A DNA stretch of 64,000 nucleotides, from assembly GCA_026413945.1 (NCBI GenBank), contig JAOAJX010000001.1, forward strand, positions 128,001 to 192,000. Reading direction: 5' to 3'. The position numbers were made by a program, and so were the translations under genes. Positions 1 to 64,000 of the stretch are shown piece after piece. Positions within the stretch are counted from its first letter, which is position 1, and each line of letters begins with the position of its first letter. The notes beneath the pieces were generated by a model. That model did not search any database, had not been told where the DNA came from, and saw nothing but the letters and a program-made list of their open reading frames with translations. The DNA comes from Candidatus Iainarchaeum sp. (lineage in GTDB: Archaea > Iainarchaeota > Iainarchaeia > Iainarchaeales > DTGL01).

Positions 1-588
1 ATGGTACAGCTTCCTTTAGAAAAGGGGGGACTTGAAGGCAAAGCAATATATATCGACTCAGAGTCAAGCTTTAGACCTGAAAGAATCGTTCAGATAGCAG
101 AGGCTAGAGGCCTTGAGCCCAAAAACGTTTTAAAAAACATATTTGTAGCCAGAGCATATAATGCTGATCACCAAATATTACTTACAGAAAAAGCTGATGA
201 GATTATTAAAAAAGAAGGCGTTCGTCTATTGGTTGTTGATTCCCTCACATCGCAGTTTAGAGCAGAGTATATTGGCAGAGGAATGCTTGCGGAAAGACAG
301 CAAAAATTAAATAAGCACATGCATCAGCTGGCAAGAATGGCTGAAATGCATAATCTTTGCGTTTTAGTTACAAATCAGGTTATGGAAAGGCCAGATATAC
401 TATTTGGAGATCCCACTGCACCGGTTGGCGGGAATATTGTAGGTCATGCATCAAAAACCCGTTTGTATCTCAGGCAGAGCAAAGGGGAAAAAAGGGTAGC
501 AAGACTAATAGATTCGCCGAGCTTACCTGATGGGGAGGCAATATACAAAATAACTGAACGCGGCATAGAAGACGTTGATTCTGAGTAA
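1..588 (+). CDS. radA: DNA repair and recombination protein RadA (5'-truncated by window edge)
   Basis: [53 protein letters not shown] and [10 protein letters not shown] are RadA/Rad51 motifs. Confidence 0.96.
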
Positions 589-705
589 ACGATAGTAACC
601 AGATCATGAATAGTTTTTTTGAAGCTTGAAAAACAATTATTCAAAGAGATAAGAAAGAAGTAAGAGCAACAAAAGTTTTATTAAATTACAGTTTGTTATT
701 ATTAC

Positions 706-1383
706 ATGCCTAAACTTCCTGCCCTTTTTATAAACTTCAAGCTATATGAATCTGGTACTGGAAAAAAAGCATTAGAAACCGCAAAAATAATTGAAAAATC
801 AGTTTATGGCAAAGATATTGGTGTTATACTTGTTGTTCAAGCATGTGATATACGGCTTATAGCACAAAATGTTAGCTTGCCAATTTTTGCACAACATATC
901 GATCCTGTAACATATGGGGCGTATACTGGCCATATATTACCCGAAGCGATAAAAGAAGCTGGTGCAATCGGTACGATCTTAAATCATGCTGAGAACAAAA
1001 GAGATGATAATTTTCTTGGGTTGGCAATAAAGCGTGCTAAAGAGTGTGGGCTTGAAGTAATGGTTTGTGCAGAATCAGTTGAAAGGGCTAAAAAAATTGC
1101 TTCTTTTTTGATAAAACCGGATTTGATTGCAATAGAGCCACCTGAGCTAATATCTGGAGATATATCTGTTTCAACTGCAAAGCCAGAGCTCATAAGTAAG
1201 GTTGTTTCATTGGTTGGCAAGAAAAACGCAATACCAATAATAACAGGTGCTGGAATAAAAAATTCACTCGATGTTAGAAAATCTATCGAGCTCGGCTGTT
1301 CTGGTGTTTTTGTAGCATCTGGTATAATGAAAGCCAAAGATAAAGAAAAGGAAATTGGTGAGCTTTTGTCTGGCTTTGAATGA
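706..1383 (+). CDS. tpiA: Triosephosphate isomerase, archaeal short type
   Basis: INFKLY, FAQHID, LNHAEN, AIEPPELI, GAGI; 225 aa. Confidence 0.95.
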   Translation: MPKLPALFINFKLYESGTGKKALETAKIIEKSVYGKDIGVILVVQACDIRLIAQNVSLPIFAQHIDPVTYGAYTGHILPEAIKEAGAIGTILNHAENKRDDNFLGLAIKRAKECGLEVMVCAESVERAKKIASFLIKPDLIAIEPPELISGDISVSTAKPELISKVVSLVGKKNAIPIITGAGIKNSLDVRKSIELGCSGVFVASGIMKAKDKEKEIGELLSGFE

Positions 1384-1392
1384 GGTGATTTT

Positions 1393-2514
1393 ATGATAAA
1401 AGCCAAAGATCTTATTTTGAGAGATATTGCAAAAATAGATGCTGAAGCGAAAATATCAGAAGCTTTTAGTATGATGCTTAAGCTTGGCGAAGATAGTTTA
1501 GCTGTTTTTTCAGGAGACTCTTTTTTAGGTTTAGTATCCCTTAGGGAATTCCTTAGGAGACATAGGTTTTACTCTGAAGCAAAGGTTAAGTCTTTTGTTG
1601 AAAGCAGAGTGCCGTTTCTATTGGAAGAAGATAGTTTAAGCAGAATTGCTGAGCAAATGTATCATTCTGGCCAAAAAATACTGCCTGTTATGCGGTTAAA
1701 TAAGATTGTTGGGTTTGTACATGTAAGAGATGTGCTATCACATGCGCTTAAAGATAAAAATATCGCTAATATCAAACTCAATAATATTTGCTCTAAGATT
1801 GTTATAGCACAAAAAGAAGATAGCATAGCAAAAGTTTTGTCAATAATGCGTAAGATTGATGTGAAGCAGGTACCAATAGTAGATAACAATAATGAATATT
1901 GTGGTTTAGTAACTTTAGATGGTCTTATAGAGAAATATTTCATACATGCAACTAAAAACGGCCTTTTCTCTCTATACGGCAGAAGACCAGAATCAAAAAG
2001 GATATTGGATATAAAGGTTCGAGAGCTTTTGGAAGAAACTAAAACTTTCCATCCTTTAGACAATTTAATAAATGTAAAGGATGAGCTTATTGCTAACAGT
2101 GTCGTTTTGTTGGTGGATGGTCAAAATATTACTGGGGTTGTTACAGTGAACGATGTCCTTAAGGTATTAATGCATGAAGAAGAGCCAAGTTACAGGATAC
2201 AGATATCAGACATGCCTAAGTTGAGCAAGTTGGATGAAGAAAAGGCAAGGGCAAAAATAAAGAGTATCTATGAGAAAATCAAAAGAATTTTACATGATGA
2301 TGTGATGCTCTCAATACACTTCAAATCGCAGAAAAAAACAGGATTGCGAGCCAAGCATTTTGTGAAAGCCAAAGTAACTTCTGGAAGCTTTAAATTTAAT
2401 GCCTCTTCAGAATCATGGAATTTGTTTACTGCATTAGAGAATGTACTTAGCATATTGAGTAAAGAAGCTTTAAAAAATTCTAAAAGGAGATGTAGAAAAG
2501 GTTACATAAAATAG
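1393..2514 (+). CDS. Four-CBS-domain protein with C-terminal HPF/RaiA-like domain (putative ribosome hibernation factor)
   Basis: CBS repeats (GLVSLREF, LPVM..GFVHVRDV, VPIVD..GLVTLD, GVVTVNDV) followed by a ~95 aa beta-alpha-beta-beta-beta-alpha tail (RIQIS..LSIHFK..HFVKAKV..FNASSESWNLFTALENVL); GAGGTGA SD. Confidence 0.75.
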   Translation: MIKAKDLILRDIAKIDAEAKISEAFSMMLKLGEDSLAVFSGDSFLGLVSLREFLRRHRFYSEAKVKSFVESRVPFLLEEDSLSRIAEQMYHSGQKILPVMRLNKIVGFVHVRDVLSHALKDKNIANIKLNNICSKIVIAQKEDSIAKVLSIMRKIDVKQVPIVDNNNEYCGLVTLDGLIEKYFIHATKNGLFSLYGRRPESKRILDIKVRELLEETKTFHPLDNLINVKDELIANSVVLLVDGQNITGVVTVNDVLKVLMHEEEPSYRIQISDMPKLSKLDEEKARAKIKSIYEKIKRILHDDVMLSIHFKSQKKTGLRAKHFVKAKVTSGSFKFNASSESWNLFTALENVLSILSKEALKNSKRRCRKGYIK

Positions 2515-2522
2515 TTCTTTGA

Positions 2523-2785
2523 GTGGGCATTCCGAAGTTGACAATAGACTAAAAACAAAGTTTGCCCACAGCATACCTCCGCTCTGAGATCCCACAGCAC
2601 TTCACTATGCGGCTACCGTTGCTCCCTTCCGGGCCTAGCGGGTTCACCACAAAGTGAAGCCGGTGGGGGCAAAGCATCAATGTTTTGCTGTGGCTTTGCT
2701 TTTAGCCTAAAGCCTTCTCCGGAACTTCAGCCCGGCATAAAGCGGATTTCCGGTACAGGGAACCGCTAGCTCCCCGGCCTAGCCC
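2523..2785 (-). ncRNA. ffs: Archaeal SRP RNA (7S)
   Basis: Minus strand starts GGGCTAGGCCGGGGAGCTAGCGGTTCCCTGTACCGGAAATCCGC (archaeal Alu domain) and contains helix 8 CCCGCTAGGCCCGGAAGGGAGCAACGGTAG; 3' end approximate. Confidence 0.92.
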
Positions 2786-2889
2786 ACAATAAATTATTGT
2801 TTATTTGGGTTTTTAAGGATAGCGTCAAATAGTGCCACAACCATTAACAAATCACTTGTAACTATAATTACTTTTTATTAATTATTTAG

Positions 2890-4728
2890 ATGAATATATT
2901 TGTGGGTTGCGAAGTAGAATGCGAGCTTTTTTTTAGAAAGTTGGTCGAAGTTCTTGATAATATTAGCCTTAATAATGTAATAAAGGCTTTTGATTTTGCC
3001 AAAAAGTTTTCTGATGAAAAAAAATTTTGCCATCAATTGAGAACAGCAATAATAGCTTTAGAACTAAAACTTGATCAAAGAACTATTGCGGCCTGCTTAA
3101 TTCATGAGTTAAAGGAAAAGCTCCCTTTTGCTAAAGTAGATGGAAAGACAAAAGAAATAGTAATAGAATCTGCAAATATTTGCGATATAAAGGAAAGAAA
3201 TTTTAGACGCCTTAGCAGTGAGAGTTTAGCAAAAATACTTTTGGCTTCATCAAAAGATGTTAGAGGCATAATAGTTGAGATATTATCTCAGCTTGATAAA
3301 ATGAGATGCCTTCAAAAGAGTAAAAACATGGCAACATCGAGGGAAGCAAAAATTACTCTTGAAATACATTCGAAGATAGCTCAAAGACTGGGGCTTGTAG
3401 AAGTTAGCTCGGAATTGCAAGATTTGGCAATGTCAATTGTTTTTCCAAAAGAGTACAAAGTAACAAAAGCAAAAATGTTTAATAAGATCCCAAATCCACA
3501 AGAAATCATGGAAAAAGCAAAACTAGTTATAAAGGAAATTCTGGATCGTCAAGGCATGGCTGCAGCAGTACAAGGCCGAGTTAAAAGCGTCTATAGCACA
3601 TATAAGAAGCATCAAGAAGAAGGAAGAAAAGTTGAAGAAATAAAGGATCTTATAGGCATAAGGATAATATGCGGCTCAATAAGAGATTGTTATAAAGCAC
3701 TAGTAGCGATTATTGAGTCGTTTGAGTTGATTGGAAAGGTTGATGATTATATTATCAATCCAAAAGAAAATAGGTACCGGTCAATACATCTGGTTGTAAA
3801 ATTAGTTGGATATCCTGTTGAAATTCAAATAAGAACTATTGAAATGCATAGAGATGCTGAATATGGCGTTGCTGCACATTGGCGTTATAAGAAAGGTTAT
3901 CAATACAGTGAATTAGATTCTGCTTTATCTTTGGCAAAGCAATTAGTGGAGCTTCAGCAAAACTTAGCAAAAAACCTTTTTGATTATGTGAAATTTTCAA
4001 TTACTGATGATTTCATTTTTGTTTTTACTCCAAAGAAAGATGTTATTATATTGCCAAAAAAGGCCACTATTCTGGATTTCGCATACGCTATTCACACTGA
4101 TTTAGGAAACAAATTCAAATATGGTTTAGTAAATAATATCAAGAGGCCTATTAATTATAGGCTAAATTGTGGAGACACGGTAAAAATTATTCGTGGAAAG
4201 ACAAAAACAGTCAGCCTGAAGTGGCTAAAATTTGTTAAAACTCGAAAAGCAAAATCAGCCATAAGGAAAGAATTTGGGGTCAAAAAAAGTAAATTTAAGA
4301 AAGTAATTGTGACTCCAAAAATTGGTGAAAGAATTATTATTGCGAAGTGTTGCATGCCGTTGCCGGGGGATACCTTTGTTGGATATGAAACAAGAAAAAA
4401 CGAGATTACAATTCACAGGGTTGACTGCGCACTTTTATCACACCTTTCTGATAAAAAGATATTTTTAGTTAATCAGAGCATACTTAAAAAGAAAAGATAT
4501 GCTGTAAGAATTGAAGCATGGGCTTTTAGAAGGGCAGATATACTGAGTGATTTATTTAAGGAGCTAGAAAAAAACAAAGTAAAAGTGCTTAATAGTGAGA
4601 TTAAAATAGACTCCCAAAACACAATAAGAATGTTATTCGACCTCAAAATAAGAGATCGTACACACTTGGAAAGAGTGAGCAGAGCACTTGAGAAAACTCA
4701 AAATGTAATCTACGCAGAAAGGGTTTAG
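2890..4728 (+). CDS. Long RelA/SpoT homolog: (p)ppGpp synthetase with degenerate HD domain, plus TGS, zinc-binding and ACT domains
   Basis: GRVKSVYSTYKK, DLIGIRII, DDYIINPKENRYRSIH, EIQIRT, AEYGVAAHWRYK; TGS FTPK..DFAYAIHT; AKCCMPLPGD..HRVDC; C-terminal ACT. Confidence 0.93.
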   Translation: MNIFVGCEVECELFFRKLVEVLDNISLNNVIKAFDFAKKFSDEKKFCHQLRTAIIALELKLDQRTIAACLIHELKEKLPFAKVDGKTKEIVIESANICDIKERNFRRLSSESLAKILLASSKDVRGIIVEILSQLDKMRCLQKSKNMATSREAKITLEIHSKIAQRLGLVEVSSELQDLAMSIVFPKEYKVTKAKMFNKIPNPQEIMEKAKLVIKEILDRQGMAAAVQGRVKSVYSTYKKHQEEGRKVEEIKDLIGIRIICGSIRDCYKALVAIIESFELIGKVDDYIINPKENRYRSIHLVVKLVGYPVEIQIRTIEMHRDAEYGVAAHWRYKKGYQYSELDSALSLAKQLVELQQNLAKNLFDYVKFSITDDFIFVFTPKKDVIILPKKATILDFAYAIHTDLGNKFKYGLVNNIKRPINYRLNCGDTVKIIRGKTKTVSLKWLKFVKTRKAKSAIRKEFGVKKSKFKKVIVTPKIGERIIIAKCCMPLPGDTFVGYETRKNEITIHRVDCALLSHLSDKKIFLVNQSILKKKRYAVRIEAWAFRRADILSDLFKELEKNKVKVLNSEIKIDSQNTIRMLFDLKIRDRTHLERVSRALEKTQNVIYAERV

Positions 4729-4860
4729 CAATGTTTTGGAGATAGAAATAAATATGGCTGTGCATATTATACTATTGGTAGTTCATAAGAAATAACAAAT
4801 TGCTGGCTTTTAACCAGCAGGTAAAGAGGAAAATCAATAGTAAGTTAAGAAGGTGATTTA

Positions 4861-5595
4861 ATGAAGAAAACAAAAACAGGCATATATGGTCTCGATGAGC
4901 TCATCGATGGTGGTTTCCCTACAGGTAGGACAATATTAGTTAGTGGCTCTTGTGGTTCTGGAAAAACCACCTTTGGAATACAATATATTTACAATGGTGC
5001 TGAGCTCTATAATGAGCCAGGTATATATGTAACACTTGATGAAAGACCATCACTGCTTAGAGAAGATTGTCTAAATTTTGGCTGGGATTTAAAAGAACTA
5101 GAAAACAAGAACATGATAAGAATAATTGATGGCACTGTTGCTAGAATGGGGTTCCCTACAGAGGAAGAGTTTGCTTTACCGAGCACAGGTCTTGACATAG
5201 ATAAGCTTCTTTTAGAAATATTAGCATCAATAAAGAGGTTTGGGGCCAAGAGGATTGTTATAGATTCAGTAGCATCTCTTGGACTTACTTTGAGAACAGA
5301 AGAAGATATAAGAAGAGGGCTTCTGAAGCTAAATTATCTCTTAGGTAAAGCCGGTACAACCTCCTTGCTTATATCAGAAATAGAAGTAGACGATAAAAGA
5401 TTTAGCAAATATGGTGTTGAAGAATACATTGCAGATGGAGTAATACTTATGCATTATATCGGAGTCGGTGGCGGCATAACTAGGGCTCTACAAGTTGTAA
5501 AAATGCGTGGTGTAAAGCATTCTGAGTATATACATCCTTTAGAGATAACAAAAAGAGGGATTGAAGTAAAGAGGATTGAGCAAGCAGACATTTGA
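4861..5595 (+). CDS. Single-domain KaiC-like / RAD55-family ATPase
   Basis: TGIYGLDELIDGGFP, Walker A GSCGSGKT, RIVIDS, VVKMRG; AGGTGA SD. Confidence 0.9.
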   Translation: MKKTKTGIYGLDELIDGGFPTGRTILVSGSCGSGKTTFGIQYIYNGAELYNEPGIYVTLDERPSLLREDCLNFGWDLKELENKNMIRIIDGTVARMGFPTEEEFALPSTGLDIDKLLLEILASIKRFGAKRIVIDSVASLGLTLRTEEDIRRGLLKLNYLLGKAGTTSLLISEIEVDDKRFSKYGVEEYIADGVILMHYIGVGGGITRALQVVKMRGVKHSEYIHPLEITKRGIEVKRIEQADI

Positions 5596-5625
5596 GTTAT
5601 TGATTTAGACCCTAATTTTGTTTAG

Positions 5626-5697
5626 TGGGGCGGGCGAGACTCGAACTCGCGACACCACGGTCTTCAGCCGTGTGCTCTCCCTCTGAGCTACCGCCCC
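5626..5697 (-). tRNA. tRNA-Phe(GAA)
   Basis: GGGGCGGTAGCTCAGAGGGAGAGCACACGG-CTGAAGA-CCGTGGTGTCGCGAGTTCGAGTCTCGCCCGCCCCA; CCA not encoded. Confidence 0.96.
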
Positions 5698-5725
5698 GGC
5701 TAATGAGAATATAGCAAGAGATCTT

Positions 5726-7234
5726 TTAAACATCACTTTGTGGTCTCATATGTGGGAATAATATGACTTCTTTTATTGATGTCTTGTTTGCTAAGAACAT
5801 AATTAATCTGTCTATGCCAATTCCTACACCACCCGTTGGTGGTAAGCCGTAACCAAGAGCCTTTATATAATCATAATCCACTAATTTTGTAACGTTATCT
5901 TTTTCGAGGGCAATTTGTGACTCTAGTCTTTCTTTTTGTTCTATTGGATCGTTGAGTTCTGAAAAACCATTTGCAAGTTCATAACCATTGACAAATAGCT
6001 CAAACCTTTCTGTAAAATAATTTTTATCTCTGCTTTTCTTTGCCAGAGGAGATACTTCAATTGGGAATTCTGTTACAAATGTTGGTTGTATCAAAGAATC
6101 TTCTACAAAATTTTCAAAGAGAAGTACAACTAGCTCGCCTTTGGTCTCAATATTTTCTGCTTCTTTTAGTCCTTTTTTTTGGGCCTCAGTCAATAGTTTT
6201 TTGAAACTTAAGGACTCAACATCAATATCCAGAAAATCTTTTATGAGATCGCTCATGCTTTTAATCTTCCATTTTGGCTTAAAGTCAATTTCAGTATCAG
6301 CAAATTTAATCTTATATTTACCGTTTGTCTCTTTTATAACCTCACTTATAAGCTCTTCAGTTAATTCCATCATGCCATTATAGTCTTTATATGTCTCATA
6401 TATCTCAATCATTGTAAATTCGGGGTTATGTAATGTGTCTATGCTTTCGTTTCTAAAATTTTTTGCAATTTCGAAAACCTTTTCAAAACCACCAACTACG
6501 AGGCGCTTTAGATATAATTCTGGTGCTATACGAAGATATAGCTTCTGTTTTAGAAAATTATGATATGTTTCAAATGGTTTTGCTTTTGCACCACCATAAA
6601 TTGGCTGTAATATTGGAGTTTCAACTTCTATGAATCCTTTGGATTCTAATATGTGTCTTATTTTAGATATTGCTTTTGCTCTCTTTAGGAAGACATCTCT
6701 AGTCTCCTGATTACAGATAAGGTCAAGATGTCTTTCGCGATATCTTCTTTCTGTATCTTGAAGGCCATGAAACTTTTCTGGAAGAGTTGCGATAGACTTT
6801 GAGAGAAGAACATAATTGTTCACCCAAACGGTAAGTTCGCCCATCTTTGTTCTAAAAACCCAACCATTTAAGCCGATTATATCACCAGTATCAATTAACT
6901 CCTTGAAGAAATGGAATTTCTCTCTGCCAAGTTCATCTTCTTTTAGGTATAATTGTATCTTGCCAGTAAAATCTCTAATATCCGCGAATATTGCTTTGCC
7001 ATGGTGTCTAATAGCATAAATTCTCCCAGCTAATGAAACAGTTTCTTTTGCTTTCTCGTGTGTTGCTTTTTCATATTTTTTTATAACAGCATCTATTCTT
7101 TGTGGATTCTCAAAACTATATTCATAAGGGTTAACTTTACTTGAGATTATTTTTTTGAGTTTACCTATTTTTATTTCATCGAAGCCAAGCTTCTTAATTT
7201 CTAGGTCATTTAATGTATTCTCCAAAAACATCAC
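5726..7234 (-). CDS. lysS: Lysyl-tRNA synthetase, class II (bacterial/eukaryal type)
   Basis: N-terminal OB fold (LAGRI..GKAIFADI), FIEVETPILQ, YLRIAPELYLKRL, NFRNE..HNPEFT, motif 3 GLPPTGGVGIGIDRL. Confidence 0.96.
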   Translation of the reverse strand: MMFLENTLNDLEIKKLGFDEIKIGKLKKIISSKVNPYEYSFENPQRIDAVIKKYEKATHEKAKETVSLAGRIYAIRHHGKAIFADIRDFTGKIQLYLKEDELGREKFHFFKELIDTGDIIGLNGWVFRTKMGELTVWVNNYVLLSKSIATLPEKFHGLQDTERRYRERHLDLICNQETRDVFLKRAKAISKIRHILESKGFIEVETPILQPIYGGAKAKPFETYHNFLKQKLYLRIAPELYLKRLVVGGFEKVFEIAKNFRNESIDTLHNPEFTMIEIYETYKDYNGMMELTEELISEVIKETNGKYKIKFADTEIDFKPKWKIKSMSDLIKDFLDIDVESLSFKKLLTEAQKKGLKEAENIETKGELVVLLFENFVEDSLIQPTFVTEFPIEVSPLAKKSRDKNYFTERFELFVNGYELANGFSELNDPIEQKERLESQIALEKDNVTKLVDYDYIKALGYGLPPTGGVGIGIDRLIMFLANKTSIKEVILFPHMRPQSDV

Positions 7235-7244
7235 TTCTTTTTAT

Positions 7245-7332
7245 TGGGGCTGCTGGGATTTGAACCCGGGTCTCCAGCTTTTTTGAATGATTCCCAAAGC
7301 TGGTATGCTAAGCCAAACTACACCACAGCCCC
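7245..7332 (-). tRNA. tRNA-Pro(TGG) with 13-nt intron at position 37/38 (7280-7292)
   Basis: GGGGCTGTGGTGTAGTTTGGCTTAGCATACCAGC-TTTGGG[AATCATTCAAAAA]A-GCTGGAGACCCGGGTTCAAATCCCAGCAGCCCCA. Confidence 0.92.
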
Positions 7333-7334
7333 TT

Positions 7335-7407
7335 TGGGCCCGACGGGACTTGAACCCGCGACACCTGGATTAAAAGTCCAGTGCTCTGCCAGCTGAGCTA
7401 CGGGCCC
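7335..7407 (-). tRNA. tRNA-Lys(TTT)
   Basis: GGGCCCGTAGCTCAGCTGGCAGAGCACTGGA-CTTTTAA-TCCAGGTGTCGCGGGTTCAAGTCCCGTCGGGCCCA. Confidence 0.96.
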
Positions 7408-7541
7408 ACAAAGTTATAAAATATCATTTTGTAGAAAATACATAAAAGAGTTGCACCGAGCTATTTAAAAAACTGCCATACTGTGTGATAATAAAAAGTA
7501 TTTACACAAAAGTTAATTAAGAGTTTTGCTGAAAGAAATAA

Positions 7542-8078
7542 ATGATGCCAGAAGTGGTAGTTCTTAGGTATGGTCATAGGCCTATTAGGGATGAACGTGT
7601 TACAACACACTGTTGTTTGGTTGCAAGAGCTTTTGGTGCTGATGAAATAACAATAATAGGCAATACAGATGAAAATCTAAAAAAAAGGATTGAGAAAGTA
7701 GTTAAAAATTGGGGCGGAAGATTTAAGGTTGATTTTAAAAAATCTTGGTTAGAAGAGGTCAGAAGACTTAAAGAAGAAGGTTTTAGTATAGTTCATCTTA
7801 CAATGTATGGAAAACCTCTTGAAAAAATAATTGAAGATATTAGAAAGCATAAAAAAATAGCAATAATTGTTGGCTCAAAGAAGGTTGAACCTAATGTGTA
7901 TATTGAAAGTGATTATAACATATGTGTTACAAAACAGCCACACAGTGAAATTGCTGCTCTTGCAGTTTTTCTTGATTGGTACTTTGATGGGTCTGAGCTT
8001 TCGAAAGCTTTTGCTGGTGCAAAAATGAAAGCAACAGAAAAAAAATTTAAAAAAACAGGTGGAAAAAATGGCTTTTAA
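7542..8078 (+). CDS. trm56: tRNA (cytidine56-2'-O)-methyltransferase aTrm56
   Basis: LRYGHRPIRDERVTTHCCLVARAFGA, VHLTMYG, QPHSEIAALAVFLD. Confidence 0.95.
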   Translation: MMPEVVVLRYGHRPIRDERVTTHCCLVARAFGADEITIIGNTDENLKKRIEKVVKNWGGRFKVDFKKSWLEEVRRLKEEGFSIVHLTMYGKPLEKIIEDIRKHKKIAIIVGSKKVEPNVYIESDYNICVTKQPHSEIAALAVFLDWYFDGSELSKAFAGAKMKATEKKFKKTGGKNGF

Positions 8079-8595
8079 AATATATAAAGAGGCGGCATTT
8101 GTTGATTTTTTAAATAAAAATGCCGGGAAGGGTTCACACTTAGTAGTTGTAGTATTGTGGGAAAGTCGCAAACCAATGAAAGATGAAAAAATAGCTGATA
8201 AAACAGGTCTTAAAGTAACAGAGGTGAGGACAATATTAAATAGGCTGCATTACCGTGGCATAGCAAACTATGAAAAGGAAAGAAATGAAAAAAGTGGCTG
8301 GTATAATTATAGTTGGTTTATTGACAAGAAAAAGCTCATAGGGCTTATAATAGAAGAGCTTTGTGAAACAGCAGATAAGCTAGAAAAAGAGAAAACAATA
8401 AAAGAGAATTATACAATATTTGTATGTAAGCAGGGTTGCTCAGAGATTCCTTTCGAAATTGCGGCAGAATATAATTTCAGATGTCCGGAATGTGGAAGAG
8501 ACATGAATTGTATTAATCCGAAAAAGCTTAAAAATGAGATCAGGAAGAAAGTAATTTCAATTAAGAAGCAGATTGAGGCTTTGAAAAAGGCATAA
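8068..8595 (+). CDS. tfe: Transcription factor E (TFE alpha)
   Basis: wHTH (DEKIADKTGLKVTEVRTILNRL..GWYNYSW) plus Zn ribbon (FVCKQGC..FRCPECG); start moved to the ATG after AGGTGG. Confidence 0.92.
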   Translation: MAFKIYKEAAFVDFLNKNAGKGSHLVVVVLWESRKPMKDEKIADKTGLKVTEVRTILNRLHYRGIANYEKERNEKSGWYNYSWFIDKKKLIGLIIEELCETADKLEKEKTIKENYTIFVCKQGCSEIPFEIAAEYNFRCPECGRDMNCINPKKLKNEIRKKVISIKKQIEALKKA

Positions 8596-8766
8596 TTACG
8601 CAAAATGTTGGACAAATAATGCATAAGATGGTGAAATTTTATTTTAAATAAATATTAATTATAAAGATTTATTTTAGGAATTGGTCGTTTAATAAGGTTA
8701 TTTAGAAAAAAATAGCCTAAAAATCTGAAAAAATATATTAAATAAGTCCAAAAAAGTTATTTTTGT

Positions 8767-8841
8767 AGCGGGGTGGGGCAGCTTGGAGTGCCCGTCGGGC
8801 TCATAACCCGAAGGTCGATGGTTCAAATCCATCCCCCGCTA
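8767..8841 (+). tRNA. Initiator tRNA-Met(CAT)
   Basis: AGCGGGGTGGGGCAGCTTGGAGTGCCCGTCGGG-CTCATAA-CCCGA..; A1:U72 pair and three G:C pairs in the anticodon stem. Confidence 0.96.
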
Positions 8842-9161
8842 TAATTAAATTTTTAATATCTTTTTAAAGTTAAAAACAAATTTTACAAAATTTTGCTATG
8901 TAAATTAAAATATTTTATAAAATTTTATAAGAAGTAACTATGTAATAAGTTTATAAAAAACTTTTTAGAGATGTTTGGGTTTAAATCAAATATGTAATAG
9001 TCTTCAAATTGAAGTATTTTATATGAAATATTTTATAAAGTGGTTTAAGAAAAGTTATTTTATAACTATGTAATTTTAGAAAATCTTTCATTACTTGTAA
9101 TTACTAAAATTAATGGTTTTTACCGTAAGTTTTTTAAGTAAATACTGTAATAAATGTAAAT

Positions 9162-9629
9162 ATGGTAGTTAAGAGAATATTGAAAGCATTAATAAAGTTA
9201 GGTATTAAAATTAAAAATTGGGCTATTGAAGAAGACGAAAGTTCTGTTTATAGTAGGGTGGAGTATAGTGAGAGTAACAAAGAGCTGAGATCTCTTTGGG
9301 ATTTTTTATCTTTCAATGAGAACACCCAAGCATATCATTTAGTAAATGTCCTGGGTTTTGATGAATGGGTAGATATGCCAGAGATAAGAAGAAGAATAAA
9401 AGAACTTTTTGGGGTGGATTACAAAAATGAACGCAGCTTATATCCATATTTAAAAACACTTGTAGATATTAACTTAGTTGAAACACATAGCATAGGTGGC
9501 CGCAGAAAATGGAGAAAAAGAGAGTTTCTGTTTGAAGTAAATGTCTATGAAAATCAATCAAAAGACAATGCTGATTTAGCAAAAAGGAAAGAAATCAGAA
9601 AGAAACTGAATCTAAAGAGTTCCTTTTAA
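9162..9629 (+). CDS. Winged helix-turn-helix protein
   Basis: MPEIRRRIKELF..SLYPYLKTLVDINLVE..GGRRKW matches a wHTH recognition helix and wing. Confidence 0.6.
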   Translation: MVVKRILKALIKLGIKIKNWAIEEDESSVYSRVEYSESNKELRSLWDFLSFNENTQAYHLVNVLGFDEWVDMPEIRRRIKELFGVDYKNERSLYPYLKTLVDINLVETHSIGGRRKWRKREFLFEVNVYENQSKDNADLAKRKEIRKKLNLKSSF

Positions 9630-10190
9630 AGATTCACAGAGCCTTTTGAAGTTAGTTAAACGTTCGGAGTAAGAATAGCTTTTCAGAAACCATTCATGAG
9701 AAATTAATTTGTTACAAGTAGGCAATATTATTTCCTTACTGTTTTGATCCGTTCTCGTTGTGGGTAGTTTCGAAAGAAAGTTCTCTAAAAGAATTTTTTC
9801 ATTATTGCTGCTAACCCATTGTCTATCTAAAACTTTTTCGCATGCTTTTGCAGCCAGTTGTTCATTTATTTGCTTGTCACTTAGGTAATAAACTGCTTTC
9901 CATTCGCCTTTAGATGACCATCTATGTGCTGGATTCTCACCAGTATTAAAGAAGTTAATCAGTTTCTGAAAAGAATCAACTGGGATTATAATTGAATTTT
10001 TAGAAGGCCTTATAAAAGGTACATCTGACAAAACCCCTTTTCTATGGTACTTATATCTTTTACCACTAGATTTGTTAACTGCCTGTGTATAGCCATAAAG
10101 TGCCCTAAATAATTTTTGATATGTGTAAGATGCTCTACTAACTGACTTTGGAATTATAAATTTATATTGTACAAAATAGGCTTTTAGCGT
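9612..10190 (-). CDS. Hypothetical protein, probably 192 aa with a non-AUG (ACG) start
   Basis: Frame stays open 53 codons upstream of the track's TTG up to a stop at 10191-10193; GAGGGTGG SD-like motif sits 5 nt before ACG at 10190. Confidence 0.6.
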   Translation of the reverse strand, partial: TLKAYFVQYKFIIPKSVSRASYTYQKLFRALYGYTQAVNKSSGKRYKYHRKGVLSDVPFIRPSKNSIIIPVDSFQKLINFFNTGENPAHRWSSKGEWKAVYYLSDKQINEQLAAKACEKVLDRQWVSSNNEKILLENFLSKLPTTRTDQNSKEIILPTCNKLISHEWFLKSYSYSERLTNFKRLCESLKGTL

Positions 10191-10207
10191 TTAGACCACC
10201 CTCTATA

Positions 10208-10716
10208 GTTCCGATAATACTGTTAGAGTATATTTGGAGCTTTTTATGTATAAGTATCTAAGTATTATTGCGATAATTATTAAAATATTGCTTATACATA
10301 ATGTTTTTTAGCTTTTGATCAATAACTTTAAGTCTCTTTTTAATAACTTACTTTGGTACTTCCTGTCTTGTCGAAATAAGCAAAATATCCTTAGACGAGA
10401 TGACTTTGCTGTAAGGTATGCTTTTTTCAGTTATTATCTTTCTAGCTTCAGCTTTTGAGTTCGCTTTTAAAGGTTCTGTAGTTATTGTTTCTATTCTTCC
10501 CTTTTCGAGGTTAATTACAAGGTCAAAAACTTTACCTTTGCGTTCGCCATCAATTGTATATATTTCTTTCCCAAAAAGTTCTGAAAGTCTCACAGTCATT
10601 TAAAACCCTCCCTTCAACAATTATAAAATCTCATAATATATTATCTTCTTAATATTTAAACCTTGTGTTTAGTCTACTAATTTTATTGCTCACATTAACG
10701 TTTTGATTATCGGAAC
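10208..10716. repeat. Inverted repeats resembling Xer-binding arms: GTTCCGATAAT (10208-10218) / ATTATCGGAAC (10706-10716) and TTATGTATAAG (10244-10254) / CTTATACATAA (10291-10301)
   Basis: Two perfect 11-bp inverted pairs read directly, immediately downstream of xerA. Confidence 0.6.
10348..10599 (-). CDS. PRC-barrel protein (CdpB-like, putative cell division)
   Basis: LSELFGKEIYTIDGERKGKVFDLVIN..GRI..IPYSKVISSKDILLI. Confidence 0.85.
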   Translation of the reverse strand: MTVRLSELFGKEIYTIDGERKGKVFDLVINLEKGRIETITTEPLKANSKAEARKIITEKSIPYSKVISSKDILLISTRQEVPK

Positions 10717-10735
10717 AATGACCTCTCAGTATTTT

Positions 10736-11602
10736 TTAGCTATTTAACTCATCAAGTGGACTCTTAACCTTTTTTAGCTCCTCAACAGAAACTTTCGTGT
10801 ATATTTGCGTAGTTGACAAATTACTATGCCCCAAAAGCTCTTGTATTTTTCTTATATTCTCTCCTCGTTCAAGTAAATGTGTTGCGAAAGTATGCCTAAA
10901 GCTGTGCGGTGTCACATTTTTATTTATCCCCGCCTTAATCCTAGCTTTCCTCACAATCCTTTGAATAGTGTCCACTGATATTGGCCTTCCCTTATAATCT
11001 GAAAAAACATATTCGCTATTTTTTTTCCTCTTTTGCAAATAACTTTTAAAATCATTTATCCAAGAATCTGAAAGTATTATAATTCGGTCTTTGTTTCCTT
11101 TCCCACCTCTTACAAGTGCTGTTTTTTCAGCCAAATTTAAATCATTTATTTTCAACTTAGTGACTTCACTAACTCGCAGACCGCTTGAATACAAAAGCAT
11201 CATTATAAGCTTATCTTTCTTTCTTGTAGTGGAATTTATAATTCTCAGTACCTCTTCGCGGGTCATCACAACAGGCAACTTGGTGCCTTTTTTTGGTCTT
11301 TTTATATCTTCCATAACCTCGCTTTTAAGATACTCTTTGAAGAAATGCCTCAACGCAGAATAAACCAAGCACATTGTTGAATCCGTTGCATTATTCTGTT
11401 TTTTGTATGCCATGTAAGCAATGATATCTTCTCGATTTACATTTAAGGGATCTTTCTTAACAAACTCGAGAAACTCTTTTAAGTAAAGCAAATACATCTT
11501 CAGAGTTCTGGCTGAAAAACCACCAACTATAAGTTCTCTTCTAAACGCTTCTACGTACTTCTCAATAAAATCATCTTTTTGTGACTTTGCAATGTCCATC
11601 AT
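10736..11602 (-). CDS. xerA: XerA-type tyrosine recombinase
   Basis: N-terminal SAM-like domain, SGLRVSE, GKGNKDR, HSFRHTFATHLLE, LGHSNLSTTQIY; no integron-integrase extra domain. Confidence 0.92.
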   Translation of the reverse strand: MMDIAKSQKDDFIEKYVEAFRRELIVGGFSARTLKMYLLYLKEFLEFVKKDPLNVNREDIIAYMAYKKQNNATDSTMCLVYSALRHFFKEYLKSEVMEDIKRPKKGTKLPVVMTREEVLRIINSTTRKKDKLIMMLLYSSGLRVSEVTKLKINDLNLAEKTALVRGGKGNKDRIIILSDSWINDFKSYLQKRKKNSEYVFSDYKGRPISVDTIQRIVRKARIKAGINKNVTPHSFRHTFATHLLERGENIRKIQELLGHSNLSTTQIYTKVSVEELKKVKSPLDELNS

Positions 11603-11672
11603 TAATATATTGCTTAATCATTTAAAAAAAGCATTTGGTAAATAATCATAAAAAACCACTTTGATCAAAAAT

Positions 11673-13553
11673 TTAACTATGAATTGTTGTCCTTATTGAA
11701 TCACCTTGCTTTTTCACCGCTATACTAACTTCTTTCCCGCTAAAATTGATTCGCCTTTTTAAGTAGTTCACATTATATGGCAATTTTGGATTTATGCTTA
11801 TTTCTCCTTTTGGAGCAAACGGCTTAATACCCAACATAAATTCATCTATGGCCCTTATTACAAGTGCAGCACCCCATAATTGTAATTTACAACCCATCGG
11901 CTCAAAATTGTTACTATTCCATGATTCGCCTATACAGCCAACAGCGTCATCTTCAGTTAACTGATCCATAATTTTTAAGATTTCATAGCCTTTCTCAGTT
12001 CTACCAAGCATGAACTCAGCGCAGGCCAGCCAACCGGTGCAAAGAGACCAAGCTTGGCCATTGTGATATGCTGCTGGATTATACTCCTTGCTATTTCTTG
12101 ATAGACTCATAACCCCTTTTTCACAGAACATGTCCTCGGATTCGAAGCTCTCAATTTTTTTGCTAAAAAGACCCATTAATATTGCCACAAGTGCATTTGG
12201 TCTTTTAGAAAAATCCATTTGATCTCCAACAAGACGATCAGCGTATACACCATCAGAGTAAAAACTTTTTTGAATAATATGTCTTTGCCTTCTAGCCACG
12301 CTTTCAGACTCACAGGCCAAAGCCAAAGCTTTACTGCTCGGTCTTTTTGTGATAAAAACTAGTTTCGAGAAATCATCCAGAGCTTTAGAAAATAATGCTT
12401 GTATTTCTATGGCATTGTCACGTCTGTTGATAGTATCCATCCATGTTTCATTTTCTTTTGAATCATGCGATATAAAACCACGACTATCACACCTAGATAG
12501 TAAGTACTCAATTATTTGACACATCACTTCAAGATTTTTTTCCAAAAAACTTAAGTCTCCAGAGAATGCAATGTAATCATAAATAGCAGATATATACATA
12601 ATGCTAGAGTCTATAGAAGAATAGTTTCTTTCATTTTCATAGATGTAATTTGGAACTTTTCCATCAACTACATTTTCAGAAAATAGTGTTAATATTTCTT
12701 TTGCACGACCCAAAAAACCAGAATATAATATTGCCGGTATGCTCCAAAAAAGATCTCTTCCCCAAAATTGCAAAAACCAAGGCAACCCAGCATAGTAGGC
12801 TCTACCACCAAAAAGCAACTCCATATTTATTGTAGCTTTCTTGTAAAGATTAGAAATCAATAGATCATCTGATTCAATGTTTTTTGCCAATAACTCATAA
12901 AAATTTCTTTTTACAAATAAATCATCACTGCTAATTTTCTTCTCAGAACCAATCGAGAAAACAATTCTTACTTCTTTCCCATCTAAATAGAATCTGCCGG
13001 GAACATAGAATCTTTGTCTTTCTCCACATGGGCTGTGTTCTTTATACTGCGGCTCTAATCTAAAAGACATTTTTCCAAGCAAGCAGGAAATGCAAATCTT
13101 TCCAAGCTCAGATTCTACCTCAACTATATTAGAATCTTCTAAAAACTTTGTTTGATATGTTCTTTCATGCCAATTTTCTTCACGTCTTCTGATATTTAAT
13201 GCGACCTCTAATTCAGCATCAATATTTTTTTCATTTGCATTTTTCAGTTCAACAACTATACAGGCATCACTCAAAGGGGTCCAAACCGACTGCAAAAAAA
13301 CACCATCTTTCAAACTATGAGCATGAGTGGCTCTTGCAAAATCATATGTTGTTTTAATACAGTTATTTTCTGATAGGTATTCTCCACCAACTTTAAAATC
13401 AAAAAATTCCAGGAACTTTTTATTTTGCGACCAAAAACCAGTCCATTTTGTTTTGAATCCAGTGTCGCAATACCTATGAAAAAAACAATTTTTGTTGCTT
13501 AAAAAATAAGAGTATTTTCCTAAATTATAATTTTTACTTAAAGATGAAAACAT
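11673..13553 (-). CDS. Amylo-alpha-1,6-glucosidase / glycogen debranching enzyme
   Basis: AGLPWFLQFWGRD, TWMD, AIEIQAL, RPN, YHNGQAW, QLWG. Confidence 0.85.
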   Translation of the reverse strand: MFSSLSKNYNLGKYSYFLSNKNCFFHRYCDTGFKTKWTGFWSQNKKFLEFFDFKVGGEYLSENNCIKTTYDFARATHAHSLKDGVFLQSVWTPLSDACIVVELKNANEKNIDAELEVALNIRRREENWHERTYQTKFLEDSNIVEVESELGKICISCLLGKMSFRLEPQYKEHSPCGERQRFYVPGRFYLDGKEVRIVFSIGSEKKISSDDLFVKRNFYELLAKNIESDDLLISNLYKKATINMELLFGGRAYYAGLPWFLQFWGRDLFWSIPAILYSGFLGRAKEILTLFSENVVDGKVPNYIYENERNYSSIDSSIMYISAIYDYIAFSGDLSFLEKNLEVMCQIIEYLLSRCDSRGFISHDSKENETWMDTINRRDNAIEIQALFSKALDDFSKLVFITKRPSSKALALACESESVARRQRHIIQKSFYSDGVYADRLVGDQMDFSKRPNALVAILMGLFSKKIESFESEDMFCEKGVMSLSRNSKEYNPAAYHNGQAWSLCTGWLACAEFMLGRTEKGYEILKIMDQLTEDDAVGCIGESWNSNNFEPMGCKLQLWGAALVIRAIDEFMLGIKPFAPKGEISINPKLPYNVNYLKRRINFSGKEVSIAVKKQGDSIRTTIHS

Positions 13554-13621
13554 TATTCCAAATATAAAAATGAAAGTTATTTAATCTTTATTATTTTTAT
13601 TTACTATCGAAAGGCGGTTTA

Positions 13622-15433
13622 ATGCAAAAAGATTTCACGGTTTTTGAAGTTGGTTGGGAAGTTTCAAATAAAGTTGGTGGCATATACGCTGTTCTTTCAA
13701 CAAAGGCAGCTGAATCTAAAAACAGCCTTAAAAACTTTTTTACAATAGGGCCTTATTTTAGAAGAAATGCAGCCATTGAGTTTGAGGAAGAAACTCCTTC
13801 AAAAGAGTTCGCACAAGTATTTGATTACTTAAAAAAAACCCACGGCATTATCTGCCACTCAGGCCATTGGCTTGTTCCAGGCAGACCAAAGTGCTTACTA
13901 GTAGACCCTAATGATTTAAAAGCAAAAACCAACGAAATAAAACGCGAATTTTGGGATCTATATAAGATCGATTCTCTGGGCTCAGGTGATGATTACAACG
14001 AACCAATTGTTTGGGGCAAAGCAGTCGGCCTCTTGCTGGAACAACTCATTAAAGAAGTCTTCTCAAAAGAACACGAGTTAAAAAAATGCATAGTTCATTG
14101 TCATGAATGGCTTTCTGGTGGAACACTGCTTCATTTAAAGCATTATTTGCCAGAAGCAAAAACAATTTTTACAACGCATGCAACCATGCTCGGAAGGTGT
14201 ATAGCTGCCTCAGGAGAACCGTTACATGAGGAAATACTTTCAAAATTAAATACTGATGAAACAATGCCAATAGATCGCGCTTACCGATATGGCATACAGG
14301 CAAAGCACCTCACTGAAAAAGCCTGCGCAAAAAATGCGACAATATTTACAACAGTTTCCGATTCTTGTGCAAATGAAGCCAAATATATTCTTGGGCGAAA
14401 ACCAGATATCCTGACACCAAACGGCCTTAATGTTGAAAAGTTTTATGTGATGGAAGAACTCGCAAACTTGCATGTTGTTTATAGGAATATCATTAGAAGA
14501 TTTTTATTGGATTACTTTGCGCCTTATTACTATATAAATGTCGAAGATAGTTTATTTTATTTTATATCCGGCAGATACGAAACAAGAAACAAGGGAATAG
14601 ACCTTTTCATAGACGCGCTTGGCTTACTCAACAAAGAACTTAGCTCAGACCAAAAAAGCACCACCTTATTTGCTTTCATTTTTGTGCCCGCACCAAATAG
14701 AGGTAAAAATATAGAGCTTTTGAAACATATGGCATTATATGAGCGCTTAGAAGACGAAATTGAGGATGAAATAAGAAAAATAAAAAACCGCTTATATTAC
14801 AGCATATCTAAAGGAGAGCCACCAACAGGCAACAATCTTCTTGATGACGAGTTTCTATACAAAGTCAAAAAGATGCTCTTTGAACTTAAGCATGAAAATA
14901 ACGAGTTACCACCAATAAGTGTTCTTGAGGTTGACGAAAATGATACAATACTAAATCTAATAAAAAAGAATGGCTTACTAAATAGAGAAACAGATAAAGT
15001 AAAGGTTTTATATTACCCAACTTATCTTAGCACAGCCGATGGTTTGATAGGCCTTGAATATTATCAAGCAGTGATTGGTTGTCATTTAGGGGTTTTTCCG
15101 AGCTACTATGAGTCTTGGGGATATACTCCGTTGGAGACTATTGCACTAGGGCTGCCAACAGTAACAACTGACCTTAGTGGCTTTGGCCAATATATAATGA
15201 AGACCGTTAATAGTGACATAGCTAAAAAAGCGGTAAAAGTTATTCAGAGAGCAAACGTGCCTTATGCACAATCCCTGTCTGAGCTTGTCAGCCATTTGCG
15301 CTACATCTATGATCTTCCCAAAAGAAATCGCGGCGATCTTAAAATAATTGCTAAGCAACTAAGTTATGACTTGTCTTGGCAAAATCTAATTGAAAATTAT
15401 CTTAATGCGTATGAGCTTGCTGCTCAGCGCTAG
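13622..15433 (+). CDS. Glycogen synthase, GT3 family
   Basis: FEVGWEVSNKVGGIY, HCHEW, FTTHATMLGR, SGRYE.RNKG, GCHLGVFPSYYESWGYTPLE. Confidence 0.93.
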   Translation: MQKDFTVFEVGWEVSNKVGGIYAVLSTKAAESKNSLKNFFTIGPYFRRNAAIEFEEETPSKEFAQVFDYLKKTHGIICHSGHWLVPGRPKCLLVDPNDLKAKTNEIKREFWDLYKIDSLGSGDDYNEPIVWGKAVGLLLEQLIKEVFSKEHELKKCIVHCHEWLSGGTLLHLKHYLPEAKTIFTTHATMLGRCIAASGEPLHEEILSKLNTDETMPIDRAYRYGIQAKHLTEKACAKNATIFTTVSDSCANEAKYILGRKPDILTPNGLNVEKFYVMEELANLHVVYRNIIRRFLLDYFAPYYYINVEDSLFYFISGRYETRNKGIDLFIDALGLLNKELSSDQKSTTLFAFIFVPAPNRGKNIELLKHMALYERLEDEIEDEIRKIKNRLYYSISKGEPPTGNNLLDDEFLYKVKKMLFELKHENNELPPISVLEVDENDTILNLIKKNGLLNRETDKVKVLYYPTYLSTADGLIGLEYYQAVIGCHLGVFPSYYESWGYTPLETIALGLPTVTTDLSGFGQYIMKTVNSDIAKKAVKVIQRANVPYAQSLSELVSHLRYIYDLPKRNRGDLKIIAKQLSYDLSWQNLIENYLNAYELAAQR

Positions 15434-16601
15434 CTCCAAGGCGCATCTTGAGATCGCTTATTGCATTTAAATAATTTATGTAAGCGTCATAAGGAGTTTC
15501 ATAAGGGTTGAAGTACTTATGTACGTCGCCATCAGCAAACCACTTTGTGCACATATAGTAAAAATGATCGGATGTTTGCAGTAGTCGCCAATTGTGTAAA
15601 AGCTTAGGATCTTTATTCCTTTTAATTTTACCTTCAAGTGCCCTAATCTCATTAAAAGCATGCAGTTGGATTTTATTTTCAATCCAAGCAGATAAATCCC
15701 TATCAATATCGGCCCAAGATAAGAAATGTGGAACATCGATTTCGTCTTTTGGTTCGAGTTTTTTTATTAAACTAGACGCACATGAAAACTCACAATCTTT
15801 GTACTTAAGTATCTCTAGAGGCAAGTACCTAAGAAATTCAAATATTCCTGTTTCAGGCCATTGATGTTCGCCAAATGTTTCATAATCCATAAATATATTC
15901 ACACAATCCCCTTGTGTAGCAGCTATCCATGATGCATATTTATCTGCAGTTAACGGGTATTCTACCCAATTTCTCTCAGAAAACCTGAATGCAACATCAT
16001 CACTAAGACGGTAATTGCGAAGCAATAGCATAAGATTTTCACCTTTTGCCTTATAAAGATAATTTGGGCTTCTCCACCCCAGTATCCTTTCACTCCCTTC
16101 CGTTATTGCCCCTTTAAAACCAAGCTTAGCAACAATCTTTGCAATATCGTTATTATAAACTGCCTCTGTGTTTCTGAATATTTTTGGCTTAACCCCAAAA
16201 ACCGATTTTATCTTTTTCCTGTGCAGCTTTACTTGCTCCCTAAATTCTCTTTCAGAAATCAAAAAAGAGAGTGAATGGTAATATGTTTCACTAAAAAGCT
16301 CAGCACATCCGCTTTCAACAAGTGCGGCAAAGCTTTCAATAGTTCTTGGAGAATAAAATTCAAGCTGTTCAATAAGTGTCCCAGTTATACTAAAATTAAC
16401 CTTTAAAAGCCCATCTGTTTTGTTTATAAGCTCAAGAATTAGGTTATTAGTTGGCTCATAGCATTTCCTTACAACACGCTCAAGATATGCTTTGTTCTTA
16501 TCCTCATCAAAATAACTCTTTCCCGACCCAATATCAAAAAAAGAGTAGTTACCTATCCTCATCGGCTGATGAACTTGAAAATAGAGACAAATTTTTTTCA
16601 T
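15402..16601 (-). CDS. GH57 alpha-amylase family glycoside hydrolase
   Basis: YFQVHQP, ETYYHSL, FRNTE, LSDDVAFRFS, FMDYETFGEH, LQTSDHFYYM; start set after GGTGA. Confidence 0.93.
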   Translation of the reverse strand: MKKICLYFQVHQPMRIGNYSFFDIGSGKSYFDEDKNKAYLERVVRKCYEPTNNLILELINKTDGLLKVNFSITGTLIEQLEFYSPRTIESFAALVESGCAELFSETYYHSLSFLISEREFREQVKLHRKKIKSVFGVKPKIFRNTEAVYNNDIAKIVAKLGFKGAITEGSERILGWRSPNYLYKAKGENLMLLLRNYRLSDDVAFRFSERNWVEYPLTADKYASWIAATQGDCVNIFMDYETFGEHQWPETGIFEFLRYLPLEILKYKDCEFSCASSLIKKLEPKDEIDVPHFLSWADIDRDLSAWIENKIQLHAFNEIRALEGKIKRNKDPKLLHNWRLLQTSDHFYYMCTKWFADGDVHKYFNPYETPYDAYINYLNAISDLKMRLGASAEQQAHTH

Positions 16602-16605
16602 AAAA

Positions 16606-17802
16606 TCACCTTGCGACTGAGTAATAAACATTCAAACAATCTTTTGCTACATCATTCCAATTACGGTATCTCAAAATCTCAGCCTTTGCCCTTTCTTTGA
16701 GCTCTTCATTTAATGGTTTGTAACTGAGAAGGGCAAGTATCTTATTTGCTAGACCATTAACATCCCAAAAATCTATCTTTAGACAATTTCTAATTACTTC
16801 ACTAACGCCACTTTGTTTGCTTATTATCACCGGAACTTCACAGGCAAGTGCCTCTAATGCTGTTAGACCAAAAGGTTCAGAGACGCTTGGCATAACAAAC
16901 ACATCCGCAATCGAGTAATACTTTGAAACATCGCTTTCAAAACCAACAAAATGAATCCTATCAGCTATCTCCAAATCTACGCTTTTTTGCATAAGATAAG
17001 GCATTTGGTCGCCAGTACCGACAATAACAAACCTAACATTTTTATTTTTCTCTAAAACTTTTTTTGCAGCATCAATGAAAAATTCAACACCTTTTTGTAT
17101 CGTAAGACGTCCAACGTATAGCACTATTTTGTCATTAAACATCTTTTCAATATTCATGCGCTTATATTTATCGAGGTCAATTGCGTTATAAATTACTGTT
17201 ATCTTGTTTGGATTTATTCCATACCTGTCAACAAGTTGCCTTTTCTCGTATTCACTAACTGTTATAATGGCATCTGCCTCAAGAAGACCTAACCTTTCTA
17301 TGTGCATTATCTCAGTATTCGGAAAAAGGTTGCCTGTACGATCATATTCTGTGCTATGGATCGTAACAACCAAGGGTTTCTTTAAAACCCTCTTTAGGGC
17401 TATCCCTGCAGAATAAGTCATCCAGTCATGGCAGTGTATGATATCACAATCAATTTTTGAGCCGATTTCTATCGCCCTGTTGTTATAATATCTTACTTCA
17501 TCAAAGAAGTGCCAACCATAAATAACATCAATTGATCTTTTGTATTTACTTTCAACAGGTAAAGTAATGTATGGTGTTAATTTTGAGCTTACACCAAAAA
17601 ATTCAACTCCGTTAGCTTGTATTATATCAATGAAATCATATTTGATACTTTTGCCAGTATATGGCATAATGAAAGTTATTTTAGTATTTAATGAACTCAA
17701 CGCTTTCGTGAAACCTAAAAGGTATGTTCCTAATCCGCCAGATTTAAAAGGTGGAAATTCCCAACCCAACATTAAGACGTGAAACTTTTTCATCTTTATC
17801 AC
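16606..17802 (-). CDS. GT4 glycosyltransferase (glycogen synthase-like)
   Basis: LGWEFPP..GGLG, IHCHDWMT, HSTEYDR, VGRLTIQKG, PSVSEPFGLTALEA. Confidence 0.9.
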   Translation of the reverse strand: MIKMKKFHVLMLGWEFPPFKSGGLGTYLLGFTKALSSLNTKITFIMPYTGKSIKYDFIDIIQANGVEFFGVSSKLTPYITLPVESKYKRSIDVIYGWHFFDEVRYYNNRAIEIGSKIDCDIIHCHDWMTYSAGIALKRVLKKPLVVTIHSTEYDRTGNLFPNTEIMHIERLGLLEADAIITVSEYEKRQLVDRYGINPNKITVIYNAIDLDKYKRMNIEKMFNDKIVLYVGRLTIQKGVEFFIDAAKKVLEKNKNVRFVIVGTGDQMPYLMQKSVDLEIADRIHFVGFESDVSKYYSIADVFVMPSVSEPFGLTALEALACEVPVIISKQSGVSEVIRNCLKIDFWDVNGLANKILALLSYKPLNEELKERAKAEILRYRNWNDVAKDCLNVYYSVAR

Positions 17803-17909
17803 AAAGAAGATTATATTAAATTATTGGCTTTTATATTTAAAATAGTTACCTTTCAGGAATTAGTGAAAGTTAACCAGATAAATTACTACTTCTTAGAAGA
17901 ATAATTCTT

Positions 17910-19145
17910 CTAATTTCTTTTATTTGCTTTCGCCAATGCTTCTAGCCCAAACAACCGTTCGCCAGAAATAAGCTCGAGCAATGCTTTACCAGCTAGGCTT
18001 ACATGACTAAACTCACTTTCTTTAAATCCAAGTCTGCCTAAAGCCGTAACTGTGTCTCCGCCACCGATCAAGCTAAAGCCTTTAGAAGAAGCCATTGCTT
18101 CTAATACTTTTCTTGTTCCAAAAGCAAAAAGCTCTGATTCAAACTTTCCAACAGGGCCATTCGCAATTACACTCTTTGCTTTTTTTATTTCTCTTGAATA
18201 TATTTCTGCGGTTCTTTCACCTATATCAAATGTCATTTCATTTACAGGTAAATCCTTGATAAGTAACTCTTCACGAAGCGTATGCCTTTCAATAGCCAAA
18301 TCAACTGGCAATAATAGTTTTTTTTCGTGTTTTTGCATTATTTCTTTTAGCTTTGGCAAAAAATCGAGTAGACCTTTTTCTTTCAACATTTGTTCCTTAG
18401 AACCAAGTTTTATTCCTTCAGCAATAAGAGCCATTTCTCCTAAGCCACCACCAAGAAGAATTTTATTTGCTTTCCCCATAACAAGGAGTTTTTCCATAAT
18501 GGCTATTGAATCATCAGGTTTCATTCCCCCAAGCACAAGTGTATATTTTCCCTTTATTTTGGATAGCTTTGCAAGGGCCTTCAACTCTTCGTATAGCAGT
18601 GGTCCAGCATAGCTTTCCAGCAAAGGTATAAAACCAACAACACTAGCATGCCCTCTATGGGAGACACTAAGTGCATCTAATACAAAGAAGTTACTAACTG
18701 ATGCTATCCTCTGTATCAATGGGTTTTTTGAGTGCTCATCTTCGCTCAATTCATTTGTTTCAAAATCTAGGAAGCGAGTATTTTCAAGAATTAATGCTTG
18801 TCCAGGCGTAAGACTTTTTATCTTGCTCACATAGTCGTCATCCCATTTGCAAAATCCGATGCTTTGGCCTAGCATTTGCTCCAAAACTGCTTTGTGCTGC
18901 TCCAGAGATATGAAGTCATCCCTACCTTTTCTTCCTTGATGCGCTAAAACCACTACCTTTGCTTTATGGTCAATAAACTTTTTTATTGTGCGAAAATGCC
19001 CAACTATTCTCGGGCTTCTAATAAGTTTGCCATCTTTTACAGAGCTATTTAAATCAACTCTTAACAACACAACTTTATCTTCAACTCTTCCAAAATCAAT
19101 TTCCTTTATATTCTTAACAATTTCCTTTATCTTCATCGCTGGCAT
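17910..19145 (-). CDS. pgk: Phosphoglycerate kinase
   Basis: LRVDLNS, AHQGR, LENTRF, HRGHAS, NGPVGKFE, GGGDT. Confidence 0.95.
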   Translation of the reverse strand: MPAMKIKEIVKNIKEIDFGRVEDKVVLLRVDLNSSVKDGKLIRSPRIVGHFRTIKKFIDHKAKVVVLAHQGRKGRDDFISLEQHKAVLEQMLGQSIGFCKWDDDYVSKIKSLTPGQALILENTRFLDFETNELSEDEHSKNPLIQRIASVSNFFVLDALSVSHRGHASVVGFIPLLESYAGPLLYEELKALAKLSKIKGKYTLVLGGMKPDDSIAIMEKLLVMGKANKILLGGGLGEMALIAEGIKLGSKEQMLKEKGLLDFLPKLKEIMQKHEKKLLLPVDLAIERHTLREELLIKDLPVNEMTFDIGERTAEIYSREIKKAKSVIANGPVGKFESELFAFGTRKVLEAMASSKGFSLIGGGDTVTALGRLGFKESEFSHVSLAGKALLELISGERLFGLEALAKANKRN

Positions 19146-19149
19146 GTGA

Positions 19150-20151
<1,002 letters not shown>

Positions 20152-20175
20152 TTAAATATTTTGCTTTCAAAATAT

Positions 20176-21579
20176 TTAAATCTTACGTGTATTTTCCAAT
20201 ATTTTTTCAGCCTCTTTTTCGTCAACGCCAAAATAAATCAGCTTCTTATAAAGCATTTTAGTTATTTCGGCTAGCTTTTTTTCGCTTTTTGCTTCAGCTC
20301 TCACAATAAGTTTTGCACTTGTATTACTTGCCCTAACCAAAAACCAACCATCTTCCAAAATAACACGCGCACCGTCAATGCTTATTACCTCATACTCTTT
20401 GTCAAAATAATCTTTCATATCTTCAACAATTTTCCATTTTTTTAACTCTTCACAAGAAAGCCTTATCTCAGGTGTTATATAGTATCTTGGAAATTCTGAA
20501 ATCATCTCACTAAGTGATTTGCTTGAGCTACAAACAATTTCACAAAGCTTCAGTGAAGCATAAATTGCGTCATCAAATCCAAAATAATTTTCCCGAAAAA
20601 ACATATGCCCAGACATTTCACCAGCAAGCAAAGCGTTTTCATCAACCATTTTCTTTTTTATAAGGGAATGCCCTGTTTTATACATTATCGGGATTCCGCC
20701 GTTTTTTCTTATTATTTCAGGCAGAGCCTCTGAGCACTTAACCTCAAAAACAACTTTTGCCCCTTTCTTTCTGTCGAGCAAATCTTTTGCAAATAATGCT
20801 AGTAAGTAATCGCCTGCAATTATGTTACCTTTCTCATCAACAGAACCAATGCGGTCAGCATCACCATCAAAAGCGAGGCCAATATCTGCCTTAATCCTGC
20901 GAACCTCTTTAATCAAATGCCTGAGGTTTTCTGCTTCTACCGGATCAGGGTGATGATTTGGGAAACTCCCGTCAGATTTACAAAAGAGGAACTTTGCTTT
21001 ACAACCAGCGCCTTCAAAAACTTCTTCTGCAACTAAAGAAGAGCAGCCATTGCCACAGTCAACTACAACATCAATCGGTTGGCTTATTTTGATCCTTTTA
21101 AGGATATTTTCAATATAATTTTCTAATACATCTGCCTTTTCCAGATTTCCTTTCCCATGCTCAAAATCTTCTCCTATAACCATATCCTTTATCTGCCTAA
21201 TCTGCTCACCATACATAGTTAGCGCATCTTTTGATGCGCTTAGCTTAAGCCCATTAAAATTTTTTTCCAAATGAGAGCCAGTTATCATTGCTCCGCCATC
21301 CGCTTTTAGATGTATTATGGAAAAATATAACGCGGGTATAGGCACTAAGCCAATTGATATAACATTGCAACCGCTCTCAAGAACTCCTTTGCAAAAAGCA
21401 TTCATTATTCTATCACTGCTTTCCCTATCATCTTTGCCAACCACAACTTCTTGCCCAGAATTTCTAAGCACAATGGTTCCAAAGGCTCTACCAATAGCAT
21501 AAACAGTTCTATCATTTAATTCATTTGCTTCACCACGAATATCATATTCGCGGAATATTTCTGCTCTAATTTTCAGCAT
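20176..21579 (-). CDS. Phosphomannomutase/phosphoglucomutase
   Basis: FREYDIRG, ITGSH, FDGDADR, GEMSGH, RASNT. Confidence 0.93.
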   Translation of the reverse strand: MLKIRAEIFREYDIRGEANELNDRTVYAIGRAFGTIVLRNSGQEVVVGKDDRESSDRIMNAFCKGVLESGCNVISIGLVPIPALYFSIIHLKADGGAMITGSHLEKNFNGLKLSASKDALTMYGEQIRQIKDMVIGEDFEHGKGNLEKADVLENYIENILKRIKISQPIDVVVDCGNGCSSLVAEEVFEGAGCKAKFLFCKSDGSFPNHHPDPVEAENLRHLIKEVRRIKADIGLAFDGDADRIGSVDEKGNIIAGDYLLALFAKDLLDRKKGAKVVFEVKCSEALPEIIRKNGGIPIMYKTGHSLIKKKMVDENALLAGEMSGHMFFRENYFGFDDAIYASLKLCEIVCSSSKSLSEMISEFPRYYITPEIRLSCEELKKWKIVEDMKDYFDKEYEVISIDGARVILEDGWFLVRASNTSAKLIVRAEAKSEKKLAEITKMLYKKLIYFGVDEKEAEKILENTRKI

Positions 21580-22543
21580 TTTTGGCCCTTATGTTTTTTC
21601 TATACAAAGTAGCTGCCTCTTCAGGCGAAACTATATTTATTATGCACTCAGTTGCTTCTTCAAAGCCAGCTCTTTGGATGACTCTGGGTGATATGCAAAG
21701 ATGCATATGGAAATCGCCTTTACATGGCATCTGAAAAAAATAATTAAAATCAGCATTAATGCTTTTCAATGCCAACAAGGCTTTCTTTAACACAGATGCG
21801 AACTCATCAATTGTTCCGTCACTCATTTTTCCTATATTTGGGACGTGCTCTCTTGGGAAGATCCAAAGCTCGTAAGCAGCTCTAGACGCAAAAGGAGTAA
21901 AGGCCACTACATTCTTTCCAGAATACACCATGCGTTTAGAGTTTAGCTCTTTTTCTATGGCCTTACAATATGGGCAAATTTTGTGCTTCCTTTTGTAACT
22001 TTCAAAAGCCCGTATTTTTGAGTCAAGCCGCTCAGAAACTCTATTAGTTGCAATTATTTGTGAATGTGCATGTGATAGGCTCGCACCTGCACTCGCACCC
22101 TGGTTTTTGAATATAGTTACTTCTTTTATTCTATTGTCTTTAACTATCTTCACAAACCTTTCTCTATAAACTTTTATAAGATCAGAAATATCTCCCTCCG
22201 GAAGATCGCAAAGGTCTTTTCTATGGTCCGAGGTCTCAATTATAACCTCATGTACGCCAACAGCATCGCACCTTTCCAATAGCATTTCTTTTGTCCAACC
22301 TATCTTTCCCCTCTTTAAGACCGCCGGGAATTTGTTTGGCACAACCCTTATCCTCCAGCTCTTAGCATTTTCTGGATAACGTTTAATTTCGGCTGGTGTC
22401 CAATCCTCATGCTCAGGACAGAATGGACATTTGCTTTTTGGCGATCTTTTTGTAATTGCTTTTAAATGATGTGGTCGCTGGCTTCGTGAAGTTGCAATTA
22501 TAACCCAACTACCTGTTATGTAATCTTTCCTATACTCGTGCAT
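21566..22543 (-). CDS. galT: GalT-family hexose-1-phosphate nucleotidylyltransferase
   Basis: CPFCP, VVPNKFP, HEVIIE, FKNQG..AGASLSHAHSQ (HxHxQ), CPYC. Confidence 0.88.
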   Translation of the reverse strand: MHEYRKDYITGSWVIIATSRSQRPHHLKAITKRSPKSKCPFCPEHEDWTPAEIKRYPENAKSWRIRVVPNKFPAVLKRGKIGWTKEMLLERCDAVGVHEVIIETSDHRKDLCDLPEGDISDLIKVYRERFVKIVKDNRIKEVTIFKNQGASAGASLSHAHSQIIATNRVSERLDSKIRAFESYKRKHKICPYCKAIEKELNSKRMVYSGKNVVAFTPFASRAAYELWIFPREHVPNIGKMSDGTIDEFASVLKKALLALKSINADFNYFFQMPCKGDFHMHLCISPRVIQRAGFEEATECIINIVSPEEAATLYRKNIRAKNAEN

Positions 22544-22566
22544 GATTTATAAAGTGTGTCGAACAA

Positions 22567-23007
22567 TTATAATTCTTTATGTTTTTTTATTTTTCCCAGT
22601 CTATCTAAAAAAATATTTGCCTTTTTAAGTACTTCGGCCGAATTACTAAAAGTAATCTTTTCTAGGGCTTTTTTGCAAGATAACCATTCATATCCAATAT
22701 GCTCATCCGAAAGATAAACTTCCTTAGTTTTACTCTCAACAAGGAAAAAAATAACCTCTTTCTTTACAACCTGACCTTTCTCGATAAATGAGTAACTTAT
22801 TCTTTTGCGGAATCCACAAATAATCTCGAAATCAGAAATACCTGTTTCTTCCAAAAGCTCTCTTAGCATTGCCTCTTGTTCGCTTTCACCTTTCTCAACA
22901 TGTCCTTTTGGAAAATCCCAGTGGCCTTTAGCATAATGAAGAACCAAGAAAACCCTTGGCTTAGAGTCAAAGAAAACTATTGCGCCTGCACTTTTTTCTT
23001 TTTTCAT
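22567..23007 (-). CDS. Nudix hydrolase, Ap4A hydrolase-like
   Basis: EKSAGA, HWDFPKGHVEKGESEQEAMLRELLEETG, LSDEH..YEW. Confidence 0.88.
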   Translation of the reverse strand: MKKEKSAGAIVFFDSKPRVFLVLHYAKGHWDFPKGHVEKGESEQEAMLRELLEETGISDFEIICGFRKRISYSFIEKGQVVKKEVIFFLVESKTKEVYLSDEHIGYEWLSCKKALEKITFSNSAEVLKKANIFLDRLGKIKKHKEL

Positions 23008-23017
23008 ATAAACATCA

Positions 23018-23731
23018 CTATTCTATAAATTGCCTGTATTCAAAGCGATTGAACTTATAGAGCAGCCGCCTTATTTTAATACCATTAACTGAGAAGTCTT
23101 GAAAAAGATTGAAAATATCACCCGAAAAATCTTCAAATTCATGGTTTTGCGTAGCATCTAAAAAATATGTCTTGTTTTTGTAGTCAAACATAACAAACGC
23201 ATGCGTCCTAAGATCTTCTAATTCTGCTATCGTTACACTTGCATTTTCACAACCAAGAGCATAAAGTATTGAGCAAAGGAAAACAGCCATATCCTCATCA
23301 TCAGCTATTTTATTTGACAGTATTTCAGTAGGCGTTAACCAAAAATTAATATCAACATCAGGACTAACAAAAGCAACCTCTCTCTTAACAAAGTCAAATG
23401 CCTTTTTTGCTGCAAAAAGAAAGTCTTTTTCATATTGGTAATTATCTTTTTTAAACTCTTCAGCTAGTGACTGAACTGTCAAATCATCTTTGTTTATAAG
23501 GCCTTTAATCTCACCAACTGTTTTGGTTTCCCTCTCGTTTATCATGGGGGCATATTTCTTTAGCAAAAGTCGATAAAGTTTTAGCTTTAATCCTTTATCT
23601 GAAAATTCGAATATGTTAGAAGAACCCACCTTGGCTTTAAGATCAGCAATATGTCTATCCTTTTCTTTTATTTCTTTTTGAAGCTTAGAGATCTTTGATC
23701 TGAGTTCAACACAATCCTTACAGTTAGCCAT
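23018..23731 (-). CDS. Coiled-coil plus degenerate transglutaminase-like domain protein
   Basis: FWLTPTE..ADDEDMAVFLCSIL..HAFV..FLDAT resembles the TGase GDCED/H/D core with Cys replaced; start uncertain (23731 or 23791). Confidence 0.55.
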   Translation of the reverse strand: MANCKDCVELRSKISKLQKEIKEKDRHIADLKAKVGSSNIFEFSDKGLKLKLYRLLLKKYAPMINERETKTVGEIKGLINKDDLTVQSLAEEFKKDNYQYEKDFLFAAKKAFDFVKREVAFVSPDVDINFWLTPTEILSNKIADDEDMAVFLCSILYALGCENASVTIAELEDLRTHAFVMFDYKNKTYFLDATQNHEFEDFSGDIFNLFQDFSVNGIKIRRLLYKFNRFEYRQFIE

Positions 23732-23856
23732 ATATACATAATTAGATGCGAAAGCCCTTAAAACTATTTCCATTCTGCCTTCTGTGAGCATGGCTTATTT
23801 ATTGTTCATTTACATAAAAACATATTTTTTTAAATGAGAGAACCTAATTTAGATAC

Positions 23857-24657
23857 ATGGCAACTGTTGCTAAAATATTTGATAAAAACAAACTTAAAAA
23901 AGCACTCAGGCGCTTTAGGCACCAAAAACTTAAAGAAATAGATTCTGAAATAATGCAAAAGGTTCCATTTAAAGATTTTGAAAAAATAACTAAAAGCGAG
24001 ATAAAAAAGATGAAAAATCTTTGCTTCAAAAACAGAAGCGAGCAGCTTGGCTATGAAATGCTCGCAAACATTTGCAATGAACTGCTAAAACAAAACAAAT
24101 CACAAATAATATTTCTCGAATCCATTGAAATTACTCTTAAAAATGATTTTTTGAATAGGTCAATAACAATAAGAGAATACCGCGAGATGGTTTTTCCAAT
24201 AAGAGAAAAGATTGAATACTTGAAATGCAAAAACACAGAGCTCGAAAAAACACTTTCTGAGGCCCTGGATGGTCTAGCACTATTCAAAAGGCTACCTAGT
24301 TTTGTCAGTGCTATGCATGAAAGAAAAACCGCTGCAGCTAAAACAAGTTTGACACTGTGTGGAATATTTGAAAAGATAAAAATTGATCAGCTTTCAAACT
24401 TGGAAAAAGAAATAATGCTAAAATATGGGCTTACAGAACAAGATATGAAAAAATTTACAAAAAAATCAAAAACACCAAATCTTAGCATTTATGAACTCGA
24501 GAAAAAAATTAAACGCGCTCTTTCACTAGCTGATAGAAATGAGTTGATTCTAAACAGAGAAAGAGAGCGAGTAGCCGAGCTCTTAGCTGAGCTTAGGAGA
24601 CATAAAAAAGGCAAAATCAACAAGAAATCCAGAAAAATTTCCGTTATCTTGCTTTGA
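23857..24657 (+). CDS. Hypothetical basic coiled-coil protein
   Basis: 266-aa ORF with ATG start, no recognised motif. Confidence 0.6.
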   Translation: MATVAKIFDKNKLKKALRRFRHQKLKEIDSEIMQKVPFKDFEKITKSEIKKMKNLCFKNRSEQLGYEMLANICNELLKQNKSQIIFLESIEITLKNDFLNRSITIREYREMVFPIREKIEYLKCKNTELEKTLSEALDGLALFKRLPSFVSAMHERKTAAAKTSLTLCGIFEKIKIDQLSNLEKEIMLKYGLTEQDMKKFTKKSKTPNLSIYELEKKIKRALSLADRNELILNRERERVAELLAELRRHKKGKINKKSRKISVILL

Positions 24658-25138
24658 ACTTTTTATATAACGTCTCTTGAACATTTTCAGGTACAAGATC
24701 TTTTAAGCAAGCACCCATTGATGCAAGCTCCTTTACCGTGCTAGAATTCACATAAAAATACTTGGGGCTTGTCATGATAAAAACAGTGTCAATATCCTCA
24801 CATAGCTTCCTATTTATAATGGCTTGCTGAAACTCATAGCTAAAGTCGCTCATCTCACGAAGGCCTCTCACTATAGCTTTTGCACCTCTTTTTATCATAT
24901 AATTCACTAAAAGACCATCAAAAGAATCAACTTCTACATTTTTTATATAAGCCAATGCATCTCTTGCCATTCTTACTCGCTCTTCAACTGTAAAAACTGG
25001 TTGCTTTCTTGGATTGTTTGTTATGGCAACTATAACCTTATCAAAAATATTGCTAGCTCTTTTTATAACATCAATATGGCCTAAAGTTATTGGATCAAAA
25101 GTGCCAGGATAAACCGCAACCCTTACTCTTTCTCTCAA
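24644..25138 (-). CDS. coaD: Phosphopantetheine adenylyltransferase, bacterial type
   Basis: AVYPGTFDPITLGHID, VRGLR..DFSYE, SSTVKE. Confidence 0.95.
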   Translation of the reverse strand: MRERVRVAVYPGTFDPITLGHIDVIKRASNIFDKVIVAITNNPRKQPVFTVEERVRMARDALAYIKNVEVDSFDGLLVNYMIKRGAKAIVRGLREMSDFSYEFQQAIINRKLCEDIDTVFIMTSPKYFYVNSSTVKELASMGACLKDLVPENVQETLYKKFKAR

Positions 25139-25695
25139 GATCTCACCTTTGCAATAATTTCTCTGGCAATTCTTTTTAATTGTTTTTTGCTTTTATCCCC
25201 ATTAACTACAAAATTAGCTTTTTTTATTTTTTGATAAAGAGGCATTTGCGACCTTATCCTTAAAATTGCCTCTTCTTTAGAATACCCGCGCTTAATAAGG
25301 CGTTCCATTTGCTTTTTTCTTGAAGCACGAACTACAACAACATAATCAAAAAGATTTTCAATGGACCCCTCATACAGTAAAGGGGCTTCAACAAAGATTG
25401 TTTCATTTCTTTTCAAAGAAGCAAGCTCTTTCTTCAATTTTCTCAATATCCGTGGCTGCAAAATGCTTTCAAGAATCTTTCTTTTTTCATAGTCTTTAAA
25501 TACAATCTTTGCAATCTCCTTTTGCTCAGCAGTTCCAAAGCTGCGCTTAAGTTCTTTTTTCACAATAGGCATGTCATAAACGCTCTTTGCAATATCATCA
25601 CAATCAATACATTTTTCGCCAAGCTCAATTAATTCAGCCATAAGCGCACTTTTCCCACATGCAATATTTCCAGTTATAGCAATTTTCATCATCAT
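25135..25695 (-). CDS. coaE: Dephospho-CoA kinase, bacterial type
   Basis: IAITGNIACGKS, IDCDDIA, EAPLLYE, RIRSQMP. Confidence 0.93.
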   Translation of the reverse strand: MMMKIAITGNIACGKSALMAELIELGEKCIDCDDIAKSVYDMPIVKKELKRSFGTAEQKEIAKIVFKDYEKRKILESILQPRILRKLKKELASLKRNETIFVEAPLLYEGSIENLFDYVVVVRASRKKQMERLIKRGYSKEEAILRIRSQMPLYQKIKKANFVVNGDKSKKQLKRIAREIIAKVRS

Positions 25696-26981
25696 TACCT
25701 TAGAGTTATCTCGTAACCAAAAATAGTAGAAAGCATTTTTGAAAGTTCTGCCTTTTTACTTTCAAATTCTTTGTTTGAGGTTAGAATATTATCTCTAGTT
25801 TTATCAATCTCAAGCAAAATATCTTTAAGGTCCCTTTCAGCCCTAGAAATCTCGCCTTTATGCTGCGATATTTGTAAACCTATTTTGTTATTCCTAAGCT
25901 CTTTTTCAATTTGTAATATTCTTGCATCAATCTCATTAATAGGCCAAAAATACTCGCCAAAAAAGTCTTCCTTCAACAGCTTTTCGATAATGGGTAACTG
26001 TTGTTTCTTCTCTTTGTCATCAAGCTTTAATGTGCCTACCTCAACCGCATTTTTTAGCTCACCCAAAACTTCTTTTATAGTATTTCCTTTAGGATCCGAC
26101 TTCAAAGCAGTATCAAGATCTTTAATAATCTTTTCAATGTTTTTCATCTTCTCATGGTTAATTTCATAGTTGCCCTTTTTACATATGCTATAAAACTTCT
26201 TCAGGAGTCGTCCAACTGATAGAAAATCGCCGACCAGATGCTCTTTTATTTCAACCTTTCTTTTTTGCAATTTTTCCATCTCTTCCTGTAATGAAAGAGC
26301 TTTCTTTGCTTGTTCTGAATCAAGTAATGTGTTGAGCTGCGATCTTAATGAACCAATGTGCTCTTCAATAACCTTTCTTTTTTCTTCAAGTTCTTTCAAT
26401 CTTGACTCAAGCACAACTATTTTTTGTTGGCTATTCTCAACATCTAAAATCTTTGAGTCAATAGTATTAGAGAAAAGCAACCCATTTTCTTCAATGATTT
26501 TTCCTAAAGCGTTCAATTTGCTCGAAATAGAATCTAAGCGCCTTCCAATTTCATACATGCTTTTTGGAACGCCTGCTGAAGCATAAGCTATGTTTCTTCT
26601 GCTTCTAAATACACTCTTTTGAATGGCAGCACTGGCTGCTTCATAGTACTCTTTGATCTTAATTACATCAGATTCTAATGGCGGTTCCAGTTTATCTAAC
26701 AGAGGCCTTATGCTATTAATAAATCCCTTCTTGCTTGTCTGAACAATTTTTTTAAAAGGCCCATCTTCAATGTCGGGAAGTTCTTTTTCTAATTCGACAA
26801 AAGTAGCACGTGCCTCAGCAACATCAATTTTTATATCAGAAATAATGCTTTGCAACTCTTTTCTTATGCTTTTTTTGAGCCTTTCTTCATTGAGCATCTT
26901 TTTTGCTTCATTAATGCCTATCTTTGCAACCTTCTTTTTTTGCCTAAAAAAGAAGCCGATTATATTTTTCAAAAAGCCCAT
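25695..26981 (-). CDS. Hypothetical long coiled-coil protein
   Basis: 428-aa E/K/L-rich heptad ORF abutting coaE. Confidence 0.7.
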   Translation of the reverse strand: MGFLKNIIGFFFRQKKKVAKIGINEAKKMLNEERLKKSIRKELQSIISDIKIDVAEARATFVELEKELPDIEDGPFKKIVQTSKKGFINSIRPLLDKLEPPLESDVIKIKEYYEAASAAIQKSVFRSRRNIAYASAGVPKSMYEIGRRLDSISSKLNALGKIIEENGLLFSNTIDSKILDVENSQQKIVVLESRLKELEEKRKVIEEHIGSLRSQLNTLLDSEQAKKALSLQEEMEKLQKRKVEIKEHLVGDFLSVGRLLKKFYSICKKGNYEINHEKMKNIEKIIKDLDTALKSDPKGNTIKEVLGELKNAVEVGTLKLDDKEKKQQLPIIEKLLKEDFFGEYFWPINEIDARILQIEKELRNNKIGLQISQHKGEISRAERDLKDILLEIDKTRDNILTSNKEFESKKAELSKMLSTIFGYEITLR

Positions 26982-27076
26982 ACAAAAGAATAATGCAAAG
27001 GAGTAAATATATTTAACCTTTTTATTGGAAAATAGCCTGATAAATATTTTAAAGAACCAACATTTAAATTAGATAA

Positions 27077-28513
27077 ATGGAATGCAAAAATAACAAACAA
27101 ATAGCAACTATTACTAAACACGCAGAGATACTTGCAAACAAGATATCTTCTCATAACAGAATAATAATTGTCCATCATTATGATGCTGATGGCATTGCTA
27201 GCGCAGCAATATTGGCAAAGGCGCTTCAGGATTCCGGAAAAACCTTTTCAGAAATATCAATAAAGCAACTCTACAAGGATAGTTTAAATGAAATACTCAA
27301 AAAAGGAGAGCCAAAAGAAGATTTTTTTATTTTTGCTGATTTTGGCTCTTCACACTTAAATGATATTGAAGATTTCTTTGGTAACAATTTTGCAATCATA
27401 GACCACCATCAGCCAAAGTGCCCAAGATCAGATAACTTTTTGAATTGTTGGCATTTCGGCCTTGACGGATCAACTGAAGCATGTGCTGCTTCACTATCCT
27501 ATATTTTGGCAAAATCATTAACTAAGCCCGAAGCTTTAGCAAATTTTGCTCCTTTGGCCATAGTTGGTGCACTTGGTGATATTCAAGATAGTGTGGGTGC
27601 ATTAAAAGGTCTTAACAAAGCAATCCTTGATGAAGCAAAGTACAAAGGCAGTATAAAGATTACAAAGGATTTAAGACTATATGGGCGCTACACACGACCT
27701 TTGATACAGTTTATAGTCTACTCTACTGATCCAATAATCCCAGGATTAACAGGCAATGAGGAAAACACAACCAAATTTTTGCTTGCGAACGGCTTTGAGC
27801 TAAAGCGTAATGGGGTTTGGCTTTGCTATGAAAACCTATCATTTGAAGAAAAGCAAAAGCTCGCAACTGCATTGATCATTTACATGCGTTCCATAGATAT
27901 GCCGGAATGGAAAATAAATCGCCTAGTAGGGGAAGTTTACACATTAACAGAAGAACCAGTCGGGCCTCTTAAGGATGCAAAGGAATTTGCAACATTGCTC
28001 AATGCTTGTGGCAGAAATAATTGCCCAGAAATTGGCTTCGAGATTTGTTTGGGTGATAGGGGCTATTTTTATGAGCAAGCTTTAAGCATATTGGCTGAAC
28101 ATAGAAAAAAACTTCGCGAAGGTCTTGAGCTCATGCTAGAAGAAGGGCTTCAGGAAGCACGGCACTTTTACTATTTTAATGCTGGTAGCCGCATAAAAGA
28201 TTCATTGATAGGCATAATAGCTGGAATGCTCTATTCCAGTAATTTAATCTCAAAAGAGAAACCAATAATTGCTTTTGCCAACCAAGATGATGGCTTTGTT
28301 AAGGTTAGCGCTAGAGCAACCCACGAGCTCACTGAAAAAGGATTAAATCTCGGGCTTTTGATGAGGTCTTGCAGTGAAGAGCTCGGATTTGACTCCGAAG
28401 GTGGTGGACACCAAATCGCGGCAGGTGCAAAGATACCTAAAGATAAACTAAACGAATTTATAGAATTGCTAGACGAGAAATTGGATAAGAAAAACAAGTT
28501 TATTAAACATTAG
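27077..28513 (+). CDS. RecJ-like DHH family phosphoesterase/exonuclease
   Basis: HHYDADG, FADFG, IIDHH, GALGD, LNACGR, VSAR, GGGHQIAAG. Confidence 0.9.
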   Translation: MECKNNKQIATITKHAEILANKISSHNRIIIVHHYDADGIASAAILAKALQDSGKTFSEISIKQLYKDSLNEILKKGEPKEDFFIFADFGSSHLNDIEDFFGNNFAIIDHHQPKCPRSDNFLNCWHFGLDGSTEACAASLSYILAKSLTKPEALANFAPLAIVGALGDIQDSVGALKGLNKAILDEAKYKGSIKITKDLRLYGRYTRPLIQFIVYSTDPIIPGLTGNEENTTKFLLANGFELKRNGVWLCYENLSFEEKQKLATALIIYMRSIDMPEWKINRLVGEVYTLTEEPVGPLKDAKEFATLLNACGRNNCPEIGFEICLGDRGYFYEQALSILAEHRKKLREGLELMLEEGLQEARHFYYFNAGSRIKDSLIGIIAGMLYSSNLISKEKPIIAFANQDDGFVKVSARATHELTEKGLNLGLLMRSCSEELGFDSEGGGHQIAAGAKIPKDKLNEFIELLDEKLDKKNKFIKH

Positions 28514-28529
28514 ACACAATATTAAAATT

Positions 28530-29594
28530 ATGGCTTATGATGCTATGAAACTAATCAGCAAAAGGAAAGAAATTATTGATAAAGAGCTTGAAGCATTATT
28601 TCCAAGGTATGCTAAAGAGTGGATTGAGAGAGCATTGGGAAAGCCAAAATATTTTTATGATACTAGAACAGTGCAATACGGATTAACTGAGCAGATCTGG
28701 GAGTTTCTTAATAGGGGTGGAAAGCGTTGGAGACCAGCACTTATGATTTCAGCATGCAAGGCCCTAAATGGTCCGGAAAAATTAGCTGCAAAATTTTCTC
28801 CACTAATAGAGTTTGTCCATGAGGGTACGCTGCTGGTTGATGATGTTGAAGACAATGCTGATTTAAGGCGCGGAAAACCAGCAATGCATAAAATCTATGG
28901 CATTGACTGTGCAGTCAACACCGGCAATGCAATGTATTTCATACCACTTGAAATACTTTACAAAAATGAACTTAAACTTACTGAAAAAAAGATTGTGGAA
29001 ATATACAACATATACGCCCAAGAGATGCTAAGGCTAAGTGTTGGACAAGCAATGGATATTTGGTGGCATAAGGGAAAAAACAAAGCAATAAGCGAACCCG
29101 CTTACCTGCAGATGTGTGCTTATAAAACAGGTGTGCTTGCAAGATTTGCAGCTAAGCTTGGTGCCATACTTGCTGATGCTAAAAGGTCACAAGTGGAAGC
29201 ATTAGGCAACTTTGGTGAAGCCTTAGGTGTCGCTTTTCAGATACAAGATGATATTCTAAACATTGCTCCAAAAAGCGAGCATTGGGGTAAAGAAATAGGT
29301 GAAGACATAAGCGAAGGTAAACGCACACTTTTAATTATAAGGGCAAAAAAGGTTTTGCCGAAGAGAGAAGCAAAGTTGCTAGAATCAATACTTAATTCAC
29401 ATACAAAAAACAAAAAAAAGATACTAAAGGCAATTGCATTAATAAAAAAATCTGATGCAGTAGTTTATTCAGCAAAAAAAGCCAGACTCATAGTTGAAAA
29501 AGCATGGGCTGATCTCGAGAAAAAGATTCCTGAGAATGAAGGCAAACAAGAGCTAAAGGCATTTGCCGATTTCGCAATAAATAGGAATATCTAA
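28530..29594 (+). CDS. Polyprenyl (probably geranylgeranyl) diphosphate synthase
   Basis: GGKRWRP, VDDVED..LRRG, GQAMD, YKT, FQIQDD, EGKRT. Confidence 0.92.
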   Translation: MAYDAMKLISKRKEIIDKELEALFPRYAKEWIERALGKPKYFYDTRTVQYGLTEQIWEFLNRGGKRWRPALMISACKALNGPEKLAAKFSPLIEFVHEGTLLVDDVEDNADLRRGKPAMHKIYGIDCAVNTGNAMYFIPLEILYKNELKLTEKKIVEIYNIYAQEMLRLSVGQAMDIWWHKGKNKAISEPAYLQMCAYKTGVLARFAAKLGAILADAKRSQVEALGNFGEALGVAFQIQDDILNIAPKSEHWGKEIGEDISEGKRTLLIIRAKKVLPKREAKLLESILNSHTKNKKKILKAIALIKKSDAVVYSAKKARLIVEKAWADLEKKIPENEGKQELKAFADFAINRNI

Positions 29595-29600
29595 GCTTAA

Positions 29601-30614
29601 CTAATCTGATTCTTGCTCTATTATCTCAATAACATCTAATTCAACACACTCACACTTAGTCCCAATAATTTCTGAAATGCTCGGCTTTGTGCGCAAATTA
29701 TCCCCTGAGATGAATTCTTTTACATAAAGGCCAGAATCAGCAACAATTTCTATAATTAAAGAATTGCCTTCAATATGTGCAGATCTTACTTCAGCCTTCT
29801 TTTTTCTGACCAAATCCGGGCGTCTCCTTAAAACACGCAATGGTGTTCTTTGCTTTATTTCGTATTTTCCAATTACAATATCGGTTTTTTCCAAAGGCCC
29901 CTCACAAACTACCTTTGCTCTATAAACTTTTCTGCTTTTTTTAGATTTAATATGCACAACATAATCTTTTTCACAGTACTCTAAGCCAAAAACTTCAATT
30001 TTTTCCTTTTCACAATTGTTTATTTTTGCTTCTAACCATTTTAGGTCAACAGACCTTTTCTTCGGACTTATAATTTGCATAACAAACTCCCTGCCATTAC
30101 CAAGCATCCTTACATCCGCATCCTCCCTACCAGCACCATGCATTTTAGCACCCTCCGCATCAAAAGCAGGGATGAGGTGCTTTGAAATTAGTTCCTCTAC
30201 CGATTCATTGCTTAAAGTGCCAACACCTTTGCACTCTTCACAGCCAGAGCCCTTGCATCTGAAGCAGTAATGCTTTGTTTGGTAAATTTTAGCGTATTTT
30301 TTGTATCTTCCTTTCACATAAACAGAGTGAACAAGAAAGTATACTAAGTCTTGGTTAAAGTTTATCAAAATCTCAATATCAGGCCTTAAGTAATCTGCTT
30401 TCTTCCCAAGAGATTCTTCTAATCTCCTTACTATTAATGGCTGAAATTCTTTTCTCAAAATTTCTTTTCCTTCGTTGCTCAAATAATCTTCAAAGGTGCA
30501 ACCAACAAGGAAACCGCTAAAATCATACTCTTCTAAAGCCTTTGATATTTTGGAGCAAAGTTTTTCTATTAATTCATGGTTAAAGCCATCAAACTCAAAC
30601 CTTATTGGTTCCAT
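29601..30614 (-). CDS. pus10: tRNA pseudouridine(54/55) synthase Pus10
   Basis: GRYKK, HGAGREDADVRMLGNGR, QRTPLRV..RR, GLYVKEFISGD..RTKPS. Confidence 0.93.
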   Translation of the reverse strand: MEPIRFEFDGFNHELIEKLCSKISKALEEYDFSGFLVGCTFEDYLSNEGKEILRKEFQPLIVRRLEESLGKKADYLRPDIEILINFNQDLVYFLVHSVYVKGRYKKYAKIYQTKHYCFRCKGSGCEECKGVGTLSNESVEELISKHLIPAFDAEGAKMHGAGREDADVRMLGNGREFVMQIISPKKRSVDLKWLEAKINNCEKEKIEVFGLEYCEKDYVVHIKSKKSRKVYRAKVVCEGPLEKTDIVIGKYEIKQRTPLRVLRRRPDLVRKKKAEVRSAHIEGNSLIIEIVADSGLYVKEFISGDNLRTKPSISEIIGTKCECVELDVIEIIEQESD

Positions 30615-30650
30615 CTTAAAAGTAATGAAAGTAATGTTTATATGCCTGCA

Positions 30651-33335
30651 CTATCTTTTCTTTCCCTTTTTTTTCTTGAGCAAACCTTGGCTTTTTATTG
30701 TAGCTTGAGCAGCAGCAATTCTCGCTACTGGGACTCTAAAAGGAGAACAGCTTACATAATCAAGGCCAATTTTGTGGCAAAACTCAATAGAAGGCGGATT
30801 TCCACCATGCTCGCCGCAAATACCAAGCTCTATTTTTTCATTTGTTTTTCTTGCTTTTTCGACAGCCATTCTCATTAGCTCACCGACGCCTTCTGTATCA
30901 AGCCTGGCAAATGGGTTTTCAAGCAGTATCCCCTTTGCAATATACTGTGGCAAGAACTTTGGCTCAGCATCATCTCTTGAAAAACCAAAGGTTGTCTGTG
31001 TTAAATCATTAGTGCCAAAAGAGAAAAACTCGACATGCTTGGCTATCTTATCTGCCACCACACAAGCGCGAGGCAACTCAATCATTGTCCCAACTTTATA
31101 GCTAATCCTTAGACCCTCCTTTTTCATGATGTCTTCTGCCTTTTTTCTCACAAGGTCAGCCATTATTTCAATCTCTTTCTCTATGCCAACAAGAGGTATC
31201 ATTATCTGCAACTTTACCTTATAACCTTCCCTTGTTGCTTTTGCAGCTGCCTCAAAAATTGCCTGTACCTGCATTTCATAAACTTCAGGCATTGTTATGC
31301 CAAGGCGTACCCCTCTATGACCAAGCATTGGATTTGCTTCAGATAATGCCCTTGCTTTTTCAAGAAGGATTGCCTTTTCCTTTATCTCTGAGAGCGAAAT
31401 ATTTTTTTTGCATTGTTCACATTCAAGAACTCTTATATCCTTCAACAAGGCGTCTTTGCTGGGCAAAAACTCATGCAAAGGCGGATCTAAAAGGCGTATA
31501 GTTACTGGCAAATTGTTCATTATTTTGAACATCTCATAAAAGTCTTGCCTTTGCATTGGCAAGAGCTTTTCCAAAGCTCTCTTTCTTTCTTCTGTTTTTG
31601 TTGCAATTATCATCTCTTGTACAACAGGAACTCTTTCCTTTGCCATAAACATATGCTCTGTTCTGCAAAGGCCTATGCCTTCTGCACCGAATTCCCTCGC
31701 TTTTGCAGAATCTGTGGGATTATCTGCATTTGTTTTAACTCCAAGAACTCTTATTGAGTCAGCCCAAGAAAGAAGTGTTTTTAGCTCACTGCTTATCTTT
31801 GGCTCAATAGTTGGCGCTTCACCAAGTATTACATCTCCAGTATTTCCATCTATTGTAAGAACATCAAACTCTTTTATTATTAAAGCCCCAATACGTGCTT
31901 GCTTATTTTCAAGATCAATCTGCAATGCCTCGCAACCAGCAACACATGGCTTTCCCATACCACGAGCTACTACTGCTGCATGGCTCGTCATGCCCCCTCT
32001 AGAAGTTAAAACACCTTTTGCAGCAATAACACCATGAATATCTTCTGGTGTAGTTTCGGGTCTTAATAGAAGAACTTTTTCATTGTTTTTGCCCATAGCT
32101 TCAGCAATATCAGCATCAAACACCACTTTTCCAGATGCTGCACCAGGGCTTGCCGGAAGGCCTTTCGCAATTATATTCAGCTTAGCCCCAGGATCAATTT
32201 GTTTGTGCAAAAGCTGGTCAATCTGCTCTGGCTTTATCCTCATTATAGCCTCCTCCTTGCTTATGAGGCCTTCTTTAACCATATCAACCGCAATTTTTAC
32301 TGCAGCCATTGCAGTTCTTTTTCCATCTCTTGTTTGCAATATGTAGAGCTTCCCATCTTCAATGGTAAATTCAACGTCTTGCACATCTCGGTAATGTGCC
32401 TCTAACTTCCTAACAATCTTTTCAATTTGTTTATAAGCTTTTGGCATCTCCTTAGCAAGTAATCTTATATCATTAGGTGTTCTAATTCCAGCGACAACAT
32501 CTTCGCCTTGAGCAGCTATTAAATATTCACCATAAAGACCTTTAGCGCCACTAGACGGATTTCTAGTGAAGAGAACTCCTGTAGCAGAGTTATTATTCTT
32601 GTTGCCATATACCATCATCTGTACATTAACTGCGGTGCCAATGTCATCAGGTATACCTTCAAGCTTTCTATACGTTATCGCCCTTTTGCTATTCCAAGAG
32701 TTAAAGACAGCATTTATGGCCTCAAATAGCTGCAGATAAACATCTTGAGGAAAATCTTCATTTGTTTCTTGAGCATATATTTTCTTGAATTTTTCAACAA
32801 TTTTTTTCATTTCTTTTGAGTCAAGCTCAGAATCATATCTTAAGCCAAGCTCTTTTTTAGCATGCTCAAGCACGGAATCAAATTTTTTAGGGTCGATTCC
32901 CTTCACTGTTTCGCCAAACATTTGTATGAGACGCCTATAAAGGTCATAAACAAAGCGCTCATTTTTGGTTTCTTTTATCATCTGCTCAGCAACTGCATCA
33001 TTGATTCCCAAGTTAAGGATTGTGTCCATCATTCCTGGCATCGAAATAGGTGCACCACTCCTAACTGAAACGAGAAGCGCAGGTGAGCCACCAAACTTTC
33101 TCTTTGTTTTCTTTTCTAGTTTTTTTATTGAATCGAGGACCTGTTCTTTCATTCCTTTTGGATATTGGCAATTGTTTCTTAAGAAATGAATGCAAGCTTT
33201 TGTTGTTATTATAAAGCCTTGTGGCACCGGAAGACCCAACTTTGTCATTTCAGCCAAGTTTGCCCCTTTGCCACCAAGCAAAAATTTTTTTTCTTTGGAG
33301 CCCTCTGAAAAGGCATACACATATTTCTCAACCAT
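30651..33335 (-). CDS. ppdK: Pyruvate, phosphate dikinase
   Basis: LLGGKGANLAEM, SVRSGA..SMPGMMDT, GGMTSHAAVVAR, GLCRTEHMF, SFGTNDLTQ, GICGEHGG. Confidence 0.97.
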   Translation of the reverse strand: MVEKYVYAFSEGSKEKKFLLGGKGANLAEMTKLGLPVPQGFIITTKACIHFLRNNCQYPKGMKEQVLDSIKKLEKKTKRKFGGSPALLVSVRSGAPISMPGMMDTILNLGINDAVAEQMIKETKNERFVYDLYRRLIQMFGETVKGIDPKKFDSVLEHAKKELGLRYDSELDSKEMKKIVEKFKKIYAQETNEDFPQDVYLQLFEAINAVFNSWNSKRAITYRKLEGIPDDIGTAVNVQMMVYGNKNNNSATGVLFTRNPSSGAKGLYGEYLIAAQGEDVVAGIRTPNDIRLLAKEMPKAYKQIEKIVRKLEAHYRDVQDVEFTIEDGKLYILQTRDGKRTAMAAVKIAVDMVKEGLISKEEAIMRIKPEQIDQLLHKQIDPGAKLNIIAKGLPASPGAASGKVVFDADIAEAMGKNNEKVLLLRPETTPEDIHGVIAAKGVLTSRGGMTSHAAVVARGMGKPCVAGCEALQIDLENKQARIGALIIKEFDVLTIDGNTGDVILGEAPTIEPKISSELKTLLSWADSIRVLGVKTNADNPTDSAKAREFGAEGIGLCRTEHMFMAKERVPVVQEMIIATKTEERKRALEKLLPMQRQDFYEMFKIMNNLPVTIRLLDPPLHEFLPSKDALLKDIRVLECEQCKKNISLSEIKEKAILLEKARALSEANPMLGHRGVRLGITMPEVYEMQVQAIFEAAAKATREGYKVKLQIMIPLVGIEKEIEIMADLVRKKAEDIMKKEGLRISYKVGTMIELPRACVVADKIAKHVEFFSFGTNDLTQTTFGFSRDDAEPKFLPQYIAKGILLENPFARLDTEGVGELMRMAVEKARKTNEKIELGICGEHGGNPPSIEFCHKIGLDYVSCSPFRVPVARIAAAQATIKSQGLLKKKKGKKR

Positions 33336-33367
33336 ATTAAATCACCTTCAAATTGTGTTTTTATCAA

Positions 33368-34153
33368 TTATGGTAAATATTTCAACCCTATTTTATGGAG
33401 CCAGAAAGAAAACCTATCGAGTATCGCATTGCCCCTATATTTCTTATCTTCTCCTAAAATTTTTGAAGCTATATTCATAAAGTCAGCGCTTGCTTTTGCA
33501 TTAGGTCTCATATGAACTACTGGCTGATTATAAGCGAATGCTTCATGCACAGCGTCATCTTCAATTATACTACCAATTACGGGTGCTTCAGCAATATTGC
33601 CAACCTCCTCAACGGGAAGCTGGGGCAACCCATAGTTTACTTTGTTCACAATAACCCCAAGAACCTTCTTGTTGAAGGCCCTAGCCAACCTTACAGCTCG
33701 CAACGCATCTATTGTTGCTGGCAACTCAGGATTTGTAACCACTATTACAAAATCGCTTGCCTCAATTGCAAGCTGTGCTTCCTCATCGAGCCCAGCGCCA
33801 GCATCTAAAAAGATAACATCATGCTTCTTCTTCAAGGTGTTTAAAAGCCCAAATGCCTTTCTATAATCGCTTTTAAGATCAGCAATACCCAAACTGCATG
33901 TTAGCAGTTTTACTCCCGAATCGTGAGTGAGAATTGCACCATCAAGCTCAATATCGCCTTTTAGAACATTGTTTATTGTCCTATCTGCTGGCAAATAGCC
34001 CAAATAAAGAGCCCCTGTTGGGCTGCTCACATTGCCGTCAAAAACAAGCGTATTATAGCCTTTTTTATTAAAAGCAGATGCAAGGTTTAGAGCAACAGTC
34101 GTCTTTCCTACACCACCCTTGCCGGAAATTATAGATATAATTTCCCCCATCAC
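33368..34153 (-). CDS. minD: MinD-family ATPase
   Basis: ISGKGGVGKTT, LDAGAG, VTNPELPA, GVIVNKV. Confidence 0.88.
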   Translation of the reverse strand: MMGEIISIISGKGGVGKTTVALNLASAFNKKGYNTLVFDGNVSSPTGALYLGYLPADRTINNVLKGDIELDGAILTHDSGVKLLTCSLGIADLKSDYRKAFGLLNTLKKKHDVIFLDAGAGLDEEAQLAIEASDFVIVVTNPELPATIDALRAVRLARAFNKKVLGVIVNKVNYGLPQLPVEEVGNIAEAPVIGSIIEDDAVHEAFAYNQPVVHMRPNAKASADFMNIASKILGEDKKYRGNAILDRFSFWLHKIGLKYLP

Positions 34154-34301
34154 ATCACCAGCTACTATAATTATGTGTTATTCGCTTTTTATTCCTTTTG
34201 ATTTCAATTGCTAATCAATTGCTAATTGCAAGTCAAAAGACAAGTAACGATAAGTTTTTATATTAGCCATTTATATTAATGTAAAAAACGACGGTGATCT
34301 T

Positions 34302-36572
34302 ATGAAGCTTGAATCAATTGCCTTAATTGCTTTAATAATTGTTTCTGTGGCATCTATCTCTGCCATCCTTTTGATTCCAGATTTGAGAGAGCTCATATTT
34401 CCAAAAAACGAGATTAGCGTTGAAGAAGAATATTATGCTCTCATAAAAAAAAGTTATGAGGCACCACCCTACAAAGCAGATTATCTGATGTCTATTTCAA
34501 TGCCAAATATTTTCGGTTACACCTCACCCGGTTCTGGCCTCGGCATAAATTATAGCTTTGATGTTACAAACACATACTTTTCTAAGTCACTCAACAAAGT
34601 AAGCTTACTTATAAGTGTTTTTGGAGTAGAATCCGAAACCGAGATTTACAATGTCAATGGCAAATCGATCAAATGCCAAAAGACAAACTATTCATCAATA
34701 TATAGCATATTAAGATCATCAAAAGAGAGCGAATGGTTTTGTGAAATTAGCAAGGAAAGTTTTTACTCAATATATGATCCATCAAAAGCGGCTCAAAGCA
34801 TCGATTTAACAAAAAAGATAGATTATAACATTACCTTCATTGGTGAGAAGAAAATAGTTGAGAGAGATGCAAAATGCTACAAATTGGATTATTCTGGCAA
34901 AGATATAAACATCTCATGGCTTCAGAGTATTGCATACTTAGCGGCCACAGATAATGGCTACAGTTCAATAACAGGAGAGCCGCCAAAAATTCCAACAGCT
35001 TTTTCTTTGGTCTCAGAAGTAAACAATGAAAAAAAAGAAGACCTCTACGAGGAAATAGTTTTTAACGCTGAAGTTTGCCTTGATAAACAATACGGTGTTT
35101 TGGCATTGATGGATTCCAACTTTTCCATAAAAATGAAGAATCTCAAAAAGCCAATTGGCTTTTCACTTAAGTTTAACTTGAAAAAGATAGAATTTGGCAA
35201 AGTTAGCGAGCAACACATAAAGCCACCGGTTCCATTTTCTATTGACGCAAACTGCAACAATAAAAATATTAAACTAATGCTAACTGCTTTTGAAGATCTT
35301 AAAGGGCAAGCAAGGCTGACCCTTTCAAAAGAATCTTACTGGATAGCAAAAGATTATGAAGAATCATCGATTAGAAAGGACTCTAACATTGAGTTTGAGA
35401 AAAACCTCGGTGAAATAAGCATCAAGGCATTTGATTCTAGGTCATTCAAGATTGCGCTGGATAAAAACATATCTTACGGTTCAAAAGAAATACGGCTATG
35501 CATAGGCGAAAAATGCCAAAAAAGCAAAAGCTATGGTTGTTATATATCCTCTTTTTCTAAATACTTCTACATTCTTTCTGCAACTTGCAGTGATGCAAAT
35601 ATCTACTTCTCATTGTACTCATACGATGATGTGCAGGGAAACCTCAAAGCAAGGCTCAAAGACGGACTTTCATATGAGACTATTTTTGAGAAAGACTTTG
35701 GGTATGTTTCCTTAGAATCATACAAGAAAAAAAGCTTTGAATTTAAACCAGAAACTGAGCTTTCAGGTTCTGGATATCTAGAGGTCTGTGTCGATGACGA
35801 TTGTTACGATTATTATTGTAGCAAAAGTTCATACGGTGATTTTTATGCAAGCAACCTAACTTGTGACCAAAACAAAGTAAGTTTTACTTTATACAACACA
35901 TATGCCACAAAAGATTATTCGGGGGATCTTACGATAAAAGGTTACTCTGATTATTATAGAAAAAGCCCTATTTTCGATAAGAACATGGGCTTATTTGAGA
36001 TTAAAGCAGGTAAAACAAAAAAAGTTTCAGTCGATGTGGAAAAAGATATAAGCAGTTATAATACAATCTACCTTAATATTTGCATAGGAAAAAACTGCGA
36101 TAAAACATCGTGCTACCCCACATATTATGGAGATTATACTTTCCCACCACTTCCTACGGTAACGCCAGAGCCAGAAGATGTAAATATTGAGGCAAAAGTT
36201 CAAAACTGCATTACCGGAACAACTGATATAACCATTAAAGAATACTGCCTAAGCACTCTTATGAGCTATTATGGCTATTCTCAAAATCCAAAAACTGCCA
36301 AAAATATTCTCCCATTATGCGATGCCATAAAGAAATTTACTGAAGATAATATTTCAAAATATAACACTATGGAAAACTATGGCTTTCTTTACAATGTCCC
36401 TAATTGCTATGCAACTTATGGCTTTTACAGTGGCGTAGGATCCTCAATTTGCGACAAACTTCCGGACAAAGATATTAACATTGTTCAATACGGCAGTATT
36501 AACATAATCGTAAAAGTAAATTGGCGCAATGAATGCAAGCAAAAATATGCAAGCTTGCTTGCAACAAAATAA
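34302..36572 (+). CDS. Membrane-anchored Cys-rich surface protein with three internal repeats
   Basis: N-terminal hydrophobic segment; repeats ending LCIGEKC, VCVDDDC, ICIGKNC; Pro-rich linker PPLPTVTPEPE. Confidence 0.75.
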   Translation: MKLESIALIALIIVSVASISAILLIPDLRELIFPKNEISVEEEYYALIKKSYEAPPYKADYLMSISMPNIFGYTSPGSGLGINYSFDVTNTYFSKSLNKVSLLISVFGVESETEIYNVNGKSIKCQKTNYSSIYSILRSSKESEWFCEISKESFYSIYDPSKAAQSIDLTKKIDYNITFIGEKKIVERDAKCYKLDYSGKDINISWLQSIAYLAATDNGYSSITGEPPKIPTAFSLVSEVNNEKKEDLYEEIVFNAEVCLDKQYGVLALMDSNFSIKMKNLKKPIGFSLKFNLKKIEFGKVSEQHIKPPVPFSIDANCNNKNIKLMLTAFEDLKGQARLTLSKESYWIAKDYEESSIRKDSNIEFEKNLGEISIKAFDSRSFKIALDKNISYGSKEIRLCIGEKCQKSKSYGCYISSFSKYFYILSATCSDANIYFSLYSYDDVQGNLKARLKDGLSYETIFEKDFGYVSLESYKKKSFEFKPETELSGSGYLEVCVDDDCYDYYCSKSSYGDFYASNLTCDQNKVSFTLYNTYATKDYSGDLTIKGYSDYYRKSPIFDKNMGLFEIKAGKTKKVSVDVEKDISSYNTIYLNICIGKNCDKTSCYPTYYGDYTFPPLPTVTPEPEDVNIEAKVQNCITGTTDITIKEYCLSTLMSYYGYSQNPKTAKNILPLCDAIKKFTEDNISKYNTMENYGFLYNVPNCYATYGFYSGVGSSICDKLPDKDINIVQYGSINIIVKVNWRNECKQKYASLLATK

Positions 36573-36576
36573 ATGC

Positions 36577-38070
36577 CTAATCCAATTCAACTGCAAAATA
36601 TTTTGCGAGTAGAGGCTGCACTTTTTGCAGCTCAAAATACATCTGCTGTGCAACTCTCCTGTAGCTCTTGTGACCAGCTTTGCTAGATCTCAACTTTATT
36701 ATATGATAAAGTTCACGGGAATTCATAGTGAATAAAGTGCGCTTTCTGAATGCAAGAGGCACACAATACTGCGCATCAATAGGACTATATTCGGCTATTT
36801 TATGGTATAACTCACCAGCTTTTCTCATAAGCTCACAAAAATCTTTTTTAAGGCCAAAATTTGAAAGTTCTTCAGGAACACAGAAACCATGCCTTGTGCT
36901 CAATAGCTGAGTTGTCTGGGTGCATATGCGATGCCTTTGAATATCTCTGTAAGCGCCATAATCCATTAAAATTTCAAAAGTGTACGTTGAATGTTCAATT
37001 TCCCTCAACGGTTCATCTTTGTTTTGAATCCTCTTGAAAAACTCTTCAAATATTCTTTCTTTCTTTGCTCTGCTTAGTTTTTTTACTTTATCAAGCACTT
37101 TTTGAAAAGGGATGTGAAGATTTTTATACATAATAGCTGCTACAAGCTTATCTTCAGCATCTTGCTCATAATATAGTAAATTTACCTCATTACCTGCTAC
37201 TTCCTTCACCATTTCTTTTTTTTCTTCACTAAATTCTTCTTTTGCTATATTTGCAATACTCAAGTCAGTTTCTTCAATATACGGGTTTTTCTCTGCAAAG
37301 CTTCCCAAAATTGGCATTATCTTTGATGCCTCTTCTTTTATCAGCAAGCCCAATGATTGGGCCTCCTCGAGTTTGTTTGAGAGTAATTTCTCAACAGCGT
37401 GTGCCAATGACCTTGCATTAAATGTTGCCGCAACATTTGTTAATGTAGCTGCTGGCAAAACATAACGCAAAACATCACATGTCTTTCCTTTGATATAAGA
37501 TGCATAATAAGCATCACTCATGCTTTCTTTTTTTGGAAATTTCTCTCTGAAATAGCTTTCAGCAGCGCTAAAATTCTGAGAATAAAAGTCAAATAGCTCA
37601 TCGAGGGTTTTCTCATATATTCTTCCATATCTTGAATTCATTATTCTTTTTGGTTTGTAGTAATGCCCTTTATCAAAAATCTGGTAGCGCGTGCTTTTTT
37701 CAGTGTAGCTTGCAAGCCGATTATCCTCAAAAATTTTCGTAAGCAAAATGCTAATATCCTCAATCGCAATATTTATCACAGCATGCTCAGCTATGCTAAA
37801 ATGCCCAAAGCCGACAACCCATTTTTTTTGAAATTCAGCTGCTTTCTTTTCAGCCGCCAAAGGCTTCTTCTGGCCGCTTGACTTATAAGGCAATCCTTCT
37901 TCTTTTATCATCTTTAGCAAGATTTCCCTAAAGCCAAGAGGTGATCTGCTGACGTAAGCAAAAATTGTGCTCACCAGCTCAGGTGGCAAATTCTTGAAAA
38001 TATAAACCTTCTTGTCAAAATTGCTGACATAATCTGAAATTATTGCCATATCTTCTTTGCTATATTTCAT
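36577..38070 (-). CDS. thyX: FAD-dependent thymidylate synthase, tandem double-domain form
   Basis: GHFSIAEH..RLASYTEKSTRY in the N-half and REIEH..RDIQRHR..LRS in the C-half. Confidence 0.9.
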   Translation of the reverse strand: MKYSKEDMAIISDYVSNFDKKVYIFKNLPPELVSTIFAYVSRSPLGFREILLKMIKEEGLPYKSSGQKKPLAAEKKAAEFQKKWVVGFGHFSIAEHAVINIAIEDISILLTKIFEDNRLASYTEKSTRYQIFDKGHYYKPKRIMNSRYGRIYEKTLDELFDFYSQNFSAAESYFREKFPKKESMSDAYYASYIKGKTCDVLRYVLPAATLTNVAATFNARSLAHAVEKLLSNKLEEAQSLGLLIKEEASKIMPILGSFAEKNPYIEETDLSIANIAKEEFSEEKKEMVKEVAGNEVNLLYYEQDAEDKLVAAIMYKNLHIPFQKVLDKVKKLSRAKKERIFEEFFKRIQNKDEPLREIEHSTYTFEILMDYGAYRDIQRHRICTQTTQLLSTRHGFCVPEELSNFGLKKDFCELMRKAGELYHKIAEYSPIDAQYCVPLAFRKRTLFTMNSRELYHIIKLRSSKAGHKSYRRVAQQMYFELQKVQPLLAKYFAVELD

Positions 38071-38078
38071 AAAGACAC

Positions 38079-38687
38079 CTAAAAAATTATTCCATAATGC
38101 TTTAGGCCTTTTTTTAAAGAAACCAAATCCTTGAAAACTATTGCTTTCATTCCAATCTTTTTTGCAGCAATCACATTTTCTTTAAGGTCATCAACCAAAA
38201 TTATTTCCTTTGTTTTTACACCTAAAACTCGAAGCATTTTAACAAATATCTTTTTTTCTGGCTTTGCACATCTAAGCTCGCATGAAAAAAAGGCGTAGTC
38301 AAATAGTTTCATAAATTTCTTTTCTTTAAGATATTCAACATCCGGCGAGCTTGCATTTGATAGTATTGCAAGTTTGTATCCAGCTTTTTTAATAGCCTTC
38401 ACAACTTCGATGACTTCTTTTTTCTCTTTGTAAGCTTTTTTTAAATAATCTTTCCAAACCTTTCTCGACTTTGCTTTAGCACCGACCTTTTTTAAAAGCT
38501 CTGAAATAAGATCTTTTTCCTTGATTAGGCCCTTCATCCATTTAAGTTCCATTTTTTTGTATGCCTCAACTACTTTTTCTTTTTGTCTCGTGTTTAACCC
38601 AAAATCCTTCGCAAAAAATTTTAGCCTTTTTTTGCTCGGACGCTCTATAAGCACACCACCAATATCAAATACAACAACTTTAATCAA
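38079..38687 (-). CDS. HAD-family hydrolase
   Basis: VFDIGGVL, ILSN, AKPEKKIF, VDDLKENV..AKKIGM. Confidence 0.9.
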   Translation of the reverse strand: MIKVVVFDIGGVLIERPSKKRLKFFAKDFGLNTRQKEKVVEAYKKMELKWMKGLIKEKDLISELLKKVGAKAKSRKVWKDYLKKAYKEKKEVIEVVKAIKKAGYKLAILSNASSPDVEYLKEKKFMKLFDYAFFSCELRCAKPEKKIFVKMLRVLGVKTKEIILVDDLKENVIAAKKIGMKAIVFKDLVSLKKGLKHYGIIF

Positions 38688-39019
38688 AAAATCACGCTCT
38701 TTAAATCAAGATTCCAAAAAATCCGGCTCCGCCTCAATTTTCTTAGAGAAAAAAGCCACATAAAGAAGATAAGAAGCTATTTTTAGCATTTCTTCAATAG
38801 AAAAGCCTACTTTCAAAATAAACCACAAATTATGGCCAAAAGCATTCAGTCTTTTGAGCAAAAAGAATGATTCAGGCATTTAAATATTTGAACGAATAAT
38901 AATTAAAAAAGCACATTCCAAAGCTACCTAAAATAAATATTCGCTTTTTGACGAAATAAACATAGCCAAAAAGCGTAACCTTTTTAATTTTGTTTGGGCA
39001 ATATGTGTTATGTGGTTTA

Positions 39020-40288
39020 ATGGCTTCAAACATAAGCGGCTTTTACAAGATGAGCCAAGAAGAGCGCCTTGAAGTTTTAAAGCAAAATTGTAAAATCTCA
39101 GATGAAGAACTCCATTTGCTTAAAGAGCTTAAACCAATGGATTTCAAAACAGCCGACATAATGATCGAGAACGTTGTTGGTGTCTTTGGGCTTCCTTTGG
39201 GGATAGCAACCAACTTTGTGGTAAATGGAAAGGACTACTTGATTCCTATGGCAATTGAAGAAAGCAGTGTGGTTGCGGCCGCAAGCAAAGCTGCGAAAAT
39301 TGCAAGGCTTAGCGGTGGTTTTAAAGCTGATGCCAACAAACAGCATATGATCGGCCAGATACAAATTATGGTCAAAGGCAAAAAAACAAACTCAGTCATT
39401 AAAAAAATTAGAGCCAACAAAAAAGCTCTTCTTGAAAAAGCAAACGCTTGTGACAAGGTTCTTGTTTCGTTTGGTGGTGGTGCCAAAGATTTAATTATCA
39501 GGCATTTTGAGGGCTTTATTGTATTACATTTGATTGTTGATGTTCGGGATGCAATGGGTGCAAATGCCATCAACACAATGTGCGAAACCATTGCACCAGA
39601 AATTGAAAAAATTGCAAACTGTAGGACAGGAATCAAAATAATTTCAAACCTTGCTGTTTACCGGTTAGCGAAGGCTAAAGCAGTATTTACAAAGCATTTA
39701 CTTGAAGAAGAGTCTGGCAAAGGCATAGTTGACGAGATTATTAAAGCTTGGAAGTTTGCATTGGCTGATCCTTACAGAGCAGTAACTCACAATAAAGGAA
39801 TAATGAATGGTATAGATGCTATAGCAATAGCTACAGGCAATGATTTCAGGGCATTAGAAGCTGGCGCTCACGGGTATGCTTGTATTAAAGGTAATTATAA
39901 ACCACTTACGAAATATTATAAAGATAAAAATGGAAACCTTATCGGAGAAATAACCATGCCTCTACAGTTTGGAATTGTTGGTGGTTCTACTAGGGTAAAT
40001 CCAATGGCTAAATTGTGCCTTAATATACTTGGAGTTAAAAGTGCACAAGAATTAGCAGAGGTTGCAGCATCGGTTGGGCTCGCACAAAACTTTGCTGCAC
40101 TTTACGCATTATCCACTAAAGGAATTCAATATGGTCACATGAAACTTCATGCAAAAAATATAGCTGTGCAAGCCGGAGCCAAAAACTACGAGATTGATGC
40201 TGTTGCTGAAGCCATGATTTCTTCAAAATCTATTAATGAAGCATCTGCAAAAGAAATACTCAAAAAAATCAGGAGAGATACTTTATGA
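39020..40288 (+). CDS. mvaA: HMG-CoA reductase, class II
   Basis: MIENVVG, EESSVVAA, DAMGAN, THNKGIMNG, GNDFRA, GHMKLH. Confidence 0.94.
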   Translation: MASNISGFYKMSQEERLEVLKQNCKISDEELHLLKELKPMDFKTADIMIENVVGVFGLPLGIATNFVVNGKDYLIPMAIEESSVVAAASKAAKIARLSGGFKADANKQHMIGQIQIMVKGKKTNSVIKKIRANKKALLEKANACDKVLVSFGGGAKDLIIRHFEGFIVLHLIVDVRDAMGANAINTMCETIAPEIEKIANCRTGIKIISNLAVYRLAKAKAVFTKHLLEEESGKGIVDEIIKAWKFALADPYRAVTHNKGIMNGIDAIAIATGNDFRALEAGAHGYACIKGNYKPLTKYYKDKNGNLIGEITMPLQFGIVGGSTRVNPMAKLCLNILGVKSAQELAEVAASVGLAQNFAALYALSTKGIQYGHMKLHAKNIAVQAGAKNYEIDAVAEAMISSKSINEASAKEILKKIRRDTL

Positions 40289-41316
40289 CTGCAGGCATAG
40301 TTGGCTATGGCATCTATGTACCAAAGTTAAGGATAAAAGTAAGCGAAATAGAGCGAGTATGGCAAAAAAGCTCAGGTGGAATCGGTGTGAATGAAAAAGC
40401 AGTGGCTTCTATAGATGAAGATGCTTGCACACTTGCAGTAGAAGCGGCAAGACGAGGCATAGAAGACTTTTCCATAGACCCAAAAAGAATAAATGCTATC
40501 TATGTTGGCTCCGAAAGCCATCCTTATGCAGTAAATCCTACATCAAGCATTGTTGGTGATGCTCTCGGAACAACAAATAAATATTATGCTGTTGATATGG
40601 AATTTGCCTGTAAAGCTGGAACTGCTGGAATGCAAGTTTGCTATGCACTAAAAAAGGCAAGAATGATCGATATCGGCCTAGCTATAGGCTCTGATACTGC
40701 ACAAAGCAAACCAAACGATGCACTTGAATTTACAGCAGCAAGCGGGGCTGCTGCATTTTTCATAGGAGATAAGAAAGATGAAGTTATAGCAGAAATTGAG
40801 AGCACATGTAGTTATACAAGTGATATGCCAGATTTTTGGCGTAGACCTAAAGCGGAATTTCCAGAGCACACCGGAAGGTTTACAGCAGAAGCCTATTTTA
40901 AGCACGTCATAGGTGCCGCCAAAATGATCCTTGAAGAAACAGGTTATAGGGCGGACGAATTTGACTATGCTGTTTTTCATCAACCAAACGGAAAGTTTCC
41001 CTTAAAAGCCGCGAGTATCCTTGGTATAGAAACAAAAAAGGTGGAGCAAGGCCTTATAACACCACTAATAGGAAACACTTATAGTGGATCTACCATGATA
41101 GGGTTAGCCAGCATACTTGATATCGCAAAACCAAAGCAAAAAATACTTGCTGTAAGCTATGGCAGTGGTGCGGGAAGTGATGCCTTTATAATAAATACAA
41201 CTGATAACATCTCAGATAGGAGAGCAAAGGTGCCTGTGCTAGAAATGATTAAGGAAAAAGAGTATATTGATTATGCACTTTATTTAAGACATAGACGCAA
41301 AATAAAAAGCTTGTAA
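40285..41316 (+). CDS. HMG-CoA synthase, archaeal type
   Basis: VGSESHPYAV, EFACKAGT, FHQPNGKFP, GNTYSG, SYGSGAGSD. Confidence 0.94.
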   Translation: MTAGIVGYGIYVPKLRIKVSEIERVWQKSSGGIGVNEKAVASIDEDACTLAVEAARRGIEDFSIDPKRINAIYVGSESHPYAVNPTSSIVGDALGTTNKYYAVDMEFACKAGTAGMQVCYALKKARMIDIGLAIGSDTAQSKPNDALEFTAASGAAAFFIGDKKDEVIAEIESTCSYTSDMPDFWRRPKAEFPEHTGRFTAEAYFKHVIGAAKMILEETGYRADEFDYAVFHQPNGKFPLKAASILGIETKKVEQGLITPLIGNTYSGSTMIGLASILDIAKPKQKILAVSYGSGAGSDAFIINTTDNISDRRAKVPVLEMIKEKEYIDYALYLRHRRKIKSL

Positions 41317-41325
41317 GTGATTTTT

Positions 41326-42486
41326 ATGGTTGTAATTATTGGTGCAGGTGTTACAAAATTTGACGAGCACTGGGAACTTTCTTTCAGGGAGCTTATACTT
41401 GAAGCAGCCCTAAAAGCTATAGAAAGTTCAGGCCTACATGGTGAGAAGATTGAAGCAATTTATGGTGGCTGTATGGCATCAGGTAGATTTATAGGCCAAG
41501 AACACATAGGTGCGCTTATTGCAGACCAACTTGGCTTAAATCCAATTCCAAGCACCAGAGTTGAAGCAGCCTGCGCATCTGGTGGTGTTGCTTTGAGGAC
41601 TGCATACCTTTCAATTAAAAGCGGCGCTCATGATATCGTTGCTGTCGGCGGAGTCGAAAAGATGACTGAGCTTAGCACAGAAGGTGTTAGTTTTGCTTTA
41701 GGTGGTGCGGGTGACCAGGAAATAGAATTATTCCATGGTGCAACCTTTCCTAGCCTCTATGCTTTGCTCGCCAGGGCTCATATGCAAGATTTTGGTACTA
41801 CCGAGGAACAAATGGCTGCAGTCGCAGTAAAAAACCACGCCAACGCGATTTTTAATCCAAATGCACAATTTCACCGCCAAATAGCAATAGAGGATGTTAT
41901 GGGATCTGGATATGTTGCAGAACCAATAAAAGTTTTGGACTGCTCACCGATTACTGATGGTGCGGCCGCTTTAATACTTTGTTCAAATGAAAAAGCTGAA
42001 GAACTGGGTCTCAAAGGCGTAGAAATAATTGCCTCTGAGCAAGCTTCAGACTCATTGGCAATAACAGGTAGAAAAAGTTTAACTGAGCTAAAAGCCACAA
42101 GGATGGCCGCTCAAAGAGCTTACCAAAAAACAGGGCTTAGTCCAAAAGATATTGATTTTGCCGAGGTTCATGATTGTTTCACAATTGCAGAGATTCTTGC
42201 AATTGAAGACCTTGGTTTTTTTGAGAAAGGGAAAGGTGGCATTGCCACAGAAAAAGGTGAGACCTCACTTAAAGGAAAAATACCTATTAATCCAAGCGGA
42301 GGTCTTAAGGGTAAAGGCCACCCCGTTGGCGCCACTGGAGTTGCACAGGCAGCTGAGGCATATTATCAGCTAATGGAGTTAGCAGGAGAGCGGCAAGTTA
42401 AAAAGGCCAAAACATGTTTAACGCATAATGTTGGCGGCTCAGGTGCAACAGCCATTGTTACTATTTATAGGAGATTTAAGGGGTGA
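41326..42486 (+). CDS. Acetoacetyl-CoA thiolase
   Basis: EAACASG, AVKNH.NA, CSPITDGAAA, EVHDCF, KGHPVGATG, HNVGG. Confidence 0.93.
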   Translation: MVVIIGAGVTKFDEHWELSFRELILEAALKAIESSGLHGEKIEAIYGGCMASGRFIGQEHIGALIADQLGLNPIPSTRVEAACASGGVALRTAYLSIKSGAHDIVAVGGVEKMTELSTEGVSFALGGAGDQEIELFHGATFPSLYALLARAHMQDFGTTEEQMAAVAVKNHANAIFNPNAQFHRQIAIEDVMGSGYVAEPIKVLDCSPITDGAAALILCSNEKAEELGLKGVEIIASEQASDSLAITGRKSLTELKATRMAAQRAYQKTGLSPKDIDFAEVHDCFTIAEILAIEDLGFFEKGKGGIATEKGETSLKGKIPINPSGGLKGKGHPVGATGVAQAAEAYYQLMELAGERQVKKAKTCLTHNVGGSGATAIVTIYRRFKG

Positions 42487-42490
42487 CTCC

Positions 42491-42892
42491 ATGCACAACA
42501 TTGCGCCTTTAAACTGGAGAAAATTTCCAGAGAGATATCTCCTAAAGGGAAATTACTGTGAAGTATGTAAACAAGCCTTTTTTCCGCCAAGACCAATATG
42601 TCCAAACTGCAGGCGAAAAGGAAAATTGATACAAATGGAGATGCCAAGACAAGGAAAGATCTTGAGCTATACAAAGGTTCATGTGCCTCCAGAGGGATTC
42701 AAAAATGAGGCACCTTACTATTTGGCAGTTATCGAGCTTGAAAATAAAGCCAAGGTGTTAAGCCAAATTGTTGATTCAGAACAAGAAAAAATAAAGATTG
42801 GCGCCAAAGTAAAAAAAGTTTTCAGACAGATTGGCGAACCAGATAAATACGGTACTATAACTTACGGTTATAAATTTAAAGTAATTCAATAA
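42491..42892 (+). CDS. DUF35 Zn-ribbon/OB-fold scaffold of the thiolase-HMGS complex
   Basis: CEVC..FPPRPICPNC, G.ILSYT, APY.LAVIEL, YGYKF; GGGTGA SD. Confidence 0.9.
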   Translation: MHNIAPLNWRKFPERYLLKGNYCEVCKQAFFPPRPICPNCRRKGKLIQMEMPRQGKILSYTKVHVPPEGFKNEAPYYLAVIELENKAKVLSQIVDSEQEKIKIGAKVKKVFRQIGEPDKYGTITYGYKFKVIQ

Positions 42893-42910
42893 TATGGTGT
42901 TGGTGATTAG

Positions 42911-43906
42911 TTGGATAGTGCTAAAGCTAGCGCTCCAGGCAATCTTTTTCTGACTGGCGAGCACGCAGTAGTTTATGGGAAACCAGCAATAATTGCTGCT
43001 GTTAATAAAAGAGCTTATTGCACTTCATTCAAATCAAAAGGCAATACCATTTCTGTTATAAGCAGAGAATTTGGTATTGCAAAAGCTAAAATTAAGGAAA
43101 ATAATATTGTTAACCATGAAGGAAAAAATGAGCTCTTTGTTTTCTTTGATTTGGTTGAAATGCTTATGCATAAGCATGATATTAGAGACGGCCTTGAGAT
43201 AAGAATTGAATCAGATGTGCCAGTAGAGTCCGGCCTTAGCTCAAGCACAGCAACTTTAAGCGCAGCATTGTATTCACTTAATCTTCTTTTTGATCTTAGA
43301 ATAAAAAAAGAAAACTTTTTTGATTATCTATACCCTCTACAAGTCAAGATACATGGTGGCAAAGCATCTGGTAGTGAAATTTTCTCAAGTTCAATTGGTG
43401 GTTATAACAAAATTCAAAAGATAGATTGTGAAGGAAAAACAAAAATAAACTCCAAAGAGCTAGGAAAACACAGTTTTAGCATAGTGATAGGTAATACAAA
43501 AGTAAGAGCCCCCACAGCGCTTACTGTTGGCATGCACGTACCATCACTTATGAGAAGGTTTCCTAATATGGTTGAAAAGGAATTCGAAAAGATAGAATCT
43601 ATATGTGAAAAGATTGAAAAAGCACTTGAGGCTGAAGATATTTACAGAATTGGCAAACTCATAAACAAAAATCAAAAAATACTATCAAAACTCGGTCTTA
43701 GTCATCCAAAGATTGATGACTGTATTAACGAAGCACTCCATGCTGGTGCTTTGGGTGCAAAACTTAGTGGCGGTGGCTGGGGCGGAGTGATGTTTGCACT
43801 TGCAAAAAGAGGGGAAGAAGAAAAAATAGCTAAAGCCATAGAGTCCACAGGAGCTGAAGCAATAATCACCACAATAGGCGGTGAAGGAGTAAAAGCATGC
43901 GATTAA
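42911..43906 (+). CDS. mvk: Mevalonate kinase
   Basis: SAPG..FLTGEHAVVYG.PA, PVESGLSSS, HGGKASG, GAKLSGGGWGG. Confidence 0.9.
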   Translation: MDSAKASAPGNLFLTGEHAVVYGKPAIIAAVNKRAYCTSFKSKGNTISVISREFGIAKAKIKENNIVNHEGKNELFVFFDLVEMLMHKHDIRDGLEIRIESDVPVESGLSSSTATLSAALYSLNLLFDLRIKKENFFDYLYPLQVKIHGGKASGSEIFSSSIGGYNKIQKIDCEGKTKINSKELGKHSFSIVIGNTKVRAPTALTVGMHVPSLMRRFPNMVEKEFEKIESICEKIEKALEAEDIYRIGKLINKNQKILSKLGLSHPKIDDCINEALHAGALGAKLSGGGWGGVMFALAKRGEEEKIAKAIESTGAEAIITTIGGEGVKACD

Positions 43907-44445
43907 TAGTTGCATCGTGTGGTGCAAGCGGTATTAATTACGTATCATTACTAATTAAAGAACTTAAAAAGAGAAAAGTAGAGATGCATCTTATATTTTC
44001 TGAATGGGCAAAGAAAGTAGCAAATTTTGAAGAGCAACAATTAACTTATAAAGGAATAAAAATTTACAATAACGACGAATTAGATGCGAGCATCTCTAGC
44101 ACAAGCTTTCCAGTTGATGCAATGGTTATATTGCCAGCAAGCATAAAAACTGCAAGCGATATTGCCAATGCACACACTGATAACCTTATTGCAAGATGCG
44201 CAGATAATATGCTTAGACAAAGAAAAAAGCTCATCCTTTGCATAAGAGAAACTCCTTTGAGCACACCTGCACTTAAAAATCTTTACAAAATTTCTCTTTA
44301 TGGCGGCATCGTTTTTCCTCTTTCCCCAGCTTTTTATTCCAAGCCAAAAAGCATTTCTGATATCGAGGCTTTTATAGTTGGAAAGATCTTAGACCTTCTT
44401 TCAATCGAGAATGAACTCTACAAGAGGTGGAACTATGGACTTTAG
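43897..44445 (+). CDS. ubiX: Flavin prenyltransferase UbiX
   Basis: GASG, MVILPASIKT..IAN..DNLIARCAD, RETPL, PAFY. Confidence 0.9.
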   Translation: MRLIVASCGASGINYVSLLIKELKKRKVEMHLIFSEWAKKVANFEEQQLTYKGIKIYNNDELDASISSTSFPVDAMVILPASIKTASDIANAHTDNLIARCADNMLRQRKKLILCIRETPLSTPALKNLYKISLYGGIVFPLSPAFYSKPKSISDIEAFIVGKILDLLSIENELYKRWNYGL

Positions 44446-45796
44446 AAGTTTTATTCAGAAGCTCGATAAAAGCAAGGAACTGATAAAAGTAAGTAAACCC
44501 GTATCTAAGAGATTTGAAGCAGCAGCAATACTTAAAGCTCTTGATGGCAAACCAGTACTGTTTGAAAACATAAAAGAATCTCAATTCAAGGTTGCTGGGA
44601 ATGTGTTTTCCTCGAAACATTACATCGCAGATTACTTTGGTTGCGATGAAAGAGATTTAATAAAAATAATGGTTAATGCGTTGAACAAACCAAAAGAATT
44701 GAATATTATAAAGAAAAGCCCATGTCAAGATATAATTGTTGAAGAAAAAGATGTTGATTTGGACAAATTGCCAATACTAAGGCATACGAAAATTGACGGT
44801 GGTAACTACATAACTTCTGGTGTCTTCATTGCAAAAGACAAAGAATTAGGCATGAACGCTTCTTTTCATCGATGTATGCAATTAGATAAAAAAACATTCT
44901 CCGTTAGGGTTTGTGAACGTAATCTCTATGAGTTTTTACAAAGAGCATCCGGTGAACTTAATGTTGCAGTATGTATTGGCAATCCTGCTAGCGTCTTGTT
45001 AGCTGGAGCTACAAGCCCCCCAATTGGACAGTTCGAGTTTGAGATTGCAAGTGCACTCGAGAGTTTTGGGGTTGTTAAGGCACAATTTGCAGATGTATAT
45101 GTTCCTTCAAGTTCTGAATTTATAATAGAAGGCACACTTACAATGAATGAGCTTGCTAACGAAGGCATGTTTTTAGATCTTACTGGTACAAGGGACTTTG
45201 TTAGAAAACAACCAATTCTAAAGGTTAAGAGAATAACCCATAGAAAAAATGCGATATGGCATGCGTTATTACCGGGTGGTAACGAGCATGGGCTGCTTAT
45301 GGGAATGCCGAGAGAACCAACAATATTTTCAGAAGTTAGCAAAGTTGCAAAATGTTTAAATGTAAACATAACTCAAGGAGGCTGTTCATGGCTTCATGCT
45401 GTAGTTCAAGTGCAGAAAGAAAGCGATGAACAAATAAAAAGAGTGATTGAAGCTGCATTTAAAGGCCATAGCTCCTTAAAGCATGTTTTTGTTGTTGATG
45501 CTGACATCGATGCTAATAATATGCAAGAAGTTGAATGGGCCTTTGCAACAAGATTGCAAGGCGACAAGCAAATACACATATTCCCAAAACAAAAAGGTTC
45601 TAGCTTGGATCCAAGTGCTGAGCACCCAAGCAGAATAACATGTAAAGTTGGCTTTGACTTAACTATCCCTATGGGCAGAGATAAAGCAGATTTTACAAAG
45701 GTAAACTATGAAAGAATTGAGTTGGATAAATATTTGGTGAAAAAAGATGAAGCTAAGCAAAGAAGAAAAAGAGTATCTGGAAGGAAAACACGGTAA
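44435..45796 (+). CDS. UbiD-family decarboxylase, probable anhydromevalonate phosphate decarboxylase
   Basis: DGGNYIT, SFHR, EFIIEG, EGMF.D, VVDADID..VEWAFATR, SLDPS; mevalonate operon context. Confidence 0.88.
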   Translation: MDFRSFIQKLDKSKELIKVSKPVSKRFEAAAILKALDGKPVLFENIKESQFKVAGNVFSSKHYIADYFGCDERDLIKIMVNALNKPKELNIIKKSPCQDIIVEEKDVDLDKLPILRHTKIDGGNYITSGVFIAKDKELGMNASFHRCMQLDKKTFSVRVCERNLYEFLQRASGELNVAVCIGNPASVLLAGATSPPIGQFEFEIASALESFGVVKAQFADVYVPSSSEFIIEGTLTMNELANEGMFLDLTGTRDFVRKQPILKVKRITHRKNAIWHALLPGGNEHGLLMGMPREPTIFSEVSKVAKCLNVNITQGGCSWLHAVVQVQKESDEQIKRVIEAAFKGHSSLKHVFVVDADIDANNMQEVEWAFATRLQGDKQIHIFPKQKGSSLDPSAEHPSRITCKVGFDLTIPMGRDKADFTKVNYERIELDKYLVKKDEAKQRRKRVSGRKTR

Positions 45797-46922
45797 TGCA
45801 GCAAAAAAAGCAATGGAAATTCTTGTAGCACTCGGAAAAATTTACTCAGCAAAGAGATTAATTACTGTAGACAGTGTCCAGATTTCTGGTGTAAGTTATC
45901 ACACTATTGGTGATGCAGGCTTAGAATTGTTGGAAGACCTTGCTAAAGATGGCAAAATAAAAGTTCCTCTAACAACTTTAAATCCAGCTGGCATAGATAT
46001 TGAAAATTGGCAATGCTTGGGCATAGATAAAAATTTTGCTGAAAAGCAACAACGCATTTTAAGCGCTTTCAAGAAGATTGGGGTTATTGTGAGTTGCACT
46101 TGTACACCTTACTTAATAGGCAATATTCCAAAGTACGGCTCACATATTGCATGGAGTGAAAGCAGTGCCGTATGTTTTGCAAACTCGATTATTGGTGCAA
46201 GAACAAATCGCGAAAGCGGTTTATCGAGCCTAGCAAGTGCTATTACTGGAAAAACACCTGATTATGGCCTTCATATAGAAAAGAACCGCAAACCAAAATA
46301 TCTTGTAGAAGTCAAAGCAAACCTTACTGATATAACTGATTTTGGCGCACTTGGTAAAATTATCGGTGAAAAAATCGGAGGTGAAATACCTCTGATAAGA
46401 GGAATTTCTGATGCTGATCTTGATGAATTGAAAAGTCTTTGTGCCTCAATTGCGACTTTTGGTGGTACTGCACTTTTTCATATAAAAGATTTGACCCCCG
46501 AAAAAGTAAAAGCACCTAAGAAAAAATTATACATAACATCAGCCGATATTGAAAAAGCGAAGAACTCATTTTTTGATACTAATGAATATGACTTCATTGC
46601 AATAGGTTGTCCACATGCTTCCATAACAGAAATCCAGCAGATTGCCTCAGCACTTGATGGCAAAATGGTAAAAAAAGAATTTTGGGTGTTCTGTGCAAGA
46701 CCAGTAAAGAAAATTTCCGATCTTATGGGTTACACCGAGGTTATTGAAAAGGCTGGTGCCAGATTTGCTTGCGACACTTGTATGGCTGTTGCCCCGCTTA
46801 AAGGTAGATTTAATGGCATGATTACAAATTCAGCAAAAGCATGCTTCTATGGGCGCGGTTCAAACAATTTTAAAGTAAGACTTGCTACACTTGAAGAATG
46901 CATAAAGGTGGCTTTAAATTGA
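45747..46922 (+). CDS. Aconitase X large subunit, probable phosphomevalonate dehydratase
   Basis: GVSY, TTLNP, CTCTPY, AWSESSA..ANS.IGARTNRE, IGCPH, DTCM, TNSAK. Confidence 0.9.
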   Translation: MKLSKEEKEYLEGKHGNAAKKAMEILVALGKIYSAKRLITVDSVQISGVSYHTIGDAGLELLEDLAKDGKIKVPLTTLNPAGIDIENWQCLGIDKNFAEKQQRILSAFKKIGVIVSCTCTPYLIGNIPKYGSHIAWSESSAVCFANSIIGARTNRESGLSSLASAITGKTPDYGLHIEKNRKPKYLVEVKANLTDITDFGALGKIIGEKIGGEIPLIRGISDADLDELKSLCASIATFGGTALFHIKDLTPEKVKAPKKKLYITSADIEKAKNSFFDTNEYDFIAIGCPHASITEIQQIASALDGKMVKKEFWVFCARPVKKISDLMGYTEVIEKAGARFACDTCMAVAPLKGRFNGMITNSAKACFYGRGSNNFKVRLATLEECIKVALN

Positions 46923-47305
46923 TTCTTAAAGGTAGAAAAATTTCTTCAGGAAAGGCTGAAGGCGAATGCCTTTTCAGCGAACAACCAATATCATTTTTTG
47001 GGGGAATTGATCCTGATACTGGAATTATAATTGAAAAGGGACACCCGCTTGAAGGAGTGAACATAGCAGGAAAAATACTTATTTTCCCTCATGGCAAGGG
47101 TTCTACTGTTGGCAGTTATACAATATACCGCTTAAAAAAGAACAAAAAAGCACCTGCAGCAATGATTCTTAAAGAATGCGAAACAATAGTTGCAATAGGT
47201 GCAATAATTTCAGAAATCCCTTGTATTGATAAAATAAAAATAGAAAAACTAAATAAAATTACTATGCTGAAAGTTGATGCAGATAAAGCAGTGGTGATTT
47301 TTTGA
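46919..47305 (+). CDS. Aconitase X small (DUF126 swivel) subunit
   Basis: G.AEG..SFFGGIDP.TG..HPL.G..GKILIFP.GKGSTVGSY. Confidence 0.9.
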   Translation: MILKGRKISSGKAEGECLFSEQPISFFGGIDPDTGIIIEKGHPLEGVNIAGKILIFPHGKGSTVGSYTIYRLKKNKKAPAAMILKECETIVAIGAIISEIPCIDKIKIEKLNKITMLKVDADKAVVIF

Positions 47306-48090
47306 AAGAACTCGTTTTAATTAAACTCGGCGGCTCTCTAATAACTGACAAACGTAAAAAGGAGAAAGCTAGGCTAAATTTGATTGCCTCATTAGCACAT
47401 GAAATAAAACCATTCATTGGGAAAAAAAGACTCATTGTTGCCCACGGTGGTGGAAGCTTTCCTCATTATCCCGCAAAAGAGTACAGGGTCAATGAAGGCA
47501 TTTTAAATAAAAACAGCCTGAAGGGCTTTTGCCTCACCCATGATGCCGCAGCAAGACTAAATCGCATTGTTGTAGGCGAGTTTCTAAAAGCAGGCATAAA
47601 TGCAATAAGCATGCAGCCAAGCTCTTTCATGTTCTGCAAAAATGGAAAAATAATTCAAAGCAATCTTTGCGCAATAGAAGAAGCTTTGCAGCATAACATA
47701 TTGCCAGTGCCGTATGGCGATGCTGTGTTTGACACTGAAAAGGGCATAACAATAATATCAACAGAACAGATACTTTCACACTTAGCTTTAAAACTCAAAG
47801 CTAAAAGGATAATCGTTGCAGGCATAGTTAATGGAGTTTATACATCAGATCCATTGCTAAGTCCTTGTGCAAAGTTAATACCTAAAATCACTGCAAAGAA
47901 TTTTCCAAATATAAGAAATATGCTTTCTGGCTCTCACGGCGTAGATGTTACTGGCGGAATGCTTTCAAAAGTTGAAGACCTCGTTGCTCTCTCAAACAAG
48001 GGAATTAGGGCCCAAATAATTGGCGCAGAGCAAAAAGGCAATTTGAAAAAGGCAATTTTAGGAAAAAGAATCGGCACTATAATTGGCTAA
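47302..48090 (+). CDS. Isopentenyl phosphate kinase
   Basis: IKLGGSLITDK, HGGGSFPH, PVPYGD, DVTGGM..K. Confidence 0.92.
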   Translation: MKELVLIKLGGSLITDKRKKEKARLNLIASLAHEIKPFIGKKRLIVAHGGGSFPHYPAKEYRVNEGILNKNSLKGFCLTHDAAARLNRIVVGEFLKAGINAISMQPSSFMFCKNGKIIQSNLCAIEEALQHNILPVPYGDAVFDTEKGITIISTEQILSHLALKLKAKRIIVAGIVNGVYTSDPLLSPCAKLIPKITAKNFPNIRNMLSGSHGVDVTGGMLSKVEDLVALSNKGIRAQIIGAEQKGNLKKAILGKRIGTIIG

Positions 48091-48141
48091 GAGTTAAACA
48101 CCATTAAAAACCATTTTTAACTTTTTGGTGAATAATAGTTT

Positions 48142-48716
48142 ATGCCTTTACCGAAAAACAGGTTAAGACAACCGAAAACTTCAAGAGCAGTGGTAATAAA
48201 GAGAGAATTAAAACAAATGACTAGTGAGCAAATCGCAAGTCTGATTTCCGCTGCCGCAAAACAACCACTACCGGTAAGAGTTTTGTTGGCAAAAGGCCTA
48301 AATACACGAAGACTCAAGGCAAGAGGATTTACCGCAAAAAATTGGCAGAATTAGGGTATAAGGCCAGCGAATTAAGACTACTCGGATATTCTGCAATTGA
48401 CTTAAAACGTGCTGGATTTAGTGTATATGACATAATACATGCCGGATTTACTTTAGATGAATTAAGGCGGCTAGGCAGCAAATTTGCCCCAGGTGGGCCA
48501 AAAAAAGTAGGATATACTGCAGGTGAATTATTTGCTGCTGGACATAGCTTAGAAGAATTAAGAAGATTCGGATATACTGCAATCGACTTAAGAGCTGCTG
48601 GATTTGATGTGGATGAATTAGTACATGCTGGATATACTGCGCCCGAATTAATACTTGCCGGTTTTTCCCAAGTACAAGTAAATGCTGCTTTTAGCAGAAA
48701 AGCCAAAGCCAAATAA
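48142..48716 (+). pseudogene. Decapeptide-repeat protein split by a -1 frameshift at 48336-48342 (recoded gene, pseudogene or assembly error)
   Basis: ORF1 ends LKARGFTAK and ORF2 continues LAELGYKASELRLLGYSAIDLKRAGFS.. in perfect 10-aa register. Confidence 0.7.
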
Positions 48717-48796
48717 GACTGTTAAATAGTACTAGTTCACGAAACCCAGCAAAACAATTATATACTACAAACTGCTTTCTTTATACTGATGTTTTA

Positions 48797-48925
48797 ATGT
48801 GTGCAGATTCCAGTTTAACGAATAAAGAAAAGCAAGAATGTGAAGAAAGCGCAAAAAGTTTTGGGGCATCTTTAGGGAAACTATTTCTTGCAATGGGTTT
48901 GGAAGAGTTGAAGAAAGAACCTTAA
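48797..48925 (+). CDS. Possible 42-aa small protein
   Basis: MCADSSLTNKEKQECEESAKSFGASLGKLFLAMGLEELKKEP, below the track length cut-off. Confidence 0.3.
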   Translation: MCADSSLTNKEKQECEESAKSFGASLGKLFLAMGLEELKKEP

Positions 48926-49003
48926 AGATTAATTGAAAGCCTCTAAGTGAATAAAGAAAATAAAGAATAACCTTTTAAATAAAGTTGCAATCGTATCTTT
49001 TTT

Positions 49004-50008
49004 ATGTCAATCAGAGATAGAAAGCGCGAGCACATTGAGATTTCACTCACACAAAATGTAAACTTCCGCTCAACTACAACATGGCTTGAGAAAGTGCTTT
49101 TGGAATATTCTGCTTTGCCAGAAATAGACCTTGATGACGTTTGTCTTGAGACTGATTTTTTGGGTAAAAAACTAAAAGCACCACTTATGGTTAGCGGCAT
49201 GGTTGGAGGTATAGAAGAAGCGAAGCAGATAAATAGAGATATTGCGAAAGCATGTGAATCTCTTGGTATTGCGTTTGGTGTTGGTTCTCAAAGAGCAATG
49301 CTTGAAAATCCACAGCTCAAGCATACTTATTTTGTGAGAGATGTCGCACCAAATATTTTTGTTGCTGGTAATTTAGGAGTAACACAACTAAAGGATTATT
49401 CATTGGAACAAATCGAATATGCCTTAGAATCGATTGGTGCTGATGCCTTGGCAATACACATAAATGCTGCACAGGAATCAATACAACCAGAGGGTACGCC
49501 AAGATTTAAAGGGTGTCTTAAAAAGATTGATGAGGTTTCTAAAAAGCTAAGTAAGCCAGTCTATGTAAAAGAAGTTGGTCATGGGGTCTCTTTTCGAGTA
49601 GCGCAAGAACTAGCAAAAACAAACATAAAAGCAATCGATGTACAAGGTGCCGGTGGCACTTCATGGACTGCAATAGAATTTATTAGAAATAAGTCAGCTT
49701 TCGGTGAAACATTTTGGGATTTTGGCATACCAACTGCAAGCAGCGTGGCAGAGTGCAGAAAAGCCTTCAAAGGAATCATAATTGCTAGTGGTGGCATACG
49801 CTCAGGCCTCGATGCTGTAAAATCGTTTGTGCTTGGAGCAAACATGGTTGCTATCGCAAAACCAGTCCTTGAAGCCCAAGCCAAAGGTGGTCACAAAGAG
49901 GTTGAAAATTACCTTAGCAAAATAATTCACGAAATAAAAGTTGCCCTTTTCCTGATTGGGGCAAAAAGCCCTAAAGAAGCAGTTGGGCGTGGCAGATTAC
50001 AACCCTAG
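49004..50008 (+). CDS. fni: Isopentenyl-diphosphate delta-isomerase type 2
   Basis: RKREHI, GVGSQR, IHINAAQE..QPEG, VKEVGHG, GAGGTSW, ASGGIR. Confidence 0.95.
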   Translation: MSIRDRKREHIEISLTQNVNFRSTTTWLEKVLLEYSALPEIDLDDVCLETDFLGKKLKAPLMVSGMVGGIEEAKQINRDIAKACESLGIAFGVGSQRAMLENPQLKHTYFVRDVAPNIFVAGNLGVTQLKDYSLEQIEYALESIGADALAIHINAAQESIQPEGTPRFKGCLKKIDEVSKKLSKPVYVKEVGHGVSFRVAQELAKTNIKAIDVQGAGGTSWTAIEFIRNKSAFGETFWDFGIPTASSVAECRKAFKGIIIASGGIRSGLDAVKSFVLGANMVAIAKPVLEAQAKGGHKEVENYLSKIIHEIKVALFLIGAKSPKEAVGRGRLQP

Positions 50009-50033
50009 ATGCTCAAACATCTTCAATAACATT

Positions 50034-50831
50034 TTATGTTTTAATAATTTCAAGCCCAAAATCTTCTAGCATAGATATTACTCTTGCCTTCTCTGTTGAA
50101 AGGCCTTTTTTTTCAATTACAAAGGCCTTGACAGTTTCCACTGTAGACTTTATTGCCTTTTCAATAGATTCTTTAGTCAGTTTTGCTAAATAATGCTTAG
50201 GGCACATGTGCGAGAAAGCAAGTTCCGTTTCTAATGCCATTTTCGTGAAGTGCTGGTTGTAATGTAAGCCCCCGAACCCAAGCACTGCCTTGGACTTAAT
50301 ATTATAATCAGCATCAACAATTGTTTTTGCAACAACATTTGCTGCTTTTGTATCAGTCCATTGTGCAATGCTTGAGCCAATCTCAATATAAAGTGCAGGT
50401 TTTGTTAAATACGGGCCATGGTGTGTTGCCTCATAAACAACATCATAATCTATACATAACTTCTTCTTTAACTCATTAAGATAACATATGTATGCTTTCA
50501 TAACCGCAGAGCTTGTTGGCACTAACTCAAAATCTTTGCCACCAAAATGCGCTTTTGCCCAATTTCCTATTGGATGCACAGTAAGCGTTGGTCTTTTAGA
50601 TTCCGAAGAATGCTTCGAAGCAAAGACAAACAATTTACAATTAATTTTATCTACATAATCAGCAAATATCTGATCAGAATTTATAAAATATAGTTTCATG
50701 TTTTTTTCATTGCTTTGGTAAACCCCATTTCCATCAAAGTTCTCTTCACATTCTTCAAAACCATTGCTAAAAAGCTCTTTTGCAATATTCATTCCAGCAG
50801 GATCTAGTTTAGATACTATTATGGCAATCAT
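50034..50831 (-). CDS. dtdA: D-aminoacyl-tRNA deacylase (archaeal DTD2)
   Basis: SKLDPAGMNI, FASKH.S..LTVH, EATHHGP, YIEIGS, GFGGLHY; start moved to MIAIIVS. Confidence 0.92.
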   Translation of the reverse strand: MIAIIVSKLDPAGMNIAKELFSNGFEECEENFDGNGVYQSNEKNMKLYFINSDQIFADYVDKINCKLFVFASKHSSESKRPTLTVHPIGNWAKAHFGGKDFELVPTSSAVMKAYICYLNELKKKLCIDYDVVYEATHHGPYLTKPALYIEIGSSIAQWTDTKAANVVAKTIVDADYNIKSKAVLGFGGLHYNQHFTKMALETELAFSHMCPKHYLAKLTKESIEKAIKSTVETVKAFVIEKKGLSTEKARVISMLEDFGLEIIKT

Positions 50832-50886
50832 AAAAAGCGATTGTGCATTTATGGTTAAAAGCTTAACATCTGATACTTTGTTAAGT

Positions 50887-51654
50887 ATGGATACTTTCAG
50901 GCTTTTTGTTGTTGCATTTTTGGCAATTGTAATGATTGCTTTGTTATTACAGATTTTTGGCTTGTTTGAACCAACTTTGGATCTTGAGAAAGAAATCAAA
51001 GAACTGATTCGAATTGCAGAATCTCAACCAGGTAAATACTTCTCAAAGATGCTCCCTCTGCAAGGCACATTGATTGCAGATATTTTTGAGAATGAACAAA
51101 GATCACTGATTTTTCTTTGTAACAGTCCTTCTTTGTGCTGTGAAATGGCGCAAAAGTGTGGGAAAAATCTTGAATGGAATAATATAAAAACCTCAAGGTT
51201 CATAACCTCAAAACAAAAGAAGCAGGCATATGTATCAGTAAGATGTAGATTCCAGTCATTAACTATTTGCAAAGTTTACTTTGGGCAAGAGCCCGCGCAA
51301 ATTACAATCGAAAGCTTTGGCATTGATGTTAACCAGAACACTGCTTTCGCTGGTGAAAATATATATATTAACTACTCAATAAAAAACACAGGCAAAACAT
51401 CGCTTATTGCAACTTCCGTGGCTAAACTTTATGCCTCTCATACAGAGCTTTCAGGCGAAGTTTGGCTATTTATAAAGGACTTCAAAGGAAAAGATTTTGC
51501 GCTTCTCAGCAATGAGTCTGCCAATGATTCCATCAATTTCTCAATAACAGCTCCAGGAAAATATAAAATAGAGCTATTTGTCTATGAAAGTAATGATGAG
51601 ACAAATTTCGACTCAAAGAGCTTTGAATTAATGGTTTTTGAGAAAAAGCACTAA
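50887..51654 (+). CDS. Membrane-anchored protein with C-terminal CARDB/Ig-like domain
   Basis: Hydrophobic N-terminus MDTFRLFVVAFLAIV; INYSIKNTG..APGKYKIELFV; start uncertain. Confidence 0.6.
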   Translation: MDTFRLFVVAFLAIVMIALLLQIFGLFEPTLDLEKEIKELIRIAESQPGKYFSKMLPLQGTLIADIFENEQRSLIFLCNSPSLCCEMAQKCGKNLEWNNIKTSRFITSKQKKQAYVSVRCRFQSLTICKVYFGQEPAQITIESFGIDVNQNTAFAGENIYINYSIKNTGKTSLIATSVAKLYASHTELSGEVWLFIKDFKGKDFALLSNESANDSINFSITAPGKYKIELFVYESNDETNFDSKSFELMVFEKKH

Positions 51655-51668
51655 ATCAATTAAGCAAT

Positions 51669-52214
51669 TCAAATCCTATATTTTTCAACAAGCTTATCAA
51701 CACCTAAAATTATCTGCTTTATGCTTTGTTCGAATTCATTTCTCAGATGATACTCAACTGCTGAAACGAAATCTTCGCGCTCCGCATTTGGTGCTGAGTT
51801 TATACAATAACAGCCATTTTTCCTTTCAATAAGATTAATGTCCAACATTTTTTGTAGGTGGTACCGCACTAATCTTTCTGATGTCTTTATACCTTTCTTC
51901 TCTTCAAGATATTTTCTTATCTGATCTGCTGTTGGCTTTTTCTTTTCCGAGAACAAAAAATAAAAAAGTGCATCGATTACTTCTATACCTATGCGCCTGC
52001 TTTCTTTTTCACTGACCAAACCAATACTCAAACATACCCAACGCAAAAGAGAGCGTTTTGTCATCGTTACACTCTGCGGTAGATCAAGTTTCCTTAAATT
52101 CAACTCACCTCTCAGCAATTCAGCTTCAGGAAATTCTGATGGCCCATTTCTTATCAGAGGTTTCTTTTCATTCGGTTTTTCATTACGTTTGTGACTTCTC
52201 AAAACACGCGGCAT
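51669..52214 (-). CDS. Winged-helix (ArsR-like) protein
   Basis: PTADQIRKYL..SERLVRYHLQKMLDINLIERKNGCY. Confidence 0.65.
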   Translation of the reverse strand: MPRVLRSHKRNEKPNEKKPLIRNGPSEFPEAELLRGELNLRKLDLPQSVTMTKRSLLRWVCLSIGLVSEKESRRIGIEVIDALFYFLFSEKKKPTADQIRKYLEEKKGIKTSERLVRYHLQKMLDINLIERKNGCYCINSAPNAEREDFVSAVEYHLRNEFEQSIKQIILGVDKLVEKYRI

Positions 52215-52372
52215 GAAAAATTTTTTTTCCGAAAGAAATAAAATGTTTTCTCTAAGGCAACCTACCTTCAAATTAAATTTTTAATACCAAACGATATATT
52301 ATACTTTAATAATAATATTTACTGATAATATTTACTCCAAACTTATAGCGTTTGATTGTAAGGTGATTATGC

Positions 52373-52729
52373 ATGGCTGTAGCTATTAACTACAGATTTA
52401 GTCCATTGAGAATGTCCCTTAAAAAAAGGGACAAGGTAGCCCTTGATCTTTTTGTTAAGAATATTGATGATTCCATTAAGAAGCTGACTGTCCGTGTCAT
52501 GCTTCCCAATGAACTCGCTTTCTCAAAAGGTGGCTTTAAAACAGCAGAAATAATTAATATTGACAAAATAATGCCTGCTGAAGAAAGAATACTTTACCTT
52601 GAGATATGGCCTAAGCATAACTTATCTGCCGGCGAAAAAGCAATTCAAGTAATTGTTCAGGAGTTTGAAGGAAATTATCAATACACTAAAAATCAGACAG
52701 AAAAAACAATTTCATTAATCGTTGACTAG
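52373..52729 (+). CDS. Hypothetical beta-rich (Ig-like) protein
   Basis: AGGTGA SD; alternating beta-strand pattern. Confidence 0.65.
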   Translation: MAVAINYRFSPLRMSLKKRDKVALDLFVKNIDDSIKKLTVRVMLPNELAFSKGGFKTAEIINIDKIMPAEERILYLEIWPKHNLSAGEKAIQVIVQEFEGNYQYTKNQTEKTISLIVD

Positions 52730-53288
52730 TAAATTTTGCCCGAAACCCCACAATTTTAGCTTTTTATAATGAAAAAATTGCGAATAGTATAGTTATGTAT
52801 ATAGTTAAAATTTCTTATTTTTAGGCCTCTCTGCAGCTTTTAAGGCGGCCTTTTTGGGCTTTTTGTCAATAATGCTATTCTTAGTTCATAAAAGCATTTA
52901 TAAAAGCAAGCCCAATATTTAGGCCCAATAGGCCCAATATCTGTTAAATATGAATTATCGTAAAATTTCCTTTTTTTGCAGATAAAGGCCCAAAAATTGT
53001 TTTTTTCGGCAAAAAAGATAAATTTGGCTTTCTAACTTTTTCAGAAATTTTTTCTTATATCTCTAAAAAGTTACAGTGCTTATCACAGCAAACAGCAAAT
53101 ATCTTAACTAATATTTACACCAAAATTATTGCTCTGCAAAGCTCTAGAAAAATTCCACAGAATTTTTCTTACACAAAACTCTTACACAAAAATCTGATAG
53201 TAAGAAAGCAAATAAGACATTTAAAATAAGACAAGACATTACAAGACATTTATACATAATTAAATTATCAAATTAGAAACCCATATAT

Positions 53289-53314
53289 TGCAGTATAATA
53301 TACATTATACTGCA
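53289..53314. other. dif-like tyrosine-recombinase site
   Basis: TGCAGTATAA-TATACA-TTATACTGCA: perfect 10-bp arms around a 6-bp spacer; reverse spacer TGTATA equals the E. coli dif core. Confidence 0.7.
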
Positions 53315-53369
53315 CTATATGTGCATAATCCCACAATTATTATGTATAATAAGCTATTCTGTGGGCAAA

Positions 53370-53861
53370 TTAGTTATGTAGCAGATGCATTAGCCTTTCT
53401 CTTATGTTCACAATATACTCAACTGCCTGAGCATAACTTAATCCTTTGCTTCCATTAGGAAAAAGTTCACAAGAAAACAAATCAATTTTTGAGTTTTCCA
53501 TCTCTACTTCTGACCTAATTTCAGGATGGTCTATTTTTTCAGTATACTTTTTGACAATTTTGCTCCAACGCTCCAACTCTGCATTTTGAAGCTCTGCATT
53601 TCTAAGTGCAGTATCTATGAAACTGATCATTTTTCTTGCCTCTGCTTTAGAAATTGCACCTTTTCTTATTTTTAAAGTTATAGTCCTTACTTTAAGCAAA
53701 GCTTCAAGTATGCTTTTATCCCTAAGCGACTTACTTCTTTCAGCGGTAACTCTAAAGCCTTTAATTTCTGAAATCAACCCAACATAGCGTTCTCTGGCCA
53801 TCTCAAGCTTTTTTAAATTTCTTTCTGGCTTTATTCTTCTAAAAAATCCTTTAATTGCCAT
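53370..53861 (-). CDS. Hypothetical helical protein
   Basis: 163-aa ORF with ATG start, no motif. Confidence 0.55.
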   Translation of the reverse strand: MAIKGFFRRIKPERNLKKLEMARERYVGLISEIKGFRVTAERSKSLRDKSILEALLKVRTITLKIRKGAISKAEARKMISFIDTALRNAELQNAELERWSKIVKKYTEKIDHPEIRSEVEMENSKIDLFSCELFPNGSKGLSYAQAVEYIVNIRERLMHLLHN

Positions 53862-53907
53862 GAAATATTAAGAAGTATTATAGTCTCGCCTTATTTAATT
53901 TTTTCGT

Positions 53908-55150
53908 TTAGAGTTTAGGCCCAAGATAAACATAGCACAGATTCTTAGTGTCTATTAATTCGCGCGCAACCCTTTTAACTTCTGACAACCTAAGCATTTT
54001 TATCTTCTCAAAGTATTCTTGCCAATTCCAACCAGAACAATAAGCAAAAGAATTATCTCTTGCTTTCTCGAGTGAATCTTCCCAAGAGATGGCATAAGAG
54101 CCAAATATATGCTTTTTAGCCTTTTTAAGTTCACTCTCACTTATTTTGCCGTGGGCTATACGTGCTAACTCTTTTTTTATTATATCAGTAACTTTTTTTG
54201 CTTTATCAGGCCTTGTCGCAGCATAGATACAGAAAATACCATGCTTTGGCTCGGCCTCCAAAAACGCATGAGCCATGTAGCTTAACCCATGCTTTTCCCT
54301 TATCTTATAAACTATTCTTGAGCTAAGGCCACCACCCAAAATTGCTTCTAACAAGCTCAATACTGCATAATTTTCATCGAAGGAGCTCACAGTGGGAAAA
54401 CCAATGCAAAGATGTGTCTGCTCAATCTTTTTCTCTATAAATACTTCTTTATGCTTAGAGCCAACATCGCACTTTTTAAGTTTCAATGGCTTTTTTCTAC
54501 ATTTTGGTTCAATAATGCCAATAGAATTTAAATATTTGGATGGTTCGTCAGGTGCAACTATCGAGAATAAACAATTCTTAATGTGATGGCTCTTCCTAAA
54601 ATTAAAGAGGAGATCCTTTCTCTTGAATTTAAGAACATTTTTTTCATTGCCAGCAATCGGTTTGCCAAAAGCTTTATCCAAACACTCTCTATAGAATTCA
54701 ATGATTGTGTGCCTTGTTGGGTTGTCATAAGCATCTCTTATCTCATTCGCTATTATTTTTCTTTCAATCTCAACTTGATCTTTGTAGAATTGGCAGTCTC
54801 TAAAGCAATCTAACAGCACGTTTATTGCCATAATGCCGTGCTTGACATCAGTTTTGATCAAATATCCAATATTTTCCCTCGATGTAAAAGCGTTTAAATA
54901 GCCACCGACAGAATCAATCTTCTTTGAGATTTGCAGTCTACTGTGTTTTCTAGTTCCAGAAAAGAACATATGCTCTATAAAATGCGCAATACCAGAGCTC
55001 CTTTTTTTCTCGAAAGCAGAACCAAAATTAACTAATAGCTCAGCAGCAAAGACATTGCTTTTGCTTTTGCCGAATAAAACCTTTGCCCCATTTTTTAATG
55101 TGAATATTTCTGTTTCCTCACCACTGATGCATAGTGATTTATGCCCAATC
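53908..55150 (-). CDS. M16-family zinc peptidase
   Basis: TLKNG, GIAHFIEHMFF.GT (HxxEH), LNAFTS, LGGGLSSR..IREKHGL.Y; true start uncertain and downstream of the track start. Confidence 0.9.
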
Positions 55151-55210
55151 ATAGATGACATAGAATGAAAAGTTAATGCAAAGCTTAAAATAGTTTGTGG
55201 CTGGCTAAAA

Positions 55211-55378
55211 CTATATCTTAATCTTCCCAAAATTTGCATAACGCCTAAATTTTGTCTTTGTCCAGGGTTCTGGCTGTTTGGCTCTAAGCTTGCGCTCTTC
55301 ATTCAGCAATTTCTGCCTAAGCTCTTCGCTAACTTCAAAACGTATTACCCCATCACCAACAACCATATTTCCAGCCAT
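55211..55378 (-). CDS. Small 55-aa protein not in the ORF track
   Basis: GGAGGGGG SD then ATG; MAGNMVVGDGVIRFEVSEELRQKLLNEERKLRAKQPEPWTKTKFRRYANFGKIKI. Confidence 0.55.
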   Translation of the reverse strand: MAGNMVVGDGVIRFEVSEELRQKLLNEERKLRAKQPEPWTKTKFRRYANFGKIKI

Positions 55379-55599
55379 AAAGCCCCCTCCAAAAATTTAG
55401 TTAAAGCAAGCCAAAAATAGCCTCTATAATATTTTTGCATTGTACTCTTTAAAAATATGACGTATAAATTATGTAGAAATTATCTGTAATCTAATAGCTG
55501 AAATATTGCTTCAAAAATGTTTTTAATCTAATATTCTCTTATTTTATATTTTGCTCTAAATAATTATCTAAATAATTAAAATCACTAAGATGTGGTTTT

Positions 55600-56790
55600 A
55601 TGGATAAATATGATGTCATTGTAATAGGTGGAAGCGTTGCAGGTCTAAGAGCCGCAGAACAGCTCGCGAATAGAGGCTTAAATGTACTCTGTTTGGATAA
55701 AAAACAAGAAATTGGAGTTCCAAAGCAATGTGGCGAAGGTATAAGCTTAGGGCATCTTCAAAAGCTCGGAATCAAGCCAGATAGGCGTTGGGCATCACAA
55801 AAAATAAATGGTGCAATTCTTTATGCACCAAACGGTAGTGCAGTTGAGATTGATTTTGGCAAAACCATGGGCTTTGTACTAGAGCGCAAAGCATTTGAAA
55901 AGCATCTAGCCAAAAAAGCAGCAAAAGCAGGTGCAACTGTAAAGGTAAAAAGCAACGTAACTGAAGTAAAGAGAACTGAAGGCGGAGTCATTGTTAGTGT
56001 ATGTGACCTTTTCGCAAACACATACTTTGCTAAAGCAATTTTCGCATGTGACGGGCCACAAAGCGTTATAGCAAACAAGATGGGGTTGCCAATAAGCATA
56101 AAGCCAGAGGACTTAGACTCCGGCATTCAATATGAGATGGCTGGCATTGAATTCGAAAAAGAAAAATTTATTCATCTATGGTTTGGGAACGATATTGCGC
56201 CTAGAGGATATGTTTGGCTATTTCCAAAGGGTAAGCAGCATGCTAACGTAGGCATTGGCATAGGTGCACACATCAGAGGTTCAGCAAAAGAATACTTGGA
56301 CAAATGGATTGAGGTCAGACCGGAGATAAAGAAAGGCTCTATAATTGAAGTCAATTCTGGTGTGATACCTGTTGGTGGGCTCCTTAAGAAAATGACTGCA
56401 GACAATCTTATAGTTATAGGTGATGCCGCTCATCAAGTTAACCCAATACATGGCGGCGGCATGGGCATAGCAATGGAGGCAGCAGATATTGCCACTAGCG
56501 TTTTCGAAAAAGCATTCCAAAAAAATGATTTTTCAGATGCAACTTTTGACGAATACAACAGAATATGGTGGGAACGCTGTGGGAATAAGTTAATGCGACT
56601 GGTTCAAATAAGGAAAATGATGGAATCTCTTAATGATAATGACTTTAATACAATTGCTGAAGCTTTTACTGGTGAGGAGATACTGACAATACAGAGTGGA
56701 GACTTCGCGAAGATTAGAGCAATAATACTCAAGAAACTTATTAGCAAGCCAGCACTTTTAAAAGTGATGCTGAAATATCTCTCAGCATAG
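55600..56790 (+). CDS. Geranylgeranyl reductase family (digeranylgeranylglycerophospholipid reductase-like)
   Basis: YDVIVIGG, PKQCGEG, APRGYVWLFPKG, GDAA..NPIHGGG. Confidence 0.9.
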   Translation: MDKYDVIVIGGSVAGLRAAEQLANRGLNVLCLDKKQEIGVPKQCGEGISLGHLQKLGIKPDRRWASQKINGAILYAPNGSAVEIDFGKTMGFVLERKAFEKHLAKKAAKAGATVKVKSNVTEVKRTEGGVIVSVCDLFANTYFAKAIFACDGPQSVIANKMGLPISIKPEDLDSGIQYEMAGIEFEKEKFIHLWFGNDIAPRGYVWLFPKGKQHANVGIGIGAHIRGSAKEYLDKWIEVRPEIKKGSIIEVNSGVIPVGGLLKKMTADNLIVIGDAAHQVNPIHGGGMGIAMEAADIATSVFEKAFQKNDFSDATFDEYNRIWWERCGNKLMRLVQIRKMMESLNDNDFNTIAEAFTGEEILTIQSGDFAKIRAIILKKLISKPALLKVMLKYLSA

Positions 56791-56829
56791 GCGCCGGCAT
56801 TTATTAAGGTTTCCAATTAAAAAATCTTT

Positions 56830-58023
56830 ATGGCTGCAGATTTATTCATTTCCAATGATAAGCTGAACATACCCAGTCAATCGTTTGCCACTCTGATTAA
56901 AGAGATAAAATATGAAAGCATAGAGAACTCTATAGTAAAAAAAGTGCAAGAGCTCCCGCAAGATGCAATAAAGATCAAGCTTTATACAAAAGCCGGTGAA
57001 AAAGATCTTGTGATCTGCAACAAATATTTTTTTATCTCCAAATATCAGCTTCCGGCAAAACAGCAAACTTCCGGTTTTGGTGCTTTTTTGAACAAACATC
57101 TCAGATCAAAGAGGCTCAACTCAATAGATCAACTCGATTCGGAACGAGTTTTTATGCTAAACTTTGGAGATCATTTTCTAGTGCTTGAGCTTTTTTCAAA
57201 AGGAAATGTCATCTTGACCGACCAATCAAAGAAAGTGCTTGGCTGTCTGCGCACTGAAGAATGGAGCGCAAGAAAAATAAAAAAAGGATTTCAATATGTC
57301 GAACCACCAAGTTCTACCTTGCTAGATAAAATAACTGCCGAAGATTTTGTTATAATCGCAAAGAAAGATCCAGAAGCAAAAATAATTCCTTGGCTTGTAA
57401 AATCTTTTGGTTTGTCACCTTTGATTGCCGAAGCGTCTTGTCTCGAAGTGTGTATAGAAAAAGATATCAGTATCGCTGCTATCCCAGAATCAGAGCTAAA
57501 GAAACTATATGAAAAAACAAAGCTGATGCTTTCAATGTCTGATGCGAGTGGCAGAGCATATGTTGTAGAACACCGCAACTCCTTATACCTCCTCAATTTT
57601 CTACCAAAAATTTTTGCATCTTCTTGCATTCATGAATTCAAAGGGCTGAATGATGCGCTTAATGAGATTTTTGTTATGCAAAATAATTCCAAGATAAAAA
57701 TAATGCCAGTAAATAAAAAGGCAGAAGAGCTTCAAAAAGCTTTGGAAAAACAGATTGCAAAAATAAAGAGTTGTGAGAGATCCGCATTGGAATTAAAAGA
57801 TAAAGCCCGTACAATATATGAAAATTTCAATGATATTTGCTCTGCTTTTGAGTTTGCTAAAGCAGAAACAAATAGTAAAAAGGGAAAAGGGCAAATTATG
57901 TATAATTTAACCTTTGGCAACGTCTTGCTAAAGAGCATCGATTTCAGCAAACGCTCTTTAAAGATAGAGATTCACACCACAGAAAATAAAGACAATAAAA
58001 AAGAGAGGTCGCAATCAAGTTGA
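56830..58023 (+). CDS. NFACT/RqcH-like protein, N-terminal domains only
   Basis: FGAFLNKHL, SERVF, LELFSKGNVILTD, R.IK.G..Y..PP, HhH-like GLSPLIAE, coiled coil; no NFACT-R domain seen. Confidence 0.75.
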   Translation: MAADLFISNDKLNIPSQSFATLIKEIKYESIENSIVKKVQELPQDAIKIKLYTKAGEKDLVICNKYFFISKYQLPAKQQTSGFGAFLNKHLRSKRLNSIDQLDSERVFMLNFGDHFLVLELFSKGNVILTDQSKKVLGCLRTEEWSARKIKKGFQYVEPPSSTLLDKITAEDFVIIAKKDPEAKIIPWLVKSFGLSPLIAEASCLEVCIEKDISIAAIPESELKKLYEKTKLMLSMSDASGRAYVVEHRNSLYLLNFLPKIFASSCIHEFKGLNDALNEIFVMQNNSKIKIMPVNKKAEELQKALEKQIAKIKSCERSALELKDKARTIYENFNDICSAFEFAKAETNSKKGKGQIMYNLTFGNVLLKSIDFSKRSLKIEIHTTENKDNKKERSQSS

Positions 58024-58275
58024 AACAACTTCGCGTTCATCAACTATGAAAACATCGCTTACAGCAGTAACTGCAGCATAAGGAACTTCTATTATTGGCT
58101 CGGTGCTTCTCAACCTTTTCACTATCTTGCTATTCTTGTCTATTTCTATAACTAATTTCTCTATTTCACCAGTACGCTCATTTATTAGAAGATCTGAGAG
58201 CTTGCCGAGTTCTTCGCCCCTATTAGTAATTACCCTTTTTGCAGCAATTTCTCTCGCAATAGTGTACTTATACAT
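58015..58275 (-). CDS. PRC-barrel protein (CdpB-like)
   Basis: AREIAAKRVITNRGEELGKLSDLLIN..TGEI..VPYAAVTAVSDVFIV. Confidence 0.85.
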   Translation of the reverse strand: MYKYTIAREIAAKRVITNRGEELGKLSDLLINERTGEIEKLVIEIDKNSKIVKRLRSTEPIIEVPYAAVTAVSDVFIVDEREVVST

Positions 58276-58439
58276 GGTTTCACCCTATAAAGTAAAAATA
58301 TTAAATTTTATAAACCCTTACCTCACAACCCTATACATAATAAACTTTTTTTAGCACCTCATTAAACTTCGTATAGTTATACGCTTTTCTAATATTTAAA
58401 CATATCGTTTCTAAATCTGAATATTCAAAAGGTGATCTT

Positions 58440-58658
58440 TTGCAAGAAAAAAATGGGTCGACTAAAAAATTTTGGACTGCGAGAAAACTTGTGCTGATTT
58501 TTTTTCTTATTTTTGGAATTGCGATAGGCGCTATTGTACAGCATTACGTCTTAGAGCCTTTGCTTGATGTTAGCTTAGCAGAGCAGCTAAAAAAATGTAA
58601 AACAGAAAATTTGGAAATACACGACTCACTCAAAAAATGTATCGATGTTTCAAAATAA
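58440..58658 (+). CDS. Small single-pass membrane protein with short coiled coil
   Basis: AGGTGA SD, TTG start, TM LVLIFFLIFGIAIGAIV. Confidence 0.65.
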   Translation: MQEKNGSTKKFWTARKLVLIFFLIFGIAIGAIVQHYVLEPLLDVSLAEQLKKCKTENLEIHDSLKKCIDVSK

Positions 58659-58681
58659 AACTAAGCGAAAATAATATTAAA

Positions 58682-59299
58682 TCAACCATTCAATTTTTGC
58701 ACTAGGACTTTACCGCAAGGCTTTTCTTCCTTAAAGACAAACGCTTCAAAAATAAATATCTCTGTGTCAGGCATGCGCCAAAAATTTTTTTGCAAACCTG
58801 CTTTGAGACACGCTTGTTCCAAGAACGTTTCACTGTTCCATCCATATTCAATAGCAACTTGAGGCAAAAGAAGGCCACTATGATACGACCTTCTTATAAT
58901 TACTCCATGTTTTCCAACAACAACTATCTTTGGTGCCATTTTGTTATCTATTTTCTCTGGTTTGCTTAGCACTGATATTTCAACAATACATTTTTTTAGC
59001 TCCTCATCGTACACAGGTAAAAATCTTGGATCACGCGAAGAGCCGACAGCTGCCTCAATAACTGCTTTAATAAGCGGCATTTCAGGATATGGTATTCCAA
59101 TGCAACCACGAAGCTCATTTTCAGGATAAGTATGCAGTGTAACAAAAACACCTTTTTTCTGCATTAAGCCTTTTTCCTTGATATTTGCTGAGTAAATTCT
59201 ACCAGTTAGATTATAATATTCTATAGCTTTCCTAGCCATGATAATGAGTTCTTCGCATTCTTTTTCAGACAGTTCCATAATTATGCTTTTGTATGACAA
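58682..59299 (-). CDS. AMMECR1-domain protein
   Basis: GVFVTL..LRGCIG, DPRF, EISVLS, GLLLPQV, ACLKAGL. Confidence 0.93.
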   Translation of the reverse strand: MSYKSIIMELSEKECEELIIMARKAIEYYNLTGRIYSANIKEKGLMQKKGVFVTLHTYPENELRGCIGIPYPEMPLIKAVIEAAVGSSRDPRFLPVYDEELKKCIVEISVLSKPEKIDNKMAPKIVVVGKHGVIIRRSYHSGLLLPQVAIEYGWNSETFLEQACLKAGLQKNFWRMPDTEIFIFEAFVFKEEKPCGKVLVQKLNG

Positions 59300-59331
59300 C
59301 TTAATATTATTTTCTGTTATTTAGTTTTTTC

Positions 59332-59769
59332 ATGGCATCTGCTTTAGATCCCTTGGTAAAAGAGATCATCGATTTCGAACAGTTGCAGACTTTTATAAAC
59401 CAAAGGGAAGGCAACTTAATTGATCTCACAAAGACTTATTACTGCTGCCTGGGTTCAGATCTTGGCTTTGATGTAAGTGCACCATACACACTAGATATCA
59501 GCAATACTAAAATAGAATATGATATCTGCTGGATTACCGCTAACAATATTGAAGTTGCCTTCGAGTTTGAGCTTGGTGATCTTGAGGGTTTTTTTGCAGC
59601 ACTATGTAAGCTCTCAGTATGTGAGCCAGAATTAGGAGTAATACTGGTATCACACAAAAGCAGAATCTTGAATCTCGATTTAGCAACAAAATTAGCACAG
59701 AAAACTCAAGCTTTAAGAAAAAAACTTCTCTTAGTGGATATAAGCAGCGAGAATTTCGAGCTTGTTTAA
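59332..59769 (+). CDS. PD-(D/E)xK-like fold protein
   Basis: LGFDV..EYDICW..VAFEFE pattern. Confidence 0.5.
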   Translation: MASALDPLVKEIIDFEQLQTFINQREGNLIDLTKTYYCCLGSDLGFDVSAPYTLDISNTKIEYDICWITANNIEVAFEFELGDLEGFFAALCKLSVCEPELGVILVSHKSRILNLDLATKLAQKTQALRKKLLLVDISSENFELV

Positions 59770-59835
59770 ATCAATTTGCAAAACAACTAAAAAAGCAATT
59801 TGTTTTTTAAATTTTTCCAGAGAAAGAATTGATCA

Positions 59836-62800
59836 ATGCTAAGAGAGTCAAAGATACACTTATTTTTCATTATGTTGTTTTTGGCTGGCACGCTATTCCT
59901 TTCGGCATGCATTGATTACGAAAATGAAGCACTTCTTGAGGAATATAAGCAGAGATGCCTTAACCTAACCGCATATGACGCAGGTTATGTGCCACAGTGC
60001 TTAAGCCTCGAAGAATGCTTCTCTATGATAGAAAAAGAACTTTTTGATTTTTCTGATAGTTCACTTACCCTAGAATCTAGACAAATTCTTTATTATTACA
60101 AAACACACCTTTCTAAGTCGTGGTATTACTATAATGAATCAATGCATTACTTAAAAAAGATAAGAGATGCATGCTCGGAAAAAAACTTTGAACTCGCTTT
60201 AGATAGTGCAAATGACTTTCGCTATTACATTGAAAAATCTTTCGAGGAGTCAGACCTTGCACTTGAAGCTTCTTTTGGATTCATATTGTATGAAAAAAGG
60301 AAGCTTGAGGAACAGGATATAAACATGATAAAAGAAGAGCCAATTTATGCATTTTACATAAGGCTTAATGACAATGAGCGTCAAATACTTTCAAAAGAAA
60401 ACTTGGGTTTTAACAACTACGCTTCAGATGCAAGGCGCTTAGCAGAAGAAACCGCAAATAAAAGAGCTTTTGCAGGTGCAAAACCCGAGGTTATAAAAAA
60501 GAAAACATTTAGAGAGCTTTTCATAAGCACTTTGGGGCTGCCATTCGAATATTATATATATGAAAACCAAGAAAAGAGCGCATATTTGCCAATCTTCGCT
60601 GGTCTGCCAAATAAGTATGCTGAATTCGTCTCCAATATAGAGACAACTGAAAGGATGCTTAGTTTTCTCTCAAATGAAAGACCAGATGAGTTTCTAAAAC
60701 TTCTTTCAAAACTCGTTGGAAAAAAGAGTTCTTTGGCTGGCGATTTCGTTAAATTAGCAAAAGAAGACTCATTAAAAAAGGCATCCCTTTTAGAGAATTT
60801 GTCAATGCTTGAAAAAAGCATCGAGGAAAAAATAAGCTCTGCAAAATCGAAAGCAAACTTTTTTACATCGAACTCTTTTCATTATGCTGATGAAAATTTC
60901 TTAATGAACATGCAGAAGCTGCTCAACGAGCCGCTAACAGTTTCTTTCGATAACCAGATTTTTAGTTCGCCAGCTGATGCAGCGCTTAACTCAACAGCAA
61001 AAATAAATGCAATTGAAAGGGGTTTAATTGATAATCGTTCTGCATGGCTGTCTGGGCGCATAACCATTGGCTTAAGAACCTCAAATCTTAAGCTTCTCAA
61101 TACTGATATCGACAACATAATTTACTCTCTCGATTCTATGGAAAAGAGCATCAACATTCTTGTTGCAAGATGTGATTACGAACTTTCTTTACAAGCAGAG
61201 ACAACAGAGCTTGCTTCTTTGAAGGAGAAATACTTGCTTGCAAACAAAGATGAAAAGCTAATGTACTGCAGCTCCTTTATTGAGCTCAGAGCTAGGCTCA
61301 AAGAAAATGCTGAAAAAAGAAAAGGCAATGAAAAAGCTCTTTACCAATCGGATTGCGATGAGAAGCTTTCTGTTTTGATTCAATTCACAAAAAACGACTA
61401 TCTAAAGAGCAGATATAAAATAATGCTCGACTCAAACAACGTTTTAAGTGATTGTAATTTGCTGCTAATAGATGTTGAAGAGGACATACGCACAAACTAC
61501 CGCATTGACGACCTTGAAAAAAAATTTGAAGAAGCATCAGCCTATAATGAATTCCTAGAGAAATTTTTGTTTGAGAGAAACAAGCTCTTCTATGAAATAA
61601 AGGATTATTTTGGCCCAAAAGGTCTTATACTTGAGAAGTCGATGCCTATAATAGATTCTGTTAAAGCTGATCTTGAGAGACTTATCTCAGGTTTACTTGA
61701 AAAGACCAAGATATTCCTTCAAGAGCAAATTTCAAAGAATTGCAGAATAAAAGCATTGCCATTGCGCGAAGTCTTACTTAAAAGTTTTGAGCCAACTACA
61801 ACCGAATCAAGTTTCTTCTTTTACTTTGAAAACACACTGATTCATTTTGAAAAACCTCTAAATGTATCAATAAAGTTCGATGGCCAAAATTGTGAGCTAC
61901 TTTATAAGACACCAAATATCTATAATGTAAATTTTTCAGGGATTTCAGGAAAAAGCATTGTTATAGATTTTCATAACTTACCGTTAGGCATCACTAGCTT
62001 TGAGTATCAATGCACTAAAGAATTTGGTTTGAAGATGGTTTCAAGGAACATTGCACTCAATCCAGATTTTGGCTTAATTTCAGAAAAATATATCTTCTTT
62101 GGCGATGTAAATCTTCCAAGAGCCAGGGTTTCTATAGTACAGATAAGCGGCGCAACAGCAAAAGCCATCTTTAGAGAAAAAGAGCATGCATTCTTTTCTC
62201 AAGGATACGAACTCCAGACAGTTCTTTTTGATTTAGAGCCAAACGATTTATTAACAATAAACTACAGCATAGATAAACCAATTGAAAGCACACTTTCGCT
62301 TATATCAGAATCTAGGATAGATGCAAATACAATTATCCTTACCTATCTTTGTACCGCAAAAAACAAAACAGCATTTGATGGAACCGAAACCTTTTTTTAT
62401 TGTCCAATTCCTAAAGGCTATGCCGGCATTGATTTAATGGATGAAAAGGGCAAAGGGGTGAGTTTTTCTAAAGAACCCCAAGCAATAAAAATAATTCTTG
62501 ATAAGATTCCTGCATATTCAGAGCGCAGGTTTTACATTAAACTTACAATTATAGACCTTACCCACTTCAAGAATGAGCTCACAAACGAAGCAAAAAAAAT
62601 ACTTTCAGAAATAACTGATAGCAAGCTAAAGCAAGAAGCCCAAGACCTATTGGATTCACTCCAAGATGCAAATAGATTAAGCATTGAGAAACTAAGTGAA
62701 ATATACAAGTCAGCTTTTGAGCTCAAAAGTAAAGAAGAAATTTTAAAGCAAAAATACCAGAGGTATCTCTTCTACAAATCAGCAGTAGAGACTGCCCTAT

Positions 62801-63882
62801 CCAAAATAAAAGAGGAGCTTAAAATTGCAAGGGAGCTTCTGCTTAATGATCTGTGCGATGAACTTTCGTACAAAATATCTGATGCTGAGAACGCAATTTT
62901 AGTTGCAGAGGAACTATCAAAGATTGATATCAACAATGCCATATTTCTCCTAGAAAAAACCTTATCTAACTTGCAGATAAAAACCATTTCTCCAGAGTCT
63001 GAGATGAGACTTAAAGCAAAAGAATGCGTAGATTCTTCCAATAAAACCTATGCATTGCTTAAGTATATCGGGATTGCGGATAGCAAAAGCTACGATTTTG
63101 TAAAAAAATCTAATGAAATCTACGAAAAGATAGTTACTGAGATTGCAAAGGGTAATTCAGCTCAGGCCGCGAAAGAATTGCGAGAGCTTAGTATTTTAAC
63201 AAAAGACCTTAATGATCATGCTTTATCAATGATAGATTCCGCCTTTGATTCACTAAAGGGACAACTTAATTCAATTCTTGAGATTTCGAAGAATTATGAG
63301 GTAAAAACAAAATTTCTTTTGCTGCAATTAGAATCTGTGCCGCAGGAGCTTCTTATCGAAGCCAGGTATATGCCGGAATTCAATCAGCTCAAAATCGCTA
63401 ATCTTGAAAAGATCTTATCGCAATCAAAGGATTTCATCTTTCAAGAATTGAAAGCATTAGTTGAAGCCGAGCAGAAAATTGACGCACTTAAACTTGCTAA
63501 TTCCAAAAAAATATACCAAAAAATAGCGACAATTCAACAAGCCTACTCTGAATTGATCGCTATAGAAGAAAACCTCAAAGAAAGCGCAGAAAAATACCTA
63601 CAAGAATTGAGGAATAAGGCCAGTAATGATAGTGCCAAAAATATTCTTTACGCTGCAGAATCAAACTTTAAGGATGGCAATTATCTTCAAGCCGTAGTAT
63701 ACTCCAAATTAGCTCTTGCAACATTGAGCAAAGAACAGACTCAACCATTAACATATCTTTCAATTTTTTTTGTATTTGCAATAGCGTCTTTTTACATTGT
63801 AAAAAACCTAAAAAAGAAAAAGGATAAGTGTAGACCAAAGCGGGTTTTGCGGAGCATATCTCTCGAAAACAAAGAATTTTAG
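59836..63882 (+). CDS. Large surface protein (lipobox-like N-terminus, coiled coils, central beta region, C-terminal TM)
   Basis: LFLSAC lipobox-like signal; C-terminal LSIFFVFAIASFYIV followed by KNLKKKK. Confidence 0.75.
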   Translation: MLRESKIHLFFIMLFLAGTLFLSACIDYENEALLEEYKQRCLNLTAYDAGYVPQCLSLEECFSMIEKELFDFSDSSLTLESRQILYYYKTHLSKSWYYYNESMHYLKKIRDACSEKNFELALDSANDFRYYIEKSFEESDLALEASFGFILYEKRKLEEQDINMIKEEPIYAFYIRLNDNERQILSKENLGFNNYASDARRLAEETANKRAFAGAKPEVIKKKTFRELFISTLGLPFEYYIYENQEKSAYLPIFAGLPNKYAEFVSNIETTERMLSFLSNERPDEFLKLLSKLVGKKSSLAGDFVKLAKEDSLKKASLLENLSMLEKSIEEKISSAKSKANFFTSNSFHYADENFLMNMQKLLNEPLTVSFDNQIFSSPADAALNSTAKINAIERGLIDNRSAWLSGRITIGLRTSNLKLLNTDIDNIIYSLDSMEKSINILVARCDYELSLQAETTELASLKEKYLLANKDEKLMYCSSFIELRARLKENAEKRKGNEKALYQSDCDEKLSVLIQFTKNDYLKSRYKIMLDSNNVLSDCNLLLIDVEEDIRTNYRIDDLEKKFEEASAYNEFLEKFLFERNKLFYEIKDYFGPKGLILEKSMPIIDSVKADLERLISGLLEKTKIFLQEQISKNCRIKALPLREVLLKSFEPTTTESSFFFYFENTLIHFEKPLNVSIKFDGQNCELLYKTPNIYNVNFSGISGKSIVIDFHNLPLGITSFEYQCTKEFGLKMVSRNIALNPDFGLISEKYIFFGDVNLPRARVSIVQISGATAKAIFREKEHAFFSQGYELQTVLFDLEPNDLLTINYSIDKPIESTLSLISESRIDANTIILTYLCTAKNKTAFDGTETFFYCPIPKGYAGIDLMDEKGKGVSFSKEPQAIKIILDKIPAYSERRFYIKLTIIDLTHFKNELTNEAKKILSEITDSKLKQEAQDLLDSLQDANRLSIEKLSEIYKSAFELKSKEEILKQKYQRYLFYKSAVETALSKIKEELKIARELLLNDLCDELSYKISDAENAILVAEELSKIDINNAIFLLEKTLSNLQIKTISPESEMRLKAKECVDSSNKTYALLKYIGIADSKSYDFVKKSNEIYEKIVTEIAKGNSAQAAKELRELSILTKDLNDHALSMIDSAFDSLKGQLNSILEISKNYEVKTKFLLLQLESVPQELLIEARYMPEFNQLKIANLEKILSQSKDFIFQELKALVEAEQKIDALKLANSKKIYQKIATIQQAYSELIAIEENLKESAEKYLQELRNKASNDSAKNILYAAESNFKDGNYLQAVVYSKLALATLSKEQTQPLTYLSIFFVFAIASFYIVKNLKKKKDKCRPKRVLRSISLENKEF

Positions 63883-64000
63883 CTCATTTATTTTTTTTAT
63901 TTTGTTTTTAAGTTATTCTGGCAGAGAGTTTAAATATAAGTAAACTCCAATTGCAACTGCAACTAAAATAAGGCCCACTATGGCAATGAGAACAATGTTG

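Follow-up and report, generated by a model that had tools for sequence, protein, structure and literature searches.

HibA/AHA-type hibernation factor, RelA-like RSH and KaiC-like ATPase genes in a recurring, probably inherited gene block of Iainarchaeota

We analysed a 64,000-nucleotide stretch of Candidatus Iainarchaeum sp. DNA (contig JAOAJX010000001.1, positions 128,001 to 192,000 of the forward strand), hereafter called the window. Three ORFs on its + strand, at 1393-2514, 2890-4728 and 4861-5595, are the co-oriented protein genes that an earlier note on this DNA had pointed out, and their positions match the ORF list. All three are real, but the set as drawn left out the gene for triosephosphate isomerase (TIM), which belongs to the same conserved unit and ends 9 bases before the start of the HibA-type gene. 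The genes had also been described as separated only by the SRP RNA gene, which does not hold between the RSH and KaiC-like genes, where the gap consists of 132 non-coding bases without SRP RNA. The features of the locus are as follows.

706..1383, + strand: TIM gene (Pfam PF00121, 107.5 bits)
1393..2514, + strand: HibA/AHA-family ribosome hibernation factor, 373 aa (phmmer, structure model)
1393..2178, + strand: CBS tetrad, residues 1-262 (four CBS units in the model; Foldseek)
1942..1998, + strand: loop between CBS3 and CBS4, residues 184-202 (pLDDT below 50)
2194..2496, + strand: HPF/RaiA-like domain, residues 268-368 (tail-only model, Foldseek, profile)
2521..2789, - strand: archaeal SRP RNA gene (Rfam RF01857, 139.8 bits)
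2890..4728, + strand: compact long RSH, 612 aa (Pfam and NCBIfam matches)
3001..3396, + strand: degenerate HD (pseudo-hydrolase) domain, residues 38-169 (HD_4, only 50.6 bits)
3574..3897, + strand: synthetase domain with intact motifs, residues 229-336 (RelA_SpoT, 118.2 bits)
4015..4191, + strand: TGS domain, residues 376-434 (PF02824, 67.6 bits)
4342..4428, + strand: zinc-finger (CC...H...C) domain, residues 485-513 (motif in 23/23 cluster-type RSHs)
4489..4722, + strand: ACT/RRM domain, residues 534-611 (PF13291, 46 bits)
4861..5595, + strand: single-domain KaiC-like ATPase, 244 aa (PF06745, 240.9 bits, cut-off 26.6)

The SRP RNA gene, which adjoins the HPF/HibA gene in 21 of the 23 loci scanned, lies on the minus strand and thus interrupts co-transcription of the CBS-HPF gene and the RSH gene. 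The contig carries the archaeal markers RadA, TFE-alpha, aTrm56 and archaeal SRP RNA, and the 0.95 Mb genome (completeness 92%) has a contamination of 0.37%; together, these data argue that the RSH gene is not a bacterial contaminant. The host genome contains just two RSH genes and a single gene with an HPF domain.

The ORF at 1393-2514 encodes a complete member of the HibA/AHA family of archaea, published in 2026. In a phmmer search its residues 5-364 align with residues 7-373 of PDB chain 9sr9_H (E 5.9e-21), and 9SR9 is HibA-ATP according to the data-availability text of the HibA paper (PMC13324472). The protein has the same architecture and length as HibA of Pyrococcus abyssi (Pab0961; PDB 9SR9-9SRF, 9T7H) and AHA of Haloferax volcanii (HVO_2384), with a CBS tetrad, a C-terminal HPF/RaiA domain and a loop between CBS3 and CBS4. 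It differs from them in its low identity to the Thermococcales protein, its DPANN origin and its position beside a long RSH; a neighbouring long RSH finds no mention in those portions of the HibA and AHA papers that a term search covered. The AlphaFold model (pLDDT 82.5) shows four CBS units followed by a C-terminal beta-alpha-beta-beta-beta-alpha domain, and Pfam assigns three CBS stretches (90.3 bits). The top Foldseek matches of the tetrad were SriA/B (E 1.5e-18), SSO3205-AMP, MJ1225, AMPK-gamma and Dri; AMP binding is known for the CBS modules of AHA, HibA and ARC, according to the published text consulted, and the tetrad is likely an adenylate sensor. The loop at residues 184-202, a low-confidence region of the model, aligns with HibA residues ~189-209 and is of similar length. 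It lies at the place of the HibA PTC loop (residues 190-207 in the consulted text of the HibA paper), and a PTC contact by this loop is putative.

Modelled alone, the tail (pLDDT 88.2) has V. cholerae HPF as its best Foldseek match (4hei_A, E 1.3e-5, TM 0.80, rmsd 2.2 A), and ranks 1-31 are exclusively HPF/RaiA/YfiA/pY, which confirms the combination of four CBS units and an HPF-like tail that had been read from the sequence. The family profile of the tail matches HibA residues 282-373 (E 5e-4). Pfam PF02482 matches 8 of 19 family members, and a PF02482 search with the window's own tail alone gave no match. The tail also aligns with HPF-only genes (~100-120 aa) that are found at the corresponding place in the genomes of families f11, f14, f17 and f22, compared with which the window gene is the fused CBS form. 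Madru et al. (2026) report stand-alone archaeal HPF/RaiA-like proteins for 8% of archaea, chiefly for DPANN and Nitrososphaerales.

The RSH gene encodes a compact long RSH with HD_4, RelA_SpoT, TGS and ACT_4 domains above the Pfam cut-offs. Its best PDB match is mycobacterial Rel (8fr8_I, E 1.5e-83), and ribosome-bound RelA (5iqr, 5kps) is matched over the synthetase, TGS and C-terminal parts. For TIGR00691 the score is 397.9 bits (cut-off 499.2). In the alignment to Rel, HD is changed to HE and ED to EK, and the DRLHN motif is gone, whereas the synthetase motifs GRxKS, DLxGxR, DYIxxPK and EIQIRT...AAHWRYK are kept. Among the 23 cluster-type RSHs in our motif table, the canonical HD..ED diad and the DRLHN motif occur in none, and the catalytic-Glu motif, TGS and zinc finger in all. 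The meaning of these motifs for hydrolase and synthetase activity is general knowledge in the RSH literature. Since it has lost the hydrolase motifs but retains intact synthetase, TGS, zinc-finger and ACT parts, the window RSH is RelA-like (hS), as had been proposed, and from these motifs we infer a candidate monofunctional (p)ppGpp synthetase that is hydrolase-dead. The spacing of just ~50 residues between TGS and zinc finger indicates the absence of the alpha-helical domain known from bacteria; residues 550-660 of the Rel target stay unpaired in the alignment, and PF19296, which covers this domain, was found in the bacterial matches but was absent from the archaeal ones. Orthology with proteobacterial RelA was considered and rejected, since the archaeal type groups as a separate clade that includes none of the bacterial long RSHs sampled, and the score for NF008124, GTP diphosphokinase, is 255.8 bits (cut-off 728). 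RelA/SpoT genes have been on record in Diapherotrites since 2021.

The second RSH gene of the host genome, paralog B, lies on another contig behind ArgRS, and ArgRS is directly upstream of it in 8 of 10 loci. In the motif table for this paralog, the hydrolase motifs are intact and the synthetase motifs lost in 10 of 10 sequences, including the entire loss of the catalytic Glu. Judged by its motifs, paralog B is the mirror image of the window RSH, with a predicted live hydrolase and a predicted dead synthetase. It has no zinc finger and, in the window's genus, no ACT domain either. This hydrolase-only paralog is kept in roughly 70 genomes, and the two archaeal types, A and B, fall into separate clades, one for each. 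The two types are split in the same way as RelA and SpoT of E. coli (hS and Hs), with the TGS-zinc finger-ACT tail on the synthetase type. However, A and B are not orthologs of the E. coli pair, the alpha-helical domain is missing and the host ribosome is archaeal; unlike SpoT, paralog B is without the zinc finger and has lost the synthetase catalytic Glu altogether.

The match to PF06745 bears out the KaiC-like ATPase, whose gene is preceded by a GGTGA-like ribosome-binding site 5 bases upstream. The nearest solved single-domain protein is PH0186 (2zts, E 2.4e-57), followed by 2dr3 (E 1.7e-44), and the protein shares length and fold family with the PH0186/PH0284-type ATPases. It falls below every cut-off of the named NCBIfam KaiC subfamilies. 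An assignment as KaiC circadian clock protein was rejected: the single domain matches the CI half only, TIGR02655 scores 142.4 bits against a cut-off of 546, and, in contrast to clock KaiC, the window ATPase has no KaiA/KaiB context.

Comparison across Iainarchaeota revealed an HPF-domain gene within 3 kb of the RSH gene in 75 of 121 genomes that have both, spread over 10 of 22 families, so the linkage expected in relatives does recur. The linked pairs are divergent in 72 of 75 cases, with TIM between RSH and HPF/HibA in most relatives, and 56 of these 75 genomes have, as the partner, a stand-alone HPF that lacks CBS domains. As a control, 71 of 87 genomes, from 17 of 21 families, were found to have TIM no more than 3 kb away from RSH. 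The KaiC-like gene is present in 179 of 215 genomes, including the RSH-less families f32 and f34; of 124 genomes, 49 have it immediately downstream of RSH, and among the 111 with both genes on one contig, 110 have it downstream of RSH within the block. TIM and KaiC are thus linked to RSH at least as faithfully as HPF is, which suggests that the cluster reflects ancestral gene order rather than a specific coupling, a reading of inherited order for which just three neighbouring genes served as controls. In 12 of 22 families the HPF-RSH linkage is lost with both genes still present. The pairing has survived an inversion (in G000, G052 and G053), repeated switches between HibA and CBS-less HPF, and the loss of TIM in f14, a family with 31 genomes in which HPF is no more than 600 bases away from RSH; proximity may therefore be under some selection. 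The short divergent intergenic region, usually common to HPF and RSH, would also allow co-regulation. PF02482 was near the rel gene in none of five bacterial genomes checked, which argues that the pair was not imported.

Our assessment is that the locus is probably an old, vertically inherited block in which each gene acts by its own family mechanism and the functional tie is indirect. A closer tie with some, though clearly minor, probability is that RSH and the HPF gene stay together because a bidirectional promoter region common to both co-regulates them, the alarmone from starved ribosomes promoting HibA/HPF loading without direct contact. It is consistent with the divergence of nearly all adjacent pairs, with an adjacency that outlasts TIM loss (f14 and G162), the inversion in the window's lineage and the switches between HibA and HPF-only genes, and with the ribosome-binding types of both proteins. 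In bacteria, (p)ppGpp drives HPF/RaiA and RMF synthesis, as stated in the introduction of the AHA paper, but AHA levels are similar in exponential and stationary growth according to the consulted part of the same paper. The equal or better linkage of TIM and KaiC to RSH argues against such a promoter module, as does the loss of the link in more than half of the families without loss of either gene; in the window, moreover, the two genes are no longer divergent, the opposite-strand SRP RNA gene lies between them, and RSH has an AT-rich upstream region of its own. We also know of no ppGpp target on archaeal RNA polymerase, which likewise counts against it. In B. subtilis, Rel is under the control of the CBS protein DarB, a c-di-AMP receptor that has two CBS domains and no HPF domain, and a one-chain CBS tetrad resembles the DarB dimer. 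By analogy, the earlier note had suggested that the HibA CBS tetrad might bind RSH or (p)ppGpp and in this way link ribosome storage to the alarmone or adenylate state. The adjacency of the two genes, the co-existence of a long RSH with a CBS-domain protein in the same organism, and the nucleotide binding of CBS modules, among them the AMP-binding ones already cited, speak for such direct control. We nevertheless consider it quite improbable, because the neighbour in most Iainarchaeota relatives carries no CBS domain and the HibA module gave no GTP or GMP signal: ITC with the P. abyssi CBS module yielded AMP > ADP > ATP, in a ligand set that did not include (p)ppGpp (PMC13324472, consulted text). 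The same text places HibA in 47% of archaeal genomes, whereas archaea are without long RSHs in the consulted part of Atkinson 2011. Since most linked pairs have CBS-less partners, a circuit from CBS to RSH cannot be what keeps the cluster conserved. The remark that such a circuit was not characterised in archaea still applies to the RSH side, but the CBS-HPF factor has since been characterised as HibA and AHA.

That the RSH no longer makes alarmone, and is instead a relic of bacterial transfer that serves otherwise, for example as a scaffold binding ribosomes or tRNA, appears highly improbable. The missing alpha-helical domain would fit a relic, as would family f14, where all 4 sequences deviate in the AAHW part of the synthetase motif and the hydrolase paralog was not found. 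Against this, the synthetase motifs are kept in all 23 cluster-type RSHs, across families just 30-50% identical, and both RSHs are kept in streamlined genomes of ~1 Mb. Retention of a dedicated hydrolase-only paralog is sensible only if alarmone is made.

In the inherited block that we favour, the Iainarchaeota (Diapherotrites, DPANN) form would have the RSH and KaiC-like genes reading in one direction and, divergently from them, TIM followed by HPF/HibA, with the SRP RNA gene pointing back towards the latter. Inversion of the TIM-HibA-SRP piece in the window's lineage then made all protein genes co-directional. The HPF domain of the window's HibA would plug the mRNA channel and the A/P sites, the loop of its CBS tetrad would plug the peptidyl-transferase centre, and the protein would sense adenylates (AMP); plugging and AMP sensing have been shown for the P. 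abyssi and Haloferax relatives. As a family member, the window protein would be expected to bind 70S ribosomes, to inhibit translation and to take up AMP at CBS3/4. The window RSH would be a hydrolase-dead (p)ppGpp synthetase of the ribosome-binding type, the alarmone would be removed by the hydrolase-only paralog behind ArgRS on the other contig, and the KaiC-like protein may be a phylum-wide housekeeping or signalling ATPase. What would then tie alarmone and hibernation together is a common stress and a common target, the A site of the ribosome, and perhaps, in most relatives, a divergent promoter used by both genes, but not CBS-RSH contact.

A wider and rather unlikely reading is that these parts jointly form a ribosome-dependent stringent response of Iainarchaeota, which would be the first true one in Archaea. 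The compact RelA-like synthetase, lacking the alpha-helical domain of bacteria, would read deacylated tRNA on the archaeal ribosome, the alarmone signal would be reset by a SpoT-like hydrolase that is encoded separately and transcribed together with ArgRS, the neighbouring HPF/HibA would be the output that parks ribosomes, and the KaiC-like ATPase would gate the synthetase.

The two partners also occur singly, which speaks against an obligate co-occurrence and weakens the proposed coupling, with an HPF/HibA gene and no RSH match in family f32, and RSH without HPF in 23 genomes among those listed. Around them, a wider block of the form TFE-Trm56-aaRS...RadA-RPA recurs.

The genes at the left end of the window were re-annotated by domain, structure and profile searches and compared with those of relatives in the phylum. 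The window is part of contig 11 of a genome of 948,649 bases (completeness 92%, contamination 0.37%), and its first 9 kb hold the following features:

start of the window, cut at the window edge, plus strand: RadA
706-1383, plus strand: triosephosphate isomerase (TIM), ending 9 bases before the CBS-HPF gene
1393-2514, plus strand: CBS protein of 373 aa
2521-2789, minus strand: archaeal SRP RNA gene
2890-4728, plus strand: RelA/SpoT homologue (RSH) of 612 aa
4861-5595, plus strand: KaiC-family ATPase of 244 aa
beyond the KaiC-like gene: tRNAs, a class II aminoacyl-tRNA synthetase, aTrm56 and TFE-alpha

An earlier note had described three co-oriented genes (CBS-HPF, RSH and KaiC-like) separated only by the SRP RNA gene. 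The three genes are as described, but the SRP RNA gene lies on the other strand and the TIM gene had been left out.

The RSH of the window (hereafter type A) carries HD_4, RelA_SpoT, TGS and ACT_4 domains and matches the structures of mycobacterial Rel and of ribosome-bound E. coli RelA. In the residue alignment its hydrolase motifs are lost (HD is replaced by HE, ED by EK, and DRLHN is gone), and its synthetase motifs are intact, including the Glu-containing stretch EIQIRT...AAHWRYK. We take these motifs to have the functional meaning given to them in the RSH literature. Bacterial Rel has about 110 residues between TGS and the zinc finger, forming an alpha-helical domain (PF19296), whereas type A has no counterpart of it. 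The motif pattern and the missing helical domain together identify the protein as a compact long RSH, predicted to have lost the hydrolase and kept the synthetase. The same pattern was found in a motif table of 23 type A orthologues from 13 families of the phylum: none of the 23 has the canonical ED diad or DRLHN, and all 23 retain the Glu motif of the synthetase, the TGS domain and the CC...H...C zinc finger. The AAHW part of the synthetase motif is lost in all four sequences of family f14. Across the phylum, this type was matched in 168 of 215 genomes (E <= 1e-5), about 15 of these being weak matches that are probably domain-only; a conserved long RSH with intact synthetase motifs, predicted to be synthetase-only, is found in the window and about 150 related genomes.

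Exactly one further RSH is present in the genome of the window, a protein of 499 aa (type B; contig 16, 28234-29730, corresponding to 703-2202 of the fetched locus L002). Its start overlaps the stop codon of ArgRS, and a convergent LeuRS follows. ArgRS stands directly upstream of type B in 8 of 10 loci; in the locus L031 of a relative, argG-argH take the place of ArgRS. All 10 type B orthologues in the motif table have intact hydrolase motifs, and all 10 have lost the GRxK, DxxGxR and catalytic Glu motifs of the synthetase; the zinc finger is absent. Judged by these motifs, type B is the mirror image of type A, with a hydrolase predicted to be live and a synthetase predicted to be dead. Among the matches listed, about 70 genomes have it at a separate place, and none of these matches came from families f14, f12 or f15. 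NUDIX hydrolase genes were seen near the type A block in one genome (L009:8548-9584) and directly beside type B in another (L029:2838-3272), and they may act as alternative hydrolases of the alarmone.

In a tree of 97 sequences, type A forms one clade (support 81, inner node 98), as does type B (support 100), and the short, weak internal branches joining A, B and the bacterial RSHs have support of 81-87. A search for RSH-related loci gave 80 listed matches, 78 of them bacterial. Bacterial contamination as the source of the RSH was rejected, as markers on the contig are archaeal and most of the phylum has the gene. A single sentence published in 2021 (PMC8407392) mentions RelA/SpoT in 69% of Diapherotrites and presumes a bacterial origin, and our literature search found nothing beyond it. 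The classic RSH survey found archaea to be without a long RSH (PMC3153485), and the recent hibernation literature, including the AHA paper, holds that archaea have no (p)ppGpp/stringent system (PMC13728122).

The CBS protein belongs to a family described in 2025-2026, in which a CBS tetrad is fused to an HPF domain (Hib/HibA, PMC13324472, and AHA, PMC13728122). Its match to PDB chain 9sr9_H is full-length (residues 5-364, E 5.9e-21), and the data-availability text of PMC13324472 gives 9SR9 as HibA-ATP. The AlphaFold model, built with 12 relatives in the alignment, has a pLDDT of 82.5 and four CBS units, with a low-confidence loop (residues 184-202) at the position of the HibA PTC loop and a C-terminal domain of beta-alpha-beta-beta-beta-alpha order. 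Searched as a whole against a structure library dated to 2026-04-08, from which HibA entries are absent, the model matches SriA/B, Dri, MJ1225 and AMPK-gamma. Folded alone, the tail reached a pLDDT of 88.2, and ranks 1-31 of its structure search were all HPF/RaiA/YfiA/pY, the best being V. cholerae HPF (E 1.3e-5, TM 0.80, rmsd 2.2 A). A profile of 19 tails matches the HibA C-domain (E 5e-4), and PF02482 is the family matched by the largest number of tails (8/19, best E 2.2e-4); the window's own tail gave no match to PF02482. The fold of the tail and the profile and PF02482 matches of its relatives therefore bear out the HPF-like tail of the earlier note, and the protein belongs to the published family. 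According to PMC13324472, ribosome binding and translation inhibition have been shown for this family, with nucleotides bound in the order AMP > ADP > ATP and no ITC signal with GTP or GMP. Term searches inside the HibA (PMC13324472) and AHA (PMC13728122) papers returned no mention of an RSH neighbour.

To compare gene order, 215 genomes of the phylum were searched with the RSH, an HPF-domain profile, TIM and the KaiC-like protein, and coordinates were compared; pair counts use the best listed place per genome and include only genomes with a match among the matches listed, to which all such counts here refer. The HPF-domain profile matched in 145/215 genomes. In 75 of the 121 genomes that have an RSH as well as an HPF-domain gene (10/22 families), the two lie at most 3 kb apart; 72 of these pairs are divergent and 3 co-directional. 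In the remaining genomes of the 121, the two share a contig at a distance of more than 18 kb (9) or are on different contigs (37). Of the 75 pairs, 56 have a stand-alone HPF (about 100-150 aa) as the partner and 19 a full HibA. In the 23 fetched loci, the common plan is an RSH followed by KaiC, diverging from TIM followed by HPF or HibA, with the SRP RNA gene converging on the latter; around it recurs a wider block with TFE, Trm56, SerRS/LysRS and tRNAs on one side and RadA and RPA on the other. The SRP RNA gene adjoins the HPF/HibA gene on the opposite strand in 21/23 loci (2521-2789 in the window, and 20 related loci). In the lineage of the window (its own genome, G052 and G053), the TIM-HibA-SRP piece is inverted.

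The recurring linkage could be read as a sign of functional coupling between RSH and HPF or as inherited gene order, and the TIM and KaiC controls decide between these readings. The linkage does recur (75/121 genomes), but TIM and KaiC are linked to the RSH at least as faithfully. Of 87 genomes that have TIM and the RSH, 71 (17/21 families) have them no more than 3 kb apart, a conservative count, as one split TIM was entered as unlinked. Of 124 genomes, 49 have KaiC directly downstream of the RSH (within 300 bases); in another 41 it is within 3 kb, and in a further 20 it follows at 4.3-5.2 kb, beyond an ABC/FtsX cassette that has been inserted. Of the members of the block, HPF thus keeps its place least faithfully, and we conclude that the cluster is the ancestral gene order of Iainarchaeales. 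HPF directly against the RSH, as in f14 (31 genomes), is what a TIM deletion would leave. Co-occurrence of RSH and HPF is not obligate: f32 has HibA and KaiC without an RSH match, and 23 genomes, among the matches listed, have an RSH without an HPF match. Import of the two genes as a pair from bacteria was also considered; a direct PF02482 search placed PF02482 genes far from rel in 5/5 bacterial genomes, so RSH and HPF did not arrive together. In relatives a shared divergent promoter, and hence a putative co-regulation of RSH and HPF, is possible; in the window the RSH and HibA genes do not diverge, and upstream of each lies an AT-rich region of its own.

The interpretation of the earlier note, in which alarmone or adenylate status would act on ribosome storage through the CBS domains in a DarB-like circuit, is supported in part: the gene identities hold, but the neighbourhood is weak evidence of RSH-HibA coupling. 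It is unlikely that the CBS domains couple the two directly, because most relatives lack CBS domains at the HPF position, because the characterised CBS module gave no binding of the guanine nucleotides GTP and GMP (PMC13324472), and because HibA is common in archaea (PMC13324472), where long RSHs are lacking according to the classic survey (PMC3153485).

The KaiC-like protein of the window is a single-domain, PH0186-type ATPase, matched in 179/215 genomes and highly conserved, with 52-98% identity across the phylum. Its gene is the usual next gene after the RSH, preceded in the window by a Shine-Dalgarno-like GGTGA. Lineages that lack an RSH carry the gene to the same extent, and its role is therefore independent of the alarmone enzymes. 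A clock function was rejected, as the protein has a single domain and KaiA and KaiB are absent.

RelA/SpoT in Diapherotrites (2021, PMC8407392) and the HibA/AHA family were already known. New with respect to the literature are the compact domain build predicted for an archaeal long RSH, the phylum-wide division into predicted synthetase-only and hydrolase-only paralogs, the operon of ArgRS with the predicted hydrolase, and the RSH synthetase in one conserved block with the HibA/HPF gene. Types A and B provide two concrete proteins for asking whether any archaeon makes and uses alarmone, and the phylum offers a natural system with HPF-type hibernation and RSH together on the archaeal ribosome.

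Several variations of the block were observed in relatives. The cassette between RSH and KaiC, about 4.4 kb, occurs at L020:5597-8584 and in 19 further genomes (f12, f13, f16, f24 and f25) with near-constant spacing; its content, FtsX-ABC-FtsX, was read in the single locus L020. In f4, RibBA (DHBP synthase/GTP cyclohydrolase II; L022:7258-8451) stands in the usual HPF/HibA position, and the HPF-only gene lies on a different contig. Right after the HPF-only gene of f11, on the other strand, there are small ORFs that are extremely rich in lysine (L013:7482-7772 and L014:7760-8245, both minus). RadA of two relatives contains inteins with LAGLIDADG domains (L005:9328-13251 and L011:10070-12001). 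The slot beyond KaiC (5726-7234 in the window, minus strand) encodes an aminoacyl-tRNA synthetase at the equivalent positions of L011, L013, L014, L016 and L017; this is a class II synthetase of Asp/Lys/Asn type, of about 500 aa, in f1, f4 and f21, and a class I lysyl-tRNA synthetase (PF01921) in f11, f15 and f17, which may represent displacement of the LysRS class within one syntenic slot.
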